In this document: in pieces, positions 1 through 64,000 of the stretch
Numbering within the stretch: position 1 is the stretch's first letter
Layout: each line of letters opens with the position of its first letter
NCBI GenBank assembly: GCA_002479255.1
Contig: DLMJ01000042.1
Location: 16,942 to 80,941 of the forward strand
Direction of reading: 5' to 3'
Source: Candidatus Binatus soli
GTDB taxonomy: Bacteria > Desulfobacterota > Binatia > Binatales > Binataceae
DNA length: 64,000 bases
The notes under the pieces: model-generated
The model's database searches: none
The model's input: the letters and a program-made list of their open reading frames with translations, nothing else
Told to the model about the DNA's origin: nothing
Translations under genes and position numbers: made by a program

Positions 1-31
1 GCGCCGCTGGAACATTCCGGCGGCGCTTTTT
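1..31 (+). terminator. Hairpin (1-26, one mismatch) followed by T5; candidate rho-independent terminator for a plus-strand gene lying off-window
   Basis: Inverted repeat gcgccgctgg/ccggcggcgc followed by ttttt, read directly from the sequence. Confidence 0.3.
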
Positions 32-43
32 CCGGGTCTATTT

Positions 44-70
44 TTTCACTTTTCACTTTTCACTTTTTCA
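44..70. repeat. (CACTTTT)3 tandem heptamer repeat
   Basis: Direct reading: cacttttcacttttcactttttcacc. Confidence 0.5.
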
Positions 71-75
71 CCGGC

Positions 76-627
76 CTAGTAGAACCACTTGCCGTTATCC
101 CAGCGGAAAATTTCCGTGGTGTGAGTATCGCTGATGGCCCTTGGCGACGCGTGCTTGGCTTCATCCCGGGACTTGCCGGCCAGGTAATAGATGAATTCTT
201 CGTAGGTGAGCTTTCCGATCGAGTAACCGTCTTTGGATTGATGCGATTCGCAGCCGGCGACCTTGCTATAAGCGGTATAGGTCGCGGTCTCGAAACCATT
301 TTTCAAATCGAATCTCAATTTCGACAGATTGTTCGTCTCGCGCTCGCGCAAATCCTGCTCCCAATGACGGCAAAAATCCGGGAACAGCGCCGCGGCCTTC
401 TTGAATTCGAGATCGCGCTTGAGCCGATCGGGCGTATATTTCGCAACCAGCGCCGTGACCTCTTGCCGCAGCGTCTTCTTCGCCGCCGGTGAAGCGGATG
501 CCTGCGGAACGGCTGCGCTTCGCGATGCCGAGGCGGGTGATGCCTGTGCAGCCGCTTGCGATTGGGCGCGCGCCGGCGTCGCCGCGAATAGCGCCGTGAT
601 TGCGAGCGCGGCGACGGCGGCTCTCAT
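76..627 (-). CDS. Hypothetical secreted protein (signal peptide MRAAVAALAITALFAATPARA); start taken at the internal ATG at 627
   Basis: ORF track 76..699; N-terminal signal-peptide-like segment starts at the Met at 627; no recognisable family. Confidence 0.55.
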   Translation of the reverse strand: MRAAVAALAITALFAATPARAQSQAAAQASPASASRSAAVPQASASPAAKKTLRQEVTALVAKYTPDRLKRDLEFKKAAALFPDFCRHWEQDLRERETNNLSKLRFDLKNGFETATYTAYSKVAGCESHQSKDGYSIGKLTYEEFIYYLAGKSRDEAKHASPRAISDTHTTEIFRWDNGKWFY

Positions 628-710
628 CTCGACTGTTCGAATAAACATCATAGCGATGTTTTCTATAGCAAAAATACGCACCAGCGTCAGCATGAACAAC
701 GGGCGCGGGA

Positions 711-750
711 GAGAAAAAAAATGGCCGCAGCCCCCGATGGGACTGCGGCC
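711..750 (-). terminator. Rho-independent terminator of OmpA-like copy 1 (8-bp GC stem ggccgcag/ctgcggcc, 12-nt loop, then T8 on minus strand)
   Basis: Stem 723-730/743-750 with A8 on plus (T8 on minus) immediately 3' of the gene end at 780. Confidence 0.65.
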
Positions 751-779
751 GATTGCGGACGTTTCAGTCTCGGCCCGAC

Positions 780-1457
780 TTATTGATTGGGCACCAGTTC
801 GACGCGGCGGTTCTGAGCGCGGCCCTCAGCAGTGTCGTTGGTGGCTACGAAGTCGGTCTTGCCGTACCCGTGCGGAATCAACTGACTCGACGGGATTCCG
901 GCTTTCACGAGGTAATCCACCACGGCGTCTGAACGTCGATCAGACAACTTCAAGTTGTATTCCTCGCTGCCGATCGCGTCGCAGTAGCCGTTGACGTTGA
1001 TCGTGACGTTCGGATTGGCCTTAAGTGTTGATGCGGCTTCATCCAGAACGGCGGCATCACCCGGGCGAATCTTCGACTTGTTGAAGTCGAAATGCACACC
1101 GCGTAACACCAGCTTCTGCCTGATCGGCGGCGGTGGTGGCGGTGGCGGAGGAGGAGGCGGCGGTGGAGGCGGTGGCGGAGGAGGCGGTGGCACCCGTTTC
1201 GGCGCCAGCAGGTAGCCGATCGTGCCGCCGATCAGAGCGCCCCCCACAACGCCCGTGGGGCATCCGATCTCATAACCCTTTGCGGAACCACTTACCCCGG
1301 CAGCAACTCCACACCCTATCCCTCCGCCGACGAGCGCCCCGCCGGCCGCTCCGTACGCGGTGTACTCTTTCTGCTCAGGCGTCCACGACGCGCACGACGA
1401 GACCGTCAAAAGAGCGACAGACGCCGCTACGGTAATCCAACTTTTCCATCTAAACAT
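780..1457 (-). CDS. OmpA-family lipoprotein, paralogue 1: lipobox LLTVSSC, Gly-zipper N-domain, ~24-Pro linker, OmpA C-terminal peptidoglycan-binding domain
   Basis: C-terminal NRRVE OmpA/MotB signature. Start chosen at ATG 1457 (MFRWKSW), which has GGGAGGG 6 nt upstream; the track start 1505 lacks an SD. Confidence 0.85.
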   Translation of the reverse strand: MFRWKSWITVAASVALLTVSSCASWTPEQKEYTAYGAAGGALVGGGIGCGVAAGVSGSAKGYEIGCPTGVVGGALIGGTIGYLLAPKRVPPPPPPPPPPPPPPPPPPPPPPIRQKLVLRGVHFDFNKSKIRPGDAAVLDEAASTLKANPNVTINVNGYCDAIGSEEYNLKLSDRRSDAVVDYLVKAGIPSSQLIPHGYGKTDFVATNDTAEGRAQNRRVELVPNQ

Positions 1458-1580
1458 GAGCATCCCTCCCTGGGTTCCAAGTAATTCCAGAATTAAACAC
1501 CGCAAATCCTGCCATTTTTGGGAAACGAAGTCTATTGAAGAGGCGAATCTTTCGCGCTCCGAGACTCGTAATGATGAGGA

Positions 1581-1622
1581 TTCGTTACATTGGTTACATA
1601 CTGGTTATATATTGGTTACATA
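1581..1622. promoter_or_regulatory. Four tandem ~11-bp direct repeats (core GTTACAT; ATGTAAC on the gene strand) upstream of OmpA-like copy 1; candidate response-regulator operator
   Basis: Units tcGTTACATtg / GTTACATactg / GTTATATattg / GTTACATaaag with 9/11/11-bp spacing. Confidence 0.4.
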
Positions 1623-1656
1623 AAGAAGCGGCCGCAACCCCCGATGGGACTGCGGC
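1618..1656 (-). terminator. Terminator-like hairpin of OmpA-like copy 2 (ggccgcaa/ctgcggcc, one mismatch) with a T-rich tail
   Basis: Paralogous copy of the 711-750 hairpin, 3' of the gene end at 1687. Confidence 0.5.
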
Positions 1657-1686
1657 CGATTGCGGACATTTCAATCTCGGCCCCGC

Positions 1687-2367
1687 TTATTGATTGGGCA
1701 CCAGTTCGACGCGACGGTTCTGAGCGCGGCCCTTAGCCGTGTCGTTGGTGGCGACGAAGTCGGTCTTGCCGTACCCGTGCGGAATTAACTGGCTCGACGG
1801 GATTCCGGCTTTCACGAGGTAATCCACCACGGCGTCTGAACGGCGGTCGGACAGCTTCAAGTTGTATTCCTCGCCCCCGATCGCATCGCAGTATCCGTTG
1901 ACGTTGATCGTCACGTTCCGATTGGCCTTAAGCGTTGATGCGGCTTCATCCAGAACGGCGGCATCACCCGGGCGGATCTTCGACTTGTTGAAGTCGAAAT
2001 GCGCACCGCGGATCACCAGCTTCTCCTTGACCGGAGGCGGTGGTGGCGGTGGCGGAGGAGGCGGCGGCGGTGGTGGAGGTGGCGGCGGTGGTGGAGGAGG
2101 CACCGGCTTCGGCGACAGCAAGTAGCCGTTCACGCCGCCGATCAGAGCGCCCATCACAACCCCCGTGATGCATCCGATCTTATAACTCTCTAAGGAACCA
2201 CTCGTTCCCGCCGCAATTCCGCACCCCAGCCCTCCGCCGACGAGCGCGCCGCCGGTCGCTCCGACTGCGGTGTACTCTCTCTGTTCGGGCGTCCACGACG
2301 CGCACGACGAGACCGTCAAAAGAGCGACAGACGCTGCCGCGCCAATCCAATTTTTCCATCTGATCAT
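1687..2367 (-). CDS. OmpA-family lipoprotein, paralogue 2 (Gly-zipper N-domain, ~25-Pro linker, OmpA C domain)
   Basis: Near-identical C-terminal domain to copy 1. Start at ATG 2367 (MIRWKNW) with AGGGG 5 nt upstream; the track start 2373 is a GTG. Confidence 0.85.
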   Translation of the reverse strand: MIRWKNWIGAAASVALLTVSSCASWTPEQREYTAVGATGGALVGGGLGCGIAAGTSGSLESYKIGCITGVVMGALIGGVNGYLLSPKPVPPPPPPPPPPPPPPPPPPPPPPPVKEKLVIRGAHFDFNKSKIRPGDAAVLDEAASTLKANRNVTINVNGYCDAIGGEEYNLKLSDRRSDAVVDYLVKAGIPSSQLIPHGYGKTDFVATNDTAKGRAQNRRVELVPNQ

Positions 2368-2490
2368 GGGCACCCCTGCCTGGTTTCAAGTAATTCTGGA
2401 ATTAAACACCGCAAATCCTGCCATTTTTGGGAACCGAGGTCTATTGAAGAGTCGAATCTTTCGCACTCCTGAGATTCGTAATGATGAGGA

Positions 2491-2521
2491 TTCGTTACAT
2501 TGGTTACATATTGGTTACATA
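2491..2521. promoter_or_regulatory. Three tandem GTTACAT direct repeats upstream of OmpA-like copy 2 (one 11-bp unit fewer than upstream of copy 1)
   Basis: ttcGTTACATtgGTTACATattgGTTACATa. Confidence 0.4.
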
Positions 2522-2557
2522 AAAGAAGCGGCCGCAGCCCCCGATGGGACTGCGGCC
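2517..2557 (-). terminator. Terminator hairpin of OmpA-like copy 3 (perfect ggccgcag/ctgcggcc stem, then GCTTCTTTTATG)
   Basis: Paralogous hairpin 2530-2537/2550-2557, 3' of the gene end at 2587. Confidence 0.5.
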
Positions 2558-2586
2558 GATTGCGGACGTTTCAGTCTCGGCCCGGC

Positions 2587-3303
2587 TTATTGATTGGGCG
2601 CCAGTTCGACGCGGCGGTTCTGAGCGCGGCCCTCAGCAGTGTCGTTGGTGGCTACGAAGTCGGTCTTGCCGTACCCGTGCGGAATCAACTGACTCGACGG
2701 GATTCCGGCTTTCACGAGGTAATCCACCACGGCGTCTGAACGGCGGTCGGACAGCTTCAAGTTGTATTCCTCGCTGCCGATCGCGTCGCAGTAGCCGTTG
2801 ACGTTGATCGTGACGTTCGGATTGGCCTTAAGCGTTGATGCGGCTTCATCCAGAACGGCGGCATCACCCGGGCGAATTTTCGACTTGTTGAAGTCGAAAT
2901 GCACACCGCGTAGCACCAGCTTCTCCTTGACCGGAGGCGGTGGTGGCGGTGGCGGAGGAGGCGGCGGGGGTGGAGGCGGCGGCGGTGGAGGAGGTGGCGG
3001 CGGAATTAGCGGATCGCAGATGTAGTGGCCTGCCAACGCGCCGAGTCCCGCGCCTATGACTGCTCCACCCACACCGGCATAAGCCCTGGCGTCTTTGTCG
3101 CTCTGGTGACGTCCCGCGACATTGTCAGCGATGACGATTCCTGAGGCTGCACCTACCCCTGCGCCAAGCAGTCCTCCGACGACCGCGCAGGTTCCCCACG
3201 AGCGTGGCTTCTGCAAATTTGCGCAACCGCCCAAACTGGAGGCGATTAGCGCCGCACCCGCGACACCGGCGACCGCATTTAAAAACCTTGATTTCAGTCT
3301 CAT
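2587..3303 (-). CDS. OmpA-family lipoprotein, paralogue 3 (different N-terminal domain with lipobox LGGC, ~26-Pro linker, same OmpA C domain)
   Basis: Start at ATG 3303 (MRLKSRF) with GAGGAGGAG 3-5 nt upstream; C-terminal domain about 95% identical to copies 1 and 2. Confidence 0.8.
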   Translation of the reverse strand: MRLKSRFLNAVAGVAGAALIASSLGGCANLQKPRSWGTCAVVGGLLGAGVGAASGIVIADNVAGRHQSDKDARAYAGVGGAVIGAGLGALAGHYICDPLIPPPPPPPPPPPPPPPPPPPPPPPPVKEKLVLRGVHFDFNKSKIRPGDAAVLDEAASTLKANPNVTINVNGYCDAIGSEEYNLKLSDRRSDAVVDYLVKAGIPSSQLIPHGYGKTDFVATNDTAEGRAQNRRVELAPNQ

Positions 3304-3753
3304 GAACTCCTCCTCACCCAAGTGCGTCTATGCGCGAAGCGAACCCCCTCACTTGCCCCTGAGCGTCAATCGTGCCAAACGGGAACTATCCCACCCAATT
3401 GACGGGAAAATATAGTTATATTTGTAACAAGAATGCAACATCTCCGGGGGGTGAAAAGGCGAGATTTTTTGCCCGGGCTGGCGAGCGTTCTCTCGGTGCA
3501 GCCCGGGCTTTCTGTGGATAAGTGGTGGTGAAATTGCCGCGATTTCCCGGTCAAGCTCGGCTCATATAACGCGTAACGCTCTGAATGCCCGCAAAGACGC
3601 TGTTCGGAGCGGTCGTTTGAGTCGAATTAATACTGGTTTGTGTCGCCCTTATGGTGGCCATGCTTCTGCGCATTGGTCTGTTGCCTGAAACCCGTCTGAC
3701 TTGAAGGCGAATTCCGCGCGAAGCGGAAACCCTGCTAGACTGTTTCGCTCATC

Positions 3754-6017
<2,264 letters not shown>

Positions 6018-6021
<4 letters not shown>

Positions 6022-7268
6022 TGCTGCGCGCGCTCGCGGAGTTGGCGAGCGGCGCCAGCGAAAAAATTACGCGCGATAAACGATCGCTCGCCGGCCGCCA
6101 TCGCCTCCAGTATCTCCGCGTTCAACCTGATCGCTTCATTGTCGGCCGGATTCGCATTCAGCGCGATCTCGGCGATCGCCAGCGCGCGCCTGAGTTGGCC
6201 CGCATCCTTGAGTGCGCGCGCCTTTGCGACGATCGCGTCGCGGCCGCAGATCGCGACGATGTCGCCGCCGCGTTCCATCCGCGTCGCCGGAAACATTTGC
6301 GACGGCTCGCCTGACCACCATCCGGCGTAACGCCGGATAACGTCGCGCACCACGAACGCGACGCATCCGTAAATCGGTTGCAGGTACGGCTTCGCCGCGA
6401 GATCGGGCGGGATTGAAATGTCAGCCTCAACTATGTCCACCGGCCACTCGCCTGCGTTGAGCCGCCGCACGACTTCATCATGGATGAATCGGATTGCCCG
6501 CGCCGTCTCGCGCAGCACTTCGTTGCATAGTTGCTCGCCGCGGTACGCGGGTCCGTGGCCCGGCAGAATGTAACGCGGGGTGCATTTCGCGATCGCCTCG
6601 AGCGTCTCCGCCCATTCAAGCGTGTAGCGCTGCACCTTGTTGGGATTGCCCGTGTTCGGCATCGACGAGACGATCAAATCGCCGACCATCGCCAGCCGCC
6701 GCGTCGGCATCCAGACCCAGGTCGCGTCATCCGTCTCGCCCATCGCGTGATGCAGCTCGACCGGCTCGCCCACCAGGTCGAGAAATTGTTCATCCCGATA
6801 AACCAGGTCGGGGTAGCTGAACGAGTTGCGCTCGAAGAGTCCCTCCGTGGCGAACGCGCCGCCGAACTGGAGTCGATTGATATGCCGCTGCCATCCGCGG
6901 GTAAGCGCGTAGCGTTTGAAGCGGGCGGCGACGTCCTCTTGCGCCCAGATTTTCGGCCGCGCATGCCCGCGCTTGATCGCGTCGGTAATGAACGCCTGGG
7001 CGCCGAACGCGTGATCGCCGTGGCCATGCGTGTATATGAGAAAGGCGAACGGCTCCTCGCTGACCTCGCGAATCGCGCGCACCGCCATCGCGCCCATCAG
7101 CCGCGAGCTGGTATCGACGACGATCATCTCACCGCGCCCGTATGCGAACGCGACGTTGGCGAAGCCGTGGAACATCGCGATTCCCGGCTCGAGCACTTCG
7201 AGCTGTCCCATCAGCGGGTCGAAGCCCGGCATGCCGTTCGATTGCTTGAGGCTGGGCGTGGAACTCAT
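6018..7268 (-). CDS. MBL-fold metallo-hydrolase (HGHGDH motif), alkyl-sulfatase-like N-terminal and dimerisation region
   Basis: [13 protein letters not shown] metallo-beta-lactamase motif; 416 aa. Confidence 0.8.
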
Positions 7269-7326
7269 GGTCGGTCTCCTGCGGGTGCGGGTCGCTTACG
7301 ACGAATCTATCGTTTAGACTTCGCAC

Positions 7327-9534
<2,208 letters not shown>

Positions 9535-9750
9535 TGCAGCCGATCCATTCAGCCGGTCCATAAGGGTCCCACGCGGGCTTCCAGCGCGAGCACCCGTCGC
9601 ACGGCCGTCGCTTTCCGGCCCGAATCGCCTCTTTTGGGTGGCCCGCCCATCGTGTATTAAGAATCCGTCAGCGCGTCATCGCCTCCCACGAGGCTTGCTT
9701 GGGTCGAAACAGGCGGACCACCGCCTCAATCTGGCTGAGAGGAGAACTCT

Positions 9751-10065
9751 ATGCGGACAGGAAAAGTTGTCGTATCGAAAATTCGCGAACGGGGACTGCG
9801 AATCATTCCGGCAGCGGCCTTGGCCGCGTCGCTGGGGATGCTCGCGCTCGGCGGATGCTCGTCGCAGAACGCGGATGTGCCGCCGGAACATCCGATGATG
9901 GCAAATTTCGCGCTCGAAAAGTGCCAGCAGCTCGATGCGAACCTTTATAAATGTCCGGCCGTGGATCAGCCACTCTGTACGCCGGAGTTCACTCGCACCG
10001 ATATTAATTGCGTGCACATCGGACCCAAAGGCAGCGTCTTCATTCAGCGCCAGGGCGCGCTCTGA
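9751..10065 (+). CDS. Small Cys-containing lipoprotein (lipobox LGGC), hypothetical
   Basis: Strong SD (gagaggag) 7 nt upstream of the ATG; signal peptide with lipobox. Confidence 0.6.
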   Translation: MRTGKVVVSKIRERGLRIIPAAALAASLGMLALGGCSSQNADVPPEHPMMANFALEKCQQLDANLYKCPAVDQPLCTPEFTRTDINCVHIGPKGSVFIQRQGAL

Positions 10066-10285
10066 GCATAGCTGAGGGCAGCATAGGCACAAGGGTTGCG
10101 GTGAGGGTGCTCGCCTGAATCTGAACGCCCAGGCGAGGACGCCCTACCATTGCCCGCTGCTGACCGGTCCCTCGCCCTTCGTTGCGGGCGAGGCTGGCTG
10201 AGCGTTTCGCGGCGGGCACTTGCCGCGCCTCGTTGCGCATCGCGCGCTCATCTGACAATTTTCTTAAACGCCTCGGTAGCTCACG

Positions 10286-10474
10286 ATGATGTGTCCCATC
10301 TGCAAAAAGCCCGCCGACCTGTCGCCCCGAAATCGCTTTCGCCCGTTCTGCTCCGAGCGATGCCAGATGATCGACCTCGGCACGTGGGCTTCGGGCGATT
10401 ACAAGGTGGAGGGCTCGCAGGCCGCCGACAACGAGCATCATGACGATCTGAAAAAGCGCAGGCTCCTCAATTGA
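10286..10474 (+). CDS. yacG: DNA gyrase inhibitor YacG (zinc-binding)
   Basis: CPICKK...RPFCSERCQMIDLGTWASG matches the YacG zinc-finger family. Confidence 0.75.
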   Translation: MMCPICKKPADLSPRNRFRPFCSERCQMIDLGTWASGDYKVEGSQAADNEHHDDLKKRRLLN

Positions 10475-11289
10475 CGCGTGACGCGCCGCCGCGGACTCAT
10501 CCGACTTCAGTGGTAGGCCCCGAGGTCGAGCTGGCCGCCGGCGTCGAGGTCGGTCCGTTGTGCCTCCTCGACGGAAAAATTCGTGTCGGTGCGCGCACCC
10601 GTTTAATCGGTCACGTCACGATTATGGGCATCACGGAACTCGGCGCCGACAACGTGCTTCATCCGGGCGCTGTTATCGGCGACGAGCCGCAGGATCTCAC
10701 GTACACGGGTGGCGCACGCTCGGTGAAAATCGGCGATCGAAACATCTTCCGCGAACATTCCACGCTCCATAGCGGCAGCGAGCGCGGCGACGTCACCATC
10801 ATGGGCGACGACAACTTCATGATGCAGAATGCGCACGTTGCGCACGATTGCCGAATCGGCAACTCGACCATCATCGCCGGCGGCGCGCTGCTCGCCGGCT
10901 GGGTCGAGCTCGGCGACCGCGCTCTCGTCTCCGGCAACTGCGTCGTGCATCAGTACACTCGCATCGGGCGGCTCGCGATGATGCGCGGTCTGTCGCGTAC
11001 CAGTCGCGACGTGCCGCCGTTCTGCATCATGGACGGCACCCATACCCTGCGCGGGATCAATGTCGTTGGACTCAAGCGCGCGGGAATTTCGTCGAAGTCG
11101 ATTCATGCGCTCCGGCGCGCCTTCACAACGCTCTTCGGCACGCGCCAGAATCTCAAACTTGCAATCGAGAGACTCGAGAAATCCGGCGATCTTGCGCCCG
11201 AAGTAATCGAGATGCTGGATTTCATCCGCGCCTCAAAACGAGGTGTCGCCTTCGGCCCCTTGGACCGGCACTCCGATTCCGACTCCTGA
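10471..11289 (+). CDS. lpxA: Acyl-ACP--UDP-N-acetylglucosamine O-acyltransferase
   Basis: Left-handed beta-helix hexapeptide repeats plus an LpxA-type C-terminal helical domain; TTG start overlapping the yacG stop (TTGA). Confidence 0.85.
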   Translation: MTRDAPPRTHPTSVVGPEVELAAGVEVGPLCLLDGKIRVGARTRLIGHVTIMGITELGADNVLHPGAVIGDEPQDLTYTGGARSVKIGDRNIFREHSTLHSGSERGDVTIMGDDNFMMQNAHVAHDCRIGNSTIIAGGALLAGWVELGDRALVSGNCVVHQYTRIGRLAMMRGLSRTSRDVPPFCIMDGTHTLRGINVVGLKRAGISSKSIHALRRAFTTLFGTRQNLKLAIERLEKSGDLAPEVIEMLDFIRASKRGVAFGPLDRHSDSDS

Positions 11290-11370
11290 ATACTGCGCTG
11301 CCGTCGCCACGGCCGATTGCTTGCGCATCCGCCCCCTGAAACAATCATAACGAAACGGGGAAGTGAAAAA

Positions 11371-11820
11371 ATGAACATACGTCCACGATTTTTCATCGGC
11401 GCGGGACTGATCATCCTGGCGATTGGCTACCTTATCGGCAATGCGATGCGCACCACCTCGGAATACTACCTGACCGTCACTGAAGTGGCCGCGCGCCAAA
11501 GCGAGCTTGGCGGGCAGGCGCTGCGTGTTGCAGGCCGCGTCAAGCCCGGCACGACCGACTGGGACCCGAACACGCTGACCCTGAAATTTGAAATCGTGCC
11601 GATCCCCGACGTCGATGCTGGCGGCGCGCTTATCAAACCTGTCGTAGCGACCGAGCCGGTCTCGTTCCGCGTCGTATCCGCCGGCGAGCCCAAGCCCGAC
11701 ATGTTCGCGCCCGGCCGCGACGTTATCGTCGAGGGCAAGCTCGGCGCGGGCGGCGTTATCACCGCGACGCAGGTGATGACCAGTTGCGCTTCCAAATACA
11801 AGCCCAAACAATCACAATAG
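11371..11820 (+). CDS. ccmE: Cytochrome c-type biogenesis heme chaperone CcmE, CxxxY variant (SCASKY in place of HDENY)
   Basis: N-terminal TM anchor, OB-fold region, PDMFAPGRDVIVEGKL motif; C-terminal CASKY aligns to the E. coli H130xxxY134 positions. Confidence 0.85.
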   Translation: MNIRPRFFIGAGLIILAIGYLIGNAMRTTSEYYLTVTEVAARQSELGGQALRVAGRVKPGTTDWDPNTLTLKFEIVPIPDVDAGGALIKPVVATEPVSFRVVSAGEPKPDMFAPGRDVIVEGKLGAGGVITATQVMTSCASKYKPKQSQ

Positions 11821-11835
11821 CGGCTGGTCCTACTG

Positions 11836-13860
11836 ATGCCGGAACTTGGTAACCTCGCGCTCGCGATCGCGCTGATTCTGGCCGTCTATTCCATCGTCGC
11901 GAATATCTACGGCGCGCGCCGCAATGCGCCCGACTTCGTCGTCAGCGCGCGTCACGCGATATGGTCGATGTGCGCGATGGTCACGATTGCGGTCGTCGTG
12001 CTGTGGGTGGCCCTGCTGCGCAGCGACTTCTCGCTCGAGTACGTCGCCACATATTCCAGCACCACACTCCCGACCGCTTACAAAATCACCGCGCTATGGG
12101 CCGGGCAGCAGGGCTCGCTGATGCTCTGGACCTGGTTGCTGGCGATCTTCACGTCGGTAGCCGCCTTTCAGAATCGCCGCCGCAATCCCGACACCGCGCC
12201 CTACGCGCTGGCCGTGCTGGCCGGCGTCGCGATTTTCTTTCTGTTGATGCTGAATTTCGTCACCCGTCCGTTCGATCTGCTCGCGACGATTCCCGCCGAA
12301 GGTTCCGACCTCAATCCACTGTTGCAGAACTATTGGATGGCGATACATCCGCCGTCTCTCTACATCGGCTACGTCAGCGCATCTGTTCCGTTCGCATTCG
12401 GCGCCGCCGCGCTCATCACCGGCAAACTCGACGACGGATGGATTCGCTCGACGCGCCGATGGGCGATTTTTTCCTGGTTCTTTCTGACTCTCGGCAATCT
12501 GTTCGGCGCCCGCTGGGCCTACGAAGTTCTCGGCTGGGGCGGTTACTGGGCCTGGGACCCGGTCGAGAACGCAGCCTTCATGCCGTGGCTCGTGATGACC
12601 GCGTACCTGCATTCGGTGATGATCCAGGAACGCAAGGACATGCTGAAGATCTGGAACCTGTCGCTGATTGGACTCGCATTCGAACTCACGCTGTTCGGCA
12701 CTTTCATCACGCGCAGCGGCGTCATCTCGTCGGTGCATTCGTTCACGCAATCCGGCCTCGGTCCATACTTCCTCAGCTTCCTGGCAGCGGTGACGCTCGC
12801 CTACACCGCACTTTTGATTTACCGCTCGAAGCAATTGCGCAGTCCCGCCGAATTTGAGTCGTATCTGTCGCGCGAGGCCGCGTTTTTGTTCAACAACCTC
12901 ATACTGGTCGGGATCACGTTCGCCGTTTTCTGGGGCACCGTCTTTCCCGTGCTGTCGGAGGCGGTGCGTGGCGTGAAGATTACCGTCGGACCGCCGTTCT
13001 TCAATCGCGTCATCGCACCGCTGGCGCTCGGGCTGGTGTTCCTGACGGGCATCGGGCCGCTGATCGCGTGGCGGCGCACGACCACTGACAATCTTGTGCG
13101 CAGTTTCGCCGCGCCCGTCGCGATTGGCGTCGTGACCGGGATCATCGCCGCCGCTGCCGGTTTGCGCCAATGGTACGTGCTGACCGCCCTCTCTTTGGCC
13201 GCGTTCGTGATGGGCACCGTACTCGTCGAGTTTCGCCGCGGGATGAACGCGCGCCGCCACATGCTGGCCGAGCCGCCCGCCAAAGCGCTCGTCAATCTCG
13301 TTGCCAAGAACAACCGCCGCTACGGCGGCTACGTCATCCACGTCGGCGTGGTCGTCGCGTTCATCGGAATCGTCGGCTCGTCGTTCTTCCGCACCGAAGT
13401 AAAAAAGAGCGTGCACGCGGGCGACAGCTTTACGATCGGTTCGTACACTCTGCGCTTCCTGGGTCTCTCGGAGGTCGACACGCCTCATCTCGCGAGCGCG
13501 ACCGCACGCGTCGAGGTGCTGAGCGCTGACGGCCGCGAAATCACCGTGATGTCGCCGGCGAAGCTTTTCTTCATACGGGCGCAGCAGCCCGCGACCGAAG
13601 TCGCAATCCGCTCCACTCCCTTAAGCGACCTCTATGTTGTGCTCGCCGGAATCGACGACAGCGGTCAGACCGCGACCTTCGAAGTGTTTTTGACGCCCCT
13701 GGTCTTCTGGCTGTGGGCCGGCGGCCTGCTGATGGTGCTCGGCACTGTGATTGTGATGTGGCCCAACGTGCGCGAGCGCGCCGCAATCGCGACCGTGCTG
13801 AGCCGCTCGTCCACCGCCGCGCGCGAACTCAACGACGTGGCCGCTCCCGGGGGTGATTGA
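11836..13860 (+). CDS. ccmF: Cytochrome c-type biogenesis protein CcmF (heme lyase component)
   Basis: 674-aa polytopic membrane protein with WWD-family motifs typical of CcmF. Confidence 0.95.
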   Translation: MPELGNLALAIALILAVYSIVANIYGARRNAPDFVVSARHAIWSMCAMVTIAVVVLWVALLRSDFSLEYVATYSSTTLPTAYKITALWAGQQGSLMLWTWLLAIFTSVAAFQNRRRNPDTAPYALAVLAGVAIFFLLMLNFVTRPFDLLATIPAEGSDLNPLLQNYWMAIHPPSLYIGYVSASVPFAFGAAALITGKLDDGWIRSTRRWAIFSWFFLTLGNLFGARWAYEVLGWGGYWAWDPVENAAFMPWLVMTAYLHSVMIQERKDMLKIWNLSLIGLAFELTLFGTFITRSGVISSVHSFTQSGLGPYFLSFLAAVTLAYTALLIYRSKQLRSPAEFESYLSREAAFLFNNLILVGITFAVFWGTVFPVLSEAVRGVKITVGPPFFNRVIAPLALGLVFLTGIGPLIAWRRTTTDNLVRSFAAPVAIGVVTGIIAAAAGLRQWYVLTALSLAAFVMGTVLVEFRRGMNARRHMLAEPPAKALVNLVAKNNRRYGGYVIHVGVVVAFIGIVGSSFFRTEVKKSVHAGDSFTIGSYTLRFLGLSEVDTPHLASATARVEVLSADGREITVMSPAKLFFIRAQQPATEVAIRSTPLSDLYVVLAGIDDSGQTATFEVFLTPLVFWLWAGGLLMVLGTVIVMWPNVRERAAIATVLSRSSTAARELNDVAAPGGD

Positions 13861-14389
13861 ATCTGTGCGTTCGCAATTCGCATTTGCACCGTCGCTGCGG
13901 TTTGCGTTCATCGTCGTCGCACTCTTCGTTTTAGTTTCCCCTGAACTAAAAAATGTTTCACGTGAAACATTTGCAAAGGAAACCCCAACCAATGCGGAGG
14001 TTTCCGAAGGATTAACCTGCCAATGCGGATGCGGTCTCACCGTCGCCAACTGCAATATGCCGACCTGCGGCTTTTCAGTGCCGCTCCGCGCCGAGATGGA
14101 CGGCATGATCCGCAAAGGGATGAGCCGTGCGCAGATAATTGCCTTCTATCGCCACAAGTACGGCGAGAAAGTCCTGTCCTCGCCGACCACTGAGGGCTTC
14201 AATCTGCTCGCCTGGACGATGCCTTTCATCGCGCTCGTACTCGGCGGCGGCTTGATGGTGCTCGTGGTCGGGCGATGGCGCTCCAATTCGCCGTCTGCGC
14301 CGTCCGGCTCGAAACCGGCCGTGGAGCCGTCGTCATTCGATCCCGAACTCAGGCGCAGACTCGAAAACGAACTCAAGGAGCGCAGATAA
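13853..14389 (+). CDS. ccmH: Cytochrome c-type biogenesis protein CcmH (CxxC-type)
   Basis: LTCQCGCGLTVANCN redox motif and MDGMIRKGMSRAQIIAFYRHKYGEKV. GTG start overlapping ccmF by 8 nt. Confidence 0.8.
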   Translation: MIESVRSQFAFAPSLRFAFIVVALFVLVSPELKNVSRETFAKETPTNAEVSEGLTCQCGCGLTVANCNMPTCGFSVPLRAEMDGMIRKGMSRAQIIAFYRHKYGEKVLSSPTTEGFNLLAWTMPFIALVLGGGLMVLVVGRWRSNSPSAPSGSKPAVEPSSFDPELRRRLENELKERR

Positions 14390-14392
14390 CCG

Positions 14393-14923
14393 GTGTTCAT
14401 TCTTGCCGCCGCGCTGATTGTCGCCGGAGTCGCGCTGTTCGTGGCGGCTCCGCTCGGCATCGGGCTCGCCGGAGTGCGCGCCAAGTCGCCGGGCGAGCTT
14501 CAAGTGGAGCGCCACGAGCATGAACGCGCGCTGGCGGTGCAGGGTCTTCGCGAACTCGAGTTCGATCGCGAGATGGGCAAGTTGTCTGACGCGGACTACG
14601 ATTCGATGCACAAGGCGCTCGAGGAGCGGGCGCTGACCGCGATGGCCGCGGTCGAGAATTTCCGCCTCCAGACCGACAAAGCCGCAAACCCGAAGAAACT
14701 TTCCTCAACACCTTTGACGCAAGCGCCGCGCCGCGCCGACGCCGTGCCGACGCCCGTCGTGCACGCCGAACCGCCACAGCCGCCGCAATCCTCGCCGGCG
14801 CCGTCGCGCAAGATTCGCTTCTGTTCGAAATGCGGAACGCGCGCCGCGGCCGACTCGAAGTTCTGCGCGCAATGCGGCATCGCGATCAAGCCAATGGGCG
14901 GCGCGGCCGCCTGGACTGAGTGA
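14393..14923 (+). CDS. CcmI N-terminal-module-like membrane protein with a C-terminal zinc ribbon (CxxC-x10-CxxC)
   Basis: TM helix plus a leucine-zipper-like segment resembling the CcmI/CycH N-terminus; no TPR region; ends CSKCG...CAQCG. Confidence 0.6.
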   Translation: MFILAAALIVAGVALFVAAPLGIGLAGVRAKSPGELQVERHEHERALAVQGLRELEFDREMGKLSDADYDSMHKALEERALTAMAAVENFRLQTDKAANPKKLSSTPLTQAPRRADAVPTPVVHAEPPQPPQSSPAPSRKIRFCSKCGTRAAADSKFCAQCGIAIKPMGGAAAWTE

Positions 14924-15624
14924 TGTCGGCGCCCGTTGTCGAGACTCGCAGCCTGGCAAAGGCTTACGGTCTGGCGCCCGTCCTGCGCGAAGTGCAATTA
15001 CGGCTGCTGGCGGGTACGGGCGCGTTTATAGTTGGCGGCAACGGCGCCGGGAAATCCACCCTGCTGCGAATCCTGGCCGGACTCGAAGCACCGAGCGCCG
15101 GCCACGCCCTGGTCTTCGGGCAGGACACGCGCAGACTCGCGGCCCGCTATCGGCGCCGAATCGGCCTGATGGCGCATCAGAGTTTCCTCTACCCGAATCT
15201 GACCGCGCGGGAGAATCTCGAATTCTACGGTGAACTGTATTCCCTCGCCGACCCGCGTGCGTCCGCCCATCAATGGCTCGGCCGGGTCGGACTGGCCGAC
15301 GCTGCCGATATCCGGGTGCGTGCGTTCTCGCGCGGGATGGAGCAGCGCCTCTCTGCCGCGCGCGCGATGCTTGCCGAGCCTGCTCTGCTGCTGCTCGACG
15401 AGCCGTTTGCGTCGCTCGACCATGACGGCGCCGAAATCGTCGCGGCGCTGATTCGCGGCGCTATCGAACGCGGCGCCTGCGTGCTGGCAACCACTCATGG
15501 AATCCCCGAAATAGACGGCGTCGAGTTGGCGGTCTTCGAAATCTCGCGCGGCCGCCTGATGCAGCATGCGCGTAAGGAGGAGGTCCGGCGCGGCGGGCGA
15601 ATCCGCTCGCTGCTGGGCAGATAG
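14920..15624 (+). CDS. ccmA: Heme exporter ATP-binding protein CcmA
   Basis: ABC ATPase with Walker A GGNGAGKST; operon position before ccmB. Confidence 0.9.
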   Translation: MMSAPVVETRSLAKAYGLAPVLREVQLRLLAGTGAFIVGGNGAGKSTLLRILAGLEAPSAGHALVFGQDTRRLAARYRRRIGLMAHQSFLYPNLTARENLEFYGELYSLADPRASAHQWLGRVGLADAADIRVRAFSRGMEQRLSAARAMLAEPALLLLDEPFASLDHDGAEIVAALIRGAIERGACVLATTHGIPEIDGVELAVFEISRGRLMQHARKEEVRRGGRIRSLLGR

Positions 15625-15629
15625 AAGCC

Positions 15630-16301
15630 GTGTCGGGCTTTGCCGCCGTCCTGCGCAAGGACCTGCGCCTCGAGCTCCGCAGCGGCGAGAGCACGCTGGC
15701 GCTGCTTGCGCTCTCGATGCTGGTGCTGGTGGTGCTGGTCTTCGCGCTCGGCGCGGCGCGCGTGCGCAGCGTCGACGCGGCGGCGGGCGCGCTGTGGGTG
15801 GCGATGGTGTTCGCGGGGATGCTGGGCGCCAATCGCGCGCTGCTCGCGGAGCGCGACAACGGCGCGATTCGCGGTCTGCTGCTCAGCCCGCTCGATCCCT
15901 CCACACTCTACGCCGCGAAACTCTGCGCTGCGTTGATCTTCATGGCGGTGGCCGAGGTTGGCGCGGTCATCCTGATGGTGTTGTTCTTCAATCTCGACTT
16001 CGACGCATCGATGGCGCGGCTGGCTCCGATTCTGGCGCTGGGCGCGGTCGGATTTTCCGCGCTGGCCACCCTGCTCTCCGCAATCACGGGACGCACTCGC
16101 GGCGGCGATATGCTATTGCCGATTCTGGCCGTGCCGATTTTCGTGCCGGCGCTGATTGCGGGCGTCAAGGCGAGTGCAGCCGCGCTCGCCGGCGCGCCGT
16201 TTGAGTCGATGGGCGACTGGCTGAAGATCATGATCGCGTTCGACGTGCTGTTCGTCTCCGCCGGTTACCTGCTGTTCGAGCATGTGGTAGGCGGGGACTG
16301 A
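15630..16301 (+). CDS. ccmB: Heme exporter permease CcmB
   Basis: 223-aa 6-TM protein typical of CcmB; GTG start 5 nt after ccmA. Confidence 0.9.
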   Translation: MSGFAAVLRKDLRLELRSGESTLALLALSMLVLVVLVFALGAARVRSVDAAAGALWVAMVFAGMLGANRALLAERDNGAIRGLLLSPLDPSTLYAAKLCAALIFMAVAEVGAVILMVLFFNLDFDASMARLAPILALGAVGFSALATLLSAITGRTRGGDMLLPILAVPIFVPALIAGVKASAAALAGAPFESMGDWLKIMIAFDVLFVSAGYLLFEHVVGGD

Positions 16302-16325
16302 CCAAAGGAAAAGACCGGTGGCCCC

Positions 16326-17039
16326 ATGAACAACCCCACGATTCGCAACTGGCTCGGATTCTCGACGCTGGCCCTGATGCTGGCGTCACTGTTCATGGTC
16401 TTCGACTACGTTCCCCCCGATGCCGAGATGGGAATCGCCCAGTTGATCTTTTATTTTCACGTCCCGCTCGCCTGGGTCGCGTTCGCGTCGTTCGGGCTGG
16501 TCGCGATAGCCGGGATATTTTACCTGTGGCTCGGCGATCAGCTCTGGGACGATCTCGGCTACGCCGCCGCCGAAACCGGAATGGTCTTCTGCACGCTGAT
16601 GATTGTCGCGGGTTCGATTTGGGCCAAGCCGATTTGGGGCACGTGGTGGACGTGGGACTCGCGGCTGACGATGACTTTTATCCTGTGGCTGATGTACGGC
16701 GGCTACCTGATGCTGCGCGCCAGCGCCGATGACACGCCGCAGGTGGCCCGCTTCGGCGCGGTGATTGGAATCGTCGCCGCGCTGGACGTGCCGATCGTTA
16801 TCGTGTCGGTGCGGATGTGGCGCACGATACATCCCGCGGTGCTGGTTACCAAGCAGGGCACTCATGGCTTGGAGGATCCGCGGATGATCTGGACGCTGAT
16901 GGTGTGCCTGGCGGCATTTACCGCGTTGTGGGCGTGGCTCCTGATGCTGCGATTCACACAGTTGCGGACGCGAAGCAGGATGGGCAGGCTGTCCAGCAGG
17001 ATCGCGTTCGCGACCGCGGCGGCATCCGACCCCAAGTAA
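16326..17039 (+). CDS. ccmC: Heme exporter protein CcmC
   Basis: WWD domain WGTWWTWDSRLT. Confidence 0.95.
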   Translation: MNNPTIRNWLGFSTLALMLASLFMVFDYVPPDAEMGIAQLIFYFHVPLAWVAFASFGLVAIAGIFYLWLGDQLWDDLGYAAAETGMVFCTLMIVAGSIWAKPIWGTWWTWDSRLTMTFILWLMYGGYLMLRASADDTPQVARFGAVIGIVAALDVPIVIVSVRMWRTIHPAVLVTKQGTHGLEDPRMIWTLMVCLAAFTALWAWLLMLRFTQLRTRSRMGRLSSRIAFATAAASDPK

Positions 17040-17052
17040 TGGAGTTGAGTTG

Positions 17053-17244
17053 ATGGGAGCACATTTTGGATACCTGTTCGCCGCGTACAGCATCATCTTC
17101 ATCGTGATTTTCCTGTACGTAATGTTCATCTGGCGCCGCCAGGCGGCGCTTGACGCGGAACTTCGCACGCTGGAGGCGCGGATGGCGGCGCTGGCGGAGC
17201 GGTCGGCGGCCGGCGGTCCAACGGAGCCGCAATCCGAGGCTTGA
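17053..17244 (+). CDS. ccmD: Heme exporter protein CcmD (small single-TM protein)
   Basis: 64-aa hydrophobic protein directly after ccmC; GGAG 8 nt upstream of ATG 17053. Confidence 0.65.
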   Translation: MGAHFGYLFAAYSIIFIVIFLYVMFIWRRQAALDAELRTLEARMAALAERSAAGGPTEPQSEA

Positions 17245-17263
17245 ACCGGGTTCGCGCGGCGCA

Positions 17264-17287
17264 ACTTGCTAATCGAGCATAGCAAGT
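17264..17287. promoter_or_regulatory. 8-bp perfect inverted repeat ACTTGCTA-N8-TAGCAAGT between ccmD and cbpA; candidate operator or stem-loop
   Basis: Read directly; followed by a second small palindrome GTAACtgagGTTAC. Confidence 0.3.
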
Positions 17288-17334
17288 AGGGTATAGTAAC
17301 TGAGGTTACGAATGTTGCCGACTGAGTATTCCGG

Positions 17335-18468
17335 ATGGAATTTCGCGACTACTACAAAACTCTCGGCGTCGATCGGAAAGCCAGCGGGGCGGAAATCAAG
17401 AGCGCCTACCGCAAGCTCGCCCGCAAATTCCATCCCGACGTAAATCCCAACAACAAGGATGCCGAGGCCAAATTCAAGCAACTGAACGAGGCCTACCAGG
17501 TCATCGGCGACGCCGACAAGCGCAAGAAGTACGACGAGCTCGGCGCCGACTGGGAGCACGGCGTATCGCAGGAAGAGATGATGCGCCGCTATGCGCGGCA
17601 GCAATCGCCGGCCGGCGCGGGCGCGGGCGCAGACTTCGGCGGCGGCGATTTCAGCGATTTCTTTTCGCAATTCTTCGGCGGCGGCGCAGCGGCCGGTTTT
17701 GGACATAGCGCCGGCAGGCGCCGGGGTTCGTCGCGCGGATTTTCCGGCTTCGATTTCGAGACCAGCGGCGCGGGCGCCGAGCCGGCGCGCGCGCCGGATC
17801 TTCGCGCCGAAGTCAGAATCCCGCTCGTCGATGCCGTCAAGGGCGCGAAGCGGCGGCTCGATCTCGTCGCCGAGGACGAATGCGCCACCTGCCGCGGCAG
17901 CGGGATGATCGCGCGCGAGGAAAAGCAGGGCAAGGCGCGCGTGATTCGCTCCGCCGAGCCATGTCCGACCTGCGGCGGAGGTGGCGTGGTGCAGGCACGG
18001 CGCACGCTCGAAGTCACAATCCCGGCGGGCGTGGCGGACGGCACGCAGTTGCGCTTGAAGGGGCAGGGCGGCCGCGCACCGCGTCCCGATCAGAATGGCG
18101 ATCTCTTCCTGACGGTCAGAATCGAACCGAACCCGGTGTTTGCGCTTGCAGGCCGCGACCTCCGCGTCGATTTACCGGTGTGGGACTACGAAGCGGCGCT
18201 CGGCGCCGAAATCACCGTGCCGACGGTTGACGGGCGCGTGTCGCTCAAGATTCCGGCCGCAAGCCAGGCGGGACGGGTGATGCGGCTGCGCGGGCGGGGA
18301 CTGCCGGCGCACGGCAAGGAGCCGGCGGGGGACCTGCTCTACGAACTGAAGGTGCTCGCGCCGACCGACTTGAGCGCCAAGGAGCGCGAGCTCATGCAGC
18401 AATTGGCCGATAGTCTGAAGGCGCGCGGGATTGCCGATCCGCGGGCGGAACTGATGGCGTCGAAATGA
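17335..18468 (+). CDS. cbpA: DnaJ-family co-chaperone, CbpA-like (J domain, G/F-rich region, partial CxxCxGxG zinc centre, C-terminal substrate domains)
   Basis: YYKTLGV...HPDVN J-domain with HPD motif; followed by a cbpM-like gene. Confidence 0.85.
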
Positions 18469-18484
18469 TGCGGAGCTGAATACG

Positions 18485-18796
18485 GTGGCGCGGCGATCTT
18501 CATCTACAGGCTCGACTTCGATGCATCGACGCACCGATCGCGGCAAAGTGGTCCTGATGAGCAGGAGCGTGTTCTGCTCGATAGGCGGAATCAGCGAACG
18601 CGAGTTGGCGTCGTGGGAGCGCGAGGATCTGATCGCGCCGGTTCGAGTGGAGCAAGTGCGCGGACGGCCGGACGCGCTGTACGATCGCGAAGCGCTGCGC
18701 CGGGTTCGTGTGATTCGCACGCTCGGCGAGGAACTCGAAGTGAATATCCCGGGGATCGGCGTGATCCTGCATTTGCTGGATCAACTGGGGCGGTAG
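18485..18796 (+). CDS. cbpM: Chaperone modulatory protein CbpM (MerR-like HTH)
   Basis: Similarity to E. coli CbpM (FC..GIS..EL, PGIGVILHLLDQL); start could instead be the internal Met at 18521 or 18557. Confidence 0.7.
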   Translation: MARRSSSTGSTSMHRRTDRGKVVLMSRSVFCSIGGISERELASWEREDLIAPVRVEQVRGRPDALYDREALRRVRVIRTLGEELEVNIPGIGVILHLLDQLGR

Positions 18797-18919
18797 AGGC
18801 GAGGGCGAGGGGAAATCACTTTATTTGATGCGAAACCCGCCGTGGCTTTCAGCAGGGCGAAGCCCGCATGTTTATCTTAACATTGGGTGCAGGGGTCACC
18901 CCTGCTAATCTCGTCCGTG

Positions 18920-20356
18920 ATGGGTCGGGATGCTGAAAAGACAGTAGTCGGCGCGATCGAGGCGGCGCTTGCGCGGGCGGGGGTGCGTCGGGGCGCATCT
19001 ATACTGATCGGACTTTCCGGCGGGGCTGATTCGGTTGCGCTTACCTGCGCGCTGCTTGAGCTTCGCGAGAGGCTGGGACCCCGGGTTGCGGCGGCGCATT
19101 TGAACCATCGGATTCGAGGGGATGAATCCGATCGCGACGAAGCATTCGTGCGCGCTATGTGCGCGCGACTTGGTGTCGAATTGATCGTCGAACGCGCCGA
19201 GGGACTCGACGCGGCGATTTCCAGCGCGAACCTGGAGGAGCGGGCGCGCGAGGTCCGCCGCGATTTTCTTGGGCGCGTTGCGGACCGTATCGGAGCCGAC
19301 TTTCTTGCGCTCGGGCACCATCGGGACGACCAGGCCGAGACGGTGCTGATGCGCCTGATGCGCGGCGCGGGGGCGGCTGGGATGGCGGCGATGGCCGAGC
19401 GCGGGCCGGGTCGGTTGATTCGCCCGATGCTGTCGATTTCGCGCGCCGACATTCGCGGCTACCTGGACGCGCGCGCGATTGCGTTCGTGGAAGATTCGAC
19501 GAATTCGTCGCGCGACATTCTGCGCAACCGGATTCGCGCCGAACTGCTCCCGATGCTCGAGCGCGAGTACGCGCCGGGGCTTGGCGGGCGGCTGGTGGAA
19601 GTTGCGGCCGAGATGCGCTCGCTCGACGACCTCGTCGCGGCGATTGCCGCGCGCGAATTGGATGCGGCGCGTCGGCGCGGCGGCGCGCTCGACGTGTCGG
19701 GATTCAGCGGGGTGAATCGCGCGGTGCAAGCGGTTGCGATTCGGCTGTTTCTCTCCGAGCGGATGGGATCTTTGCGCAAGATTTCGCGCGCGCATATCGA
19801 GGCTGTCCGCCAACTGATACTCGAAGGCGGTCCGAGCGACTCGCTCGATCTTCCGGGCGGCTGGCGCGCCGAGCGCGAGTACAATTTTTTTCGGCTGGTT
19901 CATTCGCGGGCCGGGAGTAAAACCGGCGCCGCTGGATTCTCGGTTGCGATTGCGGCGCACGGAATCACAGTCGTCGAGGCGGCGGGTTTCAAGTTCGAGG
20001 CTTCGACGAATCCGGCCGCGGCCGGCGCCGCCGCGGACGCGTCGATGCCGGATAGTTTGCTTTCGTCTTCGTTGGTCGCAATGTTCGATGCTGCGGAAAT
20101 CGCGGACGCGGGCTTGGTCGCACGCAATTTTATGAAGGGCGACAGGATGCATCCGATGGGGATGCGTGGCACGCGGAAGGTCCATGACGTGTTTGTAGAT
20201 CGCAAGTGGCCACGGGCCAGGCGCGAGCGCTTCCCGGTCGTCACGGTCGGCGGCGAAATCGCGTGGCTGCCGGGGCTTGCGCGCGCAGACTGTGCGCTCG
20301 TGACCAAGGCCACCGAAACCGTACTGCGAGTTGAGGCGCGCGAAATCGCCGCTTAG
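18920..20356 (+). CDS. tilS: tRNA(Ile)-lysidine synthetase
   Basis: PP-loop SGGADS motif and a TilS C-terminal domain; the track ORF starts at 18887, the Met at 18920 fits the family N-terminus better. Confidence 0.85.
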   Translation: MGRDAEKTVVGAIEAALARAGVRRGASILIGLSGGADSVALTCALLELRERLGPRVAAAHLNHRIRGDESDRDEAFVRAMCARLGVELIVERAEGLDAAISSANLEERAREVRRDFLGRVADRIGADFLALGHHRDDQAETVLMRLMRGAGAAGMAAMAERGPGRLIRPMLSISRADIRGYLDARAIAFVEDSTNSSRDILRNRIRAELLPMLEREYAPGLGGRLVEVAAEMRSLDDLVAAIAARELDAARRRGGALDVSGFSGVNRAVQAVAIRLFLSERMGSLRKISRAHIEAVRQLILEGGPSDSLDLPGGWRAEREYNFFRLVHSRAGSKTGAAGFSVAIAAHGITVVEAAGFKFEASTNPAAAGAAADASMPDSLLSSSLVAMFDAAEIADAGLVARNFMKGDRMHPMGMRGTRKVHDVFVDRKWPRARRERFPVVTVGGEIAWLPGLARADCALVTKATETVLRVEAREIAA

Positions 20357-20407
20357 CGCATGCCACGTTGCGTGCGGGTCAACGCGCGTGATACTTTGTC
20401 TTATAGC

Positions 20408-22342
20408 ATGAATCAGTTTTCTCGCAGTATTGCACTGTGGCTGGTGCTGGGACTGATGTTCCTTCTGCTGTTCAATATCTTCAGCAGGCAACAGCCCAAA
20501 GAACCCGAAATAATTTTCTCGGACTTCCTTAACCAGGTTGAGAAGAACCAGGTCGTCGAGGCGACGATTCAAGGAAATCAAATCAAGGGCGATACGACCA
20601 GCGGGGAGCATTTCAAGACCTACGCGCCCGACGATCCCGACCTGGTCAAGACGCTGCGCGAAAAGGGCGTCAAGATCGCGGCCAAGGCGCCCGAGGGCGA
20701 TCCGTGGTGGATGGTCGCGCTGATACAGTGGTTCCCGGTTCTGCTGATGGTGGGGCTGTTCATGTTCTTCATGCGCCAGATGCAAATCGGCGGCGGCAAG
20801 GCGATGTCGTTTGGCAAGAGCCGCGCCAAGCTGCTGACTGAGAATACCCACAAAGTTACCTTCGCCGACGTGGCCGGAATCGACGAGGCGAAGGACGAAC
20901 TCGAAGAGATAATTCAATTTTTGCGCGACCCCAAGCGCTTCACGCGGCTGGGCGGCCGAATCCCCAAGGGCGTGCTGCTGGTCGGGCCGCCGGGAACCGG
21001 CAAGACGCTGCTCGCGCGGGCGATCGCCGGCGAAGCAGGCGTGCCGTTCTTTTCGATCTCGGGATCGGACTTTGTCGAGATGTTCGTTGGCGTTGGCGCG
21101 TCGCGCGTGCGCGACCTGTTCGTGCAGGGCAAGAAGCATGCGCCGTGTATCATTTTCATCGACGAGATCGACGCGGTGGGACGTCATCGCGGGGCCGGCC
21201 TCGGCGGCGGTCATGATGAACGCGAACAGACGCTCAATCAGTTGCTGGTCGAGATGGACGGGTTCGAGGCCAACGAGGGCGTGATCCTGGTGGCGGCGAC
21301 CAATCGCCCCGACGTGCTTGACCCGGCGTTGCTGCGCCCGGGCCGCTTCGATCGCCGCGTGGTGGTGCCGCTGCCCGACGTGAAGGGGCGCGAGGGCATC
21401 CTGAAGGTCCACACGCGCAAGGTGCCGCTGTCCGAGGACGTCGATGGGACCAAGCTCGCGCGTTCGACGCCTGGCTTCGCGGGCGCCGACCTCGAAAACC
21501 TTGTCAACGAGGCCGCGCTGCTGGCGGCGCGCCGCAACAAGGACAAGGTCGAGATGTCGGACTTCGAGCTGGCCAAGGACAAGGTGATGATGGGCGCGGA
21601 ACGGCGCTCGATGGTGATGTCGGGCTCGGAGCGCAAGATAATCGCTTATCATGAAGGCGGGCACGCGCTGGTCGCGATGCTTCAGCCCGGTGCGGATCCG
21701 GTCCACAAGGTTACGATTATCCCGCGCGGGATGGCGCTTGGCGTGACGCAGCAATTGCCGCTGGACGATCGCTACACGTATCCCCGCGACTACCTGGTGA
21801 CGCGATTGGCGGTGATGTTCGGCGGGCGCACCGCGGAAGAACTCGTGTTCGGTCAGATGACAACCGGTGCGGGCAACGATATCGAAAAAGCGACCGAGCT
21901 CGCGCGCAAAATGGTCTGCGAATGGGGCATGAGCAAGGAGCTTGGCCCGATGACGTTCGGGCGGCGCGAGGAACAGATCTTTTTGGGCCGCGACATCTCG
22001 CATCATAAGGATTACTCCGAGCAAACCGCGCTTGAGATCGATCGCGAAGTGCGCCGTATCATCGATGATTCGTATCAGAAGGCGCGCCAGATCCTGTCGG
22101 ATCATCTGCCGCTGCTCCATGCGATCGCCGCGCGGCTGCTCGAGAAGGAAGTGCTCGACGGTAGCGAAGTTGAGGCGATGGCGACGGCGTTCCGCGAAGG
22201 GCGCGAGATGCCGCCGTCGCCGGCCGCGGTGCGCAATGATTTTCCGCCGCGTCCAGGCGCGGAGCCGGGCAAGGAAAAGCGCGCCGACAACGAAAACGAA
22301 AGCCCGGTGCCCGGACTCCCGCCGAAACCCGTTCTCGTGTAG
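20408..22342 (+). CDS. ftsH: ATP-dependent zinc metalloprotease FtsH
   Basis: Two N-terminal TM helices, AAA+ module (GPPGTGKT), HEGGH zinc-protease motif. Confidence 0.95.
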
Positions 22343-22437
22343 TCGTCTTCGCCGGCGTGGTCGCGGCGCTTCAATTGACTCGATTCGCCACGGCGAGTCG
22401 GTTGCCGCGTAGGTGAGGGGGAAGTGGGGCCGGTGCG

Positions 22438-23361
22438 ATGCGACGCTCGCGGATTAAACCCAAGTCATCCAGTGATCGAGCCTTGCGCAAGCGGGCGTCT
22501 CAATCCCCATATCTCAAGCTTTACGACGGTCGCGTAATCAAGTTCCCCGCGGTGATGGGCGTGCTCAACGTCACGCCCGACTCCTTCTCCGATGGCGGTA
22601 GATACCTGGAGGCGGACCGCGCCGTCGAGCACGCGCTTGCGATGGAAGCGGCCGGCGCCGACCTGATCGACGTGGGCGGTGAATCGTCGCGTCCCGCGGG
22701 CGCGTCGGAGGTCCCGGTCGAGGTCGAGCTCGCGCGAGTCAGGCCGGTGCTCGCGCGCTTAAGCAAGCGGCTCGGCGTGCCAATCTCGATCGACACGCGG
22801 CGGGCGGAGGTCGCGCGAGTCGCGCTCGAGTCGGGCGCGGCGATAATCAACGATATCACGGCGCTCGAGCACGACTGCGAAATGGCGCCCCTTGCGGCGC
22901 GAACGAAGTGCGCGGTGGTGCTGATGCATATGCGCGGCGGTCTCGCCAATCATATCGAGTTCGCACGCTACCGCGACGTGGTGCGCGAGGTCGTCGAATA
23001 CCTGGAGGCGCGCGCGCGATTCGCCGCGGGGGCAGGAGTTGTGCGCTCGCGAATCATCGTTGACCCGGGACTGGGCTTCGCCAAGACGGCCCAGCATAAT
23101 CTGAAATTGCTGGCCGCCTTGCCCGACCTCTGTGCGCTCGGCTATCCCGTATTGGTGGGGGCGTCGCGCAAGAGCTTTGTGGCGCGAATAGCCGGAGCGG
23201 GCGAGCGGGAGCTGGAATTCGGCACGGCGGCTGCGAACGCGCTGGCAGTGGCGGCCGGCGCGTCGATCGTGCGCGTGCACGACGCAGGCGCGGCCGTCGC
23301 CGTGGTGCGGATGGCCGCGGCGATGGCGGGACGGGATCGGCGGTTCAGGCGCAATGCATAA
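22438..23361 (+). CDS. folP: Dihydropteroate synthase
   Basis: VMGVLNVTPDSFSDGG and DVGGESSRP motifs; the N-terminal 25 aa are uncertain. Confidence 0.85.
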   Translation: MRRSRIKPKSSSDRALRKRASQSPYLKLYDGRVIKFPAVMGVLNVTPDSFSDGGRYLEADRAVEHALAMEAAGADLIDVGGESSRPAGASEVPVEVELARVRPVLARLSKRLGVPISIDTRRAEVARVALESGAAIINDITALEHDCEMAPLAARTKCAVVLMHMRGGLANHIEFARYRDVVREVVEYLEARARFAAGAGVVRSRIIVDPGLGFAKTAQHNLKLLAALPDLCALGYPVLVGASRKSFVARIAGAGERELEFGTAAANALAVAAGASIVRVHDAGAAVAVVRMAAAMAGRDRRFRRNA

Positions 23362-24106
23362 CTACATACCCATGATACCGCAGCCGCGATGGCAGGACAT
23401 CGTTGACATCCTGATCGTGGCGTACGTGATCTACCGGATCGCGCTTCTGATCCGCGGTACGCGCACGATGCAGATGGTGGTCGGGATGGTGATCGTGGGC
23501 GGCGCGTTCGTGGTGTCGCAGGTGCTCGGACTGTTCACGCTCAACTGGCTCTTGAACAACTTCCTTGGTTCGTTGTTTGTGATCCTGGTGGTTATCTTCC
23601 AGGCGGACATTCGGCGCGCGCTGACCCGTGTCGGTGCGCAATCCTTCCTGGGCCGCAATGCGGCTGCCGTCACGCCTGCGGAGGAAATAGCAACCGCGGC
23701 GGCGTGGCTTTCGGCGCGTCGAGTCGGCGCGCTGATAGTGATCGAACAGGACGATGGGCTGGGTGAGTTCGTCGAAAACGGTAGAGTCGTTGACGGCAAG
23801 GTCTCGCCCGAATTGCTCGAAACGATTTTCATGAACGGCTCTCCGCTGCATGATGGCGCCGTGATCATAAACGGCGACCGGGTACTCGCGGCGGCGTGCC
23901 TGCTGCCGTTGTCGCAAAACCCCAACGTAAGCCTGTCGCTGGGCACGCGTCATCGCGCGGCGATTGGAATGAGCGAGGACAGCGACGCGGTTGTGCTGGT
24001 CGTGTCCGAGGAGGACGGGACGATTTCTCTTGCCCGCGGCGGTGTTCTGAGCCGTGGACTGGAACCAGCCGAGGTCCTGTCCACACTGAGGAAGCTGCCG
24101 GGTTAG
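23354..24106 (+). CDS. cdaA: Diadenylate cyclase CdaA (c-di-AMP synthase, DAC domain) with 3 N-terminal TM helices
   Basis: DGA/RHR DAC-domain motifs (GSPLHDGAVII, GTRHRAA); overlaps the folP end by 8 nt. Confidence 0.9.
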   Translation: MHNYIPMIPQPRWQDIVDILIVAYVIYRIALLIRGTRTMQMVVGMVIVGGAFVVSQVLGLFTLNWLLNNFLGSLFVILVVIFQADIRRALTRVGAQSFLGRNAAAVTPAEEIATAAAWLSARRVGALIVIEQDDGLGEFVENGRVVDGKVSPELLETIFMNGSPLHDGAVIINGDRVLAAACLLPLSQNPNVSLSLGTRHRAAIGMSEDSDAVVLVVSEEDGTISLARGGVLSRGLEPAEVLSTLRKLPG

Positions 24107-24142
24107 GAGCGCGGAGGCAAAAGAGCGACGGGACGACGCACG

Positions 24143-25126
24143 ATGAGGCTGGGCGACTTCAAATATATGTTCGCAGTTAGCGGCGCGCGGCGGCTCCGCG
24201 GCGGCGACATCGGGCTGCGCATATTCGCGGTGGTGCTCGCGACCGGACTGTGGATATTCGTCAACACGGCCGAGCGGAATTCACGCGAGCCGCTCACGGT
24301 GCCTATCAGCTATAGCTCGCTGCCGCCGGGGATGGTGATCGTGAACCATCCGCCGGCGTTCGTGAAAATCGAAGTCACAGGTCCGCGCAACCTGCTGTCG
24401 CTGCTGGATCCCGAGCGGCTCACGCTCAAGATCGATCTGCGCGGCGTCGCGGCGGGACAATCCGAGTTCAAGATCTATCCCGCGATGTTCAACGTAGAAC
24501 GAAATACCGCCGTGACCAGCATCTCGCCCGATCAATTGTCGCTTGATGTCGATCGCGTCGTTAGCCGCGACGTGCCGGTCCAGCTGGCGGTTCAGGGGAA
24601 GGTCGAGCCCGGCTACACGATTACCTCGGTCGATATTACGCCGCCGAGCGTCACAATCATGGGGCCGAGCCGGTTCGTCGCGCCGCTTACGTCGGTCAGC
24701 ACGGAACCCTTCGACTTGAAGGGACTCACCTCGGATACCAGCCGCTCGGTTGATATCGCGGCGCCCAATCCGGCGTTGGGATTCTCTACGGGTCACGTCG
24801 ATGCGCGCATCAGTGTCGCGGAGGCGATTACCGACCGTGAGTTTCGCGCGGTCGAGGTGGAAGTCAAGGACAGCAATTTCAAGTACCGAATCGAACCCAG
24901 GCAGGCCACGCTGACGATTCGCGGGCCCGCGGTCAAGCTCGCGGGTCTCGCGCCGAAGGGGCTAGCCTACGTTGACGCCAAGGGCGTCGCGCCGGGCTCG
25001 CACGAGTTGCCGCTGCAAGTGACACTGCCCGACGGAATGCAGTTGGTGCGCCAGTCGCCCGACAAGGTTAGACTGCGGATGTATCACCAGAAGCTGACAA
25101 CTACTGCCGATGAGCACCCATCGTAA
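24143..25126 (+). CDS. cdaR: CdaA regulatory protein CdaR (YbbR-like domains)
   Basis: N-terminal TM helix plus repeated YbbR-like beta domains; canonical position between cdaA and glmM. Confidence 0.8.
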   Translation: MRLGDFKYMFAVSGARRLRGGDIGLRIFAVVLATGLWIFVNTAERNSREPLTVPISYSSLPPGMVIVNHPPAFVKIEVTGPRNLLSLLDPERLTLKIDLRGVAAGQSEFKIYPAMFNVERNTAVTSISPDQLSLDVDRVVSRDVPVQLAVQGKVEPGYTITSVDITPPSVTIMGPSRFVAPLTSVSTEPFDLKGLTSDTSRSVDIAAPNPALGFSTGHVDARISVAEAITDREFRAVEVEVKDSNFKYRIEPRQATLTIRGPAVKLAGLAPKGLAYVDAKGVAPGSHELPLQVTLPDGMQLVRQSPDKVRLRMYHQKLTTTADEHPS

Positions 25127-26477
25127 ACTGTTCGGCACCGACGGCGTCCGCGGAGTCGCCAATCAGGAGCCGATTACCTCCGAGACCGCGCTGAAGCTCG
25201 GCCGCGCGCTCGCGCATGTGTTCCGCAATTCCACGGGTCGTCATCGCAGAATTCTTATCGGCAAGGATACCCGCCTGTCGGGCTACATGATCGAGACCGC
25301 GATTGAGTCCGGAATCTGCTCGATGGGCGTGGACGTGTGGCTGGTGGGTCCGCTGCCGACGCCTGCGATCGCGTTTCTGACGCGCAGCATGCGCGCCGAC
25401 GCGGGCGTGGTCATATCGGCCTCGCACAATCCCTTCCAGGACAACGGGATCAAGTTTTTTTCGCGCGAAGGATTCAAACTCGACGACCAGACCGAGCGCC
25501 GAATCGAAGCGCTGGTGTTCGACGAAGGCGAGGTCGGGATGCATCGCGCGCGCGCGGACGATATCGGCAAGGCGGCGCGCATCGACGACGCGCTCGGCCG
25601 TTACCTGGTATTTCTGAAGTCGTGCCTGCCGCGCTCGGTCGCATTCGACGGGCTGAAGGTCGCGATCGATTGCGCCAACGGCGCGGCCTACAAGGTCGGT
25701 CCCGAGGTGCTGGAGGAACTGGGCGCCGAGGTCTTGGCGATCGCGGCCGAGCCCGACGGCACCAACATCAATCTGAATTGCGGCGCGACGCATCTCGACG
25801 GGATTCGCGAGACCGTTTTGCGCGAGCACGCCAACGTCGGCATAGCGCTCGACGGCGACGGCGATCGCGTGATGCTGATCGACGAGCGCGGCGAAGTCTT
25901 CGACGGCGACGACATGATGGCGCTGCTCGGCCGCAAGCTCGCCGCCCAAGGCCGGCTGAGCCACAACGCCGTGGTCGCAACCGTGATGAGCAACTTCGGA
26001 CTCGAGCTCGCGCTTCGCGACGCGGGCGTGCGGCTGATCCGCACCGAGGTCGGCGACCCCGCGGTCGCGCGCGAGATGCGACTCAACTCGTACAACCTGG
26101 GCGGCGAGCAGTCGGGCCACGTGATCTTCATGGATTACTCGACCACCGGCGACGGACTGATCAGCGCGTTGATGGTGCTTGCGCAGATGGCCGAAAGTGG
26201 CCGGACGCTCGGCGAACTGCGCGCGATGCACCGCGTGCCGCAAGTTCTGGAAAACGTGCGCGTCCGAAATCGCGTGCCGCTAGCCGAGATGCCCGACGTT
26301 CAACGAATCATCGCCGACGCCGAGCGACGGCTGGCGGGCAGCGGCCGGCTGCTGGTGCGATATTCGGGGACCGAGATGCTCGCGCGCGTGATGGTCGAAG
26401 GCGAGGACGGCGTTCAGATCAAAGCGCTCGCCCAGGAAATCGGCGCCGCGATCCGCAAGTACGCCGGCACGGCGTGA
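25110..26477 (+). CDS. glmM: Phosphoglucosamine mutase
   Basis: FGTDGVRG and SASHNP phosphoserine-loop motifs. Confidence 0.95.
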   Translation: MSTHRKLFGTDGVRGVANQEPITSETALKLGRALAHVFRNSTGRHRRILIGKDTRLSGYMIETAIESGICSMGVDVWLVGPLPTPAIAFLTRSMRADAGVVISASHNPFQDNGIKFFSREGFKLDDQTERRIEALVFDEGEVGMHRARADDIGKAARIDDALGRYLVFLKSCLPRSVAFDGLKVAIDCANGAAYKVGPEVLEELGAEVLAIAAEPDGTNINLNCGATHLDGIRETVLREHANVGIALDGDGDRVMLIDERGEVFDGDDMMALLGRKLAAQGRLSHNAVVATVMSNFGLELALRDAGVRLIRTEVGDPAVAREMRLNSYNLGGEQSGHVIFMDYSTTGDGLISALMVLAQMAESGRTLGELRAMHRVPQVLENVRVRNRVPLAEMPDVQRIIADAERRLAGSGRLLVRYSGTEMLARVMVEGEDGVQIKALAQEIGAAIRKYAGTA

Positions 26478-26481
26478 CCGA

Positions 26482-27240
26482 TTAATTGCGCTTCGTGCGC
26501 TTGCGCTTCGCGGTCAGCGGCTTCGAGCCGAGCGCTTTTAGGTACGCCTTTACCGCGCGCGTCAGGCCCATATAGAGCGCGTCGGAGATCAGCGCGTGGC
26601 CGATGGAGACCTCCTGCAAGCCTTTGACCGCTTTCGCATAGGCCGGAATATTCTTGAGATCGAGATCGTGGCCCGCATTCACGCCCAGTCCGATTTCCCG
26701 CGCCAGCCGCGCGGCCTCGCGATGCGCCGCGAGAATCTCTTGACCGGCCGGCGTGCCGAACGCATTCGCATAAGGCCCGGTGAACAACTCGATTCGGTCC
26801 GCCCCGAGTTCTCGTGCGCGCCTGATCTGCCGGGCGTCGGTATCAAGGAAAAGACTCGTGCGGATGCCCGCGTTGCCGAGCCTTGCGAGCACGTCGCCAA
26901 CCCATTCCGCTCCGCTCGTCAGGTTCCATCCCGCATTCGACGTCAGCACGCCCGGCGGGTCGGGCACGAGTGTCACCTGCGTCGGCTTGACGCGCATCAC
27001 GAGGTCAAGAAACTCCGCGCCCGGGTATCCTTCGATATTGAACTCGACCGTCAGCATCGCGGCGAGATCGAACACGTCCTGAAACGTGATGTGCCGGGCG
27101 TCGGGGCGCGGATGGACCGTTATCCCGTGGCATCCCGCGGCGATGCAGGTACGCGCCGCCTCGACTACGTCGGGAATATTTCCGCCGCGCGCATTTCGGA
27201 GCGTCGCGATTTTGTTGACGTTGACGCTGAGCCGAATCAT
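26482..27240 (-). CDS. pdxJ: Pyridoxine 5'-phosphate synthase
   Basis: Similarity to E. coli PdxJ from MIRLSVNVNKIATLRNARGG onward; the track's longer N-terminal extension (to 27390) is rejected. Confidence 0.9.
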   Translation of the reverse strand: MIRLSVNVNKIATLRNARGGNIPDVVEAARTCIAAGCHGITVHPRPDARHITFQDVFDLAAMLTVEFNIEGYPGAEFLDLVMRVKPTQVTLVPDPPGVLTSNAGWNLTSGAEWVGDVLARLGNAGIRTSLFLDTDARQIRRARELGADRIELFTGPYANAFGTPAGQEILAAHREAARLAREIGLGVNAGHDLDLKNIPAYAKAVKGLQEVSIGHALISDALYMGLTRAVKAYLKALGSKPLTAKRKRTKRN

Positions 27241-27346
27241 TTCAATACCGAGGCTACCAGAGCCAGCGCGCCAGTCCAGTTTTTCACTGCCGCCCGCATT
27301 CCCGCCTCCCGCGCATGGTGTAATATTTCCCGCAGGATTGCCGACG

Positions 27347-28900
27347 ATGATTTTGCTCAACGCCGCCGAAAGCCGCCAACTCGATCGCATCAGCCAGGAA
27401 AAGTACGGAATTTCGTCCTACCTGCTGATGACGCGGGCGGGTGAGGCTGTTGCCGACGCGCTCGTCGAGCGCTTCCCCGAAGCGGCCGCCGATGTGCTCG
27501 TCGTGGCGGGCCGGGGTAACAACGGCGGCGACGGATTCGTCGCTGCAAGACGGCTGATTCGGGACGGCTTCGGCGCGCGAGCCGTTCTGCTCGGTCGCGC
27601 GGCGGACTTGAAGGGCGATGCCGCGCGCGCATACGCGGAGTTTCGCGCATCCGGTGGCAAGGCGATCGAGGCATCGGGAGAGTCCAGCCTCGAAGCCGCG
27701 CTTGGCAAACGCCCGAGCGCCGTTATCGACGCGATTTTCGGCACCGGCTTGAACGCGGAGGTCAAAGACGGGCCGCGGCGCGCGATCGAGATTGTTAATT
27801 CATTCGGATTGCCCGTAATCGCCGTCGATATCGCGTCGGGAGTGAACTCGGACACGGGTGCTGTCATGGGCGCGGCGATCCGCGCGTCTCTCACGGTGAC
27901 GTTCGGGTTCGCGAAGTTCGGCCACGTTTCATATCCGGGCGCCGGACAATCCGGCGAGTTGCGGATCGTCGATATAGGTTTCGCCGCGCGCGCGATTGAG
28001 GAGATAGCGCCCCGCGGCCGATTCCTCGAGCGCGACGACGTGCGGCATTTGATTCGCGCGCGGCCGGCGAATTCGCACAAGGGAATGTATGGACATCCGC
28101 TGGTAATCGCCGGCGGCCGCGGCAAGTCCGGCGCCGTACTGCTTGCTTCACGCGCCGCCTTGAGAGCGGGCGCGGGCCTCGTTACGGCGGCGGTGCCCGA
28201 GTCGATCCAGCCAATCGTCGCGGCGGGGCAGGCCGAACTGATGACCGAGCCGATCGCCGATCGCGACGGCCACTTTGACGGCGCTCACGCGCCCGACACG
28301 TTAAAGATCATAATCGAAGGGATGAACGCGTTGATCGTGGGGCCGGGAATGGGAGTCAGCGATGACACCAGACGCCTCGTCGAATGGCTGATCTCAGACG
28401 CGTCCGAGCGCGAGCGTCCGATGCTGATCGATGCCGACGGACTCAACGCGCTGGCCGCGATCGGTTGCGAAGCCGCCCGGCGTGCGCGCGGTCCGGTCGT
28501 GCTGACGCCTCATCCGGGAGAAGCCGCGCGCCTGCTCGGCGTGACCCCGGCGATCATCAACGACGATCGCGTGTCTGCCGCGCGCAATCTGGCGGAACGA
28601 ACCGGAGCGTCCGTGCTGATAAAGGGCGCGCGTTCCGTTATCGCCTCTCCCGACGGCGACCTCTATATCAACTCGACCGGCAATCCCGGGATGGGCACGC
28701 CCGGCATCGGTGACGCGCTGTCGGGAATCGTCGGCGCGCTGCTGGGGCAGAAGATGCGCCCGATGGACGCGCTCGCGCTTGGCGTTTTTCTCCACGGCTA
28801 CGCGGCGGATCGCGTCGCGGCGCGGATGGGGCGCGTTGGCTATATCGCCGGCGACCTCATTGACGAGTTGCCGGCGGCACTGGAAGCACTAACGCGGTAG
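27347..28900 (+). CDS. nnr: Bifunctional NAD(P)H-hydrate epimerase/dehydratase Nnr (YjeF N- and C-terminal domains)
   Basis: YjeF_N (GRGNNGGDGFV) and carbohydrate-kinase-like YjeF_C domains. Start at ATG 27347; the track start 27086 would overlap pdxJ on the opposite strand. Confidence 0.9.
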   Translation: MILLNAAESRQLDRISQEKYGISSYLLMTRAGEAVADALVERFPEAAADVLVVAGRGNNGGDGFVAARRLIRDGFGARAVLLGRAADLKGDAARAYAEFRASGGKAIEASGESSLEAALGKRPSAVIDAIFGTGLNAEVKDGPRRAIEIVNSFGLPVIAVDIASGVNSDTGAVMGAAIRASLTVTFGFAKFGHVSYPGAGQSGELRIVDIGFAARAIEEIAPRGRFLERDDVRHLIRARPANSHKGMYGHPLVIAGGRGKSGAVLLASRAALRAGAGLVTAAVPESIQPIVAAGQAELMTEPIADRDGHFDGAHAPDTLKIIIEGMNALIVGPGMGVSDDTRRLVEWLISDASERERPMLIDADGLNALAAIGCEAARRARGPVVLTPHPGEAARLLGVTPAIINDDRVSAARNLAERTGASVLIKGARSVIASPDGDLYINSTGNPGMGTPGIGDALSGIVGALLGQKMRPMDALALGVFLHGYAADRVAARMGRVGYIAGDLIDELPAALEALTR

Positions 28901-28929
28901 TTGCGCTATATTACGACTGAGTAATCGCG

Positions 28930-29442
28930 ATGGCTAATGCCGCTGCAGAATCGGAGGAATCGGGCGCGACCGTGGTCACGATGGTGATCGAGAGCCGCTC
29001 GCCGCACGAGACCAAATCGTGGGGACGGCGGCTGGCCTCGCTTCTCGAAGGAGGGGAACTGCTCGGCCTGATTGGCGATCTCGGTGCGGGCAAGACCTGC
29101 TTTATCAAAGGACTCGCGCGCGGACTAAGCCTGCGCGAAGAGGACATCCTGAGCCCCACCTTCACGATGATCCAGGAGCATCACGGGCGCTTCCCGCTCT
29201 ATCATATAGATCTGTATCGCCTCGAAGAGGCGACACTGGATGACCTGGGTCTTCGCGAATATTTGTTTTCCGAAGGTGTCGCAGCCGTCGAATGGTTCGA
29301 GTGTCTGCGCGGCGGTGCGGAGATGGAATACCTGGCGGTCCGCATCAGCTACGCCGGCGCGAACATCCGCCGAATCGAATTCAGCGCGGCGGACTCCCGC
29401 CATGCGCAAATCATTTCCAAGTTGAAGCGCCGCTTCGCCTGA
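28930..29442 (+). CDS. tsaE: tRNA threonylcarbamoyladenosine biosynthesis ATPase TsaE
   Basis: P-loop GDLGAGKT and the conserved yjeF-yjeE gene order. Confidence 0.85.
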   Translation: MANAAAESEESGATVVTMVIESRSPHETKSWGRRLASLLEGGELLGLIGDLGAGKTCFIKGLARGLSLREEDILSPTFTMIQEHHGRFPLYHIDLYRLEEATLDDLGLREYLFSEGVAAVEWFECLRGGAEMEYLAVRISYAGANIRRIEFSAADSRHAQIISKLKRRFA

Positions 29443-29483
29443 GGGCGGGAAGCTGCACCACCCTGCTGCGCGAGGGTAGTGTC

Positions 29484-29624
29484 TCAGTTTGAAATTCGAT
29501 CAATAAACCAGAAAACGAGCCCAAAGATGGCCATCAGAAGTATCGGAGCCCAGAACAGAATTATGCTCGCCATGACACGTTGACGACCCGCCATCTCGAC
29601 TTCACGCTTAAACCATCCGCTCAT
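29484..29624 (-). CDS. Possible 46-aa small membrane protein (MSGWFKREVEMAGRQRVMASIILFWAPILLMAIFGLVFWFIDRISN) inside the low-GC island
   Basis: Short ORF with a basic N-terminus and one TM helix; weak RBS; AT-richer than the flanks. Confidence 0.3.
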   Translation of the reverse strand: MSGWFKREVEMAGRQRVMASIILFWAPILLMAIFGLVFWFIDRISN

Positions 29625-29821
29625 GCGGTTTCTCTTTGGCTCGCTTCCCATTCGTCCACGATTCCAACTAAATCCTCGAACGAAAAAAGATAATCGGCAA
29701 CGCCCGACTCCATCGCAGGCGTTACTCTGAGCGTCTTGTGAATCCGAATGAAGTTGTACCAGAGCGCGTAGAGCGCCACCACGCTGCCCGCGGTACTGGC
29801 TGATTTCCGGGGACACGGCAA
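29621..29821 (-). mobile_element. C-terminal remnant of a DDE transposase (YNFIRIHKTLRVTPAM motif, resembling IS1595/ISXO2-like C-termini); no catalytic domain left
   Basis: ALYALWYNFIRIHKTLRVTPAMESGVAD matches the conserved C-terminal tail of IS transposases; only about 60 aa present. Confidence 0.5.
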
Positions 29822-29919
29822 TTCAGATTGATCGTCGGACGTGGCGGGAAGGGCACGAATATGCCACGTAGATAATGGACGTGCTTGCTTTTCCCCTCGT
29901 ATGGTAGGATGAAAGTGCC

Positions 29920-30189
29920 ATGATCTTCGCTGTCATAGCTGGCCCTGGGCATGAAAATATTCTCGACGAACGGATACGGGCGCTTTACCCGGACAAACAT
30001 ATACAATTCCACTCCAAGGGACACTGGTTCGTCGCCAGTACCGGAACGGCTGAAGAAGTCTCAGACCGATTAGGAATTTCAGCGGATAAACCGGACGATG
30101 TCAGAACTGCAATAGTTCTCGGTGTGTCCGGATACTGGGGCCGCGAGTCCGCCAATATATGGGAGTGGCTAACTGCTAATGGCGGCTAA
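29920..30189 (+). CDS. Hypothetical protein (89 aa), low-GC island cargo
   Basis: GC about 50% versus about 67% in the flanks; ATG with upstream ggtaggatgaaag; no recognisable family. Confidence 0.55.
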   Translation: MIFAVIAGPGHENILDERIRALYPDKHIQFHSKGHWFVASTGTAEEVSDRLGISADKPDDVRTAIVLGVSGYWGRESANIWEWLTANGG

Positions 30190-30484
30190 AGAGGAAACTC
30201 CCCTCCGCTTCACAACTAAGCCGCGTCGCTCACTCCGCACCGGTAGTAGCGATCCGTTAACGTCTGCCGTATTCGATTTGAGTATGGCAGTCGGGGAATT
30301 AAAAAACGCAGTAGCCACGCTCTCCGCTCAAGGACAGGATCAAACTAAGGAATTAAGAAAGATTTCTGGTGAAATCACTGGTGCAAAGGCGATTGCGAAG
30401 TTTGTTGCTTCGGTTGCGGCATTCATAGGCGTGGCGACAATCATCAAACTGTGGCCGGTCATTCACGGTTGGTTCGCTTCTTAA
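30179..30484 (+). CDS. Hypothetical coiled-coil protein with a C-terminal TM helix (101 aa); architecture reminiscent of phage XhlA-type small membrane proteins
   Basis: Overlaps the upstream ORF by 11 nt; amphipathic central region and C-terminal FVASVAAFIGVATIIKLWPVI helix. Confidence 0.55.
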   Translation: MAAKEETPLRFTTKPRRSLRTGSSDPLTSAVFDLSMAVGELKNAVATLSAQGQDQTKELRKISGEITGAKAIAKFVASVAAFIGVATIIKLWPVIHGWFAS

Positions 30485-30487
30485 ATC

Positions 30488-30538
30488 AGGACACTTCCAT
30501 CCTGAAATCCGGACACTCGGCCTGAAATTAGGACAGTA
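30488..30538. repeat. About 2.5 copies of a 22-bp direct repeat (GGACACT-N5-CCTGAAAT), immediately 3' of the island genes
   Basis: aggacacttccatcctgaaatcc / ggacactcggcctgaaattag / gacagtacc. Confidence 0.5.
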
Positions 30539-30624
30539 CCTGCCCGCGAGGGGCTGGTTTGAGGCCCATTTTCCGCACATAATACTAAATTCCCCCTTTT
30601 TCCAGGGCGGATAGGGTCATCGCG

Positions 30625-31866
30625 TTGGGATTGGTCGTTCAAAAATACGGCGGAACTTCGGTCGGATCGATCGAGCGAATCAAGGCGGTCGCCGATCGCG
30701 TGGTCAGGGCGCGCGGCGCCGGCAATCGGATGGTCGTGGTGGTCTCGGCGATGGCCGGCGAGACCAATCGGTTGTTCAAGCTAGCCTCCGAATTGAGTGA
30801 TCGCCCCAGCCCGCGCGAGACCGACGTGCTGGTCGCCACCGGAGAGCAGGTCTCGGCTGCGCTGCTCGCGATCCGGCTCCAGTCGATGGGGCATCCGACG
30901 GTTTCTTTCCTGGCTTTTCAAATGAACCTGACCACCGACTCGAATTACGGCCGCGCGCGAATCAAGTCCGTGCAATGCGATCGGGTGATGCGCGCTCTCG
31001 ACGATGGGCAGATCGTCGTGGTGGCCGGCTACCAGGGCGTCAACCCCGCCGGCGATATCACGACGCTTGGCCGCGGCGCGTCGGATCTGACCGCGGTGGC
31101 GTTGGCAGCGGCTCTCAAAGCCGACGCTTGTGAAATCTACACCGACGTGGACGGCGTCTATACCGCCGATCCCAACATCTGCCCCAAAGCAAAAAAACTC
31201 GGCCGCATCTCGTACGATGAGATGCTCGAGATGGCGGGACTCGGGGCGAAGGTCCTGCAAACCCGTTCGGTTGAACTAGCCCGCCGTTACAATGTGCCGC
31301 TCGTCGTCCGCTCCAGCTTCCGTGAAGCCGAGGGGACGTGGGTCGGACAAGAGGATTTGTCAATGGAGGACGTGCTCGTTTCGGGCGTAACGCTCGACCA
31401 GAATCAAAGCAAGATCACGATAGCCGGCGTCGAGGATCGGCCCGGTCTGGCCGCGAAGATTTTCAGCCCGATCGCCGACGCGGGAATCGTCGTGGACATG
31501 ATCATCCAGAACGCCAGCGCCGACGGCCGCACCGACATGACGTTTACCATCGGCCGCGAAGACCTTGGCCGCGCGCTCGAAATCGTTACGCGTACAGCCG
31601 CCGAAATCGGCTCGCCGGGCGTGCGGCATAACGATCAGGTCGCCAAGGTTTCGGTGGTCGGAGTTGGAATGCGCACGCATGCGGGCGTCGCGGCCACGAT
31701 GTTCCAGGTGCTGGCGGCGGAACGGATTAATATCGAGATGATTTCGACCTCGGAGATTAAGGTCTCGGTCGTGGTCAATTCGAAATACGGGGAACTCGCG
31801 ATGCGTGCGCTGCACGACGCGTTTGTCAACGGCGGCTCGAACGCCGCGCCGCGGGAGACAGTTTGA
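30625..31866 (+). CDS. lysC: Aspartate kinase (two C-terminal ACT domains)
   Basis: KYGGTSVGS and VVVVSAMAGETN motifs. Confidence 0.9.
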   Translation: MGLVVQKYGGTSVGSIERIKAVADRVVRARGAGNRMVVVVSAMAGETNRLFKLASELSDRPSPRETDVLVATGEQVSAALLAIRLQSMGHPTVSFLAFQMNLTTDSNYGRARIKSVQCDRVMRALDDGQIVVVAGYQGVNPAGDITTLGRGASDLTAVALAAALKADACEIYTDVDGVYTADPNICPKAKKLGRISYDEMLEMAGLGAKVLQTRSVELARRYNVPLVVRSSFREAEGTWVGQEDLSMEDVLVSGVTLDQNQSKITIAGVEDRPGLAAKIFSPIADAGIVVDMIIQNASADGRTDMTFTIGREDLGRALEIVTRTAAEIGSPGVRHNDQVAKVSVVGVGMRTHAGVAATMFQVLAAERINIEMISTSEIKVSVVVNSKYGELAMRALHDAFVNGGSNAAPRETV

Positions 31867-33539
31867 GTCCGATGGCGGATGCAAAACATATCCAGGTTTA
31901 CGACACCACTTTGCGCGACGGATGCCAGTCCGAAGACGTCTCGCTGACGGTTGAGGACAAGGTCACGATTGCCCAACGGCTCGACGATCTCGGTTTCGAT
32001 TACATCGAGGGCGGATGGCCGGGCTCGAACGATCGCGACGCCGCGTTCTTCAAAGAGATCAAGAAGATCAAAATTCGCCACGCCAAGATCGCAGCCTTCG
32101 GCTCGACTCGGCGCTCCGGAGTTCGCGCCGCGGCCGATCGCAATCTGCAGCTGCTGCTGCGCACCGGGACTCAAGTCGCGACCGTGGTCGGCAAGACCTG
32201 GGACATGCACGTGCGCGAGGCGCTGCGAATCCCGCTGAACGAAAATCTCGAAATTCTCAACGACACGATCGCGTTTCTGAGAAAGAACTTCGACGAGGCG
32301 ATTTTCGACGCCGAACATTTCTTCGACGGCTATTTTCACAATCCCGAGTACGCGCTTGCGTGCCTGAAAGCCGTTGACGACGCGGGCGTCACGCTGATCG
32401 CGCTGTGCGACACCAACGGCGGACGCCTGCCCGGTGAAATTGAAGCCGCGGTAACGGCGGCTCGCGCGGCGGTCAATTGCCCGATCGGAATTCACTGTCA
32501 TAACGACTCGGACGTCGCGGTCGCCAACACCCTAGCCGGCGTGCAGGCGGGCGCGGTGCAGGTGCAGGGGACGATCAACGGCTTCGGCGAGCGATGCGGC
32601 AACGCGAACCTGGTTTCGATAATCGCCAACCTGCAGCTCAAGCTGGGCTACCATTGCGTGCCCCCGGCCAAGCTCAAGACGATGCGCGAGGTTTCGCGGC
32701 TGGTGTACGAACTCGCCAACATCACGCCGTTTGCGCGCCAGCCGTACGTCGGCCGCAGCGCGTTCGCGCACAAGGGCGGGCTGCACGTCTCGGGAATCCA
32801 GCGCAACACCGCGACCTACGAGCACGTCGATCCCGCCCTGCTCGGCAACGACCGCCGCGTGCTGCTCTCCGAGCTCTCGGGCCGCGCCAATATCGTGTAC
32901 AAGGCCAAAGAATTCGGACTCGAGCTCGAAACGGCGAACGACAAGATCGGCGTATTGCTCGACGAACTCAAGCGGCTCGAGGGCGCGGGCTACACCTTCG
33001 ACGGGGCGGACGCTTCGTTCGAGCTGCTGATGCTGCGCACGCTCGGCCTGACCAAAGAACATTTCAACTTCGTCAGTTTCCGCGTCTTCGACGACAAGTG
33101 GCATGAGGACCGTGCGCCTTTCAGCGAGGCGGTGGTCGTGATCGAAGGACCCGACGGCGTGCGCACGCGCAACTCCGCCATCGGCAACGGCCCCGTCAAC
33201 GCGCTCGATTCGGCGCTGCGTCAAGCGTTGCTGCCGTACTATCCCAATCTCGAGGCGATGCAGTTGGTCGATTACAAAGTCCGCGTGCTCGACAACGGCG
33301 CCGGTACCGAGGCGCGCGTTCGCGTGCTGATCGAATCGACCGACGGCAAACGCCGATGGGGCACGGTCGGATTGTCGAGCAACGTCGTCGAGGCGAGCTG
33401 GCAGGCGCTGGTTGACTCGGTCGAATACAAGCTGCACAAGGATAACGTGAAGCCGCGCACGAAGGCGGCGAGCAAGCACAACGGCGCGCGTCCGCGCTCT
33501 GGCAGGGCCGCGGAGAATGCGCCGGCGCGTGCAAGATAG
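31863..33539 (+). CDS. cimA: (R)-citramalate synthase / 2-isopropylmalate synthase family enzyme (CimA-like; LeuA dimerisation domain present)
   Basis: DTTLRDGCQSE and HCHND(S/L)DVAVAN DRE-TIM motifs; about 530-aa architecture; adjacent to lysC as in Geobacter cimA. Confidence 0.7.
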   Translation: MSPMADAKHIQVYDTTLRDGCQSEDVSLTVEDKVTIAQRLDDLGFDYIEGGWPGSNDRDAAFFKEIKKIKIRHAKIAAFGSTRRSGVRAAADRNLQLLLRTGTQVATVVGKTWDMHVREALRIPLNENLEILNDTIAFLRKNFDEAIFDAEHFFDGYFHNPEYALACLKAVDDAGVTLIALCDTNGGRLPGEIEAAVTAARAAVNCPIGIHCHNDSDVAVANTLAGVQAGAVQVQGTINGFGERCGNANLVSIIANLQLKLGYHCVPPAKLKTMREVSRLVYELANITPFARQPYVGRSAFAHKGGLHVSGIQRNTATYEHVDPALLGNDRRVLLSELSGRANIVYKAKEFGLELETANDKIGVLLDELKRLEGAGYTFDGADASFELLMLRTLGLTKEHFNFVSFRVFDDKWHEDRAPFSEAVVVIEGPDGVRTRNSAIGNGPVNALDSALRQALLPYYPNLEAMQLVDYKVRVLDNGAGTEARVRVLIESTDGKRRWGTVGLSSNVVEASWQALVDSVEYKLHKDNVKPRTKAASKHNGARPRSGRAAENAPARAR

Positions 33540-33685
33540 GACGCGAGCGAGCATCCGACCACGCCCGCGCCAACCACGATTATGTTCGCGCTTGATGCGT
33601 CTGCGTCACGCGGAGAACCCCCATCTTTTTCCGCCGATCGGCGTAAGATAAGCTAATCGCCCACTGGTGGCGAACGAAACCGTCC

Positions 33686-34849
33686 ATGCCGATTTATCTC
33701 GATCATAATGCAGGCGCTCCTGTTCGTGTCGAGGCTGCCGCCGCGGTCTCACGCCTGCCGGCCGACATGGGTGGGAATCCCTCGTCGGTGCATCGCTCAG
33801 GCCAGCGTTCGCGCCGGATGCTCGAGGTTGCGCGCGCGCAAGTCGCGTCGATCGTCGGCGCCGAGCCGCGGCAGATCGTGTTTACCAGCGGCGGCACCGA
33901 GTCGAACAATCTTGCCATCTTCGGAGGGATCACCGCGGCCTCCCGACGCCGTAAAATTATTTCATCCCAGATCGAGCATTCATCGATCCTCGCTCCGATT
34001 GCAGAACTCGAGCGCCGCGGTTTTGAGGTAGTGCGAGTCGCGCCCGACTCCGACGGACGAGTCGATCCCGGGCGCGTGCTCGCCGCGCTCGATAGCGAGA
34101 CCGCGCTCGTCACGCTCGGACTGGCGAACTCCGAAGTCGGAACGATTCAGGATCTCGCTCCGCTCGCATCCATGTGCGGCGGGGCCGGTGCGTTGTTTCA
34201 TATAGACGCGGCGCAGGCAGTCGGCCGAATTCCGGTCGATATCGCGGCGCTGGGATGCGATCTGCTGACACTGAGCGGCCACAAGCTTGGCGCGCATTCG
34301 GGAGTTGGCGCTTTGTACGTCCGCGACTTTACGCGCGTGGCGCCGATCGTTTTTGGCGGGCCGCATGAAAGCGGCATGCGGGCGGGCACGCCGAATCTGC
34401 TTGGCGCAGTCTCCTTCGGCGCGGCGGCCGAGGCCGCGATGAATGCGATGGCGGCAGAGTCGGTCCGAATCGGTTCACTTGCCGCGTCGCTGTTCGCGCG
34501 TATCCGCGAGGCGATTCCCGGTCTTCGCTTGAACGGCCCGATTGTTGGCCGGCTTCCGAATACGCTCAACCTCACGTTTCCGGGCGTGCTTGGCGAGAGC
34601 ATGCTGATTGCGCTCGATCTCGAGGGCGTCGAAGTGTCGATGGGCTCGGCGTGCGCGGCAGGAGCCGTCGAGCCGTCGCACGTGTTGCGCGCGATGGGCC
34701 GCAGCGTTGCCGACGCGCGCAGCTCGCTCAGGATCAGCCTCGGCTGGAACAACACCGCACAGGAGATCGAAGCCGTCGCGGCGCTCATCCCCCAGGTGTG
34801 GCGGCGTGTCGCCGCCAGCGAACCTCTGTCGGAGGCGAGCGCACGATGA
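33686..34849 (+). CDS. Cysteine desulfurase (class I NifS/IscS family)
   Basis: Active-site SGHK(L)GAHSG(V)G PLP-lysine motif; 4-nt overlap with the downstream mnmA. Confidence 0.9.
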   Translation: MPIYLDHNAGAPVRVEAAAAVSRLPADMGGNPSSVHRSGQRSRRMLEVARAQVASIVGAEPRQIVFTSGGTESNNLAIFGGITAASRRRKIISSQIEHSSILAPIAELERRGFEVVRVAPDSDGRVDPGRVLAALDSETALVTLGLANSEVGTIQDLAPLASMCGGAGALFHIDAAQAVGRIPVDIAALGCDLLTLSGHKLGAHSGVGALYVRDFTRVAPIVFGGPHESGMRAGTPNLLGAVSFGAAAEAAMNAMAAESVRIGSLAASLFARIREAIPGLRLNGPIVGRLPNTLNLTFPGVLGESMLIALDLEGVEVSMGSACAAGAVEPSHVLRAMGRSVADARSSLRISLGWNNTAQEIEAVAALIPQVWRRVAASEPLSEASAR

Positions 34850-35952
34850 GGCCGCGAGTGCTGGTTGCGATGTCGGGCGGGGTGGACAGCTCGGTGGCGG
34901 CGGCGATGGTGCGCGAGCAGGGTTACGACGTGGTCGGCGTGGCGATGCGGCTTGCGCCCGAGCCGTCTGCGCCAATGGCGAACCGCCGCGGCGCCTGCTG
35001 CTCGCATGACGACTTCGAAGATGCGCGCCGGGTGGCGGAGCGGATGGATTTTCCGTTCTACGTGATTGATTTGCGCGCCGACTTCGCCGCGCGCGTGGTC
35101 GATAACTTCGTTTCCGAATATCTGGCCGGGTGCACGCCGAATCCGTGCGTGATGTGCAATCGCGAGATCAAATTCGATCGCTTGTGGAGCCGCGCCCGCG
35201 CGCTCAAGGCCGACTATGTGGCGACCGGACATTACGCCCGAATAGAGCAGGGGGCAGACGGCAGATTTCATCTGCTGCGCGCCGCCGACGACTCGAAGGA
35301 TCAGTCGTATTTTCTATTCACGCTCGGGCAGGACGAACTCTCGCGAACGATTTTTCCGGTTGGTGCGATGACCAAGACCGAAGTTCGCGCCCGCGCGCGC
35401 GCTTTGGGCCTTGCCACCGCGGACAAGCCTGAGAGCCAGGAAATCTGCTTCGTTCCCGACGGCGATTACGCGAGTTTTGTCGAGCGGCAGAGCGATCCCG
35501 CGCAACTCCGCCCCGGATCGATTATCGACAGCGACGGAAGACGCCTGGCCGCTCACTGCGGCGTGCATCGATTCACGGTAGGACAGCGGCGCGGCCTCGG
35601 TATCGCCAGCGGAGAACGCCTATACGTCCGCGAGATTCGGGCCGAGTCGGGCGAGGTCGTGGCCGGGCGGCGCGAGGAACTCAATTCTCCGGGCCTGATC
35701 GCGAATCGAGTCAGCCTGGTCGATGATTCCATTGCGTCGGGGCGCGAGCTGAACATCGAGGTGAAGATTCGCCATCGGCATCGCGCGATCCCGGCAACGA
35801 TGCGCGTCGATTCAGGGCGCTGCGCGGAGATTCGCTTCGCGTCGGGCGGTCCTGCAGTGACACCGGGACAGGCGTGCGTTTTTTACCGCGGCGAGGAAGT
35901 GCTCGGCGGCGGATTTATCGAACGGGCGATCACGGAAGAGCAAGCGAACTGA
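34846..35952 (+). CDS. mnmA: tRNA-specific 2-thiouridylase MnmA
   Basis: PP-loop SGGVDSS. ATG at 34846 overlaps the cysteine desulfurase stop (ATGA); the track's upstream extension is rejected. Confidence 0.9.
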   Translation: MRPRVLVAMSGGVDSSVAAAMVREQGYDVVGVAMRLAPEPSAPMANRRGACCSHDDFEDARRVAERMDFPFYVIDLRADFAARVVDNFVSEYLAGCTPNPCVMCNREIKFDRLWSRARALKADYVATGHYARIEQGADGRFHLLRAADDSKDQSYFLFTLGQDELSRTIFPVGAMTKTEVRARARALGLATADKPESQEICFVPDGDYASFVERQSDPAQLRPGSIIDSDGRRLAAHCGVHRFTVGQRRGLGIASGERLYVREIRAESGEVVAGRREELNSPGLIANRVSLVDDSIASGRELNIEVKIRHRHRAIPATMRVDSGRCAEIRFASGGPAVTPGQACVFYRGEEVLGGGFIERAITEEQAN

Positions 35953-35954
35953 CT

Positions 35955-37286
35955 ATGGCAACGCGCTTCGCGATCGCAACGCTCGGATGCAAGGTCAATC
36001 AGTACGATTCGGCGATTATCGAGTCGCGCCTGAGTGCGCGCGGGATGGAACGCCGCGAGTTCAGCGAGCAAGCCGACGTCTATATCGTCAACACCTGCAC
36101 GATCACCGATCGCGCGGACGCGGAGAGCCTGCGTATCGCACGGCGCGCGCGGCGGCTCAATCCGAATGCCCGCGTGATCATGACCGGATGCCTGGCGCAA
36201 GCGAGCCCCGACGTGCTCGCGAAAGCGCCGGAGGTTGATGCCGTGATCGGACTCGGGATGCTCGACGACCTCGAACGCGCAGCGGCTTCGGGAGCGGGCG
36301 AGCGTGTGATGGTCACGAATCTGCGCAAGGCGAAAGGGCCGATTGAACTGGCCGCGGTCACGCTGGACGGTCATACGCGTGCGTTTCTGAAATTGCAGGA
36401 GGGATGCGATCAATTCTGCACGTTCTGCATCGTGCCGTTTTCGCGCGGCGCCTCTCGGAGCGTCGAGCCGCGCCGGGTGATGGCGGCGCTCGACGATCTT
36501 TATGCACGCGGCTTCAAGGAAGTCGTTCTTGCCGGGGTTCATCTCGGCGGCTACGGCAGGGACCTCGAGCCGCGGGTCGATCTCGCGGATTTGCTCGAGA
36601 TGATCGCCGAGCGATGCCCGCTCGAGCGGGTGCGGATAAGCTCGCTCGATCCCGAAGAATTGAGCGACCGTATCGTGGAAATAATCTCGAGCAGCGGAAA
36701 ATTCTGCCCGCATCTGCATCTGCCGCTGCAGTCGGGCGACGACGAAACTTTGTCGCGGATGCGGCGGCGTTATCAGCGCGGCTATTTTCACGATCGCGTC
36801 GAGCGCGTTTTACGCGCGTGGCCCGATGCGGCGATTGGCACCGACCTGATTGTGGGCTTTCCCGGTGAGACAGGGGACCGTTTCGAGTCGTACTTCAATT
36901 TCGTCGAGTCGATGCCGATCGCGTATTTTCACGTGTTTCCGTATTCGGTCCGGGCCGGGACCACGGCGGCGAAGTTTTCCGGGATGGTGAAGCCGGCGGA
37001 GATCAAGCGGCGGGCCGGGCTGATGCGCGCACTGGGCGAGCGCAAGCGGGCAGAATTTGCCCGGCGATTCGTCGGAACAAAACTTAAGGTATTACTTGAA
37101 GAACGCGGGCCCAGCGGCGAGCTCCAGGGCTACAGCCGCAACTACCTGCGGGTATCGACGCAGGGGCCCGATGAACTGACAAATCGAGAAGTCGAGGTGG
37201 AGGCGGCAACCGTTGAAGGCGCGCAACTGGTTGGGAAGATTGTTCGGCCGTGGGCGGACGAGACCGCCTGCCTCCGGGCCTCCTGA
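35955..37286 (+). CDS. mtaB: Radical-SAM methylthiotransferase, MtaB-like (MTTase N domain, CxxxCxxC, TRAM)
   Basis: TLGCKVNQYDS...ADVYIVNTCTIT and EGCDQFCTFCIVP; closest to the MtaB/YqeV subfamily. Confidence 0.75.
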   Translation: MATRFAIATLGCKVNQYDSAIIESRLSARGMERREFSEQADVYIVNTCTITDRADAESLRIARRARRLNPNARVIMTGCLAQASPDVLAKAPEVDAVIGLGMLDDLERAAASGAGERVMVTNLRKAKGPIELAAVTLDGHTRAFLKLQEGCDQFCTFCIVPFSRGASRSVEPRRVMAALDDLYARGFKEVVLAGVHLGGYGRDLEPRVDLADLLEMIAERCPLERVRISSLDPEELSDRIVEIISSSGKFCPHLHLPLQSGDDETLSRMRRRYQRGYFHDRVERVLRAWPDAAIGTDLIVGFPGETGDRFESYFNFVESMPIAYFHVFPYSVRAGTTAAKFSGMVKPAEIKRRAGLMRALGERKRAEFARRFVGTKLKVLLEERGPSGELQGYSRNYLRVSTQGPDELTNREVEVEAATVEGAQLVGKIVRPWADETACLRAS

Positions 37287-37311
37287 AAGTCCCCGCACCA
37301 AACTCGAGCGC

Positions 37312-37974
37312 GTGCTCGGCTATTCGTTCGTGCGGGCGGATTTGCTGGAGACCGCGCTGACGCATCCGAGCGCTGCGGTCGGCAGCGACGTCCATTACGA
37401 GCGGCTGGAGTTCCTTGGCGACGCGGTGCTTGATCTTGCGATCGCAGACCTGCTGATGCGCAAGTTTCCGACCGCGAAGGAAGGCCCGCTGTCCAAGCAG
37501 CGCGCGTCGATCGTAAACGCGCGAACGCTGGCGCTCAAAGCGCAGGCGATTGAATTGAACGAAATGATCCGGCTGGGGAAAGGCGAAGAAAAAAGCGGCG
37601 GGCGCGAGAAGACCTCGATTCTTGCGGCCGCGTTTGAGGCGGTGATCGGCGCGATCTATACCGACGGCGGACTCACGCCTGCGCAGCAGGTGGTCGAGCG
37701 CCTGTTCACCGGCGATATCGGCGGACCGGCCGCGGAGCGCGATTACAAAACCGAATTGCAGGAAATCGCGTACCGGCAATTTCGCGCGCAGCCGGTGTAC
37801 GAACTGATCGCGACGGAAGGGCCCGATCATGCCAGGCGCTTTACGACCCGAATCAGAATCGCGGGCCGCGATCTCGGCGTGGCCGAGGGCGGCAGCAAGA
37901 AGCAAAGCGAGCAGGCGGCGGCGCGCCTCGCGCTGGATCGAATAGAAGAGGAGCGCGGTGAGCGCCATGGGTGA
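37312..37974 (+). CDS. rnc: Ribonuclease III; start uncertain (GTG 37312 or TTG 37213)
   Basis: ERLEFLGDAVL RNase III signature and a C-terminal dsRBD; the 37213 start would overlap mtaB by 74 nt. Confidence 0.8.
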   Translation: MLGYSFVRADLLETALTHPSAAVGSDVHYERLEFLGDAVLDLAIADLLMRKFPTAKEGPLSKQRASIVNARTLALKAQAIELNEMIRLGKGEEKSGGREKTSILAAAFEAVIGAIYTDGGLTPAQQVVERLFTGDIGGPAAERDYKTELQEIAYRQFRAQPVYELIATEGPDHARRFTTRIRIAGRDLGVAEGGSKKQSEQAAARLALDRIEEERGERHG

Positions 37975-38854
37975 GCATCGCGCCGGATTCGTGGCGGTCG
38001 CCGGCCGCACCAACGTCGGCAAATCGACGCTGGTGAACCGGCTGGTGGGGCACAAGGTCGCGATCGTCACACCGCGTCCGCAGACCACGCGGCGGCGAAT
38101 TCTCGGTATCCGCAGCGACGCCGACGCGCAGATTTTACTGATCGACACGCCCGGACTTCATGAGGCGAAGAAGCAACTGAATCAGCGAATGGTGCAGGTG
38201 GCGCGGCGCGCGATCGCGGAGGGCGAAGTCATTGTGGCCGTGGTAGAGGCAGGCGATCATCTGAACCCCGGCGATCGCGCCGTGCTGGTTGACATCCGCG
38301 CGCTGGGCCGTCCGACGATCGTTGCGATCAACAAGGTCGATCGCGTCCCGCGCGCTCAACTGCTGCCGCTAATCGAGGAAATCAACCGCGGATTTCCCGG
38401 CGCCGAGATCGTCCCGGTCAGCGCACTGAGCGGCGAGAATATTGACGAGCTGTTGCTGACTGTGAAGCGGATGCTCCCGGTGAGCCCGGCGCTGATGCCG
38501 CCCGATGAGTACACCGATCAGAGCGAACGAATGATCGCGGAGGAAATCATCCGCGAGAAAATTTTTCTCAAGATGCGCCAGGAGATTCCGTTCTCGACCG
38601 CCGTCAGGGTCGAGAAGTTCGAAGAGGACGCGGAGCGCAAGCTCAAGAGGATCAGCGCGACGGTGGTTGTCGATCGCGAGTCGCACAAGGGCATGCTGAT
38701 CGGCGCGGGCGGGCGCACGCTCAAGGAGATCGGCACGGCGGCGCGCCTCGAGCTCGAAGAAATTCTCGGCGCGCGCGTGTTTTTGGAAATCATCGTCAAA
38801 GTCGAGCGCGATTGGACGAGCGATCCGCGCAAGCTCGCGGAGTTCGGACTGTGA
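37958..38854 (+). CDS. era: GTPase Era (G domain plus KH domain)
   Basis: GRTNVGKSTL and DTPG G-motifs, C-terminal KH domain; overlaps the rnc stop. Confidence 0.9.
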   Translation: MSAMGEHRAGFVAVAGRTNVGKSTLVNRLVGHKVAIVTPRPQTTRRRILGIRSDADAQILLIDTPGLHEAKKQLNQRMVQVARRAIAEGEVIVAVVEAGDHLNPGDRAVLVDIRALGRPTIVAINKVDRVPRAQLLPLIEEINRGFPGAEIVPVSALSGENIDELLLTVKRMLPVSPALMPPDEYTDQSERMIAEEIIREKIFLKMRQEIPFSTAVRVEKFEEDAERKLKRISATVVVDRESHKGMLIGAGGRTLKEIGTAARLELEEILGARVFLEIIVKVERDWTSDPRKLAEFGL

Positions 38855-40302
38855 CGAGCGCACGCGGAGGGCCGGGCGCGGAGGTGCGGCGGATTGCGGC
38901 CGAAGGTCTGCCGGCGGTGGTGCTGGTTGGCCGCGCGAACGCGGGCAAGTCCACGCTGTTCAATCGAATCACCAGGGGCGGGCGCGCGATTACCAGCGCG
39001 ATTCCCGGCACTACGCGCGACCTCAATTTTGCCCGCGCGATCCACGGCGACCGCGAATTCGTCGCGGTCGATAGCGGCGGCCTGGAGCTTGGCGGGCATG
39101 AGCGGATGACCGAACGCATCGTCGGCGAGGCGCTGGCCGCGGTGGGGGTGGCCGATGTCGTGGTGTTCATCCTCGATGGCAAGGGCGGGCTGAGCGAGGC
39201 CGACGCTGAGGCGCTCGCGCTGGTACGCGAAACGGGATGCCCGCTGATCATGGCCGTCAACAAGATCGATCGGCCGGGACAGGAGGCCGAGGCGGCTGAA
39301 TTCTACGCGCTCGGCGGCGAGGAGTTGTTTTTCATCTCGGCGGCGCACGGACGCGGAATCGACGAGCTTCTCGATCAAGTCGTCGCGCGGCTGCCCGAGC
39401 GCGAAGGCGCCGTGGCCGCATCCCCTGACTTGAGGCTTGCGCTTATCGGCCGCCCCAACGTGGGGAAGTCGTCGATCCTCAACCGGCTCTCGGGTTTCGA
39501 GCGCGCGATCGTGGACGACACCCCCGGCACGACGCGCGATCCGGTGGACGTACGGCTTTGCGCACAGGGCCGCGATGTACTGTTGATCGACACGGCAGGA
39601 ATGCGCAGGCCGCCGCGCGTCGAAGGCGAGCTGGAGCATCATTCGGTGGGCCGGGCGATCGAAACGATCAGGCGCGCGAACGTTGTGCTGCTGGTGATCG
39701 ACGCGAGCGAGGGAATCACCGACCAGGACGCGCGGCTGGCGCGATTGGTGGACAGCAGCGACCGCGCGATGGTGATCGTGTGCAACAAATGGGATGTCGC
39801 CGCGAAGCAGGGGCGCAAGGTGGCGGCATTCGTCCGCGACGCGCACGAGCGCTACCCGTTCCTCGACTATGCGACGATGGTGTTCACGTCCGCGGTCACC
39901 GGCGACGGCGTGGACGGGATCATCCCGGCTGCGACCCAGGCCGGAGATTCGTGGCGTGCGGTCTTTCAGACTTCGCGGCTGAATCGGACGCTGGCCGAGG
40001 CGACGGCCGCGATGGATCCGCCGCAGGTGGATAGGCGGCGATTGAACCTGATGTACGTGACGCAGGTCGGCAGCGCACCGCCGCGGCTTCGATTCTTCAC
40101 CAACGTCGAACGCGGCATCCCGGCGCATTACATACGCTTCATCGAAACGCGATTTCGAAAGTCCCTGGGACTTGTCGGCACGCCGCTGCGGCTCGATTTT
40201 CGGCGCACCGGCCGCTCGTGGGTGCAAGGCAGTCCGCCGGGACGGCCGCGCGGCAAGCCTCGCAACCGGCCCGCGCCGCGCACCAAGCCCGCGCGCGCGT
40301 AG
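38851..40302 (+). CDS. der: Ribosome-biogenesis GTPase Der/EngA (tandem G domains plus KH-like domain)
   Basis: Two GxxxxGKS P-loops (GRANAGKST, GRPNVGKSS); GTG start overlapping the era stop (GTGA). Confidence 0.9.
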   Translation: MTSARGGPGAEVRRIAAEGLPAVVLVGRANAGKSTLFNRITRGGRAITSAIPGTTRDLNFARAIHGDREFVAVDSGGLELGGHERMTERIVGEALAAVGVADVVVFILDGKGGLSEADAEALALVRETGCPLIMAVNKIDRPGQEAEAAEFYALGGEELFFISAAHGRGIDELLDQVVARLPEREGAVAASPDLRLALIGRPNVGKSSILNRLSGFERAIVDDTPGTTRDPVDVRLCAQGRDVLLIDTAGMRRPPRVEGELEHHSVGRAIETIRRANVVLLVIDASEGITDQDARLARLVDSSDRAMVIVCNKWDVAAKQGRKVAAFVRDAHERYPFLDYATMVFTSAVTGDGVDGIIPAATQAGDSWRAVFQTSRLNRTLAEATAAMDPPQVDRRRLNLMYVTQVGSAPPRLRFFTNVERGIPAHYIRFIETRFRKSLGLVGTPLRLDFRRTGRSWVQGSPPGRPRGKPRNRPAPRTKPARA

Positions 40303-40416
40303 GGTTGCGGCTGTGGAGCATTGGCGCGATGGCGTTTCGTACGCCGCGCCGGGTCCGGTATATTTCAGTGTCAAGGCAATTCCCGTGATCTTTCAAGCAA
40401 TGGTCGAGCGGATTCA

Positions 40417-41946
40417 GTGATCCTGATTCTCGATTTCGGCAGCCAGTACACGCAGCTGATCGCGCGCCGCGTGCGCGAAGCCAACGTGTATTGCGAAATC
40501 CATCCGTTCAACTTCGCGCCCGAAAAAATCCGCGCGATGAATCCGCGCGGGATAATTCTTTCCGGCGGACCGGCCAGTCTCTACGAGCAGAATGCGCCGG
40601 ATATCGCCGACGAGGTGCTCAATCTTGGCTGTCCGGTGCTTGGGATCTGCTACGGCCTGTACGTGATCGCGCAGCATATGGGGGCGCGCAGCGTGGGCTC
40701 GCGACAGCGCGAATACGGACCCGCAACGCTGGTGATCGACGGCGACGACGTGCTGTTCGAAGGGCTCAGCGGGCGGGAGCATCGCGTCTGGATGAGTCAC
40801 GGCGACCGGGTCGAGACGATTCCGGGCACGCTATGCGCGATCGCACACAGCGACAACTCGCCCTATGCGGCGTTCAAGACGCGCGCCGGGCGCATCCGCG
40901 GCATCCAGTTTCATCCCGAGGTCGTGCACACACCGTGCGGCACGCAGGTGCTCCGCAACTTCGTGCTGAAGATCTGCGGCGAGCGCGGCGATTGGACGAT
41001 GGCGAATTTTGTCGAGACGAAACTCGCGGAGATTCGCAAGCAGGTCGGGCCGAGCGACAAGGTCCTGATGGGACTGTCGGGCGGCGTCGATTCTTCCGTG
41101 GCGGCCGCGCTGATACATCGCGCGATCGGCTCGCGGCTGCATTGCGTGTTCGTCGATACCGGCCTGCTGCGCGCGGGCGAGCGCGAGCGGATGGAGAATA
41201 CGTTCGCGCGCCAGCTCGGGATCGGTCTCAAGGTTACAGATGCGTCCGATCTTTTTCTGTCGCGACTGGCGGGCGTGCTCGACCCCGAGCAAAAGCGGCG
41301 CATCATCGGACATACTTTCATCGACGTGTTTGAATCCGAGGAAGTCGTTCAGGGCGCGAAATTTCTCGGCCAGGGAACGCTCTACCCGGACGTGATCGAA
41401 TCGGTCTCGTTCAAGGGACCGTCGGCGATGATCAAGAGCCATCATAACGTCGGCGGATTGCCGGAGCGGATGCGCCTGGAACTGGTCGAACCGTTGCGCG
41501 AGTTGTTCAAGGATGAAGTGCGAGAAGTGGGCCGGCGGCTGGGGCTGGCGGCGGAGGTCGTCGAGCGGGAACCGTTTCCCGGCCCCGGGCTTGCAGTGCG
41601 AATCGTCGGCGAGGTCACGCGCGAGCGGCTCGATCTGTTACGGCGCGCGGACGCGATCGTGATGGAAGAAACGGCGACGGCGGGCTTCGGACTCAAATTA
41701 TGGCAGGCATTCGCCGTGCTGCTGCCGCTCAAGACCGTGGGCGTGATGGGCGACGGGCGCAGCTACGAAAGCGTGATTGCGATTCGCGCGGTCGAGTCGA
41801 TGGACGGCATGACGGCGGATTGGGCGCGCCTGGATCCCGCGTTTCTTGCGCGCGTGTCCAGCCGTATCACCAACGAGGTCAAGGGCGTCAACCGCGTCGT
41901 TTACGACATCACGTCAAAGCCGCCCGCGACGATCGAGTGGGAGTGA
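40417..41946 (+). CDS. guaA: GMP synthase (glutamine-hydrolysing)
   Basis: ILILDFGSQYTQLIARRVRE class-I GATase N-terminus plus PP-loop SGGVDSS; GTG start at 40417 chosen by alignment to the E. coli N-terminus. Confidence 0.9.
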   Translation: MILILDFGSQYTQLIARRVREANVYCEIHPFNFAPEKIRAMNPRGIILSGGPASLYEQNAPDIADEVLNLGCPVLGICYGLYVIAQHMGARSVGSRQREYGPATLVIDGDDVLFEGLSGREHRVWMSHGDRVETIPGTLCAIAHSDNSPYAAFKTRAGRIRGIQFHPEVVHTPCGTQVLRNFVLKICGERGDWTMANFVETKLAEIRKQVGPSDKVLMGLSGGVDSSVAAALIHRAIGSRLHCVFVDTGLLRAGERERMENTFARQLGIGLKVTDASDLFLSRLAGVLDPEQKRRIIGHTFIDVFESEEVVQGAKFLGQGTLYPDVIESVSFKGPSAMIKSHHNVGGLPERMRLELVEPLRELFKDEVREVGRRLGLAAEVVEREPFPGPGLAVRIVGEVTRERLDLLRRADAIVMEETATAGFGLKLWQAFAVLLPLKTVGVMGDGRSYESVIAIRAVESMDGMTADWARLDPAFLARVSSRITNEVKGVNRVVYDITSKPPATIEWE

Positions 41947-41949
41947 CAG

Positions 41950-43395
41950 GTGACGGTTCGCACGCGCTTCGCGCCGAGCCCGACCGGCTCGCTGCATATC
42001 GGTAACGTCCGCTCGGGGCTGTTCGCCTACCTCTACGCGCGGCACAACGGCGGGCAGTTCATCGTGCGCATCGACGACACCGATCGCGAACGATCGACGA
42101 AGCAGTCGCTCGACGAAATCCTCGCGGACCTGAAGTGGCTCGGGATGGAGTGGGACGAAGGTCCGCCCGATGAGGCATACTTTCAGACCAATCGAGTCGA
42201 GCGGCATCGTGAAGCGGCGCTTAGATTGCTGCGCGAGCGAAAGGCGTATCCGTGCTACTGCTCGGCGGAGGAACTCGACGCCAGGCGCAAGCAGGCCGAG
42301 CGCGAGCGTCGCAGGCCCGTTTACGATCGCAAATGCCGCGGGCTCGGCTTTCCAGCGGATCTGGCGCTGCCCGACAAATCCGCCGGACGCAACTATACGA
42401 TCCGGTTCGCGATGCCGCTGGCTGGCGAGACGGTCGTCGATGATCTCGTGAAGGGCCGGATGGTCTTTCAGAACACCGAGCTCGACGACTTTATCATTGT
42501 TCGTTCGGACGGCTCGCCGATTTACAACTTCGCGAGCATTCTCGACGACGTGGACATGCGCATCACGCACATCGTTCGCGGCGACGACCACGTCTCGAAT
42601 ACCCCGCGCCAGATGCAGATGGCGTACGCGCTCGGGTTTACGCCGCCAGCCTTCGCACATTTGCCGCAAGTGCTGGGGCCCGACGGGTCTCCACTGTCAA
42701 AGCGCCACGGCGCGACTTCGGTGATCGCCTATCGCGAGAACGGCTATTTCCCGGAGGCGATGCTGAACTATCTGGCGCGCCTTGGATGGTCCCACGGCGA
42801 CCAGGAAATTTTCTCCAAGGACGAACTGATCAGTTATTTTGGCTTCGAGGCCTGCGGAAAATCAGCCGGCGTATTCAACGCCGAGAAATTGCTCTGGCTC
42901 AATTTCCATTACCTGAAGGAGCGGCCGATCCCACGGCTGGCGGCTGAGATCAAGCCATTCATCGCCAGGCGCGGATGGCCGATTCCGGGCGACGACGCGT
43001 GGCTCGAAAAGGCGGTCGCAACCCTGCACGAGCGCGCCAAGACGCTCGTCGAGCTGGTGGACTTTGCGTCGTTCTACCTGAAGGACGAGATCGAGATCGA
43101 TTCGAAAGCGGCGGCGAAATTCCTGAAGCCGGAAATCGCGGAACCAATCCGGGCGCTGGCTGCGGAGCTCGAATCGATCGAGGGCGAGGTCTCCGAGGCG
43201 TCGGTGCAGGCGGTTTTCGAATCGGTCCTCGCGCGATTCAACCTCAAGCTCGGGCAACTCGCGCAACCGGTCCGCGTCGCGCTCACCGGCGGCGCCGTCA
43301 GCCCCGGGATTTACGAGGTGATCGCGGTGCTCGGTAAACGCCGCACCGTCGATCGCCTGAACGCCGCCGTCCGCCTAATTGAGCAGCCTGCCTGA
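41950..43395 (+). CDS. gltX: Glutamyl-tRNA synthetase
   Basis: RFAPSPTGSLHIGN HIGH-region; class I fold. Confidence 0.9.
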   Translation: MTVRTRFAPSPTGSLHIGNVRSGLFAYLYARHNGGQFIVRIDDTDRERSTKQSLDEILADLKWLGMEWDEGPPDEAYFQTNRVERHREAALRLLRERKAYPCYCSAEELDARRKQAERERRRPVYDRKCRGLGFPADLALPDKSAGRNYTIRFAMPLAGETVVDDLVKGRMVFQNTELDDFIIVRSDGSPIYNFASILDDVDMRITHIVRGDDHVSNTPRQMQMAYALGFTPPAFAHLPQVLGPDGSPLSKRHGATSVIAYRENGYFPEAMLNYLARLGWSHGDQEIFSKDELISYFGFEACGKSAGVFNAEKLLWLNFHYLKERPIPRLAAEIKPFIARRGWPIPGDDAWLEKAVATLHERAKTLVELVDFASFYLKDEIEIDSKAAAKFLKPEIAEPIRALAAELESIEGEVSEASVQAVFESVLARFNLKLGQLAQPVRVALTGGAVSPGIYEVIAVLGKRRTVDRLNAAVRLIEQPA

Positions 43396-43471
43396 ACCAA
43401 CAGCGCGCCTGGTCACTGCGATCCGCTGCCCGGCACTTTCCCGCTGCTCATCCACATAGTACCTTTGTAGC

Positions 43472-44074
43472 ATGAGTGTACTTGTGCCCTACGTAGTCGA
43501 GCAGACCGGCCGCGGCGAGCGTTCTTACGATATCTTTTCGAGATTGCTCAAGGACCGGATCGTGTTCCTGGGCGGGACCGTCACCGACGACGTTGCCAAC
43601 CTGGTCACCGCGCAGCTCCTGTTCCTCGAGTCCGAGGATCCGGAGCGCGAAATAAACATGTACATCAACTCGCCGGGCGGATCGGTCACCGCCGGCCTGG
43701 CTATCTACGACACGATGCAATTCGTGAAGCCTCCTGTCTCGACGCTATGCGTGGGGCAGGCCGCCAGCATGGGATCTCTGCTGCTGGCCGCAGGAGCCAA
43801 GGGCAAAAGATACGCGCTGCCGCACTCGCGGATACTGATTCATCAGGTCTCCGGCGGGTTCGAGGGACAGGCGAGCGATATCGAGATTCACGCGCGCGAG
43901 GCGTTGCGTCTTCGCGAAATCCTCAACAACATCCTTGCTCATCATACCGGCCAAAATGCCAAGAAGGTCGAGAAGGATACCGACCGCGACAACTTCATGT
44001 CCGCGGCGCAGGCAGTCGAATACGGACTTATCGACGAAGTGATTTCCGGCCGGCCGCTCAAGGCCTCGCTCTAG
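43472..44074 (+). CDS. clpP: ATP-dependent Clp protease proteolytic subunit
   Basis: End-to-end ClpP similarity including GQAASMGS around the active-site Ser. Confidence 0.95.
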
Positions 44075-44092
44075 CCGAGGCCCGGCCTGCGC

Positions 44093-46502
44093 TTGGCCAT
44101 GGACGCGCAACATAACCTCGAAGGCCGGGCTGACCAAAAGATCGAACGGTTCCGAATTCGCGGGATGCATTGCGCGAATTGCGCGAGCATCATCGAAAAC
44201 GCCGTCGCGCCGGTTCCCGGCGTCATCGACGCCCATGTAAATTTCGCCGCCGAAACGCTCACCGCGCGCGTCAGCGACAAACTTGCTGCCGGTGAAATCG
44301 AGGCGAGGGTCGCGGCCGCCGGCTATAGCGCGATCGCCGAGTCGAACAGCATTGGCGCGGGCGAATCCGCTCTCGATCGCCAGGATGCGCGCCGCAACCT
44401 GCAGTGGGTAGTCTGCACTGCGATTGGCACGGCAGTCGTCATGTATTTGCAGCATCGCGAGAGCAGCGCCGCGCGCATCGCGACGCTCGTCGCCGCCACG
44501 ACACTGATGTTCACCGCCGGCCTGACCTTCTACCGCGGCGCATGGAGCGCCGCACGCAATCGCACCGCAAACATGGATACGCTGGTCGCGCTTGGCATCA
44601 GCGCCGCCTACTTCTACTCAATACTTACCACGTTTCCCGCTATCTTCTTCGCGGGTCCGCGATTCTTCGATACTGCCGCCGAGCTGATCCTTTTTATTCG
44701 CTTTGGCAAATTCCTCGAGGCGCGCGCTCGCGGCCGCGCGATGGCTGCGTTGCGATCCTTGCTGACCCTCGTCCCCGACGTTGCCACTGTGGTGCGCGAC
44801 GGCAAGGAGCGCGTCGTGCCCGTTTCCGAGTTGGCCGTCGGCGACATCGTGCTGGTCAGGCCCGCTTCCAGAATTCCGGTTGACGGTGTGATCGTCACCG
44901 GCGCCAGCGCCATCGACGAGTCGATGCTTACGGGCGAGTCGATGCCGGCGGACAAGTCGGCGGGCGATGAGGTCTCCGGCGGCACGCTGAACACCGCCGC
45001 TGCGATTACGCGTCGGCGCGCGATTTGTGCCGGCGGTGATCGTGACCGCGGCGCTCACCTTTTCTGTGTGGATGTGGTTCGGCCCGAGTCTCGTGATGGC
45101 GTTGACTGCGATGACCGCCGTGTTGGTGATCGCATGCCCGTGCGCGATGGGATTGGCGACGCCGACTGCGCTTATGGTCGGTAGCGGGCTCGGCCTGCGC
45201 GCGGGGATTTTGTTCAAGCGGGCATCCGCCCTCGAACTGATCACGAGAATCCGGGTCATGCTGTTCGACAAAACCGGCACGCTGACGGTCGGCCGGCCGG
45301 AACTCGAGTCGGTCGTCGCGCTCGACGGCGACGAGAATAGTGCGCTGTCCTTTGCGGCGATCGCCGCCGCCGGATCGATTCATCCGCTGTCGCGAGCCGT
45401 CACCTCCAGCGCGCAAACGCGAAACCTCGCGCCGCAATTCACTCCCGACAACTCACGCGAGATACCGGGCCTGGGCGTTACAGCCGAGCATCACGGAAAA
45501 CAGATCGCGCTTGGCAACGACCGGCTGATGACGCAGGCCGGCGCCGCTGTCGATTCTCGCGCCCGCGACGAGGCGGCTCGCATAGCAGCATCTGCGGCGA
45601 CGCCGCTGTTTCTCGCGATCGATCGCAAGGTGACGGCGGTGCTTGCTTTCCGCGATCCGGTCAAGGCCGAGGCACGCGGCGCGATCGCGGCGCTGCATCG
45701 GATGGGCATCCGCACGGTGATGATTTCCGGCGACAACGCTGAAGTCGTAAAGACCGTCGCTGCTCGATTGGGAGTCGACGAGTTCCATGCGCAACTGATG
45801 CCGGCGGACAAGATTGCGCTCGTCAAGCGGTACCAGGACTCCGGCCTGTTCACCGCGATGGTCGGCGACGGAATCAACGACGCGCCCGCAATTGCCGCCG
45901 CGGACATCGGAATCGCGATCGGCTCCGGCACCGACGCCGCCAAGGAAACCGGCGACGTCGTGCTCACCCGCGACGACTTGTACGACATCGTCCGCGCACT
46001 CGTGCTCGGCCGCGTGACGCTGAACAAGGTGAAGCAAAATCTTTTCTGGGCGTTTTTCTACAACGCGCTCGGAATTCCGATCGCGGCCGGCGTTCTGTAT
46101 CCGCGGTTTGGAATCATGCTGAATCCCGCCCTTGCCGGACTTGCGATGGCGCTGTCGAGCGTCAGCGTCGTCAGCAACGCGCTACTGCTCAATTTAACCG
46201 GCCCGCGAAAATTGCGGGCAGTGCGCGCCGAAATCGAAGCAGTGCCGGGCGCTGCTCCACCGAGTTCCTCGACTCCGCCACAAGCGCGCAGCGAGGTCCC
46301 TGAAAAGAAGGAGATCGCAATGGCAACGAAATTAAAATGCGAAAAATGCGGCTTCGAGACCGCGATGCCGACGCATTGCAATCGCCCGATGCACTCTGAA
46401 CGCGTCGGCCACGAAACCAGGCTGGTGTGCTGGATGGGTCCCGACTGCGGTGTCGCCGATGTACCCAAGCATTGCGATGCGCCCATGCGCGACGCCGCCT
46501 AG
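44093..46502 (+). pseudogene. copA: Cu(I)-translocating P1B-type ATPase (CopA-like), disrupted by a frameshift and a missing ~30-codon segment near 44990-45030; carries a Cys/His-rich C-terminal extension
   Basis: HMA domain GMHCANCAS, TGES, CPC, DKTGT, YN and MxxSS Cu-signature motifs. The frame switches from +2 to +0 between GGTLNTAAAI and FVPAVIV, and the conserved ...AQ.SKAPIQ.LAD... block is absent. Confidence 0.55.
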
Positions 46503-46595
46503 CACATACACACGACCGCTTTCATCGGGCCCATCGGGCTGCGACTATGGGCAATTGGGTGGGCATCGAGCCAGCTTCCAGCCGGGAGGATACGA

Positions 46596-47378
46596 ATGCC
46601 GAGCCGGGTTCATCAATTCTACGCGGTAGCTTTCGAGGAAAACTTTTCGCTCCGCCAGATAGCGCCCGCTTTTCCCGAGGCCAGGATATCGCCGCTCGAA
46701 ATGTTCGTGCCGATCGAACCCGACGGCGGCCTCTACGTCTTTCCCTTCGGCGCCATCGTCTCGCACGACGTTCCGGTCGAACAGCGCGAACGCATATTCG
46801 CACGCCTCACCCGCGCCATGCCAAAACTCACCACCCGGATCATTCGCGAGGATTACTCCGTGCTGGAGGATCCTGCCGCGCCGATCGGAATTTCCGGCGG
46901 GATGCTGCGGGTCGACAAGCTCACTTCCCAACGCGCAGAAATCGTCGCGCTGACGGTCGCTCAGAGCGCGGCGATGGAATACTACGAGCGAATCGTGGAC
47001 AGCCTCTTTGCGCGGACCGCACAGTTGGTCGATCGGATGGCGTCGCACGGCACCGTGCCGTATCGGATTACGCCCTTGCATCGCTTCATCGGCGAAGCGA
47101 TTTCGTCGCGCACCGAAGTTCTCGCCGTGCTCCATCTGCTCGACAAGCCCGACGCTGCATGGGAAGACCCCGCGATGGACCTCATCTACGACGACCTGCG
47201 CGATGAATTCGATCTCGTCGATCGTTACGCTGCGCTGACCAGCAAGCTGCAAAGCATCCAGGACTCGCTGGTTCTGGTCCTGGACGTCGCCCGCGACCGC
47301 CGCCTGGTATTGCTCGAAGTCGTTGTCGCGCTGCTGATTTTGCTGGAAATAATCTTGGGCGTCATTCACTTCACGTAG
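46596..47378 (+). CDS. DUF155 (RMD1/YagE-family) protein with a C-terminal TM helix
   Basis: Profile-like match to the DUF155 core (YVFPFGAIV..., KLTSQRAEIVALTVAQSAAMEYYE); GGGAGG SD 6 nt upstream. Confidence 0.65.
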   Translation: MPSRVHQFYAVAFEENFSLRQIAPAFPEARISPLEMFVPIEPDGGLYVFPFGAIVSHDVPVEQRERIFARLTRAMPKLTTRIIREDYSVLEDPAAPIGISGGMLRVDKLTSQRAEIVALTVAQSAAMEYYERIVDSLFARTAQLVDRMASHGTVPYRITPLHRFIGEAISSRTEVLAVLHLLDKPDAAWEDPAMDLIYDDLRDEFDLVDRYAALTSKLQSIQDSLVLVLDVARDRRLVLLEVVVALLILLEIILGVIHFT

Positions 47379-47494
47379 TAGGCGTTTTCGCGGCCTCCGA
47401 ATTCATATTGCCGAAACACTGGTCTGGTAGGTTCCTGGCCGCGCGAACTTTAGCCTCGCGCTGGTGCGACCCCATGCATCATCGGGGACATGTC

Positions 47495-47926
47495 ATGTCA
47501 TACGAAAAGGGAATCGACGCCGGACTCCTCCTACCCGGACAGTACGTCGATCTGGTCAGGCGAAATGAGATCATCGAGGGTGAACTGAAACTTTTGCTGG
47601 CCGTTCTGGAAGACGCGATTCGATGCTACCTGCGAAACGTGAACGCGAAGGACGGCGAGCGCCGCGGCGACTTCATCGAGGTCAGAAACTGGTTCGAAGC
47701 CGGGGGCGGTGCGGCCGTCGCCAGACGCGCGGATATTTTCAGCTTCGACAATCTTTGCGCTGCGCTTGGCATCGAGCCGCGTTGCCTGCTTGCGCGCCTG
47801 CAGATTCTCACAATCTCCGATCTGCCGTCGCGGCGTTTCCAGATGCGCCGCCATCGCCCGCTGTCGAGTCTGCAACATGCAAACGGCGCGCGTCAGCGCG
47901 GCCCGGCCCGCTCCCACGGCTCGTGA
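47495..47926 (+). CDS. Hypothetical protein (start taken at internal Met MSYEKG)
   Basis: ORF track 47408..47926; no recognisable family. Confidence 0.4.
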   Translation: MSYEKGIDAGLLLPGQYVDLVRRNEIIEGELKLLLAVLEDAIRCYLRNVNAKDGERRGDFIEVRNWFEAGGGAAVARRADIFSFDNLCAALGIEPRCLLARLQILTISDLPSRRFQMRRHRPLSSLQHANGARQRGPARSHGS

Positions 47927-48005
47927 CGCCGCGAAAAAAGCGTCGGTCCCCGTCAAACCGCCAGGAGTTGCCGTGTCGGCTACGATCTCACCAGACTAAC
48001 TCTCG

Positions 48006-48320
48006 TTAGTCACGCCATCGCACCCAGTCCGGATGATGTTTGTGGATCCATTCCGGATGGTGGTCGAACCACCAACCGCGGTCGCGCCATACGTGATGCT
48101 CGTCCCAGTCGCCGTCGACGGCGCGCCACTGGGGGTACACCTTGACCCATTCGGGATGATGGTGCCAGACCCATGCGGGGTGGTGTTCGTGCCACCAGCG
48201 CGCGTCGTGCCATACGTGATGGTTGTCCCAATCACCGTAGTTGCGCGCATGTGAAACCGCCGGCGCAGCGGCGAAGACGGCTGTCAGTGCTGCGGCGGCG
48301 AATATGGTTCGAAGTTTCAT
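48006..48320 (-). CDS. Secreted His/Trp-rich repeat protein (two ~35-aa repeats with HHVW...HHPxWV motifs); candidate periplasmic metal-binding protein
   Basis: Signal peptide MKLRTIFAAAALTAVFAAAPAVSHA, AGGAGG SD 7 nt upstream; 18 His and 14 Trp in an ~80-aa mature chain. Confidence 0.7.
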   Translation of the reverse strand: MKLRTIFAAAALTAVFAAAPAVSHARNYGDWDNHHVWHDARWWHEHHPAWVWHHHPEWVKVYPQWRAVDGDWDEHHVWRDRGWWFDHHPEWIHKHHPDWVRWRD

Positions 48321-48509
48321 TCCTGGTGCCTCCTGGATAGCCTCACGAGAATAATACGACGGATCGATAGTGGCAGTTTCAAGGCGGCCAGAAAATCGCC
48401 AAGGATCAGCAAGCTTCGGCCCGATTAGCCCCAATTCGTGGCTGCCTCGCAAAATCTACAGAATGAAGAACGCGAATGCGGTCAAGCTGCCGACGGCATA
48501 CGAGTCGGT

Positions 48510-48585
48510 TGGTGGGCAGGGAGTGAATCGAACACTCGACACAAGGATTTTCAGTCCTTTGCTCTACCGACTGAGCTACCTGCCC
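48510..48585 (-). tRNA. tRNA-Phe (anticodon GAA), CCA encoded
   Basis: Cloverleaf: acceptor GGGCAGG/CCTGCCC, D-arm TAGCTCAGTCGGTAGAGC, anticodon loop CTGAAAA, T-arm GGTTCGATTCC. Confidence 0.9.
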
Positions 48586-48660
48586 ACCGTGTTTGGTCAC
48601 GTCCGCCGTGAAGCGAACCATCATTCGTACCGATGATTGCCGCGCCTTGCAACGGCCCAT

Positions 48661-49662
48661 TCATCGCTTGAGGCCCGCCACCCGCGACTCGACGAAATCA
48701 ATCACCCGGCCTTCCAGATTCACGCCGTCGAGCCTGTCGATCTCCTGCACTCCGGTCGGACTCGTCACATTCACCTCGGTCAGGTAGTCGCCGATGATGT
48801 CGAGCCCGACAAAGTACAGCCCGTCGCGCTCGAGGCGCGGCTTCAGCATCCGGCAGATATCGCGATCGCGCGCCGTGATCGGCGCCTTGACGCAAGTGCC
48901 GCCGACGTGGATGTTGCCGCGATGCTCGTCCTCGCGCGGCACCCGCAGCGTGCATCCTAGAGGTTCTCCGTCCAGCACGATCAGCCGCTTGTCGCCGTTG
49001 CGAGCCTCAGGGATATAGCGCTGCGCCATGATTGGACGCGACTCGTATTGCGTCACCGTCTCGAGAATCGCGCCGAGGTTGCGATCCCTGGTCGTGACGA
49101 GGAACACGCCTTCGCCGCCGTGTCCGTCCAGCGGCTTCACGATCATCTCGCCGCCCTGTTCGTCAAGAAAAGCCTTCAGGCGGGGAATTTCATAGGTGAC
49201 GAGCGTCGGCGGAATCGCGTCGGGAAAATTCAGCGAGTAGAGCTTTTCGTTGGCTTCGCGAAGGCCGGCCGGATGGTTGATTACAAACGTGCGCCGGCTG
49301 TCGGCCAGGCTAAGCAGCATCGTGGCGTAGAGATAAGCCGCATCGGCGGGCGGATCCTTGCGCATGAAGATCGCATCGAAAGTCTCCAGCGGATACTCGG
49401 CGCCCTCGTCGAGGAACCGGTGATGAGGACTCCCGCGCGTCACCTCGCATTGCCGCGCCCGCGCGATCACATTCGGGCCGCGCGCGTAAAGGTCGCGAAT
49501 CCCGAGGACATAGATTTCATGGCCGCGGAATTGCGCCTCGAGAATGAACACAAACGTCGTGTCCTTGTCGACCAGAACCCGTTCCAGCGGGTCCATGACG
49601 AACGCGAACTTGCGCGCCACCCTTTTATTCCGTTTCGGCATCTTCGCTTGACCCTTGCGCAT
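48661..49662 (-). CDS. gshB: Glutathione synthetase (prokaryotic ATP-grasp type)
   Basis: Collinear with E. coli GshB (MRKDPP, GDKRLIVLDGEP, FVGLDIIGDYLTEVNVTSPTG); the start may be ATG 49641 rather than 49662. Confidence 0.85.
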   Translation of the reverse strand: MRKGQAKMPKRNKRVARKFAFVMDPLERVLVDKDTTFVFILEAQFRGHEIYVLGIRDLYARGPNVIARARQCEVTRGSPHHRFLDEGAEYPLETFDAIFMRKDPPADAAYLYATMLLSLADSRRTFVINHPAGLREANEKLYSLNFPDAIPPTLVTYEIPRLKAFLDEQGGEMIVKPLDGHGGEGVFLVTTRDRNLGAILETVTQYESRPIMAQRYIPEARNGDKRLIVLDGEPLGCTLRVPREDEHRGNIHVGGTCVKAPITARDRDICRMLKPRLERDGLYFVGLDIIGDYLTEVNVTSPTGVQEIDRLDGVNLEGRVIDFVESRVAGLKR

Positions 49663-50392
49663 CGTGAAGTAACCCCGCCGCTATGCTGACCGCGGCCACC
49701 GCCGCTGTCTCGCTCCTGAGGCGATTTGGCCCAAGTCCGGCCGCGACGAATCCGGCGTTCGCGGCTTTCGCGCGCTCCTCATCGTCGAAATCGCCCTCCG
49801 GTCCAACCGCTATCAATATCGCACGCGGACGCAAGCGTCGAATCACGCCGGCGAGCGGCTCGCCGCCCTTCGCACAGATTACGGCGAGCGTCCGGGGCGC
49901 CACGGCGCGAACCATGCCGTCAACGCCGATCGGCGATCGCACTTCCATCGCGGCCGGGGACTGGCTCTGCTTTGCGGCGGCGATCGCGAGCCTGCCCCAT
50001 CGCGCCAGCCGATCCGCTCCCGGCAAACGGACCAATCCGCGCGCACAGACGATCGGCCATAGCTCCGATGCGCCCAACTCGGCCGCCTTCTCGACCACGA
50101 AATCCATTCGCGGGCCTTTGACGATTGCGGCGGCCAGAATGATTCGAGCTCGGGCGGGCGAAGGCGACTGCGATGACGATGATTCGACGCGAATTACGGC
50201 GCGGTCGCGTTCGTAGCGCTCGATTGTGCCCCGATGCTCGACGCCCGCAGGATCGAGCAACGACACGCGCGCATCGACGGCCAGCCGCAGGACCGTGCGC
50301 ATGTGATGCAACTCCGCGCCCTCGACGTGCGCGAGGCGGGCCGCGTCCGGCGCGCGCGCGATCGAAAAACGCGGCGGCAACGAAACGCCCAT
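49625..50392 (-). CDS. rsmE: 16S rRNA (uracil1498-N3)-methyltransferase RsmE
   Basis: SPOUT-class RsmE C-terminal motifs (IAVGPEGDFDDEE, LGPNRLRSETAAVAA). ATG at 50392 overlaps the prmA stop; the track's 464-aa extension is rejected. Confidence 0.85.
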   Translation of the reverse strand: MGVSLPPRFSIARAPDAARLAHVEGAELHHMRTVLRLAVDARVSLLDPAGVEHRGTIERYERDRAVIRVESSSSQSPSPARARIILAAAIVKGPRMDFVVEKAAELGASELWPIVCARGLVRLPGADRLARWGRLAIAAAKQSQSPAAMEVRSPIGVDGMVRAVAPRTLAVICAKGGEPLAGVIRRLRPRAILIAVGPEGDFDDEERAKAANAGFVAAGLGPNRLRSETAAVAAVSIAAGLLHDAQGSSEDAETE

Positions 50393-51333
50393 CAGCGTGG
50401 CGCCCGCGCCATCACGGCCGTCGTCCATCCGCGATGCGTCTTGCGGCTGAGACATCGCAGCGGCGACCGATAGTGACCCAACACTTCGTCGGCCTCGTCG
50501 GCGAGAAAACCGCCAAGGATCAATCGTCCCCCGGGCGCGACGAGTCGCTTCAGATGCGGCGCGAGTTCGATCAATGTGTGGCTCAGAATATTCGCCGTGA
50601 TCAGATCGAAGTGGCGATGAATCGAAGCGAGCGGCACCGATGAGAATCGGATCGATTTTTCCACGCGGTTCAGGCGCGCATTGGCACGCGCGTTTTCCAA
50701 CGCCGTCGGATCGATATCGATTGCGATTATTTCGCGCTCGAAACCGTGGCGCTTGCCGAGCAGTGCCGCCGCGATCGCCAATACTCCCGAGCCCGTGCCG
50801 GCATCGAGCATCGACTTCGGCGCGCGCGCGCCTATCAGCGATTCGATCGCGCGCAGAGCGCCTGCCGTCGTGGGATGATGCCCGGTGCCGAAAGCCCGCG
50901 CGGGTTGGACGATAATGGTCATTCGGCCGCGCTCGTTCTCGCGCTTCCACGGCGGTACGATCAGCATTCGCCGCCCGACGCGAAACGGCCCAAACCGTTT
51001 CATCCAAAGCGTGGACCATCCCGGATCGACGATTCTCCTCACGCTGCCATCGCGAGCGCCGTGGCCGGTGCTGTCGCGCGCGGCGTCAGCCAGCATTCCG
51101 GCCTGCTCCATCATGAGTTTGAGCCGCAACAGCTCGGTCGTGGAGATCCGGTCGAAGTACGCTTCGAGCGCGACGGTTTTATCCTCGCGCGCCCGCGGCA
51201 ACTTCATCCCGGCGACGGCGCATCCGATGGCGCCGCCCGCCACGAGGATTCCCGCGGCTTCATCCGCGAGGTGCGCGTGGGTGCGGAAGATCGCCCTGGT
51301 GTAACTTTGCCTGGATGCGGCTGCGCGTTGCAT
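50392..51333 (-). CDS. prmA: Ribosomal protein L11 methyltransferase PrmA
   Basis: FGTGHHPTT and LDAGTGSGVLAIAA SAM-binding motifs. Confidence 0.85.
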   Translation of the reverse strand: MQRAAASRQSYTRAIFRTHAHLADEAAGILVAGGAIGCAVAGMKLPRAREDKTVALEAYFDRISTTELLRLKLMMEQAGMLADAARDSTGHGARDGSVRRIVDPGWSTLWMKRFGPFRVGRRMLIVPPWKRENERGRMTIIVQPARAFGTGHHPTTAGALRAIESLIGARAPKSMLDAGTGSGVLAIAAALLGKRHGFEREIIAIDIDPTALENARANARLNRVEKSIRFSSVPLASIHRHFDLITANILSHTLIELAPHLKRLVAPGGRLILGGFLADEADEVLGHYRSPLRCLSRKTHRGWTTAVMARAPR

Positions 51334-51566
51334 ATTCCCCGGCCTTTGACTTTGGCCCGGGAATACCACGGTTACAATGGGGATTGCTCATGGGACGGTT
51401 TTTGGATGCCGACCGTTCTGCCTCTCTGCGAGGCGGCACGATGAGGTCCGATTCGCGCGAAGATTGTTGACAAGATGAAGCGGACGCGTTTGCGCCTGCG
51501 CTCGACGAACGCGTAAACTCGCATCATTATCAGACTTCAATTGTTCCAACGTGGTGGAGGCGGGCT

Positions 51567-52271
51567 GTGCTGAACATTGCCCATCGCGGGGCGAGCGGTA
51601 CTTTTCCCGAGAACACGGTGTGCGCGTTTCGCGCCGCGATCGACGCGGGCGCGGACATGTGCGAGCTGGACGTTCAGCTCAGCCGCGACGGCGCGATAGT
51701 GGTGATTCATGATGATACCGTCGAGCGCACGACCGATGGCAAGGGCGAAGTCGCGGAGCTGACGCTCGAGGAGCTCAAGCGATTGGACGCGGGCGCGAAG
51801 TTCAAGGGCGGCCCGTTCAAGGGCGCGCGAATTCCCACGCTTGACGAAGTGTTCGCCGCCACGAGCGGCAAGTGCGGGCTCAATATCGAGCTCAAAGCGG
51901 CCGGCCTCGAGCATCAGGTCGCGCAGATTATGCAGGCGCGCAATGCACTGGGCGATAGCATCGTGTCGAGCTTCGAGTGGGAATATCTGAAAAAAATCCA
52001 GCAGCTGCATTTCAACATTCGCGTTGGTCTGCTTGCCGACGAGAAGCCGGTTGACCTGATGATGAACGCGGTTGCGATGCGCGCGCATGCAATCAATCCG
52101 CGCTGGGACATGGTGACATCCGATCTGTGCAAGGCGGCGCACGAGCGCGGCCTCAAGGTGTACACTTGGACGGTGGATGCGGACGTGCTAATGCGGGCGC
52201 TCATCGAATGCGGGGTTGACGGCATCATGACGAACTATCCCGAGCGGTTGAGGACGGTGGTGGGCGGCTGA
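51567..52271 (+). CDS. Glycerophosphodiester phosphodiesterase (GDPD family)
   Basis: IAHRGASG...PENT and ELDVQLSRDGAIVVIHDDTVERTTDG motifs; GTG start with GGTGGAGG SD. Confidence 0.85.
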   Translation: MLNIAHRGASGTFPENTVCAFRAAIDAGADMCELDVQLSRDGAIVVIHDDTVERTTDGKGEVAELTLEELKRLDAGAKFKGGPFKGARIPTLDEVFAATSGKCGLNIELKAAGLEHQVAQIMQARNALGDSIVSSFEWEYLKKIQQLHFNIRVGLLADEKPVDLMMNAVAMRAHAINPRWDMVTSDLCKAAHERGLKVYTWTVDADVLMRALIECGVDGIMTNYPERLRTVVGG

Positions 52272-54112
52272 TGGGACGTTTCGGCGACGACAAGATCGAG
52301 GAAGTCCGTTCGCGCGCCGATATCGTCGAGATTGTCGGCGCGCACGTGCGTATCCGGCGGGCGGGGCGCAACTTCGTCGGGCTGTGTCCGTTCCACAATG
52401 AGAAGACGCCGTCGTTCTCGGTGAATGCCGAGCGCGGATTCTTTCATTGCTTTGGATGCGGCGCGGGCGGCAGCGTTTTCAATTTCATAATGCGCGTCGA
52501 GGGGTTGACGTTTCCCGAAGCGGTGCGTTCGCTCGCGCGCAAGTACGGCGTGACTTTACCCGAGCACGATCAATCCGGACCGGCGGCAGGCGAGCGCGAA
52601 GCGATGCTCAAAGCCGGCGAGGTCGCCGCCGAATTCTTCGCCCACGTGCTGTGGAACTCGACCGACGGAGCGCTCGCGCGCGACTACCTGAAATCGCGCG
52701 GCATCAGCGTCGAGACGGCGCGCGCGTTCATGATCGGATTTGCGCCGAACCGGCCGGCGTCGCTTGCCAAGGCGCTGGAACGGCGTGGACTGCGCGACGC
52801 GGGCGTGAAAGTCGGGCTGGTCAGGAAAGACGGCGATGGTGCGTACGACATGTTTCGCGCGCGCGTTATGTTCCCGATTCGCGACGCGCAGGGGCGGGTG
52901 CTCGCATTCGGCGGCCGCGTGCTCGATGCGCGCTTGCCCAAGTACATCAACTCGCCCGAATCGCCGCTGTACTCGAAAGCGCGAACTCTGTACGGACTGT
53001 TCGAAGCGCGCCAGGCGATTTCGTTTTCGTTGAATGCGCCGGCGGGAAAAGACCGCGCGATTATCGTCGAGGGTTACTTCGACGTGATTGCGCTGTGGCA
53101 GGCCGGGTTTAAGGAAGCGGTGGCGGGATGCGGCACGGCGCTGACGGTCGAGCAGTTGCGCGCGCTTAGCCGATACACGAAAAATGTAATCGCGTGCTTC
53201 GACGGCGACGCGGCGGGGCGCAAAGCCTCGATGCGGGCGCTGGAGATTTTTTTGCAGGCGGGGCTGCTGGGCCGGGGGATTTTTATTCCGACGGGTTTCG
53301 ATCCCGACACGTTCATTCGCGAGCGCGGCGCGGCCGCATTCGCGGAGTTGGCGGACAAATCCGAGTTGCTGGTCGATTATTTTCTCAGCGAACAGGCCGG
53401 CGAGGCGCGCGGATCGATCGCCGAGCGGGCGCGGGCGGCGCAGCGCGTCGCCGAGATGCTCAAGCTGGTCGGTGATCCGTTTCAGTTCGATTTGCTGGCG
53501 CGTAAGGCCGCCGACCTGCTCTCGATCGGCGAGGAAGTCCTGCGCAAAGAGGCGCGCGGTCCGCAATCACGACCGACGCCGTCGCGGTTTTCGCGCGCGG
53601 GGGTCGCGGCTGGCGCCGAGAACCGGCCCGCCACGCCGGGCGGCGGTGACGCCGGCTCGAAGGCCGAGATCGGACTTGTCGCGATTGCGCTGTTGCATCC
53701 GGAACTGCGCGCCGAGATTGCACAGTCGGGCGCGACGGCGAATTTCGAGGAGGTCCGCCTGGGCGGCGTGCTCGCCGACCTGTGCCGGACCGACGAAGCA
53801 TATACCGCCCTCGAACAATGGACCGCGGAGCGGCTGTCGGCCGAGGAGCAAAGCCGAATCAGCGAGTTTGCGGTCGGTCCGCTGACCGATGACATCGGCG
53901 ACGACACTCAGAAAAATCCCAATGACCTGGAAAAATGCCGGGCGCTTGTCAACGACTACGTCGTCGCGCTCGATCGGCGCCGCCGTGCGCGCGAACTGGG
54001 GCGACTGCGCCAGAGCGCAGCCGAAGTGTCGGCGCGCGAGTCCGAACCTGGCGAGGCGGCGGCGGCTGCGCAGGCCGTGATCGCACACAGACGCGAGGGC
54101 CGCGGCGCGTGA
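52271..54112 (+). CDS. dnaG: DNA primase
   Basis: CPFHNEKTPSFSV zinc-binding motif, TOPRIM domain; ATG overlaps the preceding stop (TGATG). Confidence 0.95.
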   Translation: MGRFGDDKIEEVRSRADIVEIVGAHVRIRRAGRNFVGLCPFHNEKTPSFSVNAERGFFHCFGCGAGGSVFNFIMRVEGLTFPEAVRSLARKYGVTLPEHDQSGPAAGEREAMLKAGEVAAEFFAHVLWNSTDGALARDYLKSRGISVETARAFMIGFAPNRPASLAKALERRGLRDAGVKVGLVRKDGDGAYDMFRARVMFPIRDAQGRVLAFGGRVLDARLPKYINSPESPLYSKARTLYGLFEARQAISFSLNAPAGKDRAIIVEGYFDVIALWQAGFKEAVAGCGTALTVEQLRALSRYTKNVIACFDGDAAGRKASMRALEIFLQAGLLGRGIFIPTGFDPDTFIRERGAAAFAELADKSELLVDYFLSEQAGEARGSIAERARAAQRVAEMLKLVGDPFQFDLLARKAADLLSIGEEVLRKEARGPQSRPTPSRFSRAGVAAGAENRPATPGGGDAGSKAEIGLVAIALLHPELRAEIAQSGATANFEEVRLGGVLADLCRTDEAYTALEQWTAERLSAEEQSRISEFAVGPLTDDIGDDTQKNPNDLEKCRALVNDYVVALDRRRRARELGRLRQSAAEVSARESEPGEAAAAAQAVIAHRREGRGA

Positions 54113-54211
54113 CCGGACGCGTGTACATGAGTTGAACGAATGTTCCGACCGTCAGCCCTTAAGTCTTCTGCCCGAACTTGCTACCATCAGGGCAGCCTGA
54201 TGCATTTCAGA

Positions 54212-54287
54212 GGGCCCATAGCTCAGCCAGGTTCAGAGCTGCCGGCTCATAACCGGCTGGTCCCAGGTTCAAATCCTGGTGGGCCCA
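54212..54287 (+). tRNA. tRNA with CAU anticodon (elongator Met or Ile2/lysidine type); CCA not encoded
   Basis: GGGCCCATAGCTCAGCCAGGTTCAGAGCTGCCGGCTCATAACCGGCTGGTCCCAGGTTCAAATCCTGGTGGGCCCA; acceptor C4:G69 and C5:G68 as in E. coli tRNA-Ile2. Confidence 0.85.
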
Positions 54288-54394
54288 TACCATTCGTTTC
54301 CGTTTTCCGCGGCGCCGCCCGACGGCTTTTGTCACCGTATGACGATGTCGAACAAAAACTTTGCGCAACGCGCACAACCTGACGGAGGGAAGAA

Positions 54395-55120
54395 TTGCGT
54401 GAAGAGATAAACCGGCTGATGGACCTCCAGGTCATCGACCGGCAATTGCAAGAGTTGGAGCAATCGCTGACGTCGATTGCCGGGCGAGTTGACCAACTTC
54501 GCGATGAGACCCAGAGCAACCGGGCCGAACTCGAACGCCTGACCGAACAAGACAAGGAACTGACCGCGGCCCGAAAAAAGGCTGAGCGTGAACTGGCCGA
54601 GGGCGAAGTCAGAATCCGCAACAAGCGGATGCGATTGACGCTGGTGCGCAACGACAAGGAATTGCAGGCGCTGACCCACGAGATCGAGTCGTTGAAGGAG
54701 ACCAATCAGCGGCTCGAAAGCGAGATGCTCACGTCGATGGAAGGCGCGGACGCGCGGACCGCGCGAATCAAGGATCTCACCGAAGCGATCACAAAGGGAC
54801 GCACCGATCTGGCGGCGGCGGAAAAGGAAATCGCGGCGGAAGTCGAAGAGCTCAAGAGCAACATCAGCAAGCATCGCAAGTCACGCGAGAAGGTCGCCGA
54901 GCATGTCGATGCGAATCTGCTCGCGCGCTACCAGATGATTTTCAGCCGGCGCGCGGGCGTCGCGGTTGCGCTGGCGAAGGGCGGAACCTGCCAGGGATGC
55001 AGGATGCGGCTGCCGCCACAGTTGTACAACGAGATCCAGAAGCATCTGCAGATACATTTCTGCCCGAACTGCCAGCGCGTTTTGTACTACGAGGACGCGG
55101 CAGAGAAACCGAGCTCGTAG
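54395..55120 (+). CDS. Coiled-coil protein with a C-terminal C4 zinc ribbon (COG1579/zf-RING_7-like)
   Basis: Long heptad-rich region then CQGC-x19-CPNC; TTG start with GGAGGG SD 5 nt upstream. Confidence 0.75.
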   Translation: MREEINRLMDLQVIDRQLQELEQSLTSIAGRVDQLRDETQSNRAELERLTEQDKELTAARKKAERELAEGEVRIRNKRMRLTLVRNDKELQALTHEIESLKETNQRLESEMLTSMEGADARTARIKDLTEAITKGRTDLAAAEKEIAAEVEELKSNISKHRKSREKVAEHVDANLLARYQMIFSRRAGVAVALAKGGTCQGCRMRLPPQLYNEIQKHLQIHFCPNCQRVLYYEDAAEKPSS

Positions 55121-55204
55121 CAGGCCCCCTCAGCCGCGGCGCCCTGCCTTGGGCGCGGCAGGTCTCGGACCAGCAGAAGGCATTACGCTAAGATTCTGCG
55201 CATC

Positions 55205-56503
55205 ATGCGGCTCGTCGGTCGAATCGCTTTTTTCTCGATTGCCGCGGCAGTGTTAGCAACGGAGCGAGTCGAGTTGCGCGCGCAACCTGCTGTTCCGGAT
55301 TCGCGGGCCGCATCGTCGAGTCCCGAAGCTGCTGCGGCATTGAAGCCCGGGACGATTATCGGCGCGGACAATATCGACCAGTACTTGCGCTATGTTCCTT
55401 CGGCAGCCAAGTTTGCCGTCGCGCATGGCTTTCGCATGCGAATTATCCCCGATCGCCGCGTCGAATGGTCCCAGGGCTTTCAGCACGCGACCGAAAAATA
55501 CGCCGCGCAAGTCACGCTCGACAACGACGATTACATCAAGAACTATGTCGCTGGCATGCCGTTTCCTCTGATCGACGCAATCGACCCGAAGGCTGCGGTG
55601 AAGATCGCCTACAACTGGCATATGGGACCGTTCATGCCGGACGATTTTTCGATTGCGCCATGGCGCAGCAACGGCTACGCCGCCGATCCCGCCAACGCTC
55701 TGAAAATAGTTCCGAACAGCGATTCCGACTACGGCTGCGAGCAGTTCGAGTTCCTGCGCTTTGCCCATCGCACCGACGTCGATCCACGCCCGACGATCGG
55801 CGGCAATGCGATGGGCTTCGAGTGGAAGGCGAGATGCAATCGATGGATGAGCGATCTCACCGGCACCCCGAGCGAAGGCGCCGGCATCTGGGTGCGTTAT
55901 CTCGACCCGAAGCATCCCGACGAGTTTTTCTCGTTCAGTGAAACGTCGCGCCGCGTGCGGCGTATCGCTGTGAATCTGGACTATCCCAATGAAGGCTGCC
56001 GCGGATGCCATCAGCCGTTTTGGGCCTATGCGCTGCCCAAGACCGAGAACTATCTGTATCGCTTGCTCGGCAGCACGGCACTGCTGGGTTGTTTGGCGGC
56101 CGATCAAGAGCCGGCGGGATTCAAGACCGGCGGCGAAGGATTGACGCTTGGCGAGGAACCGTTCGCAGTTCGCCACGCATACATTCTCGAGATGCGGCCG
56201 CGATTCCCCGATGAAGCGTCGGCGGGACTGCGCACTATCATCTATATCGACAGCGAGGTGTACGTTTGGCTGGCCGCGGAATTTTACGACTCGGGCGGTC
56301 TGACTGCGACGGCGATGCCGCTGTGGCGAATGCGGCCGTCGTCAGAGGGCGGAAGTCTGTTCGATCTCGCGGGCAGCTTTTATCATCCCCAGAACCGCGG
56401 ATCGTTCTTCCGCTCGCTCGTTCCCGCGCACATTGAATTCAAGCAGGCAATCAACAACGGCAGTGTCGGGGAAGGCGCGTTCAATCCGCAAATGATGCGC
56501 TGA
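55205..56503 (+). CDS. Secreted hypothetical protein, possibly DUF1329/LolA-like family
   Basis: Signal peptide MRLVGRIAFFSIAAAVLA; 432 aa; the family assignment is from memory of DUF1329 architecture and is low-confidence. Confidence 0.7.
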   Translation: MRLVGRIAFFSIAAAVLATERVELRAQPAVPDSRAASSSPEAAAALKPGTIIGADNIDQYLRYVPSAAKFAVAHGFRMRIIPDRRVEWSQGFQHATEKYAAQVTLDNDDYIKNYVAGMPFPLIDAIDPKAAVKIAYNWHMGPFMPDDFSIAPWRSNGYAADPANALKIVPNSDSDYGCEQFEFLRFAHRTDVDPRPTIGGNAMGFEWKARCNRWMSDLTGTPSEGAGIWVRYLDPKHPDEFFSFSETSRRVRRIAVNLDYPNEGCRGCHQPFWAYALPKTENYLYRLLGSTALLGCLAADQEPAGFKTGGEGLTLGEEPFAVRHAYILEMRPRFPDEASAGLRTIIYIDSEVYVWLAAEFYDSGGLTATAMPLWRMRPSSEGGSLFDLAGSFYHPQNRGSFFRSLVPAHIEFKQAINNGSVGEGAFNPQMMR

Positions 56504-56684
56504 AGCCCTGATCTTTCGCGGGCGCGGCGGTTTTCCCCACTAGATTCGAATGCTGAGGCGCGGCTTGCCGGGGCTTCGGCTACCAGCGTAGTGTCCGCAT
56601 TGACAGGATAGGGTTGCCGTCCCAGGCGTTTTTTTTCGTTTCGATTGCTTCAATACCGACTAACCAGCCCCACGGGAGGATTTT

Positions 56685-58391
56685 ATGAGTGAAATTACCG
56701 GAGCAGAGCTTCTTCTACGATGTCTCGTCGGCGAGGGAGTCAGGTTCGTGTTTGGAATTCCCTGTCCGGAAGTCGACCCGCTGCTCGCCAAGTTGGAGCA
56801 GTACGAAGTGCGATTCGTCCCCGTTCGCCACGAGGCCGCTGCCGTCCACATGGCGGAAGGGCTATACAAGACGACCGGCCAGGTGGCGGCGGTGCTTGGC
56901 AACCCCGGTCCCGGGTCTGCGAATCTGATCCCCGGCGTGATCACGGCGCGGCACGAGGGCGTACCCGTTGTCGTTATCACCGCGCAGCACCGCCTGGGGA
57001 TCGTTTATCCGTCGTCACCCTCAACGTTCCAGGGTCAGGATCAGCTCGAAGTCTTCAAGCCCGTGGTCAAATGGAGCGGTCCGATTCTGTCGTGGGAGCG
57101 CATCCCGGAAGTGATGAGGATTGCCTTTCGCGAAATGTGGATCGGGAGGCCGGGACCGATTCATATCGAGATACCGGCGCCCGTGATGTACGCGATGGGT
57201 GACGACGCAAAGGTCCGGCTGCTGAGGCCGGATGAGTACCGAGCGGCCGGTCCGCGGCCCTCGGAAGCTCAGCTCGAGGAGGCGGCGCGGATGCTCGCCG
57301 GCGCCAAGCGGCCGATTGTGATCTCGGGCGCCGGAGTCGATCGCGCCGGAGCGAACGAAGCGATCCTGGCGGTCGTCGAGCTGCTCAACTGTCCCGTCAT
57401 CGGTACGATAGCCGGGCGGTCATCGGTGCCGCTCGATCATCCGAACTTCCTCAACGGCTACGGCCCTGGTGCGGACCTCGCGCGCCGCGAGTCAGACGTC
57501 ATCCTGGTCGTGGGCTCGAGGATGGGCAACCTTGACATTCCTTACGACAAGTACTGGGGCGATCCCGCCAATAAGAAGCTCATCCAGGTGGATATCGATC
57601 AGCGCAACATGGGCGTCACGCGGCCGCTTGCGCTCGGGATCGTTTCCGACGCGAAAAGCGCGCTCGAGGGCTTGTTGCGCATGCTCAAGACGGAGCGAGC
57701 CCGGCCCAAGGGCGGGGAGGACACGCAGCGCTATCGAGAGGTTGCCCGCAAATGGTGGGAGGAGCGATTCGCACCGGTCGCCGCCTGGCGCGGACCCGGA
57801 ATCCATCCGGCGCTCGCGATGCAAACAATCGGCAAGGTCTTCGGCTCGGACAGCATCTATGTCGCCGACGGCGGCAACACTTCGTTGTGGGCAGCCTGGT
57901 TTCTGCCATCGACCAAGCCGCGGTCGTACCTGAACATTCTTGAACTAGGCATGCTCGGCACGGGAATCCCTTCTGCCATTGGAGCGAAGCTTGGCAACCC
58001 GGCGCGCGAGGTGGTGTGCGTGAGCGGCGACGGAGCTGCGGGGTTCAACTTCATGGAGATGCAATCGGCTGCGCGCGAAGGCCTGAAGGTCAGGACCGTC
58101 GTGTTCGCCGAAGGTTCATGGACGATGGAGGAGCCGAATGAACGGATGCTCTACGGTCGGACGTTCGGCACCGAGATGGGGACAGTGCGATGGGACCGGG
58201 TCGCCGAGGGCCTGGGCTGCCAAGCGTTTTACGTCGATCGCATGGAAGACCTCGAAGCGGCGCTGAAGGGCGCGAAGGGATCGGACGGACCGGCAGTGGT
58301 TTGCCTGAAGACCAATCGCGACGCCAACCTCGCGATCCCTATGGAACTCGGCCTTCGCTTCGCCGAGGTGTACCAAGGTCCGATGGGATGA
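56685..58391 (+). CDS. Thiamine-diphosphate-dependent enzyme (acetolactate synthase large subunit-like family)
   Basis: TPP_enzyme N, central and C domains, with the ThDP-binding GDG...N motif (VSGDGAAGFNFME) in the C-terminal part. Confidence 0.85.
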   Translation: MSEITGAELLLRCLVGEGVRFVFGIPCPEVDPLLAKLEQYEVRFVPVRHEAAAVHMAEGLYKTTGQVAAVLGNPGPGSANLIPGVITARHEGVPVVVITAQHRLGIVYPSSPSTFQGQDQLEVFKPVVKWSGPILSWERIPEVMRIAFREMWIGRPGPIHIEIPAPVMYAMGDDAKVRLLRPDEYRAAGPRPSEAQLEEAARMLAGAKRPIVISGAGVDRAGANEAILAVVELLNCPVIGTIAGRSSVPLDHPNFLNGYGPGADLARRESDVILVVGSRMGNLDIPYDKYWGDPANKKLIQVDIDQRNMGVTRPLALGIVSDAKSALEGLLRMLKTERARPKGGEDTQRYREVARKWWEERFAPVAAWRGPGIHPALAMQTIGKVFGSDSIYVADGGNTSLWAAWFLPSTKPRSYLNILELGMLGTGIPSAIGAKLGNPAREVVCVSGDGAAGFNFMEMQSAAREGLKVRTVVFAEGSWTMEEPNERMLYGRTFGTEMGTVRWDRVAEGLGCQAFYVDRMEDLEAALKGAKGSDGPAVVCLKTNRDANLAIPMELGLRFAEVYQGPMG

Positions 58392-58425
58392 TGCTTGAGG
58401 CCGACGTCCGAAGTTTTTTCGACTC

Positions 58426-58465
58426 GGTTGACCATCCGGAGTAATCACTCGTGGTTACTCCGGAT
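58426..58465. terminator. Perfect 15-bp inverted repeat (gaccatccggagtaa / ttactccggatggtc, 10-nt loop) between convergent genes; candidate bidirectional terminator
   Basis: Read directly; lies between the stops at 58391 (+) and 58504 (-). Confidence 0.6.
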
Positions 58466-58503
58466 GGTCGCGCATCGGATTGCCGACCGGAGGATTCTGC
58501 GGC

Positions 58504-59601
58504 TCATCCGCCCGGCGTCGCGGTCGCCGTAGGAGTCGCGCTCAGGGTTGCGGTTGCGGTTGCCGTTCGGGTTGCCGTCGCGGTTGCGGTTGCCGTTGGG
58601 GTTGCAGTCGTAGTTGCCGTCGCGGTCGCGGTAGCGGTTGGGGTTCCCGTTCGGGTTGCCGTCGCGGTAACGGTTACCGTCGCGGTTGCGGTTGTCGTTG
58701 GGGTTGGAGTCGTAGTTTGAGTCGCGGTCGCGGTAGTGGTTGGTGTTGCCGTTCGGGTTGCCGTCGCGGTAGCGGTCGCCGTCGCGGTAGCGGTCGCCGT
58801 CGCGGTAGCGGTTGCAGTCGCGGTAGCGGTTGCCGTTGGGGATGCCGTTGGGGTTGCCGTCACGGTCGGGGTCGGGGTCGCGGTCGGCGCTACGAAGATG
58901 CAGGCGCAGGAGCCTTGTCCGCTACCCAGCCGTGTGATGTCGGCGCACGTTTCCGGCAGTCCGTCATTGAGTTCGTCCGCAGCCGGAACATCGGCTTGGA
59001 ACACGTCTTCGGTGATCTGGGTATTCTGAACGTGAGATGCCCAAGCCATTAGTTCGCTATTGGTGGCCAGTATGAAGCTGGTGCCCGCCGCGGTTGGATC
59101 GCAGCAGACGCCGGTGCTGGGGTCGCAAGCTGCATATGTGGGCTGCGAATCCCCGTATGGAGCTGGAGTGCCATTTGGCAAGGTCGATATGATACGGACC
59201 GAGCCGTCGTGGAGGAGGCCCCCTGTCACCGGGTTCCCCGCCAAACTGCCACTGATGCTGAGGGTCAACAGACCATCCGCGGTCAGCGGGCATCCGCAGC
59301 AGGCCTGCATCGATTGCTCGGTATTGAAGACGTAGATCATCGCGCAGATTTCGCCCTCTCGCGAGGCGGGGGTGGCGCCCGTTGCATCTCCCTCGAGGGG
59401 AGCCGTGATATTGACGGAGGCCTGTCCCCCCTTGGTGTTGGCGTTGCTGAAATAATTCTGCAACTCAGTCCCGTACTCTTCGGACTCTGCCGCCGCCCTG
59501 CCTGACAACGCGAACGTCGCGAGGGCCACGGCCAGCAGAATCATCGTGCTTGTGCTCAGGACTCTCTTACCTAAAGGCGCTAAGGCCCATACACCATTCA
59601 T
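58504..59601 (-). CDS. Secreted Cys-rich protein with a ~115-aa C-terminal (Thr-Ala)n / TATP low-complexity tail
   Basis: Signal peptide, then a ~200-aa domain with 10 Cys (ACCGCP, CDPSTGVCCDP, CACIF), then TATATATA...PGG. Start at ATG 59601 (MNGVW) with GGGAG upstream. Confidence 0.7.
   Translation of the reverse strand: MNGVWALAPLGKRVLSTSTMILLAVALATFALSGRAAAESEEYGTELQNYFSNANTKGGQASVNITAPLEGDATGATPASREGEICAMIYVFNTEQSMQACCGCPLTADGLLTLSISGSLAGNPVTGGLLHDGSVRIISTLPNGTPAPYGDSQPTYAACDPSTGVCCDPTAAGTSFILATNSELMAWASHVQNTQITEDVFQADVPAADELNDGLPETCADITRLGSGQGSCACIFVAPTATPTPTVTATPTASPTATATATATATATATATATATATATATRTATPTTTATATQTTTPTPTTTATATVTVTATATRTGTPTATATATATTTATPTATATATATRTATATATLSATPTATATPGG
58507..58870. 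repeat. Coding hexanucleotide microsatellite (GCSGTM)n, ~360 bp, encoding the (Thr-Ala)n tail on the minus strand
   Basis: gtcgcggtagcggtcgccgtcgcggtagcggt... read directly. Confidence 0.7.
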
Positions 59602-59685
59602 GGTGGAATTTTTTCTCCCTGTCTCGCTGAAAACGGCGTAACCGTTAGCATCCCTCAACTAGGCTTTCAAGCGGCGTTCGGGTTG

Positions 59686-59714
59686 AATATCATGAATACC
59701 CTTATTGCTGTCAA
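59686..59714 (-). promoter_or_regulatory. Candidate sigma-70 promoter for the TA-repeat protein gene (TTGACA-N17-GATATT on the minus strand)
   Basis: Read on the minus strand: tttgacagcaataagggtattcatgatattc; about 78 nt upstream of ATG 59601. Confidence 0.35.
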
Positions 59715-59836
59715 ACGGATGCCAAGATGTAGGGGAAAGTGCCGGCTGGTTTAGCAGTCTGGCGCCGAGTTCTTGCCGGGTTCGGACGAGTTCGGATTTG
59801 TCCAAAAGTGTCCGACCGTCGCTGGCGGTGGCCAAA

Positions 59837-59852
59837 TGGCATCTCGCTTGCA
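59837..59852 (+). promoter_or_regulatory. Candidate sigma-54 (-24/-12) promoter TGGCATctcgcTTGCA, oriented toward the Wza-like gene
   Basis: Matches TGGCAC-N5-TTGCW with the exact GG-to-GC spacing; about 355 nt upstream of ATG 60208. Confidence 0.5.
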
Positions 59853-60207
59853 ATCTCCTGATTTCGATGTTACGTTCGCGCCCGAACTGTCAGCGAACGC
59901 GGGGGAGACTGACAAGAGATTCCGCGTTCTCAAGCTTGGTGCCGCTGGTTCGGCGATGAGTTTTGCACCGACCAGAGTGGTAAAACGTAACCAAAGCTAT
60001 GCCTGAGCTGCATGGCTGGGCGGACGCGTGTGCGCCAATCCCCACGGTTCTTGCGGTCCAGTTGGGCCCGAGATAGCGGCGGTCGCGGAGCGCGATCGAA
60101 CTTTGCGATGGCTGGGGAGATGGGCCGAAAGGTCGCTATTTGCCGAGCCCCGTCTCCGAGACTCGGCGCGCCATTCTCGTCCGGTTCGGTATGCGGGAAA
60201 TACGATC

Positions 60208-62988
60208 ATGAAGATGGGCAATCATTCGATCCGGGTCACTAAGCGGACTGCGAGCCTGTTCGGCGCGTTAGCAACGGTTGCGGCGCTTGTCTGGTTCGCA
60301 AGCACACCTGTAGAGGCTCAGTTTTTGCCGACAGCACCAGCGCCGCCCCCGGGGTCATCCTCGACGAGCGACGAACCGGTAATCGCTCCGCCCGACACGG
60401 CCAGTTCGGGAACAGTCGACAGCGGGGCCGCTCCGGGCGCACCTATATCCCTTTCCCCGGCACAGATTGAGCAGGCACGCTCGATGATTGGAAATGGCGC
60501 CGCTTCGCCGGAGGCGATACAGCGTCTGTGCGCGGGAGTGGCGGCCAAGCACTTGACTGCCGACCAGATAGACTCCACCGCCGCGTCCCTGGGACTATCG
60601 GGCGAGCAAATTGCGGAACTCAAAAACTGTGCATCCTCTGCGAGCACGGCGCCGCCGGAGGCGAGTCCGCGCGCGAACTCTTCAAGCTCAAGTCAGACTC
60701 CGGGAGGTCCGGTCGGCACTGCGGCGAGTGCGAACGGCGAGAGTCTGTCATCGATCGAAGGCTCCTTTCGTTCGCTCGCCGCCCCATCGCAACAGGTGCA
60801 CAATCCGACTCCCTCAAATCTGCGCCAGTTCGGCTACGCCTTGTTCAGCGGCCCGGTCTCAACCTTCGCACCGCTCGGTGACGTGCCGGTTGGTGCGGAT
60901 TACGTATTGGGTCCTGGCGACGAGCTCAATTTGCTGATGTGGGGCCGCGTCAACCGCACCTCGCGTCTCAAGGTCGAGCGGGACGGCAGCGTGCTGATTC
61001 CGGAGATCGGGCCGGTGGAAGTGTCCGGCCTGACTTTCGAGCAAGCGAAGAAGCTTATCGAGAGCCGTGCCGGACAGATCACGGGTGTGCAAGTGGACGT
61101 GACGATGGGTTCGATCCGCACCATTCAGGTGTTCGTGATCGGCAAGGTTGAGCATCCGGGGCTTTTCACGGTCAGCGCGCTGTCGCACGTGTCTAACGCG
61201 TTGGTCGCGTCGGGCGGCATCAGCAAGATCGGCACGCTGCGAAGGGTCGAGCTACGACGGGGCAATCAGCTGATCCGCGAGATCGATCTCTATGACATGC
61301 TCCTGCATGGCAAAACGTCGGCTGACGTGCGCCTGGAGCAGGGCGACGTAATCTTCGTGCCGGTAATCGGCAACGTAGTAGGGGTGACCGGGGATGTGAA
61401 AGACCCCGCCATTTACGAGCTGCGCGGCCAGGAAGATTTGGCAGCGGTGCTCCGTATGGCGGGTGGAGTCGGCGCCTTCGGCTATTCGCAACGCCTGCAG
61501 GTTGAGCGCATCAACAACCACGAACATCGGGTTGACATCGACGTGGCATTGTCGAGCCGGCAGTTCAGCAGTTTCGCGGTGCGCGATGGCGATCTGGTCA
61601 AGGTCTACACCGTGCTGCCGGAGCGCAACAACGTCGTGACACTTAAGGGCAACGCACGACGCCCAGGGGTCTACGAGTGGCGGCCTTATATGCGGGTGTC
61701 GGATTTGATCGGCGAAGGCGAGGGCGTCGCCGATCATACCTATTTCGGCTATGCGCTCATCCGTCGGATCGAGGGTCCCGATCGCCGCGTTCACTATCTG
61801 CCGGTCGACCTCAGCGCCGCGCTGCGCAGCCCCGCTTCGGGACAGGTCAACCTCGTCCTTGAGCCGCGCGACGAACTGACGGTTTATGCAGAGACCGACA
61901 TTGGCGATCTCCCCCATGTGAGCATCACCGGCTCCGTCCGCAAGCCCGGCAGCTACGTGCTGAGCTCGGGGATGCGCGTAAGTGATCTGGTTTATGAGGC
62001 TGGGGGTATCAAGGAGAGCGCCTACCTGAACAAGGCCGAACTCGCGCGCGTTAAAGTCGTCGATGGCACTGCGCGGTTCCTGTACCAGGACATTGCGCTC
62101 GGTAGCGCGCTCGATGGCGTAGGGGGCGAGGATCCGGCGCTGGAGACCGGCGATCACCTTTTCGTCGCCGAAGCGTCCAACTGGCACCAACCGTGGACCG
62201 CGGTGGTCGAGGGAGAAGTAATGCGGCCCGGGCCCTACGTGATTCGCGAAGGTGAGCGGCTGAACTCCTTGCTGGAACGTTGCGGCGGGCTGAGAGCTGA
62301 CGCCTATCTTGAGGCCACGGTATTCGTCCGCGAATCGGTTCAGGACTTGGAGCAGAAGGAGCTGGACGACAGCCGCCGCCGGCTCCAGGCAGACGCCGCG
62401 CGGCTCGCGATGATGCCGAAGCAGCAGTCCGCAAATAACAATACGGCGCAGACCCTTGAGGTAGTGCAGCGGGTGCTCACAGAGACCCAGTCGCAGCAAG
62501 CAACCGGGCGCGTGATTCTGCACTTGCAGTCACTGGACCGACTGCCCTCCTCGCAGGACGACATCGTTCTCCAGCAGGGGGACAAAGTCATAGTTCCCAA
62601 GCGTCCCTCGACCGTGGCGATCCTGGGCCAGGTCTTCAATCCAAGTGCGATCGTCTACGAACGGGGCCGCTCGGTGAGCGACTACCTGCAGCGCTCGGGC
62701 GGACCGACGCAGTGGGCCGACACGGACCACATCATGCTGATCCGCGCCAGCGGCGACATCGTCACCGACCAGAGTATACGCCATAGCGGGAAAGCGGCGT
62801 TGTTTCCGTTGCTGCCGGCGATCTCGGGCGGCCTGATGGGCGTCGAGGTCGAACGCGGCGACACGATCTATGTGCCGGAGACCCTGCGGTACGTTGACGA
62901 GATGCAGGAAGCCAAGGACATCACGCAGATCATCGTCAACGCCGCGACCTCGCTCGCGGTGCTTGGAATTCTGGCGACCAATCTTTAA
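60208..62988 (+). CDS. Large polysaccharide export outer-membrane protein (Wza/KpsD family: Poly_export domain plus multiple SLBB beta-grasp repeats), 926 aa
   Basis: Signal peptide; GADYVLGPGDELNLLMWG Poly_export motif; repeated GDVIFVP / GDTIYVP SLBB-type segments. Start at ATG 60208; the track's upstream extension is rejected. Confidence 0.85.
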   Translation: MKMGNHSIRVTKRTASLFGALATVAALVWFASTPVEAQFLPTAPAPPPGSSSTSDEPVIAPPDTASSGTVDSGAAPGAPISLSPAQIEQARSMIGNGAASPEAIQRLCAGVAAKHLTADQIDSTAASLGLSGEQIAELKNCASSASTAPPEASPRANSSSSSQTPGGPVGTAASANGESLSSIEGSFRSLAAPSQQVHNPTPSNLRQFGYALFSGPVSTFAPLGDVPVGADYVLGPGDELNLLMWGRVNRTSRLKVERDGSVLIPEIGPVEVSGLTFEQAKKLIESRAGQITGVQVDVTMGSIRTIQVFVIGKVEHPGLFTVSALSHVSNALVASGGISKIGTLRRVELRRGNQLIREIDLYDMLLHGKTSADVRLEQGDVIFVPVIGNVVGVTGDVKDPAIYELRGQEDLAAVLRMAGGVGAFGYSQRLQVERINNHEHRVDIDVALSSRQFSSFAVRDGDLVKVYTVLPERNNVVTLKGNARRPGVYEWRPYMRVSDLIGEGEGVADHTYFGYALIRRIEGPDRRVHYLPVDLSAALRSPASGQVNLVLEPRDELTVYAETDIGDLPHVSITGSVRKPGSYVLSSGMRVSDLVYEAGGIKESAYLNKAELARVKVVDGTARFLYQDIALGSALDGVGGEDPALETGDHLFVAEASNWHQPWTAVVEGEVMRPGPYVIREGERLNSLLERCGGLRADAYLEATVFVRESVQDLEQKELDDSRRRLQADAARLAMMPKQQSANNNTAQTLEVVQRVLTETQSQQATGRVILHLQSLDRLPSSQDDIVLQQGDKVIVPKRPSTVAILGQVFNPSAIVYERGRSVSDYLQRSGGPTQWADTDHIMLIRASGDIVTDQSIRHSGKAALFPLLPAISGGLMGVEVERGDTIYVPETLRYVDEMQEAKDITQIIVNAATSLAVLGILATNL

Positions 62989-62995
62989 GGCGAGC

Positions 62996-63676
62996 ATGAG
63001 TCGCACTGCGATTATTCTGGTTGCGGCGTTTGGCCTGATGGCGATGGCCGGTACGGCCTACTGCGGCGCCTTACAAACCACTGTCGCTGGAAGCGACGGC
63101 CCGATCGACGATCGTGCGCTGATGGTCGCCGTGGGCGCGATGTTCCGGATCGATCCCGACTTGCTCGCGGCCATCGCGGTGGCCGAATCGGCCGGACGCG
63201 CCGACGCGGTTTCGCCGCGCGGCGCAATTGGGATTATGCAGTTGATGCCCGCAACCGCACAGAAATTTCGTGTCGACGATCCTTACGATCCGATCGATAG
63301 CGCGTTGGGCGCGGCCCGCTTCATCGACTTCATCCGTCTGCGTCAGGCTGCAGCTCTGCCCGACGGCAGCCTCGCCGATCTGCTGGCGGCGTACAACGCC
63401 GGCGAAGGCGCCGTCGAGCGCTACGGCGGTGTGCCGCCCTATGACGAGACCCGCGAATACGTCCGGCGGGTCTTGTGGCTGTATCTGGCGGGCATGCCAC
63501 CTCCGCGGGACGGGCCGAAAGTATCAGTATCAAAGATCACGCATAGGAAAGTCGCGCCGCATGTGCTGGTAAAGCGCGATGCCGATGCTGATGCACGCGC
63601 GCGCCTGGCCGAGCTCCGTCATGAGCGTGCCATGGCTCAATCGGCGCCACCCGCAACATCATTCGTCCAACGCTGA
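62996..63676 (+). CDS. Lytic transglycosylase (SLT domain) with a signal peptide
   Basis: AESAGRADAVSPRGAIGIMQLMPATA catalytic motif; AAGG SD 5 nt upstream. Confidence 0.8.
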   Translation: MSRTAIILVAAFGLMAMAGTAYCGALQTTVAGSDGPIDDRALMVAVGAMFRIDPDLLAAIAVAESAGRADAVSPRGAIGIMQLMPATAQKFRVDDPYDPIDSALGAARFIDFIRLRQAAALPDGSLADLLAAYNAGEGAVERYGGVPPYDETREYVRRVLWLYLAGMPPPRDGPKVSVSKITHRKVAPHVLVKRDADADARARLAELRHERAMAQSAPPATSFVQR

Positions 63677-64000
63677 CTCGTCGCCTCAAATTCGTCCCTG
63701 CCGCTTTGCTCGCGAGCCTGATACTCGCGATCGTCGCGGACGCGCGAGCGTCCACCTACGTGGTGTACATCCCGCTGGACAGCCCCATCTACGATCAGCT
63801 CGATACCCTTGACGGACTTGGTTACCTCGACGATTACCTGAGCGAAGTACGGCCGATCAGCCGCGTCGAGGCGGCCCGTCTCACGCGCGAGGCCGAGCGC
63901 AATGTGGATGACTCCGAGCGCAAAGATCCACTGGCGCGCGAGATGGTCTCGTCGCTCGATGCGCAACTCGCCGATGAAATCGGCTGGCTGCGCGCCAATC
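63673..64000 (+). CDS. Partial gene (runs off the window): secreted protein, N-terminus resembling capsule-assembly Wzi family (YIPLDSPIYDQLDTLDGLGYL); start codon unresolved
   Basis: Open frame from 63673 to the window end with a signal-peptide-like segment; no canonical ATG/GTG in frame (CTG/ATT/TTG candidates). Confidence 0.4.
   Translation, partial: MTRRLKFVPAALLASLILAIVADARASTYVVYIPLDSPIYDQLDTLDGLGYLDDYLSEVRPISRVEAARLTREAERNVDDSERKDPLAREMVSSLDAQLADEIGWLRAN

What the first reader, a model, noticed from the sequence alone, without database searches (positions are those of the whole stretch)
780..3303. Tandem triplication of OmpA-family lipoproteins with 24-26-residue polyproline linkers
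Three same-strand paralogues share a lipobox, a Gly-zipper-type N-domain (copies 1 and 2; copy 3 has a different N-domain) and a near-identical OmpA peptidoglycan-binding C-domain. Each N- and C-domain pair is joined by an uninterrupted run of 24-26 prolines. That is far longer than the usual Pro/Ala-rich OmpA hinges. As a PPII helix such a run would be a rigid spacer of roughly 7-8 nm (inference), about the distance from the outer-membrane inner leaflet to the peptidoglycan. Proline runs of this length are strong ribosome-stalling sites, so expression should depend on EF-P. The proline tracts use mixed CCN codons rather than a pure repeat, which limits slippage. The 3' halves are much more similar than the 5' halves, which suggests gene conversion after duplication.
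Basis: partly seen in the sequence, partly recalled or inferred. Interest (0 to 1): 0.6.

Follow-up and report, generated by a model that had tools for sequence, protein, structure and literature searches.

The report
Polyproline-rod OmpA lipoproteins of Binataceae
Three neighbouring genes of an uncultured soil bacterium (family Binataceae) encode outer-membrane lipoproteins whose peptidoglycan-binding domain hangs on an unbroken rod of 22-24 prolines, and the length of this spacer is held almost constant across the family, as if it were a ruler for the membrane-to-wall distance.

Summary
Three minus-strand genes (780-1457, 1687-2367, 2587-3303) each encode a lipobox signal peptide, a two-helix Gly-zipper-like N-domain, an uninterrupted Pro run and an OmpA-like peptidoglycan-binding domain. 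The runs are 22, 23 and 24 prolines, not 24-26.

The organism is a Binataceae (Binatota) bacterium. The linker is a family-wide trait, not an artefact or an oddity of this genome. In 70 related loci, about 140 such genes carry runs of mostly 15-26 Pro (mode 21-22). The whole spacer is 30.7±1.3 residues (type A) and 29.8±1.0 (type B).

The array sits in a conserved slot between uvrB and a secreted protein of no known family, with 1-5 copies. The paralogues are old: their N-domains have orthologues in other species. It is not a recent triplication. The 3' halves (part of the Pro tract, the C-domain and the terminator) are homogenised by gene conversion.

CCC codons are almost excluded from the tracts (2.7% against 30% background).

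The closest known families are the YiaD and PA1041 Gly-zipper/OmpA lipoproteins, but scores fall below both family cut-offs. My best reading is a non-covalent OM-peptidoglycan tether with a semi-rigid PPII spacer of selected length. EF-P dependence was not tested. This is a new variant of a known kind, of moderate interest.

The parts
780..1457 (-). Copy 1 (type A) lipoprotein gene: signal peptide 1395-1457, Cys+Gly-zipper hairpin N-domain 1191-1394, OmpA-like domain 783-1124, stop 780-782
1125..1190 (-). Copy 1 polyproline tract, 22 uninterrupted Pro, mixed CCG/CCA/CCT codons
1687..2367 (-). Copy 2 (type A) lipoprotein gene: signal peptide 2305-2367, N-domain 2101-2304, OmpA-like domain 1690-2031, stop 1687-1689
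2032..2100 (-). Copy 2 polyproline tract, 23 uninterrupted Pro
2587..3303 (-). Copy 3 (type B) lipoprotein gene: signal peptide 3226-3303, N-domain 3004-3225, OmpA-like domain 2590-2931, stop 2587-2589
2932..3003 (-). Copy 3 polyproline tract, 24 uninterrupted Pro (the only CCC codon of the three tracts is here)
723..750 (-). Intrinsic-terminator-like hairpin (12-bp stem, T-run) after copy 1; part of the homogenised 3' unit
1629..1658 (-). Terminator-like hairpin (13-bp stem) after copy 2
2529..2558 (-). Terminator-like hairpin (13-bp stem) after copy 3
1458..1686 (-). Intergenic/upstream region of copy 1, 92% identical to that of copy 2 (2368-2586); contains TGTAACCAAT-type direct repeats
3754..6021 (+). 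uvrB, divergent conserved neighbour that marks the syntenic slot of the array
76..699 (-). Conserved downstream neighbour: secreted protein (up to 207 aa; 188 aa from the start scanned, 642) with no Pfam or NCBIfam family; marks the other edge of the slot

Best explanation
These are three members of a Binataceae-wide family of outer-membrane lipoproteins that tether the outer membrane non-covalently to peptidoglycan.

Shown:
- Each has a lipoprotein signal peptide and lipobox, with Ala at +2.
- Each has an N-domain predicted as a Gly/Ala-rich helical hairpin carrying two Cys.
- Each has a C-terminal OmpA-like domain with the conserved Asp/Arg pair that binds the diaminopimelate of the peptidoglycan stem peptide in OmpA-type domains.
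- The 22-24 Pro run is unbroken, and the total spacer length is held at about 30±1 residues in two old paralogue types across dozens of species.

Inferred:
- The Pro run adopts a polyproline-II helix of about 6.8-7.4 nm. With its flanks the spacer could reach up to about 9 nm.
- The rod holds the peptidoglycan-binding domain at a set depth, so the protein acts both as tether and as spacer. In this it would be a functional analogue of the about 7.5-nm Lpp brace of E. coli.

The genes are separate transcription units, each with its own terminator, in a copy-number-variable array. Gene conversion keeps the 3' part of the Pro tract, the binding domain and the terminator alike between copies, and the Pro-coding tract serves as the junction to divergent N-domains. 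Near-exclusion of CCC keeps the tract free of C-runs longer than 5 nt. This should limit replication slippage and CCC-C +1 ribosomal frameshifting. Translation presumably needs EF-P.
For: Architecture:
- Pfam OmpA scores 85 bits against a cut-off of 27.2.
- The best NCBIfam models are YiaD_Gzip_OmpA and the PA1041 peptidoglycan-binding anchor lipoprotein; the PA1041 alignment covers nearly the full length of copies 1 and 2.
- AlphaFold2 of copy 2 gives a signal-peptide helix, a helical hairpin at 27-55/59-84, a coil at 85-118 and an alpha/beta domain, mean pLDDT 77.
- Foldseek matches Pal, OprF, YiaD and OmpA binding domains with target TM-scores mostly 0.6-0.9, up to 0.89.
- The alignment to YiaD chain 2K1S shows GYCDAIG...LSDRRSDAV against GYTDSTG...LSQQRADSV. 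D161 and R175/R176 are invariant in 39 homologues.
- A lipobox-like pattern is present in 134 of 144 genes; the +2 residue is Ala in 110 and Ser in 18, never Asp.
- lpxA lies in the window at 10471-11289, so the organism makes lipid A and has an outer membrane.

Length constraint:
- The spacer is 30.7±1.3 residues in type A (n=62) and 29.8±1.0 in type B (n=72), with 22.1 and 22.2 Pro, although the two N-domain types share only about 25% identity.
- Pro runs are specific to this family.
- They are present and in frame in MAGs from many independent studies and assemblers.

Codons: CCC makes up 2.7% of 2901 linker Pro codons against 30% in long ORFs of the window, and the longest C-run is 5 nt.

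Conversion.

Literature scale: Lpp is about 7.5 nm, the OM-PG distance is 8.1-8.3 nm, and YiaD is proposed as an OM-PG linker (PMC8824477).
Against: - No experiment and no localisation data exist, and the organisms are uncultured.
- The Gly-zipper assignment is below Pfam thresholds for the window copies (E 0.1-10). It rests on precomputed hits in homologues, on the GxxxG pattern and on the predicted hairpin.
- From my own knowledge of FRET and NMR work, polyproline of about 20 residues is less rigid than an ideal PPII rod because of cis-prolyl kinks. 'Ruler' may therefore overstate stiffness.
- The uninterrupted run itself varies from 15 to 26, and some family members interrupt it with A, L or S. 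Purity of the run is therefore not strictly required.
- Gene conversion could contribute to length uniformity within a genome; there is weak within-locus co-variation, p about 0.03.
- The structure tool reports no coordinates, so no end-to-end distance was measured.
Confidence: 0.55

Rival explanations
1. It is an ordinary flexible hinge taken to a compositional extreme. The Pro run is simply the Pro/Ala-rich OmpA-type hinge, purified by slippage and gene conversion in this lineage. It acts as a loose leash, and its exact length and stiffness do not matter.
For: More distant relatives (40-60% identity), both lipoproteins and beta-barrel OmpA proteins, carry heterogeneous P/A-rich hinges such as PPPPPPPPVAQAPPPPPPP. 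Some family members interrupt the run. The uninterrupted run varies from 15 to 26. Conversion tracts include the 3' part of the Pro tract.
Against: The total spacer length has an SD of only 1.0-1.3 residues over 134 genes of two anciently diverged paralogue types in dozens of species. A slippage-prone tract of no functional importance would be expected to drift much more. CCC avoidance indicates selection acting on the tract itself.
Confidence: 0.25
2. It is an inner-membrane-anchored lipoprotein. The Pro rod spans from the cytoplasmic membrane up to the peptidoglycan, like a MotB/ExbD-type stator anchor without the motor, rather than down from the outer membrane.
For: The depositors' name for PDB chain 2K1S is 'Inner membrane lipoprotein YiaD'. 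Lipoprotein sorting rules are unknown in Binatota. From my own knowledge, the IM-PG distance is of a similar order.
Against: The +2 residue is Ala or Ser in 128 of 134 genes and never Asp, which is the E. coli inner-membrane retention signal (the rule is established for Enterobacteria only). Recent work treats YiaD and the other glycine-zipper lipoproteins as outer-membrane proteins (PMC8824477; bioRxiv 10.64898/2025.12.22.696046).
Confidence: 0.1
3. The Pro run is mainly a translational device. A very strong EF-P-dependent stall would throttle or time synthesis, for example to couple expression to growth state or to aid Sec targeting and lipidation. The spacer role would be secondary.
For: Consecutive prolines stall ribosomes, and a 20-Pro tract is described as artificially long in engineered constructs (PMC12856214). 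The tract lies in an inter-domain position, where pauses are thought to aid folding (same review).
Against: A stall needs only 3-5 prolines, so it does not explain about 22 prolines or a conserved 30-residue spacer. The slow codon CCT is enriched (24% against 6%) while CCC is excluded, so the codon pattern fits neither pure speed optimisation nor pure slowing. It is not exclusive with the main explanation.
Confidence: 0.07
4. The proline tracts are assembly or sequencing artefacts of a collapsed repeat.
For: Low-complexity GC-rich tracts are error-prone. A few related copies are frameshifted or truncated at the tract (L022, L030, L037). Most metagenome matches to (CCN)20 are poly-C runs, readable as Pro in all three frames and often at contig ends.
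Against: About 140 genes in 70 loci, from many independent projects and assemblers, keep the reading frame through the tract into a conserved domain, with mixed codons and a narrow length range.
Confidence: 0.01

Closest known systems
E. coli YiaD and the NCBIfam family NF053611 (YiaD family glycine zipper/OmpA-like lipoprotein)
   Same: Lipobox, glycine-zipper N-domain and C-terminal OmpA-like peptidoglycan-binding domain. It is the best NCBIfam model for copies 1 and 2 (119-127 bits). The YiaD C-domain (2K1S) is among the best PDB matches by sequence and by fold. YiaD is proposed to mediate OM-PG linkage (PMC8824477).
   Different: Scores are below the family cut-off of 175 bits. From my own knowledge, YiaD has no polyproline rod between its domains. 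YiaD is a single gene, not a tandem array.
PA1041 family peptidoglycan-binding anchor lipoprotein (NCBIfam NF053612)
   Same: It is the best model for copy 3 (138 bits) and aligns almost end to end with copies 1 and 2 (residues 20-221 on profile positions 16-233 of 236). The overall architecture is the same: anchor plus OmpA-like domain.
   Different: Scores are far below the cut-off of 250 bits. I did not examine the linker composition of true PA1041 members.
Classical OmpA / OprF-type porins with Pro/Ala-rich hinges
   Same: The same C-terminal domain, attached to an outer-membrane anchor by a Pro-rich hinge. One metagenomic beta-barrel OmpA (L146) even has a 28-Pro run, so pure polyPro hinges have arisen more than once.
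   Different: The anchor is an 8-stranded barrel, not a lipid plus helical hairpin. From my own knowledge, the usual hinges are short and mixed, such as APAPAP in E. coli OmpA.
Pal (peptidoglycan-associated lipoprotein)
   Same: A lipoprotein with an OmpA-like domain. The fold match has target TM-scores up to 0.87-0.89.
   Different: The TIGR02802 score is 76-83 against a cut-off of 125. There is no tol-pal gene context; the neighbours are uvrB and an uncharacterised secreted protein. From my own knowledge, the Pal linker is not polyproline.
Braun's lipoprotein Lpp (functional analogy only)
   Same: An outer-membrane lipoprotein whose rod-like part, about 7.5 nm, sets the OM-PG distance (PMC8824477). 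The calculated PPII length of the Pro run, 6.8-7.4 nm, is of the same order.
   Different: There is no homology. Lpp is a trimeric coiled coil linked covalently to peptidoglycan through its C-terminal Lys. Here the rod is a single PPII helix, the attachment would be non-covalent through an OmpA-like domain, and the C-terminus reads PNQ.
TonB proline-rich periplasmic spacer
   Same: A Pro-rich, PPII-type periplasm-spanning segment (PMC5413942 and PMC12204202 were listed but not read).
   Different: From my own knowledge, TonB is inner-membrane anchored and energy-transducing, and its spacer is made of Glu-Pro/Lys-Pro repeats, not a homopolymer.

Membership tests
OmpA-like peptidoglycan-binding domain (Pfam PF00691) | Profile score above the Pfam gathering threshold | tested here: met
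   84.7-85.4 bits against 27.2 in all three copies
OmpA-like peptidoglycan-binding domain (Pfam PF00691) | Alpha/beta fold of the Pal/OmpA C-domain | tested here: met
   The AlphaFold2 model matches Pal, OprF, YiaD and OmpA domains: Foldseek E about 1e-9, target TM-scores mostly 0.6-0.9 (up to 0.89), rmsd mostly 1.6-3 Å
OmpA-like peptidoglycan-binding domain (Pfam PF00691) | Conserved Asp and Arg that bind diaminopimelate (the E. coli OmpA Asp/Arg pair around residues 241-256, AbOmpA D271/R286) | tested here: met
   GYCDAIG and LSDRRSDAV align with GYTDSTG and LSQQRADSV of YiaD. D161, R175 and R176 are invariant in 39 homologues. The residue roles come from established knowledge. Binding itself was not tested.
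YiaD family glycine zipper/OmpA-like lipoprotein (NCBIfam NF053611) | Whole-protein score at or above the curated cut-off (175 bits) | tested here: not met
   126.9, 118.9 and 117.7 bits
YiaD family glycine zipper/OmpA-like lipoprotein (NCBIfam NF053611) | Architecture: lipobox, then glycine zipper, then OmpA-like domain | tested here: met
   Lipobox. GxxxG-rich helical hairpin. OmpA domain. The additional 22-24 Pro insert is the difference.
PA1041 family peptidoglycan-binding anchor lipoprotein (NCBIfam NF053612) | Whole-protein score at or above the curated cut-off (250 bits) | tested here: not met
   116.5, 115.0 and 137.9 bits
Pal (TIGR02802) | Score at or above the cut-off (125.35 bits) and tol-pal operon context | tested here: not met
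   76.5-82.7 bits. The neighbours are uvrB and an uncharacterised secreted protein.
Glycine-zipper domains (Pfam PF13441, PF13488, PF13436, PF05433) | Profile score above the gathering threshold on the N-domain | tested here: not met
   Best E-values are 0.12-0.22 (copy 3) and 1.3-9.9 (copies 1 and 2), all below the cut-offs. Many close homologues carry precomputed PF13441 or PF13488 hits, so this is a resemblance at family level only.
Bacterial lipoproteins (SPase II substrates) | N-terminal signal peptide ending in a lipobox [LVI][ASTVIG][GAS]C | tested here: met
   LTVSS|C (copies 1 and 2) and SLGG|C (copy 3). A PROSITE-like pattern is found in 134 of 144 family genes. Lipidation itself is not testable here.
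Outer-membrane (Lol-sorted) lipoproteins | Absence of the inner-membrane retention signal (Asp at +2 in Enterobacteria) | tested here: inconclusive
   The +2 residue is Ala in 110, Ser in 18, never Asp, but the sorting rule has not been established for Binatota.
Braun lipoprotein Lpp | Trimeric coiled coil with a C-terminal Lys for covalent attachment to peptidoglycan | tested here: not met
   No coiled-coil segment is predicted, and the C-terminus reads ...ELVPNQ. The resemblance is a functional analogy only.
EF-P-dependent polyproline proteins | Translation requires EF-P; efp and its modification genes are present | not testable with these tools
From established knowledge, EF-P is near-universal in bacteria.

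The most novel reading that the evidence does not exclude
In Binataceae, which presumably lack Lpp, these YiaD/PA1041-like lipoproteins are the main brace that sets outer-membrane-to-peptidoglycan spacing. A single polyproline-II rod of about 22 residues, inside a spacer fixed at about 30 residues, would act as a molecular ruler under stabilising selection. The multi-copy array would supply the dosage. They would also be natural, abundant bacterial proteins with 20 or more consecutive prolines, which implies an unusually capable EF-P/tRNA-Pro system in this lineage.
Probability: 0.3. Interest if true: 0.65.

Novelty: new variant of a known kind. Interest (0 to 1): 0.5.

Why it matters
What sets the distance between the outer membrane and the cell wall is well studied only for E. 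coli Lpp. There, the question of brace versus tether is still argued, and OmpA, Pal and YiaD are seen as flexible tethers (PMC8824477). A family in which a non-covalent OmpA-type tether carries a stiff homopolymeric rod of tightly conserved length would be a natural second solution to the same problem. It would also give an easily engineered length series for testing spacing rules.

For the translation field, 22-26 consecutive prolines in every member of a multi-copy envelope protein family is well beyond what is treated as natural in model bacteria. In B. subtilis the longest natural run is 4, and a 20-Pro tract is called artificially long (PMC12856214).

The near-exclusion of CCC gives a clear sequence signature of how a genome keeps such a tract stable. 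The locus is also a clear case of mosaic concerted evolution, with a low-complexity coding tract as the junction.

Tried and rejected
1. Protein databases for the distribution of linker lengths. Among 270 hits no Pro run exceeds 11, while 137 of the 146 genome-derived ORFs do. None of the 137 ORFs with runs of 12 or more is identical to a hit, against 2 of 7 ORFs with shorter runs. Both collections appear to exclude proteins with long homopolymer runs, so they were used only qualitatively.

2. Metagenome scan for (CCN)20. It yielded one independent OmpA porin with a 28-Pro hinge (L146) and a few large secreted proteins with P24-P32 linkers, but no usable phylogenetic distribution.

3. efp search by tblastn with an E. 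coli EF-P sequence written from memory. No hit in the window or the loci, which is uninformative given the small sample.

4. Literature. I found no paper on polyproline OmpA-family linkers or on the Binatota envelope. The Binatota genomics paper does not mention OmpA, proline, outer membrane or peptidoglycan.

5. A sigma-70 promoter scan found nothing on the coding strand.

6. TGTAAC direct repeats upstream of copies 1 and 2 are conserved only in the closest relatives and were not pursued.

7. Anti-repeat ordering of codons. Adjacent identical codons make up 34.3% against 35.6% expected, so there is no ordering signal beyond CCC avoidance.

8. Co-variation of spacer length within genomes is weak (p about 0.03).

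9. Pal membership, Lpp homology and the artefact explanation were rejected (see the membership test and the rivals).


Full report
**What is there**

The region holds three ORFs on the minus strand, at 780-1505, 1687-2373 and 2587-3321. From the Shine-Dalgarno context and the signal peptides, the likely starts are 1457 (MFRWK...), 2367 (MIRWK...) and 3303 (MRLKS...). Each product has four parts.
- A lipoprotein signal peptide ending in a lipobox: LTVSS|C in copies 1 and 2, SLGG|C in copy 3.
- A 68-74-residue Gly/Ala-rich N-domain.
- An uninterrupted proline run.
- A 114-residue domain that scores 85 bits against Pfam OmpA, PF00691, whose cut-off is 27.2.

The proline runs are 22 (1125-1190), 23 (2032-2100) and 24 (2932-3003) residues. 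These are the only runs of five or more prolines in any ORF of 80 aa or more in the whole 64-kb window. Each gene is followed by a nearly identical hairpin with a 12-13-bp stem and a T-run. The three genes are therefore separate transcription units.

**Whose genome**

A scan of one genome per species found 70 related loci. Nearly all are from MAGs labelled Candidatus Binataceae, Binatus or 'uncultured delta proteobacterium'; a few carry other labels (Acidiferrales, Terriglobales, a Thermoplasmata archaeon). The best is 92% identical to copy 2. An lpxA homologue at 10471-11289 indicates a lipid-A-containing outer membrane.

**The linker is a family trait**

In the 70 loci I found 146 OmpA-type ORFs, of which 137 have an uninterrupted Pro run of 12 or more. 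The mode is 21-22 and the maximum 26. A stricter extraction, which also includes the three window genes, gave 144 genes. They come from many independent projects and assemblers and always keep the frame into the conserved domain, which excludes an assembly artefact. All runs of seven or more prolines in 846 kb of this DNA lie in this gene family. The five exceptions are frameshifted or truncated copies of the same family.

The two large protein collections show no run above 11 among 270 hits. None of the genome ORFs with longer runs is identical to any hit of the first search. I conclude that those collections exclude long homopolymer runs and cannot be used for this question.

What this shows is that the oddity belongs to the family rather than to this genome.

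**Two paralogue types and a conserved slot**

The N-domains fall into two types.
- Type A (copies 1 and 2): CASWTPEQ...GY[LF]LAPKP.
- Type B (copy 3): CAN...WGTC...HYICDP[IL]I.

Both have two GxxxG-rich segments and two Cys. Pfam glycine-zipper models hit only below threshold, and hit copy 3 better than copies 1 and 2. Many close homologues carry precomputed PF13441 or PF13488 hits. AlphaFold2 predicts for copy 2 a helical hairpin (27-55, 59-84), a coil through the linker (85-118) and an alpha/beta C-domain, with mean pLDDT 77. Foldseek matches the C-domain to Pal, OprF, YiaD and OmpA binding domains, with target TM-scores mostly 0.6-0.9 and up to 0.89.

The array lies between a divergent uvrB (1079 bits) and a secreted protein of about 190-207 aa without any family. 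This slot is conserved in most loci and holds 1 to 5 copies in varying A/B order. Further lone type B copies, in loci without these two neighbours, lie elsewhere in some of the same genomes. The window has the order B-A-A.

**Mosaic evolution**

DNA identity by segment is given below.

| Segment | c1-c2 | c1-c3 | c2-c3 |
|---|---|---|---|
| Upstream intergenic | 92% | 42% | 43% |
| N-domain | 84% | 48% | 46% |
| Pro tract | 88% | 91% | 94% |
| C-domain | 93% | 97% | 95% |
| 3' flank with terminator | 91% | 98% | 93% |

In the C-domain plus flank, 19 informative sites group c1 with c3, 9 group c2 with c3, and only 2 group c1 with c2. This is the opposite of the N-domain relationship (binomial p = 2e-4 for 19 against 2).

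Across all genes, the N-domain's nearest relative lies in another genome in 107 of 111 cases, so the paralogues are old. The nearest C-domain DNA lies in the same locus in 38 of 111 cases, including all three window copies. Within-locus A-B pairs are 85.8% identical in the C-domain. Between loci the figure is 81.2% for A-B pairs and 82.1% for pairs of the same type.

This is concerted evolution of the 3' half, with the boundary inside the Pro-coding tract. It is not a recent triplication.

**Signs of selection on the tract**

The spacer was measured from the last conserved N-domain motif to the first strand of the OmpA-like domain.

| Type | n | Spacer length (residues) | Pro count |
|---|---|---|---|
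| A | 62 | 30.7 ± 1.3 | 22.1 |
| B | 72 | 29.8 ± 1.0 | 22.2 |

For a low-complexity tract in two paralogue types whose N-domains share about 25% identity, this is a narrow distribution. It argues for stabilising selection on length. The weak co-variation within genomes (p about 0.03) cannot explain the constancy between species.

Codon use is also shaped. CCC is 2.7% of 2901 linker Pro codons (1 of 69 in the window) against 30% in long ORFs of the window. CCT and CCA are enriched, and no C-run exceeds 5 nt. This fits avoidance of mononucleotide runs (replication slippage) and of CCC-C +1 ribosomal frameshift sites (review PMC12856214). It does not fit simple speed optimisation, because the slow codon CCT is enriched. 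The order of the codons is close to random.

**How it most likely works**

Shown: the domain architecture, the conserved Asp/Arg pair of the diaminopimelate-binding site, the lipobox with Ala or Ser at +2, and the length constraint.

[quoted passage not shown] The Pro run forms a polyproline-II helix of 22-24 × 0.31 nm = 6.8-7.4 nm, which holds the binding domain at the level of the peptidoglycan.

For scale, Lpp is about 7.5 nm long and the simulated distance from the inner leaflet of the outer membrane to the peptidoglycan is 8.1-8.3 nm in E. coli. YiaD has been proposed to mediate OM-PG linkage (PMC8824477). The protein would thus combine a non-covalent tether with a semi-rigid spacer.

EF-P dependence is expected from established knowledge but was not tested. 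No efp lies in the sequence I hold.

**Rivals**

- A merely flexible hinge taken to a compositional extreme. Heterogeneous P/A-rich hinges in distant relatives support it. The length constraint argues against it.
- An inner-membrane anchor. This cannot be excluded, because the sorting rules of Binatota are unknown.
- A primarily translational device. This does not explain about 22 residues or the fixed spacer.
- An artefact. This is excluded.

**Comparison with known families**

The best curated models are NCBIfam YiaD_Gzip_OmpA (118-127 bits, cut-off 175) and the PA1041 peptidoglycan-binding anchor lipoprotein (115-138 bits, cut-off 250). Pal scores 76-83 bits against a cut-off of 125. By these criteria the genes are relatives of these families but not members.

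Pro-rich hinges are usual in the OmpA family. A metagenomic beta-barrel OmpA (L146) even has a 28-Pro hinge, so pure polyPro hinges have arisen more than once. I found no paper describing such linkers or the Binatota envelope.

**Verdict**

This is a real, family-wide feature, a new variant of a known kind, and of moderate interest. It would interest specialists in the cell envelope (brace versus tether, and a natural polyproline ruler) and in translation (multi-copy natural genes with 22-26 consecutive prolines). The mechanism remains inferred, and the organisms are uncultured.

Noticed in passing
protein collections used: Among 270 homologues returned, the longest Pro run is exactly 11, while 137 of 146 genome-derived ORFs of the same family have runs of 12-26. 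None of the long-run ORFs is identical to a hit. Both collections appear to exclude proteins with long homopolymer runs, which hides this feature from protein-level searches.
   Followed up: yes
window 1585-1625 and 2495-2530 (minus strand, upstream of copies 1 and 2): Direct repeats of TGTAACCAAT-type units (ATGTAACCAATATGTAACCAATGTAACGAAT), about 10-11 bp apart, lie just after the preceding terminator. They are conserved only in the closest relatives (L002, L003, L009). They could be a regulator binding site.
   Followed up: partly
window 76-699 (minus strand): A secreted protein of up to 207 aa (188 aa from the start used for the scans, 642) has no Pfam or NCBIfam family. It is the conserved downstream neighbour of the array in most related loci (55-91% identity). 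A functional link to the lipoproteins is possible but untested.
   Followed up: partly
L146 3014-4240 (minus strand): A metagenomic beta-barrel OmpA-type protein (ORF of 408 aa, strand signature ...GLRYSF) carries a 28-Pro hinge before its OmpA-like domain. Its codons are mostly CCG/CCT, with 2 CCC. This is an independent occurrence of a pure polyproline hinge.
   Followed up: partly
L030, L022, L037 (OmpA-type ORFs in the array): Copies of the same family lose the reading frame or break off at or just after the Pro tract, for example a 21-Pro run followed by SSRSWCC... in L030. They could be sequencing indels, pseudogenes or on/off switching.
   Followed up: no
L042, L044, L046, L047, L049, L051, L053-L062: Lone type B copies in loci without uvrB or the secreted-protein neighbour. 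Several lie elsewhere on the same contig or in the same MAG as an array locus (for example L047 with L014, L058 with L036). Binataceae genomes therefore carry more polyproline OmpA lipoproteins than the array alone.
   Followed up: partly
L098, L124, L143, L180, L182, L110: Long ORFs of 221-994 aa from metagenomes have P21-P35 runs between flanking non-repetitive sequence. Long polyproline linkers therefore exist in other long ORFs, possibly secreted or multidomain proteins; neither was checked.
   Followed up: no
L071-L190 in general: Most matches to (CCN)20 in the metagenome collection are readable as Pro in all three frames (poly-C), often at contig ends. They are probably sequencing or assembly artefacts, or eukaryotic low-complexity DNA.
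   Followed up: partly
window 10471-11289 (+): An LpxA-type UDP-GlcNAc O-acyltransferase (Pfam Acetyltransf_11 + Hexapep). This indicates lipid A synthesis and hence a true outer membrane.
   Followed up: partly
window 6018-7268 (-), 7327-9534 (+), 11836-13860 (+): An alkyl-sulfatase-like metallo-beta-lactamase-fold protein, a GlgB glycogen branching enzyme and a CcmF cytochrome c maturation protein. They are ordinary neighbours with no evident link to the array.
   Followed up: no
L017, L034, L046: Contigs carrying typical Binataceae-type array genes are filed under Acidiferrales, Terriglobales and a Thermoplasmata archaeon MAG. These are probably binning contamination.
   Followed up: no

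What the first reader, a model, noticed from the sequence alone, without database searches (positions are those of the whole stretch)
1581..2521. 11-bp tandem direct repeats (GTTACAT core) upstream of two OmpA paralogues, with a one-unit copy-number difference
Upstream of copy 1 (1581-1622) there are four contiguous ~11-bp units (GTTACAT, GTTACAT, GTTATAT, GTTACAT). Upstream of copy 2 (2491-2521) there are three, and the otherwise near-identical promoter regions differ by exactly one 11-bp unit. Eleven-bp periodicity puts the units on one face of the helix. That geometry is used by OmpR/PhoB/CpxR-family response regulators (CpxR binds GTAAA-N5-GTAAA). Copy 3 lacks the array but has a TTGTAACA element. 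The arrays sit between the upstream paralogue's terminator hairpin and the downstream paralogue's start. This places them in the promoter, not in a UTR.
Basis: seen in the sequence. Interest (0 to 1): 0.55.

Follow-up and report, generated by a model that had tools for sequence, protein, structure and literature searches.

The report
Repeated promoter-upstream boxes before OmpA-like genes
Two short arrays of a repeated 9-11-base motif sit upstream of the predicted promoters of two duplicated cell-envelope lipoprotein genes in an uncultured peat bacterium (Candidatus Binatus); they are most likely extra copies of a conserved regulator-binding box, which is an ordinary kind of gene control, new only for this lineage.

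Summary
The arrays are real: GTTACAT-type units at 1580-1621 (4 units) and 2490-2520 (3 units). Spacing is 9/11/11 and 9/11, not a uniform 11. The genes are on the minus strand, so the units read ATGTAAC(C/G)AAT towards the genes.

The window comes from Candidatus Binatus (Binataceae). I compared 79 paralogue-to-paralogue spacers from about 40 species. They share one layout: terminator, two direct-repeat boxes (core WWACGAA, 10-11 bp apart, gene strand only), about 30 nt, then a sigma-70-like promoter, AAT[A/G]GACC-N17-CANAAT.

The window's arrays are a lineage-specific amplification of that box, with 2-4 units in five close species. The proximal GTAACGAAT is invariant in all 8 promoters of the clade. 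By prediction the arrays lie at about -81 to -122.

Array sequence and copy number are identical in every same-species contig examined (20 metagenome samples or assemblies), and the first-spacer array has 3 units in four species. So this is not a phase-variable tract. Predicted curvature is ordinary, the sigma-54 and CpxR patterns fail, and no known RNA family matches.

Best reading: an upstream activator-site array for a regulator that binds direct repeats, possibly of the OmpR/PhoB type. The distal units may be neutral slippage copies. No binding or transcription-start data exist. Interest is low to moderate.

The parts
2490..2520 (-). Array upstream of g2. Three units read on the gene strand: ATGTAACCAAT (2520-2510), ATGTAACCA (2509-2501), ATGTAACGAAT (2500-2490). 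About -82 to -112 from the predicted transcription start.
1580..1621 (-). Array upstream of g1. Four units: ATGTAACCAAT (1621-1611), ATATAACCAGT (1610-1600, degenerate), ATGTAACCA (1599-1591), ATGTAACGAAT (1590-1580). About -81 to -122 from the predicted start.
2474..2482 (-). Box B upstream of g2 (ATTACGAAT). It sits at the position where TTACG is conserved across Binataceae, 38 nt upstream of the -35 hexamer and 16 bp downstream of the proximal array unit.
1564..1572 (-). Box B upstream of g1 (ATTACGAGT).
2415..2443 (-). Predicted promoter of g2: -35-like TAGACC (2443-2438), 17-nt spacer with an A-tract and TGG, -10-like CAGGAT (2420-2415). Predicted start near 2408. ATG at 2367.
   Evidence: inferred from conservation; no transcription-start data
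1506..1534 (-). Predicted promoter of g1: TAGACT (1534-1529), N17, CAGGAT (1511-1506). Predicted start near 1499. ATG at 1457.
2521..2558 (-). Intrinsic terminator of g3: 13-bp stem, -29.3 kcal/mol, interrupted T-tract CTTCTTTT. It directly abuts the g2 array.
1622..1658 (-). Intrinsic terminator of g2: -24 kcal/mol, T-tract CTTCTTT. It directly abuts the g1 array.
715..750 (-). Terminator of g1, the last paralogue: perfect T8 tract, with no array and no promoter module after it.
1687..2367 (-). g2: lipoprotein with a glycine-rich N-terminal part, a poly-proline linker and an OmpA C-terminal domain (YiaD/PA1041-like, below the curated cut-offs).
780..1457 (-). g1: paralogue of g2.
2587..3303 (-). 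g3: first paralogue. It has its own, different promoter and no array.

Best explanation
The arrays are tandemly amplified copies of a conserved promoter-upstream box.

In Binataceae, each downstream member of a tandem family of OmpA-C lipoprotein genes has its own internal promoter, with a -35-like T[A/G]GACC, a 17-nt spacer and an extended -10-like [T/A]GnCAnAAT. About 30 nt upstream of that -35 lie two direct-repeat boxes with core WWACGAA, usually 10-11 bp apart, always on the gene strand.

In the window's lineage the box has been multiplied to 2-4 units of ATGTAAC(C/G)AAT. These lie at roughly -81 to -122 from the predicted start.

The most likely function is an array of binding sites for a transcription activator that recognises direct repeats. 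An OmpR/PhoB-type winged-helix response regulator is the most plausible class. It would act from a class-I-like upstream position on a sigma-70-type promoter.

The two proximal units (GTNACCNAT-GTAACGAAT) are the constrained core. The one or two distal units may add cooperative or lower-threshold binding, so that g1 (4 units) and g2 (3 units) could respond differently. Or they may be neutral slippage copies.

What is shown: the repeat anatomy, the conserved layout, the fixed position and strand of the boxes, and the stability of copy number. What is inferred: the promoter and its start site, protein binding, the direction of regulation and the regulator class.
For: - Layout conserved in 79 spacers from about 40 species.
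- Promoter module with fixed 17-nt spacing: 60 hits upstream of paralogues and 1 elsewhere in 612 kb.
- Half-site WWAC[G/C][A/G]A: 41 on the gene strand, 6 on the other strand, 2.7 in shuffles. Peaks at -39/-38 and -51..-48 from the -35 hexamer.
- Several promoters carry a perfect TTACGA-N5-TTACGA.
- The boxes accompany the promoter even without an upstream paralogue or terminator (L030, L033, L035). They are absent after the last terminator.
- In the window's clade GTAACGAAT is invariant in 8 of 8 promoters, while units per promoter vary (2, 2, 2, 3, 3, 3, 3, 4). The first-spacer array has 3 units in four species.
- Array-type unit pairs occur only upstream of these paralogues: 12 against 1 elsewhere, with 0.55 expected.
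- The + strand unit equals the core of the E. coli OmpR ChIP-exo motif KWWGTTACAT, and the known repeat GTTACATTTTGTTACAT is likewise a direct repeat (PMC5438342).
- The arrays have no RNA structure (z-scores +0.6 and -0.5), and no Rfam family matches.
Against: - No experimental data exist for this uncultured phylum: no transcription start, no binding, no expression.
- Spacing in the window is irregular (9, 11, (11), then 16 to box B). It does not fit a regular 10-11-bp head-to-tail register.
- Relative to the gene, the OmpR-like GTTACAT reads away from the promoter. This is opposite to E. coli ompF as I recall it.
- The ATG part of the unit lies outside the family-wide conserved core, so the OmpR likeness may be coincidence.
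- The distal units carry substitutions (ATATAACCAGT, GTGTCACC, GTGACC).
- One species (L029) lacks the whole upstream block, and the hairpin abuts the -35.
- No OmpR-like regulator gene is nearby.
- No further sites were found outside these promoters in the DNA available, so no regulon is visible.
- The whole spacer is 81% conserved in the clade, so conservation of the units discriminates only weakly.
Confidence: 0.5

Rival explanations
1. Only the conserved proximal boxes are functional. The extra distal units, and therefore the one-unit difference between g1 and g2, are neutral products of replication slippage or unequal exchange between the near-identical spacers. They have no regulatory consequence.
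For: - Distal units are the ones that vary in number (2-4) and carry substitutions, while GTAACGAAT is invariant.
- The two spacers are 92% identical, and the gene 3' halves are 94-98% identical. This indicates recent duplication or gene conversion.
- L029 does without the whole block.
Against: - The 3-unit state of the first spacer is kept in four species.
- The arrays are identical in all same-species contigs. This shows stability, although stability is also expected for neutral sequence over short times.
Confidence: 0.3
2. The arrays act without a sequence-specific regulator. They would be an AT-rich, bendable or curved spacer that insulates the promoter from the upstream terminator, an UP-like element, or a target for a nucleoid-associated protein.
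For: The arrays are AT-rich (about 30% G+C) in a genome of about 62% G+C and lie between a terminator and a promoter.
Against: - A wedge-model calculation gives ordinary curvature over the arrays: mean about 10 degrees per 30 bp, against a window mean of 8.4 and sd of 4.7. The local peaks fall on the promoter's A-tract instead (model parameters recalled from memory).
- The arrays lie at -81 to -122, beyond the usual UP-element zone of -40 to -60.
- The motif is strand-specific and position-specific across species, which composition alone does not explain.
Confidence: 0.1
3. The arrays are a phase-variable (contingency) repeat tract. Frequent gain and loss of units would switch expression of surface lipoproteins.
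For: Copy number differs between the two paralogues and between species, from 2 to 4. The genes encode envelope proteins.
Against: - There are only 3-4 imperfect units.
- 19 copies of the 3-unit array and 21 copies of the 4-unit array, from 20 metagenome samples or assemblies, are identical in sequence.
- The orthologous first-spacer array has 3 units in four species.
- A metagenome scan for three perfect 11-bp units found only 4 unrelated low-G+C contigs.
- The units lie upstream of the -35, so gain or loss does not change the -35/-10 spacing.
Confidence: 0.03
4. The arrays act at the RNA level, in read-through transcripts from the upstream paralogue, or on the + strand as an antisense promoter.
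For: - The internal terminators have interrupted U-tracts (CUUCUUUU), whereas the last one has U8, so some read-through is plausible.
- A sigma-70-like match, GTTACA-N18-TATATT, lies on the + strand in the g1 array.
Against: - The arrays are unstructured as RNA.
- No Rfam family matches.
- The + strand promoter match exists only in the 4-unit array and equals the chance expectation of 1.0 per region.
- The boxes are present in loci with no upstream gene.
Confidence: 0.04
5. The conserved TGGCA element is a sigma-54 promoter, and the arrays are the upstream activating sequence of an enhancer-binding protein.
For: TGGCAG/TGGCAC is conserved upstream of g1 and g2 and their relatives. Upstream of g3, TGGCACGATTGACGC has the GG-N10-GC spacing.
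Against: - Upstream of g1/g2-type genes the spacing is GG-N8-GC.
- The second G varies between species (TGACA, TGTCA, TGCCA), and the first T is often A. The GG is invariant in sigma-54 promoters.
- The pattern fits an extended -10, TGn + CAnAAT, with a -35-like box exactly 17 nt upstream.
Confidence: 0.02

Closest known systems
OmpR binding-site arrays upstream of E. coli ompF/ompC (F1-F3, C1-C3), and OmpR/PhoB-family response-regulator boxes in general
   Same: - Several tandem direct-repeat half-sites of about 10 bp lie upstream of the -35 of an envelope-protein gene.
- The + strand unit GTTACAT equals the core of the OmpR ChIP-exo motif KWWGTTACAT (PMC5438342).
- The family-wide boxes are 10-11 bp apart.
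   Different: - The half-site register in this genome is 9/11/16, not a regular 10.
- The motif points away from the gene.
- The core conserved across Binataceae is WWACGAA, not GTTACA.
- The genes are peptidoglycan-anchoring lipoproteins, not porins.
- No cognate regulator has been identified, and the organism belongs to a different phylum.
CpxR box (GTAAA-N5-GTAAA)
   Same: Direct repeats beginning GTAA. Box A in most Binataceae reads GTAAACGAAC.
   Different: The second half-site in most species is TATTACGA, not GTAAA. In the window the units are GTAAC with gaps of N6 and N4, not N5.
Phase-variable promoter-proximal repeats, such as the 7-bp repeats upstream of Haemophilus hmw genes or the TAAA repeats upstream of Neisseria nadA (recalled from general knowledge)
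   Same: Short tandem repeats upstream of surface-protein genes, with a copy number that differs between paralogues.
   Different: Few and imperfect units. No polymorphism within the population. Copy number conserved across species.

Membership tests
OmpR/PhoB-type response-regulator site array | Direct (not inverted) repeats of a half-site, on one strand | tested here: met
   WWAC[G/C][A/G]A: 41 on the gene strand, 6 on the other strand, 2.7 in shuffles. The units are direct repeats.
OmpR/PhoB-type response-regulator site array | Half-sites in a 10-11-bp register | tested here: inconclusive
   Met family-wide: peaks about 10-11 bp apart, and several promoters carry perfect TTACGA-N5-TTACGA pairs. 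In the window the spacings are 9, 11, (11) and 16.
OmpR/PhoB-type response-regulator site array | Position upstream of, or overlapping, the -35 of a sigma-70-type promoter | tested here: met
   Predicted promoter with fixed 17-nt spacing, 38 nt downstream of box B. The promoter is inferred from conservation only.
OmpR/PhoB-type response-regulator site array | Specific binding by a winged-helix response regulator | not testable with these tools
   Needs EMSA or DAP-seq. The organism is uncultured.
OmpR/PhoB-type response-regulator site array | Cognate regulator gene in the neighbourhood (common but not required) | tested here: not met
CpxR box | GTAAA-N5-GTAAA | tested here: not met
   The window arrays read GTAAC-N6-GTAAC-N4-GTAAC. 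The family consensus is tGTAAACGAAcTATTACGA.
Sigma-54 promoter with upstream activating sequence | Invariant GG and GC separated by exactly 10 nt (TGGCAC-N5-TTGC) | tested here: not met
   The spacing is GG-N8-GC, and the second G varies between species.
Phase-variable repeat tract | Copy-number polymorphism within a population | tested here: not met
   40 array copies from 20 samples or assemblies are identical. Assemblies are consensus sequences, so rare variants would be missed.
UP element / intrinsically curved upstream DNA | A+T-rich tract at -40 to -60, or phased A-tracts giving high predicted curvature | tested here: not met
   The arrays lie at -81 to -122. Their curvature is near the window average.
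Known RNA family | Match to an Rfam covariance model | tested here: not met
   The only hit in 1-4000 is RcsR1 at 1-30, E = 0.55, outside the arrays.

The most novel reading that the evidence does not exclude
The boxes are the operator of a so far undescribed envelope regulator of Binataceae that controls only the downstream members of a tandem family of peptidoglycan-anchoring lipoproteins. Lineage-specific amplification of its half-site (2, 3 or 4 units) would tune each paralogue's activation threshold. That would be evolution of paralogue-specific expression by site-number change. A stronger version holds that the GTTACAT likeness reflects a true OmpR-like regulator whose recognition motif is conserved between Proteobacteria and Binatota.
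Probability: 0.2. Interest if true: 0.4.

Novelty: new member of a known kind. Interest (0 to 1): 0.25.

Why it matters
If the reading is right, it gives a first candidate promoter and cis-regulatory motif for Binatota. This is a globally distributed, uncultured phylum for which no promoter or regulator site has been described. It also gives a small natural series of 2, 3 and 4 sites on near-identical promoters for testing how the number of binding sites sets expression of duplicated envelope genes. It would not change any general concept. Direct-repeat activator sites upstream of envelope genes are textbook biology.

Tried and rejected
- **Sigma-54 reading of the TGGCA element.** Rejected on spacing and on variability of the GG.
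- **CpxR consensus.** The spacing is wrong.
- **Phase variation.** Identical arrays in all same-species contigs, and 3 units conserved at the first spacer in four species.
- **Metagenome scan for three perfect 11-bp units.** It returned only four unrelated contigs of 32-36% G+C with no OmpA homology.
- **Intrinsic curvature.** Ordinary over the arrays.
- **RNA element.** No structure and no Rfam hit.
- **Antisense promoter on the + strand.** Present only in the 4-unit array and at the chance level.
- **Nearby OmpR-type regulator.** None found.
- **Regulon search.** A weight matrix of box A+B gave 55 hits of at least 15 bits upstream of the paralogues and 7 elsewhere. One of those 7 is upstream of a degraded paralogue, and the only hit in the window outside the locus scores 15.2 bits at gene-strand coordinate 58019 (about + strand 5961-5982), inside uvrB. 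The sampled DNA is biased towards this locus, so the absence of a regulon is weak evidence.
- **Literature search for a TTACGAA direct-repeat regulator motif.** Nothing useful in the titles and abstracts; none of the papers was opened.
- **Inverted repeat CGAATCT-N12-AGATTCG next to box B.** Not conserved in sister species, so dropped.

Full report
**What is in the sequence**

Positions 780-3303 carry three tandem genes on the minus strand: g1 780-1457, g2 1687-2367 and g3 2587-3303. Each protein has a lipoprotein-type signal sequence (read by eye), a glycine-rich segment, a run of 24-28 prolines and an OmpA C-terminal domain (Pfam PF00691, E about 1e-24). The best NCBIfam matches are the YiaD and PA1041 glycine-zipper/OmpA-like anchor lipoproteins, below their curated cut-offs. 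Each gene is followed by a 12-13-bp G+C-rich hairpin and a T-tract, with folding energies of -24 to -29 kcal/mol.

The reported units are present. GTTACAT starts at 1584, 1593 and 1615, with GTTATAT at 1604, and at 2494, 2503 and 2514. GGTTACAT occurs only in these arrays in the 64 kb window, 4 times against 0.33 expected.

Read on the gene strand, the arrays are:
- g2: CTTCTTTT | ATGTAACCAAT | ATGTAACCA | ATGTAACGAAT
- g1: CTTCTTT | ATGTAACCAAT | ATATAACCAGT | ATGTAACCA | ATGTAACGAAT

The spacing is therefore 11-9 and 11-11-9, not a uniform 11 (one search also reports a period of 9). The spacers are 219 and 229 nt long and 92% identical. The arrays differ by one 11-bp unit, offset by one T in the terminator tail. 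The two arrays are copies of one another, so they do not corroborate each other.

**Where the window comes from**

Exact-protein look-ups place the locus on peat-metagenome contigs and on a metagenome-assembled genome. Related loci in GTDB species representatives are titled Candidatus Binatus, Binataceae or 'uncultured delta proteobacterium'. In these loci the first gene is of the g3 type and is followed by one to four genes of the g1/g2 type.

**Comparative anatomy**

I extracted 79 spacers between consecutive paralogues. They share one layout, in this order:
- stop codon;
- a conserved stretch of about 30 nt;
- the hairpin GGCCGCAGTCCC...GGGGCTGCGGCC;
- a T-tract;
- box A (tGTAAACGAAc) and box B (tATTACGAa);
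- about 30 variable nt;
- cAAT[A/G]GACC, then 17 nt containing AAAA, then [T/A]GnCAnAAT;
- GTTTaATTCCGGAAT;
- GGGAGGGG and the start codon.

The string AAT[A/G]GA[C/T][C/T]-N17-CANAAT occurs 60 times within 140 nt upstream of a paralogue. It occurs once elsewhere, upstream of a degraded paralogue, in 612 kb on both strands. I read it as a sigma-70-type promoter with a -35-like T[A/G]GACC and an extended -10.

The TGGCA in it is not a sigma-54 -24 element. The spacing to the next GC is 8, not 10, and the second G varies (TGACA, TGTCA, TGCCA).

In the window the promoter elements fall as follows:
- g2: -35 at 2443-2438, -10 at 2420-2415, predicted start near 2408.
- g1: -35 at 1534-1529, -10 at 1511-1506, predicted start near 1499.

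The arrays then lie at about -82 to -112 (g2) and -81 to -122 (g1). All of this is inference from conservation. No transcript data exist.

**The boxes**

With sequences anchored on the -35 without gaps, TTACG sits at a fixed position, 38-39 nt upstream of the hexamer. The half-site pattern WWAC[G/C][A/G]A is found 41 times on the gene strand. It occurs 6 times on the other strand and 2.7 times in shuffles. It peaks at -39/-38 and at -51 to -48. Some promoters carry perfect pairs such as TTACGAAACTGTTACGAA, 11 bp apart.

The boxes go with the promoter and not with the terminator. They are present upstream of g1-type genes that have no paralogue before them (L030, L033, L035). They are absent after the terminator of the last gene.

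**The arrays as an amplification of the box**

ATGTAAC(C/G)AAT arrays occur only in the window species and four close relatives, L011, L012, L013 and L019. In an alignment of their eight array-type promoters, GTAACGAAT is invariant and the adjacent GTnACCnAT is nearly so. Box B decays in this clade (TTATGA, TTACGC, TTACCA, TTACTA).

Units per promoter are 3 (window g2), 4 (window g1), 3, 3, 2, 3, 2 and 2. The array in the first spacer has 3 units in four species. In the window, box B (ATTACGAAT, 2482-2474) is 16 bp from the proximal unit instead of 10.

Within the species nothing varies. There are 19 copies of the 3-unit array and 21 copies of the 4-unit array, from 20 metagenome samples or assemblies, and all are identical. 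A metagenome scan for three perfect 11-bp units returned only four unrelated low-G+C contigs.

**Tests of other readings**

- Predicted intrinsic curvature over the arrays is close to the window average. The local maxima fall on the A-tract of the promoter spacer (wedge parameters recalled from memory).
- As RNA the arrays are unstructured, and no Rfam family matches.
- The single sigma-70-like match on the + strand exists only in the 4-unit array and equals the chance expectation.
- No OmpR-like gene lies in the window or in the related loci.
- A weight matrix of box A+B and a pattern for array-type unit pairs find almost nothing outside these promoters. The available DNA is centred on this locus, so this says little about a genome-wide regulon.
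- One species (L029) has lost everything between the hairpin and the -35, so the block is dispensable at least there.

**Comparison with known systems**

The E. coli OmpR ChIP-exo motif is KWWGTTACAT, and the known repeat is GTTACATTTTGTTACAT (PMC5438342). A second paper gives GTTACAnnnnGTTACA (PMC7315122). The + strand of the arrays, GTTACATTGGTTACATATTGGTTACAT, contains that 7-mer three times as direct repeats.

I give it little weight for four reasons:
- The motif points away from the gene.
- The register is 9/11 and not 10.
- The ATG/CAT part lies outside the core conserved across Binataceae (WWACGAA).
- A 7-mer coincidence with one of many known regulator motifs is not rare.

The CpxR pattern is not met.

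**Verdict**

The location upstream of a promoter is supported by phylogenetic footprinting. The most likely function is a direct-repeat activator-site array whose proximal two units are constrained. The distal units, and the one-unit difference between the paralogues, may or may not matter.

This is a new instance of a familiar kind of element in a phylum without any described cis-regulatory sites. It is of modest interest.

Noticed in passing
window 3513-3521 (+ strand TGTGGATAA, which is TTATCCACA on the minus strand): A perfect DnaA-box consensus lies in the divergent region between uvrB (3754-6021, +) and g3. TTATCCAC is present in 33 of 49 g3-type upstream regions of other Binataceae (the 49 include a few more distant OmpA-type genes with unrelated upstream regions), sometimes in 2-3 tandem copies. 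E. coli uvrB is known to have a DnaA-regulated promoter (recalled from memory).
   Followed up: partly
window about 3390-3441 (minus strand): A block of about 50 nt, GTGTTGCATTCTTGTTACAAATATAACTATATTTCCCCGTCAATTGGGTGGG, is nearly invariant upstream of the g3-type gene in 37 of 49 such upstream regions. It contains TTGCAT-N18-TATATT (3438-3433 and 3414-3409) and the palindrome TTGTTACAA. It is followed by a conserved leader of about 100 nt. This is far more conserved than a promoter alone requires.
   Followed up: partly
window 2392-2403 and 1483-1494: A palindrome, AATTCCGGAATT in relatives (AATTCCAGAATT upstream of g2 and AATTCTGGAATT upstream of g1 in the window), lies just downstream of the predicted transcription starts of g2 and g1 and is moderately conserved across species. 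It could be an operator for a dimeric repressor or a small 5' UTR hairpin.
   Followed up: no
window 2559-2586, 1659-1686, 751-779: The roughly 30 nt between each stop codon and its terminator hairpin (GCCGGGCCGAGACTGAAACGTCCGCAA) are strongly conserved in 79 spacers across species. The internal terminators have interrupted U-tracts, whereas the last has U8. This may indicate a functional 3' UTR or graded read-through.
   Followed up: no
window 780-1110, 1687-2017, 2587-2917: The 3' 330 nt (OmpA domain) of the three paralogues are 94-98% identical at the DNA level. The 5' 250 nt of g3 are only about 57-60% identical to those of g1 and g2. This suggests gene conversion or a mosaic origin. Related species carry 2 to at least 5 tandem copies.
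   Followed up: partly
window 3466-3507: A G+C-rich hairpin, GCCCGGGCTG...CAGCCCGGGC, with a T-run before it and a short interrupted T-stretch (CTTTCTG) after it on the + strand, sits in the divergent uvrB/g3 promoter region next to the DnaA box. Similar hairpins are seen in other species. Its role is unknown.
   Followed up: no
window 58546-58887: A long imperfect tandem repeat with a 6-nt period (GGTTGC), about 52 copies, and higher-order periods of 42 and 102 nt. It probably encodes a repetitive protein. Not examined.
   Followed up: no
window 43-67: A perfect 7-nt tandem repeat, TTTTCAC x 3.6, just downstream of the conserved unknown 195-aa gene at 76-663 (minus strand).
   Followed up: no

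What the first reader, a model, noticed from the sequence alone, without database searches (positions are those of the whole stretch)
11371..17244. System I cytochrome c maturation operon in a non-canonical order, with a CxxxY CcmE and no ccmG
The order is ccmE-ccmF-ccmH-(ccmI-like)-ccmA-ccmB-ccmC-ccmD, with tight or overlapping junctions. Classical proteobacteria have ccmABCDEFGH. CcmE ends ...TQVMTSCASKYKP, so the covalent heme-binding His of the HxxxY motif is replaced by Cys (CxxxY). That variant is described in archaea and Desulfovibrio-type System I. No thioredoxin-like CcmG is present in the cluster.
Basis: partly seen in the sequence, partly recalled or inferred. Interest (0 to 1): 0.55.

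Follow-up and report, generated by a model that had tools for sequence, protein, structure and literature searches.

The report
Cys-type cytochrome c maturation operon
This is an intact eight-gene operon of the soil bacterium Candidatus Binatus soli that attaches heme to c-type cytochromes by the already described "System I*" route (cysteine instead of histidine in the heme chaperone CcmE, no CcmG); the only unreported details are a CcmH whose usual CxxC redox motif is replaced by a conserved CxCxC motif and a shortened, zinc-ribbon CcmI.

Summary
Window 11371-17244 (+) carries ccmE-ccmF-ccmH-ccmI-like-ccmA-ccmB-ccmC-ccmD with gaps of 24 nt or less, or overlaps. CcmE Cys139 aligns with E. coli His130 and D. 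vulgaris Cys127, and Tyr143 with Tyr134. No thioredoxin-like or CcdA-like ORF lies in the cluster or anywhere in the 64 kb.

This is System I* (Allen 2006, Goddard 2010). A 2011 review already says about one third of bacteria with Cys-CcmE keep CcmH. The locus is from Candidatus Binatus soli, and public records already name these proteins CcmE, CcmH and CcmI. The gene order is conserved across Binatia.

Two things go beyond the finding:
- **CcmH motif.** CcmH has no CxxC. It has CxCxC-x6-C-x4-C, invariant in 120/120 homologues and in 69/69 motif-scorable CcmH genes at the genome loci.
- **Link to ccmG.** A sister Cys-CcmE clade (Anaerolineae/Caldilineaceae) keeps CPVC in CcmH, and a ccmG-like gene follows ccmH in 30/34 loci. 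The CxCxC type never has one in the cluster.
- **CcmI.** The "CcmI" is one membrane helix, a loop and a cytoplasmic zinc ribbon, with no TPR domain.

I found neither variation in the searchable literature. Verdict: an ordinary, functional System I* operon of a modestly new subtype.

The parts
11371..11820 (+). ccmE, 149 aa: N-terminal membrane anchor plus OB-fold heme chaperone of the Cys type. The CASKY motif is aa 139-143 (nt 11785-11799); the Cys139 codon is 11785-11787.
   Evidence: PF03100, 72 bits. Alignment to E. coli, Shewanella and D. vulgaris CcmE structures. CxxxY in 120/120 homologues. Motif coordinates.
11836..13860 (+). ccmF, 674 aa: heme lyase / holocytochrome c synthetase subunit. 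WWD motif WGGYWAWDPVEN is aa 234-245. The four conserved His are in AIHPP (His171), YLHSV (His259), SVHSF (His301) and VIHVG (His502).
   Evidence: PF16327 and PF01578. E=8e-117 to T. thermophilus CcmF 6zmq, with every one of these residues aligned to the same residue. Coordinates.
13853..14389 (+). ccmH variant, 178 aa: signal/anchor helix, periplasmic domain, C-terminal membrane helix. There is no CxxC. The motif CQCGCGLTVANCNMPTC (CxCxC-x6-C-x4-C) is aa 56-72, nt 14018-14068.
   Evidence: PF03918, 73 bits. hhalign to E. coli CcmH gives 96% probability. Motif invariant in 69/69 motif-scorable CcmH genes at genome loci and 120/120 homologues. Hydrophobic segments.
14393..14923 (+). ccmI-like gene, 176 aa: one N-terminal membrane helix, a conserved helical loop (ELEFDREMGKLSD, aa 54-66), a Pro-rich linker and a C-terminal zinc ribbon CSKCG-x9-FCAQCG (aa 144-161, nt 14822-14875). 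It has no second membrane helix and no TPR domain.
   Evidence: TIGR03142, 33.3 bits over profile positions 1-86 of 118. PF13240 zinc ribbon and no TPR hit. 100% identical to a protein that NCBI names CcmI of Candidatus Binatus soli. Zinc ribbon in 120/120 homologues. Single hydrophobic segment.
14920..15624 (+). ccmA: ABC ATPase with Walker A GGNGAGKST, signature SRGMEQR and Walker B LLLDEP. The start is GTG at 14920 or, as in public gene calls, ATG at 14923.
   Evidence: TIGR01189, 143.9 bits, above its cut-off of 131.6. Motifs. Public gene calls.
15630..16301 (+). ccmB: membrane subunit of the CcmAB ABC module.
   Evidence: PF03379, 110 bits; TIGR01190, E=9e-16.
16326..17039 (+). ccmC: heme-handling protein with WWD motif WGTWWTWD (aa 104-111) and the two external heme-ligand His (YFHVP, His45; RTIHP, His169).
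   Evidence: E=1.8e-22 to E. coli CcmC 7f02_C, with these residues aligned to E. coli YLHVP, WGTWWVWD and NTLHQ. Coordinates.
17050..17244 (+). ccmD of the alternative family: a small single-helix protein of 63-64 aa. ATG at 17053 is the probable start.
   Evidence: TIGR04391 (CcmD_alt_fam), 43.1 bits, above its cut-off of 24. Public gene call of 63 aa.

Best explanation
This is the working cytochrome c maturation operon of Candidatus Binatus soli (phylum Binatota). It is a System I* machine.

Heme delivery, inferred by homology to the E. coli and Desulfovibrio systems:
- CcmC presents heme at its WWD site, ligated by His45 and His169.
- Heme is attached covalently to Cys139 of the membrane-anchored chaperone CcmE, with Tyr143 as iron ligand.
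- CcmA, CcmB and CcmD use ATP to release holo-CcmE.

Ligation, also inferred: CcmF takes the heme and ligates it to the CXXCH cysteines of secreted apocytochromes. CcmF has its own WWD site and four His for the b-heme and the incoming heme. It works with the periplasmic CcmH and the small membrane protein CcmI-like.

Shown here:
- All eight genes are intact.
- All catalytic residues of CcmA, CcmC, CcmE and CcmF are in place.
- The order E-F-H-I-A-B-C-D is conserved across the class Binatia.
- The operon lacks ccmG.

The operon belongs to a subtype in which CcmH has CxCxC-x6-C-x4-C instead of LRCxxC, and CcmI is reduced to a membrane helix, a cytoplasmic loop and a zinc ribbon.

My inference on CcmH: it still acts at the apocytochrome/CcmF interface as a holdase or thiol partner. 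Its remodelled cysteine cluster goes together with not needing an operon-encoded CcmG.
For: - Family assignments above curated cut-offs for all eight genes.
- Residue-level alignments to solved CcmE, CcmF and CcmC structures.
- Cys-type CcmE in 120/120 close homologues, and in 122 of the 125 nearest cluster representatives that show a C-terminal [C/H]xxx[Y/F] motif.
- The same order in all 49 genome loci long enough to show all eight genes, down to 41% CcmE identity. The same order, CcmH motif and zinc-ribbon gene occur on a contig whose CcmE sits in a 90%-identity cluster labelled Dehalococcoidia.
- The CcmH motif is the most conserved stretch of that protein: columns L54-V64, C67, N68 and C72 are invariant at 32-53% overall identity.
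- ccmG-like Redoxin and CcdA are absent from the window. They give one weak, non-adjacent hit in 80 related loci.
- In the sister Cys-CcmE clade, CcmH keeps CPVC and a WCxPC Redoxin gene follows ccmH in 30 of 34 loci.
- Literature: Cys-CcmE binds heme covalently and supports cytochrome c formation without CcmH or CcmG in Desulfovibrio. [quoted passage not shown]
Against: - No biochemical data exist for any Binatota protein.
- CcmH lacks the CxxC that defines its redox role in System I, so its function here is inferred only from homology and position.
- The AlphaFold2 model of CcmH was poor (pLDDT 57.5), so there is no structural support for any role of the five Cys.
- A ccmG/ccdA pair could lie elsewhere in the genome; only 64 kb was visible.
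- The NCBIfam equivalog models for CcmE, CcmB and CcmC, the CcmF/NrfE subfamily model and the NrfF model matched by CcmH all score below their trusted cut-offs. The proteins are divergent from the proteobacterial ones.
- No clear c-type cytochrome substrate is encoded in the window. There is one ORF with a single CxxCH, at 55205-56503.
Confidence: 0.85

Rival explanations
1. Canonical thio-reduction is retained. ccmG (or a ResA-like thioredoxin) and ccdA/dsbD are simply encoded elsewhere in the Binatus genome. The CxCxC CcmH is reduced by them exactly as CxxC CcmH is. On this reading the motif change is a neutral lineage quirk.
For: - ccmG and ccdA are unlinked to other ccm genes in some organisms, for example M. 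acetivorans (PMC9084895).
- Only 64 kb of the genome could be searched.
- hhalign can align Cys56/Cys58 with the two E. coli Cys by inserting one gap.
Against: - The motif is not drifting. CxCxC-x6-C-x4-C is invariant in every motif-scorable CcmH at the genome loci and in 120 homologues.
- It switches cleanly with ccmG linkage between two sister clades: 30/34 loci with ccmG next to ccmH against none in the cluster.
Confidence: 0.35
2. The five-Cys segment of CcmH is a periplasmic metal site (Zn, Cu(I) or an Fe-S cluster) or a pair of structural disulfides. CcmH would then act only as a scaffold or holdase for CcmF, with no thiol-disulfide chemistry.
For: - Five invariant Cys, in most lineages accompanied by His (TVHSCNHLQC).
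- The two downstream Cys (C67, C72) are shared with the CPVC-type CcmH. They could form a structural disulfide.
- Desulfovibrio System I* works with no CcmH at all, so a redox role is dispensable in this system type (PMC3601427).
Against: - The His residues are not conserved. The window protein has Ala and Met at those positions.
- No metal-binding family matched.
- The structural model was too poor to show any site geometry.
Confidence: 0.25
3. The F-H-I genes are a dedicated NrfEFG-like lyase for an unusual heme motif (CXXCK or similar), not the general cytochrome c synthetase.
For: CcmF scores 445 bits on TIGR03145 (NrfE). CcmH's only NCBIfam hit is NrfF, TIGR03147.
Against: - Both scores are far below the trusted cut-offs (927 and 159).
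- The genes sit in one operon with ccmE and ccmABCD.
- No nrfA-type (PF02335) gene is called within about 7 kb upstream or 10 kb downstream in the public gene calls of the same locus.
- The arrangement is conserved in a core-genome context: glgB-yacG-lpxA on one side, dnaJ-hspR-tilS-ftsH on the other.
Confidence: 0.05
4. The operon is a decaying, non-functional remnant.
For: - The expected CxxC in CcmH is missing.
- The TPR domain of CcmI is missing.
- ccmG is missing.
Against: - All ORFs are intact and translationally coupled.
- Catalytic residues are conserved.
- Hundreds of homologues at 36-95% identity keep the same features.
Confidence: 0.02

Closest known systems
System I* of Desulfovibrio desulfuricans / D. 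vulgaris (Allen et al. 2006; Goddard et al. 2010; reviewed in PMC3601427)
   Same: - Cys replaces the heme-binding His of CcmE, giving a C(P/A)SKY motif.
- ccmE-ccmF come before ccmABCD. The Desulfovibrio order E-F-A-B-C-D is recalled from memory and was not checked here.
- There is no ccmG in the operon.
- CcmD is present.
- A CcmI-type accessory protein is present.
   Different: - Desulfovibrio has no CcmH. This operon has one, with a CxCxC-x6-C-x4-C motif.
- The CcmI-like protein here has no TPR domain and ends in a zinc ribbon.
Cys-CcmE operons of Chloroflexota (Anaerolineae/Caldilineaceae), seen here in L085 and L096-L175
   Same: - Cys-type CcmE (CPTRY).
- Order E-F-H-...-I-A-B-C-D.
- CcmH shares the first Cys and the two downstream Cys (C-x4-C).
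- A small TPR-less CcmI-like protein is present, usually with a zinc ribbon.
   Different: - Their CcmH keeps the canonical CPVC.
- A WCxPC Redoxin (CcmG-like) gene follows ccmH in 30/34 loci.
- In L085, a DsbD_TM gene and a second Redoxin follow ccmD.
- None of these is present in the Binatus type.
Archaeal streamlined Ccm (Methanosarcina acetivorans; PMC9084895)
   Same: - CxxxY CcmE with a Cys needed for heme attachment.
- CcmG and CcdA are dispensable under the highly reducing growth conditions used there.
   Different: - Archaea lack CcmD, CcmH and CcmI and split CcmF in two; their genes are scattered.
- Here CcmD, CcmH and a CcmI-like protein are present, CcmF is a single protein, and all genes are in one operon.
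Classical System I, E. coli ccmABCDEFGH
   Same: - The same protein families for A, B, C, D, E, F and H.
- The same WWD and His residues in CcmC and CcmF.
- The same predicted topology of CcmE and CcmH.
   Different: - Gene order.
- His130 is replaced by Cys in CcmE.
- CcmH has no LRCxxC.
- No CcmG.
- No TPR (CcmI) domain.
- CcmD belongs to the alternative family TIGR04391.

Membership tests
System I (Ccm) cytochrome c maturation | CcmC with a WWD motif and two external His heme ligands (E. coli His60 and His184) | tested here: met
   WGTWWTWD, His45 and His169 align to E. coli CcmC 7f02_C.
System I (Ccm) cytochrome c maturation | CcmF with a WWD motif and four conserved His (two periplasmic, two transmembrane b-heme ligands) | tested here: met
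   E=8e-117 to T. thermophilus CcmF 6zmq. All five elements are aligned and identical.
System I (Ccm) cytochrome c maturation | CcmAB ABC module and CcmD | tested here: met
   TIGR01189 above its cut-off; Walker A and B and signature motifs present; PF03379; TIGR04391 above its cut-off.
System I (Ccm) cytochrome c maturation | CcmE with covalent heme-binding His in HxxxY | tested here: not met
   Cys139 occupies the His130 position and no His is nearby.
System I (Ccm) cytochrome c maturation | CcmH with an LRCxxC thiol-redox motif | tested here: not met
   The only Cys are C56, C58, C60, C67 and C72, and no CxxC spacing exists. The same holds in 120/120 homologues.
System I (Ccm) cytochrome c maturation | CcmG, a membrane-anchored WCxxC thioredoxin | tested here: not met
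   Absent from the operon and from the 64 kb window. Absent from the cluster in 80 related loci. The rest of the genome was not visible.
System I* (Cys-CcmE variant) | Cys at the heme-binding position of CcmE, within CxxxY | tested here: met
   CASKY at aa 139-143. It aligns with D. vulgaris Cys127 (2kct) and E. coli His130/Tyr134.
System I* (Cys-CcmE variant) | Covalent (thioether) heme attachment to that Cys, and cytochrome c formation without CcmG | not testable with these tools
   This needs heme staining or mass spectrometry. The literature precedent is for Desulfovibrio and Methanosarcina only (PMC3601427, PMC9084895).
System I* (Cys-CcmE variant) | Absence of CcmH. This was the original 2006 definition; the 2011 review states it is not characteristic, because about one third of such bacteria have CcmH. 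| tested here: not met
   A PF03918 CcmH is present. PMC3601427, section 'System I*'.
CcmI (CycH) | N-terminal membrane domain with a cytoplasmic loop (TIGR03142) | tested here: met
   33.3 bits against a cut-off of 29.3, over profile positions 1-86 of 118. Only one hydrophobic helix is present.
CcmI (CycH) | Second membrane helix and a periplasmic TPR apocytochrome-binding domain | tested here: not met
   No TPR family at E<0.01. The C-terminus is a zinc ribbon, PF13240. There is a single hydrophobic segment.
NrfEFG dedicated heme lyase | Scores above the NrfE/NrfF trusted cut-offs, and linkage to nrfA | tested here: not met
   444.6 against 927.3 bits, and 29.7 against 159.2 bits. No PF02335 gene in the public gene calls around the locus.

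The most novel reading that the evidence does not exclude
The CxCxC-x6-C-x4-C CcmH defines an undescribed sub-type of System I*, found in Binatota and on at least one contig whose CcmE cluster is labelled Dehalococcoidia. In this sub-type the apocytochrome thiol-handling step has been rebuilt. Three vicinal cysteines give CcmH its own resolving or isomerase-like chemistry, or a metal site. This makes a dedicated CcmG unnecessary, which would explain why ccmG is lost from the operon exactly where the motif changes. The TPR-less zinc-ribbon CcmI would then link the CcmFH synthetase to a cytoplasmic partner instead of chaperoning apocytochrome in the periplasm.
Probability: 0.3. Interest if true: 0.55.

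Novelty: new variant of a known kind. Interest (0 to 1): 0.35.

Why it matters
These are the gene order, the Cys-CcmE and the missing ccmG.

The comparative result adds something. The roles of CcmH and CcmG in System I are still debated: who reduces the apocytochrome, and whether CcmH does thiol chemistry or ensures stereospecific ligation (PMC3601427). Two natural sister versions of the same Cys-CcmE operon now exist. One has CxxC-CcmH plus CcmG; the other has CxCxC-CcmH and no CcmG. They form a ready-made swap experiment.

It also shows that the automatic names 'CcmH' and 'CcmI' in hundreds of Binatia and Chloroflexota genomes cover proteins that lack the motifs or domains from which those names derive their assumed function.

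Tried and rejected
- **Structure of CcmH.** AlphaFold2 with 26 homologues gave pLDDT 57.5 and pTM 0.31. I drew no structural inference and ran no fold search.
- **CcmH against the PDB.** Single-sequence phmmer found nothing. A profile found E. coli and P. aeruginosa CcmH only over helices 2-3 (E=0.007-0.013). The Cys region therefore had to be placed by hhalign and by BLASTP to the CPVC-type CcmH.
- Alignments A1 and A5 were too diverse for the genome and metagenome scans. Narrower alignments were used instead.
- **Contig look-ups.** Six look-ups of diverse CcmE representatives returned contigs too short to show ccmH or ccmG.
- **Promoters and terminators.** The scan of 11100-17500 gave no more sites than shuffled sequence, so no operon boundaries are claimed from it.
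- **Literature.** Goddard et al. 2010 (PMC2906280) is not held, so the Desulfovibrio gene order is quoted from memory only. Searches for 'CQCGCG', for 'CcmH'+'CXCXC' and for CcmH/CcmE/CcmG+Chloroflex found no description of the CcmH variant. The library covers open-access papers only.
- **HspR operator idea.** I considered that the inverted repeat after ccmD is a conserved HspR operator. The strict palindrome was found in 0 of 49 related loci. Only a partly conserved promoter-like stretch remains.
- **Rejected readings.** A pseudogenised operon and an NrfEFG-type dedicated lyase (see rival explanations).

Full report
**1. What is in the sequence**

On the + strand between 11371 and 17244 there are eight consecutive ORFs. 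They match the following families:

| Gene | Match | Score (curated cut-off) |
|---|---|---|
| ccmE | PF03100 | 72 bits (24.6) |
| ccmF | PF16327 + PF01578 | 224 and 134 bits |
| ccmH | PF03918 | 73 bits (25) |
| ccmI-like | TIGR03142 N-terminal domain + PF13240 zinc ribbon | 33.3 bits (29.3) |
| ccmA | TIGR01189 | 143.9 bits (131.6) |
| ccmB | PF03379 | 110 bits |
| ccmC | PF01578; TIGR01191 | 97 bits; 133 bits |
| ccmD | TIGR04391 (alternative CcmD family) | 43 bits (24) |

The flanks are core housekeeping genes: glgB, yacG and lpxA upstream, and dnaJ, a MerR/HspR-type regulator, tilS and ftsH downstream. Base composition is even across the region.

**2. The CcmE cysteine**

HMMER alignments to solved CcmE chains put Cys139 of the window protein on His130 of E. 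coli CcmE and Tyr143 on Tyr134 (8ce8_E, 1sr3_A). Cys139 also falls on the equivalent His of Shewanella CcmE (1j6q) and on Cys127 of the D. vulgaris protein (2kct). There is no His in the C-terminal tail.

**3. Origin and prevalence**

The CcmI-like protein is 100% identical to a protein that NCBI names 'c-type cytochrome biogenesis protein CcmI [Candidatus Binatus soli]'. The same locus, with the same gene calls, is in public assemblies such as GCA_050015535.1.

- All 120 closest CcmE homologues (78-95% identity) carry CxxxY.
- Among the 150 nearest 50%-identity cluster representatives out of 1.84 billion proteins, 125 show a C-terminal [C/H]xxx[Y/F] motif. Of these, 122 are Cys-type, mostly CPSKY.
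- 80 loci were fetched from species-representative genomes. Most carry Binatia/Binataceae labels or the older 'Deltaproteobacteria' labels. All 49 loci long enough to show eight genes have the order E-F-H-I-A-B-C-D, down to 41% CcmE identity. Several others have E-F-H-I with ABCD elsewhere.

**4. What is known**

The Cys-for-His CcmE, first linked with absence of CcmH, was described in 2006 for archaea and some bacteria and was named System I*. The Desulfovibrio operon makes holocytochrome c in E. coli without CcmH or CcmG, and its CcmE binds heme covalently.

The 2011 review adds four points (PMC3601427):
- Delta-proteobacteria, Chloroflexi and Firmicutes carry such CcmEs.
- CPSKY is the commonest motif.
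- About one third of these bacteria do contain CcmH.
- CcmI enhances but is not required.

In Methanosarcina acetivorans, mutating the Cys (C120A or C120H) abolishes heme attachment to CcmE and holo-cytochrome c formation. CcmG and CcdA are dispensable there under reducing conditions (PMC9084895).

The paper on Binatota genomics does not discuss ccm genes.

**5. Functional integrity**

- CcmC keeps WGTWWTWD and both external His.
- CcmF aligns end to end with the T. thermophilus CcmF crystal structure (E=8e-117). It keeps the WWD motif and all four His.
- CcmA has Walker A, signature and Walker B motifs.
- CcmE and CcmH have the expected hydrophobic anchors.

I conclude the operon is functional. 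The heme pathway C to E to F to apocytochrome is inferred by homology.

**6. CcmH is not canonical**

The protein has only five Cys, at positions 56, 58, 60, 67 and 72 (CQCGCGLTVANCNMPTC). None of them has CxxC spacing. The conserved LRCxxC motif is what the literature uses to define CcmH's redox role (PMC12285233; PMC3601427).

- A profile of ten diverse homologues matches E. coli CcmH at 96% hhalign probability. It aligns LTC with LRC, but it needs a gap to bring a second Cys into register.
- The motif CxCxC-x6-C-x4-C is invariant in all 69 genome-locus CcmH genes in which the motif region could be scored and in 120/120 database homologues.
- It is the most conserved part of the protein.

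**7. The variant extends outside Binatia**

A contig whose CcmE sits in a 90%-identity cluster that NCBI labels Dehalococcoidia shares the whole architecture:
- The same CcmH motif (LICQCGCTLLLSNCDHATC).
- A zinc-ribbon CcmI-like gene.
- The order E-F-H-I-x-A-B-C-D.
- A position next to multiheme cytochrome genes.

MAG taxonomy labels should be read with caution.

**8. A sister clade supplies the contrast**

A CcmE clade with the motif KCP(T/S)RYE is named Anaerolineae or Caldilineaceae where a name exists. It was sampled from one ENA contig (L085) and 80 metagenome loci.

- Its CcmH keeps CPVC and shares the two downstream Cys (LYCPVCENVPLDVCDTPTC).
- In 30 of the 34 loci where ccmH is visible, the next gene is a Redoxin-family protein with WC(K/V/I)PC, that is, a CcmG-like thioredoxin.
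- In L085 a DsbD_TM (CcdA-like) gene and a second Redoxin follow ccmD.

Using those proteins as queries gives a clear negative for the Binatus type. The window gives no hit, and the 80 genome loci (up to 10 kb of flank on each side) give one weak, non-adjacent hit (motif scans).

The CxxC-to-CxCxC change in CcmH and the loss of ccmG from the operon therefore go together. This rests on two clades, so it may reflect a single evolutionary event.

**9. The CcmI-like protein**

It matches only the first 86 of 118 positions of the CcmI N-terminal model and has one hydrophobic helix.

- A conserved loop motif (E-x-E-F-D-x-x-x-G-K-L-S) is shared with the small proteins at the same position in the Chloroflexota loci.
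- It has no TPR domain.
- It ends in a CxxC-x(n)-CxxC zinc ribbon. The ribbon is present in 120/120 close homologues, 49/70 genome loci and 25/32 loci of the sister-clade set.

By the topology of CcmI (N-terminus outside, loop inside; established for R. capsulatus CcmI, from memory), the zinc ribbon would be cytoplasmic. I infer a role in assembling or regulating the CcmFH complex, not in periplasmic apocytochrome chaperoning. This was not tested.

**10. Mechanism and rivals**

Most likely (0.85) this is a functional System I* pathway as described above. What the five Cys of CcmH do is open. Three possibilities remain:
- A self-contained thiol or isomerase-like centre that replaces the CcmH-CcmG relay. 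This is my preferred reading of the co-variation, at about 0.3.
- A canonical relay with an unlinked ccmG/ccdA (about 0.35).
- A metal site or structural disulfides, with CcmH acting only as a scaffold (about 0.25).

The AlphaFold2 model was too poor to discriminate between them. A dedicated Nrf-type lyase and a decayed operon are rejected.

**11. Verdict**

The features reported are those of a known system, in a genome whose genes are already named accordingly. The operon is nevertheless a distinct subtype, with CxCxC-CcmH, a TPR-less zinc-ribbon CcmI and no operon ccmG. I could not find this subtype described (open-access library only). Interest is modest at 0.35, because the subtype offers a natural experiment on the disputed CcmH/CcmG step.

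Noticed in passing
window 17264-17287 (between ccmD and dnaJ): A perfect 8-nt inverted repeat, ACTTGCTA-N8-TAGCAAGT, lies just upstream of TATAGT and of the dnaJ / MerR(HspR)-type gene pair. It resembles an HspR operator (HAIR, from memory) or a promoter. The strict palindrome was found in 0 of 49 related loci. Close relatives keep only a similar TTGCTA...TAGC..GT..TATAGT stretch.
   Followed up: partly
window 11371-11820, CcmE aa ~77-105: Binataceae CcmE carries an insertion of roughly 15-20 residues (IPDVDAGGALIKPVVATEPVSFRVVSAGEPK) in the OB-fold domain. It is absent from E. coli, from Shewanella and from more distant Cys-type CcmEs (alignments). Its function is unknown.
   Followed up: no
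L085 16154-17680 and the related loci L096-L100, L104: In one L085-like subgroup of the Anaerolineae/Caldilineaceae-type loci, ccmA and ccmB appear fused into one 508-aa gene (ABC_tran + CcmB Pfam hits on one product). A cytochrome c gene (PF13442/PF00034) sits inside the ccm cluster, between ccmI-like and ccmAB.
   Followed up: no
L078 (Longimicrobium sp. MAG) 1143-7220: This is a Cys-CcmE cluster with the order E-F-(CcmI-like with zinc ribbon)-A-B-C and no detectable CcmH. The zinc-ribbon CcmI-like gene therefore also occurs in CcmH-less System I* operons.
   Followed up: no
window 9751-10065 (+): A 104-aa ORF with a lipoprotein-like signal (…LGMLALGGCSS…) has no Pfam match. It is called as a gene in public assemblies of the same locus, between glgB and yacG.
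   Followed up: no
window 55205-56503 (+): This is the only ORF found in the window with a CxxCH motif (a single copy). It is a 432-aa protein with a signal-like N-terminus and a DUF1329 match. It may or may not be a c-type cytochrome substrate.
   Followed up: no

Follow-up and report, generated by a model that had tools for sequence, protein, structure and literature searches.

A single 104-nt out-of-frame deletion has probably made a young pseudogene of the copA-type copper ATPase gene in a Candidatus Binatus soli population

Two long open reading frames in different frames lie side by side on the chromosome of Candidatus Binatus soli, an uncultured bacterium of soil and peat, and the question they raise is whether they are the halves of one copper ATPase gene, how the frame came to change between them and whether anything functional is left. 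The window, that is, the whole stretch of DNA that was analysed, comprises 64,000 nt with a G+C content of 62.8% and contains no N; the source lineage of its copA products is Binatota, Binatia, Binatales. Both frames are on the plus strand. ORF 1 extends from 44093 or 44099 to 45184 (frame mod3=2) and ORF 2 from 45027 to 46502 (frame mod3=0), and the two overlap, with the frame switch at the place given in a preliminary description of this DNA.

The two ORFs are flanked by clpP (43472–44074) and a DUF155 gene (46596–47378). The gene order era-der-guaA-gltX-clpP-copA-DUF155 was kept in all the relatives fetched, copA being a single syntenic copy in the order clpP-copA-DUF155, and the remainder of the window is housekeeping chromosome (uvrB, glgB, ccmF, ftsH, dnaG). 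We also noticed a 143-aa ORF without a Pfam family (47495–47926, plus strand), which follows the DUF155 gene in all relatives, and a tRNA-Phe (GAA) gene at 48510–48585 on the minus strand. One contig sharing the locus (L008, JGI 3300017940) has one T fewer at the equivalent of window position 41321, with guaA called as 325 + 172 aa, and in another (L010) the methyltransferase gene downstream is split; these single-base differences could be sequencing errors or real variants.

The gene of interest, a copA-type P1B copper ATPase gene, spans 44099–46502 on the plus strand. When the joined protein was compared with the database, it matched 835-aa proteins at 87–90% identity over 100% of the query, several of them named as heavy-metal or Cu+-exporting P-type ATPases of Candidatus Binatus. 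When a collection of genomes was scanned with generic P-type ATPase patterns, the matches listed were distant relatives at 37–51% identity, with no Binatus locus among them. In ORF 1, Pfam searches identified an HMA domain (PF00403, residues 20–78, E = 2.3e-11), whose CxxC motif reads GMHCANC, and positions 2–81 of the 181-position model of PF00122 (E1-E2_ATPase); positions 124–176 of PF00122 were found in ORF 2, together with a HAD hydrolase domain (PF00702). Profile positions 82–123 are therefore missing, and the division of the matches between the two ORFs indicates one P-type ATPase gene cut inside its actuator domain.

Pumps of the P1B-1 type are recognized by the motifs TGES, CPC, DKTGT, YN and MxxSS. 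All the catalytic and ion-site motifs are legible in the window: LTGES in the first fragment, and IACPCAMG, FDKTGTLT, FFYNALG and AMALSSVS in the second. The protein of an intact sister allele (P0122, see below) scored 574.1 bits with TIGR01511 (cut-off 397) and 590.7 bits with TIGR01525 (cut-off 346), and since both scores exceed the curated cut-offs, the window gene before the deletion was a P1B-1 Cu(I) ATPase. By descent, judged from its sequence, the gene belongs to the CopA family and is of the P1B-1 Cu(I)-exporting type. What it no longer has is the one unbroken frame required of a CopA, leading from the actuator through the CPC helix to the phosphorylation and nucleotide-binding domains.

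The 5' remnant, which is in the native frame (44099–45010, plus strand; codons 1–304), takes in the HMA domain with GMHCANC, membrane helices one to four and the greater part of the actuator including TGES, and is collinear with the 835-aa intact Binatus CopA. The preliminary description had begun this frame at TTG 44093. The native start is instead ATG 44099 (MDAQHNLEG, as in all homologues); the 363-aa product of the TTG is not on record, whereas the product of the ATG is. The 3' remnant, in the shifted frame at 45021–46502 on the same strand, carries the CPC helix, DKTGT, the domains for nucleotide binding and phosphorylation, the final pair of membrane helices (YN, MALSS) and a C-terminal tail.

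This tail is a 60-aa Cys/His-rich extension (46320–46499, plus strand; MATKLKCEKCG...HCDAPMRDAA), which begins with MATKLKCEKCGFETAMPTHCNRPMHSERVGHETRLVCWMGPDCGVADVPKHCDAPM... after the last membrane helix. According to the alignment it is fused in frame to CopA, and it is conserved in all Binatus CopA homologues. No Pfam or NCBIfam match to it was obtained, nor was a counterpart seen in solved CopA structures. It may be an undescribed C-terminal metal-binding module.

By three-frame translation, the native frame, ...DEVSGGTLNTAAAIT, runs to base 45010, and ...RFVPAVIVTAALTF continues from 45021 in the next frame; the native reading of ORF 1 ends ...GGTLNTAAAIT. DNA alignment with four intact orthologues (L002–L005, 93.5–94.8% identity) placed one contiguous 104-column gap right after 45010, and an identical 104-nt gap was obtained against the intact sister allele. 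The deletion junction is thus at 45010–45011 (plus strand), two bases between which 104 nt of all intact relatives are absent, and orthologues in the matching syntenic position show the gene without this disruption. As 104 = 3×34+2, the lesion is of class 3n+2. About 35 codons, between codons 304 and 340, were lost; the missing residues align to residues about 289–323 of the Archaeoglobus fulgidus CopA, and the deleted segment takes in the end of the actuator domain and the link to the next membrane helix.

The preliminary description had proposed one internal out-of-frame deletion creating a pseudogene, and this is borne out by the one gap that appears whichever intact relative is aligned, a 99.7%-identical sister strain among them. 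The conserved segment AQ.(S/D)KAPIQ.(L/V)AD, which it had reported as missing, is indeed absent on alignment to the intact relatives. The alignment to intact CopA of relatives, suggested there for sizing the lesion, upheld a single deletion but not the size or class, which had been given as 91–94 nt and 3n+1, nor the estimate of about 30 missing residues. Some details of the junction also have to be corrected. Removing one base gives IT-VGA-RFVP and not the predicted ITRVGA, and the ATRVG motif of the intact relatives, believed to be retained at the junction, sits inside the deleted block. All the intact proteins have AVAA before RFVPAV; the RVGA read in the second frame aligns with this AVAA and is its altered remnant.

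The intact sister locus (L093, from JGI 3300070354) has copA at its positions 10001–12508, encoding the 835-aa protein P0122. Over 22.4 kb it was 99.7% identical to the window, with 63 substitutions (0.28%), and the 104-nt gap was the sole indel. In copA itself, 13 substitutions besides the gap were counted (99.5% nucleotide identity outside the gap). Every amino-acid change specific to the lineage recurs in the sister gene, as does the Cys/His tail at the C-terminus, and the pattern of window-specific VIVT residues matches this gene as well.

With three outgroups used for polarity, the window copA was found to have acquired, outside the junction, only one non-synonymous and four synonymous private changes since its split from L093, and no extra stop or frameshift. 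The few private changes, the absence of any further disabling mutation and the lone indel together indicate that the pseudogene is young. On the longer branch to the window, 20 non-synonymous and 19 synonymous private codons were counted, against 36 and 101 in three intact Binatus genes (p = 0.006). We considered whether this excess could reflect relaxed selection in an old pseudogene and rejected the idea: the intact L093 gene and its protein P0122 have those same changes, so the non-synonymous excess predates the deletion. Relaxed constraint after the disabling event was not seen among the five changes since the L093 split, which fits a very young pseudogene. As a separate observation, amino-acid changes made up an unusual share in copA already before the deletion, on the branch leading to the window and L093, perhaps through relaxed or adaptive evolution.

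Seven contigs with the deletion, from JGI and ENA assemblies, differed from the window at only 0–15 positions over 7.7–13 kb, and they are therefore samples of one near-clonal population. In cluster listings, the truncated product was on 73 contigs and the intact sister allele on 2. We conclude, with a probability of about 0.9, that copA was broken by one 104-bp out-of-frame deletion and is a young pseudogene of a near-clonal population, for which an intact sister allele exists.

The differences between the window and L093 are clustered: 26 are in 34331–34818 (488 nt), 10 in 44547–45008 and 16 in 50149–51461 (1.3 kb), with almost none elsewhere. Clusters of SNPs in otherwise near-identical sequence are the usual signature of recombination tracts, and the first and last of these clusters look like such tracts between close Binatus soli strains. 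The middle one, a SNP-dense tract of 10 substitutions in 462 nt (44547–45008, plus strand), ends 2 nt left of the junction, and it is then 916 nt to the next difference on the right. Positions with such a boundary between SNP-dense and SNP-free sequence make up 0.03% of the 22.4 kb under a strict definition and 1.6% under a loose one, as counted post hoc in one sequence pair. The ten junction-proximal bases, CGTCGGCGCG (45011–45020, plus strand), include C at 45011 and G at 45016, both private to the deletion allele, whereas G and C occupy these two positions in L093 and in all the other intact relatives. Two explanations fit the junction equally: a 104-nt loss with two substitutions, or a 103-nt loss from ACG to ACG accompanied by one substitution and the loss of one further nucleotide.

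The deletion would most likely have originated in a complex illegitimate join, made at a short, GC-rich microhomology (ACG/CG) and linked to the border of the recombination tract, and with modest confidence we favour a single recombination-linked event over coincidence. That the deletion and the SNP tract arose in one recombination event seems to us, on balance, probable. In one version, imported DNA would have been anchored by homology on its left side and have undergone an illegitimate join on its right; in the reverse version, it is the L093 strain that would have repaired the deletion, by taking in an intact segment. The abrupt end of the tract beside the junction points to such an event, as does the imperfect junction, of a kind often seen in illegitimate joins; the two other clustered tracts in 22 kb and a 2.16-kb mosaic in a further contig (L094) suggest that recombination tracts are common at this locus. 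The case is weakened in three respects: the derived tract states fall partly in the window lineage and partly in that of L093 and so give no direction, no donor sequence was found, and the statistics are post hoc and from one pairwise comparison.

Plain replication slippage between short repeats, with the base changes and the SNP tract being coincidental, appears rather unlikely. It would make use of the ACG (or ACGCG-like) microhomology present at both ends, and the 103-nt deletion with a 1-nt loss and one substitution does recreate the window sequence; however, three separate events would be required within 10 nt, and the junction would have fallen by chance at a boundary of the kind occupied, in the post hoc count, by so few positions.

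Two other origins were considered and rejected. Read in reverse complement, the junction decamer CGCGTCGGCG matches CGCCGACGCG, which stands at the right end of the deleted block; an inverted or template-switch origin was nevertheless dismissed, since it needs an extra 7-nt loss and since a chance match is plausible in GC-rich sequence with CG repeats. A hairpin-mediated deletion or a polymerase-jump artefact was also considered: the intact segment folds with its ends roughly apposed, yet its stability does not stand out from that of shuffled sequence (z = −0.5).

More speculatively, one recombination event may have knocked out the only syntenic copper exporter, and the knockout allele may have become dominant in the metagenomes carrying it, which would suggest that losing copper efflux brought a benefit or at least no cost, while sister strains would have escaped or been repaired by import. 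We regard this extended scenario as doubtful, somewhat more so than slippage.

The contig L094 (JGI 3300041955) deserves a separate description. Over the 2156 nt equivalent to window positions 45135–47290 it is 100% identical to the window, and it is 5–8% divergent on both sides. The identical stretch comprises the 3' 1.37 kb of copA and most of the DUF155 gene, through window position 47290. Its copA is intact (837 aa, P0157), and the switch to identity starts about 120 nt downstream of the deletion site. Two readings of L094 are open, a real recombinant between strains or a chimera assembled from strains that occur together.

From the native start, the gene now gives a 361-aa product in which the HMA domain and four membrane helices are joined by part of the actuator domain and then by 58 nonsense residues; the CPC ion site, the phosphorylation site at DKTGT and the domain that binds ATP are all missing from it. 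The out-of-frame tail of this product (RRRAICAGGDRDRG...) is encoded at 45011–45184 on the plus strand, with the stop TAG at 45182–45184. The downstream 1.48 kb is still open but lacks the TGES actuator, and it would remain open just because the event is recent. Its start varies with the gene caller, the product being called as 442, 451, 468, 478, 486 or 491 aa, and no promoter-like site was found in the interval as an internal promoter for this second fragment. P-type ATPases transport ions by the Post-Albers mechanism. Judged by that mechanism, neither fragment would be able to run a transport cycle, which makes the gene a young pseudogene. We infer that copA has lost its function, the actuator linker being gone and TGES parted from the CPC and DKTGT parts.

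It is highly improbable that copA is still functional, either as a pump in two pieces or through recoding, that is, programmed frameshifting or reinitiation, for which the overlap of ATG 45174 with the stop at 45182–45184 might be considered. Both remnants are open, gene callers and RefSeq handle the halves as proteins, the deletion allele is by far the most frequent in the assemblies, and a programmed −1 frameshift exists in the copA of E. coli. However, open frames are to be expected in 63% GC DNA this soon after the event. Recoding offers no remedy, because the 35 missing actuator and linker codons are simply absent, and a 442-aa piece from 45174 would begin past the CPC helix. Moreover, with six different starts called, the second piece has no consistent one, and there is the lack of a promoter-like site already mentioned.

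The junction was also found in other assemblies. The Logan k-mer assembly of SRR7027742 contains a 13.9-kb contig that starts at window position 44919 and shows 0 mismatches over 7584 nt, junction included. With its start 92 nt upstream from the junction, this contig (SRR7027742_2690) breaks off within the SNP-dense tract, and the break probably reflects co-occurring variants of that tract in the sample. Base for base, the same junction is present in the seven contigs fetched (from five JGI and two ENA assemblies), and over eight contigs (L001 and L006–L012) it is identical down to the two private base changes. The exact left flank of the window is present in JGI contigs L006–L012. The 361-aa product from ATG 44099, with its out-of-frame residues, occurs in 155 index blocks of the public collection, and the RefSeq entry WP_428129391.1 (361 aa, Candidatus Binatus soli) is exactly this truncated product.

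The preliminary description had kept an assembly or sequencing error as its alternative. Such an artefact, with copA intact in the organism and 104 nt dropped by an assembler or in library preparation, is the least credible reading that we weighed: the region is GC-rich and able to fold, and the Logan contig does break close to the junction, but a de Bruijn assembler would need junction k-mers in the reads, the same junction with its private changes recurs across different samples and assemblers (73 contigs overall for the product), close relatives of near-identical local sequence assemble intact, the predicted hairpin does not exceed shuffled sequence in stability, and no other indel exists in the 22.4 kb compared with L093. 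The frame switch at 45010/45011 is thus genuine, and an assembly or sequencing error is effectively excluded.

In RefSeq, WP_428129391.1 ("cation transporter") and WP_428129535.1 (478 aa, "heavy metal translocating P-type ATPase") are the halves of one broken gene and are not marked as a pseudogene. Because they are listed as separate proteins, metabolic reconstructions would credit the lineage with a copper exporter, and the sequence data suggest that it most probably does not have the exporter that the annotation implies. What results is a pseudogene of the deletion type, ordinary and recent, in a well-known family; by contig counts it is the dominant allele of one Binatus soli population, and the one unusual thing about it is that its junction coincides with a recombination-tract boundary. 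The locus provides a clean case in which a frameshift in a metagenome-assembled genome was shown to be real through the exact truncated product and the junction in independent assemblies, and the position of the junction at a tract edge gives a small concrete lead on how deletions originate in uncultured soil bacteria.

The closest comparison is with the sister Binatus soli CopA (P0122, L093), which is the same syntenic gene. Unlike the window gene, it retains the 104 nt and codes for a single protein of 835 aa, and it differs at the 10 clustered sites just left of the junction. In homology-facilitated illegitimate recombination, a homologous anchor on one side is combined with an illegitimate join at microhomology on the other. 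The window resembles this in having an imported-looking SNP tract on one side and, on the other, an imperfect short-microhomology join with loss of DNA; the end of the tract 2 nt from the junction, the 3-nt ACG microhomology and the two extra changes can be set beside that mechanism. Unlike the described cases, the window pattern could also have come about if the sister strain repaired the deletion. The term itself appears, for naturally transformable bacteria, in passages of two articles (PMC6382021, PMC4437187).

Full-length alignments were obtained with the CopA proteins of Archaeoglobus fulgidus (3J09/3J08; E = 2e-175) and Legionella pneumophila (3RFU; 1.5e-147). The Binatus gene shares HMA, TGES, CPC, DKTGT, YN and MxxSS with these P1B-1 Cu(I) ATPases. 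The window gene, unlike the A. fulgidus CopA, is without the equivalent of residues about 289–323 and contains a frameshift, and at its end the Binatus CopA has the unrelated 60-aa Cys/His-rich tail and not an HMA-type C-terminal domain.

In E. coli, a programmed −1 frameshift near codon 70 of copA yields a short chaperone form, CopA(Z); the full gene is intact there and the shift is regulated. The window gene resembles it in the change of frame and in a short N-terminal product that holds the metal-binding domain. In contrast to E. coli, the change of frame in the window stems from missing DNA at codon 304, and a full-length protein can no longer be made.
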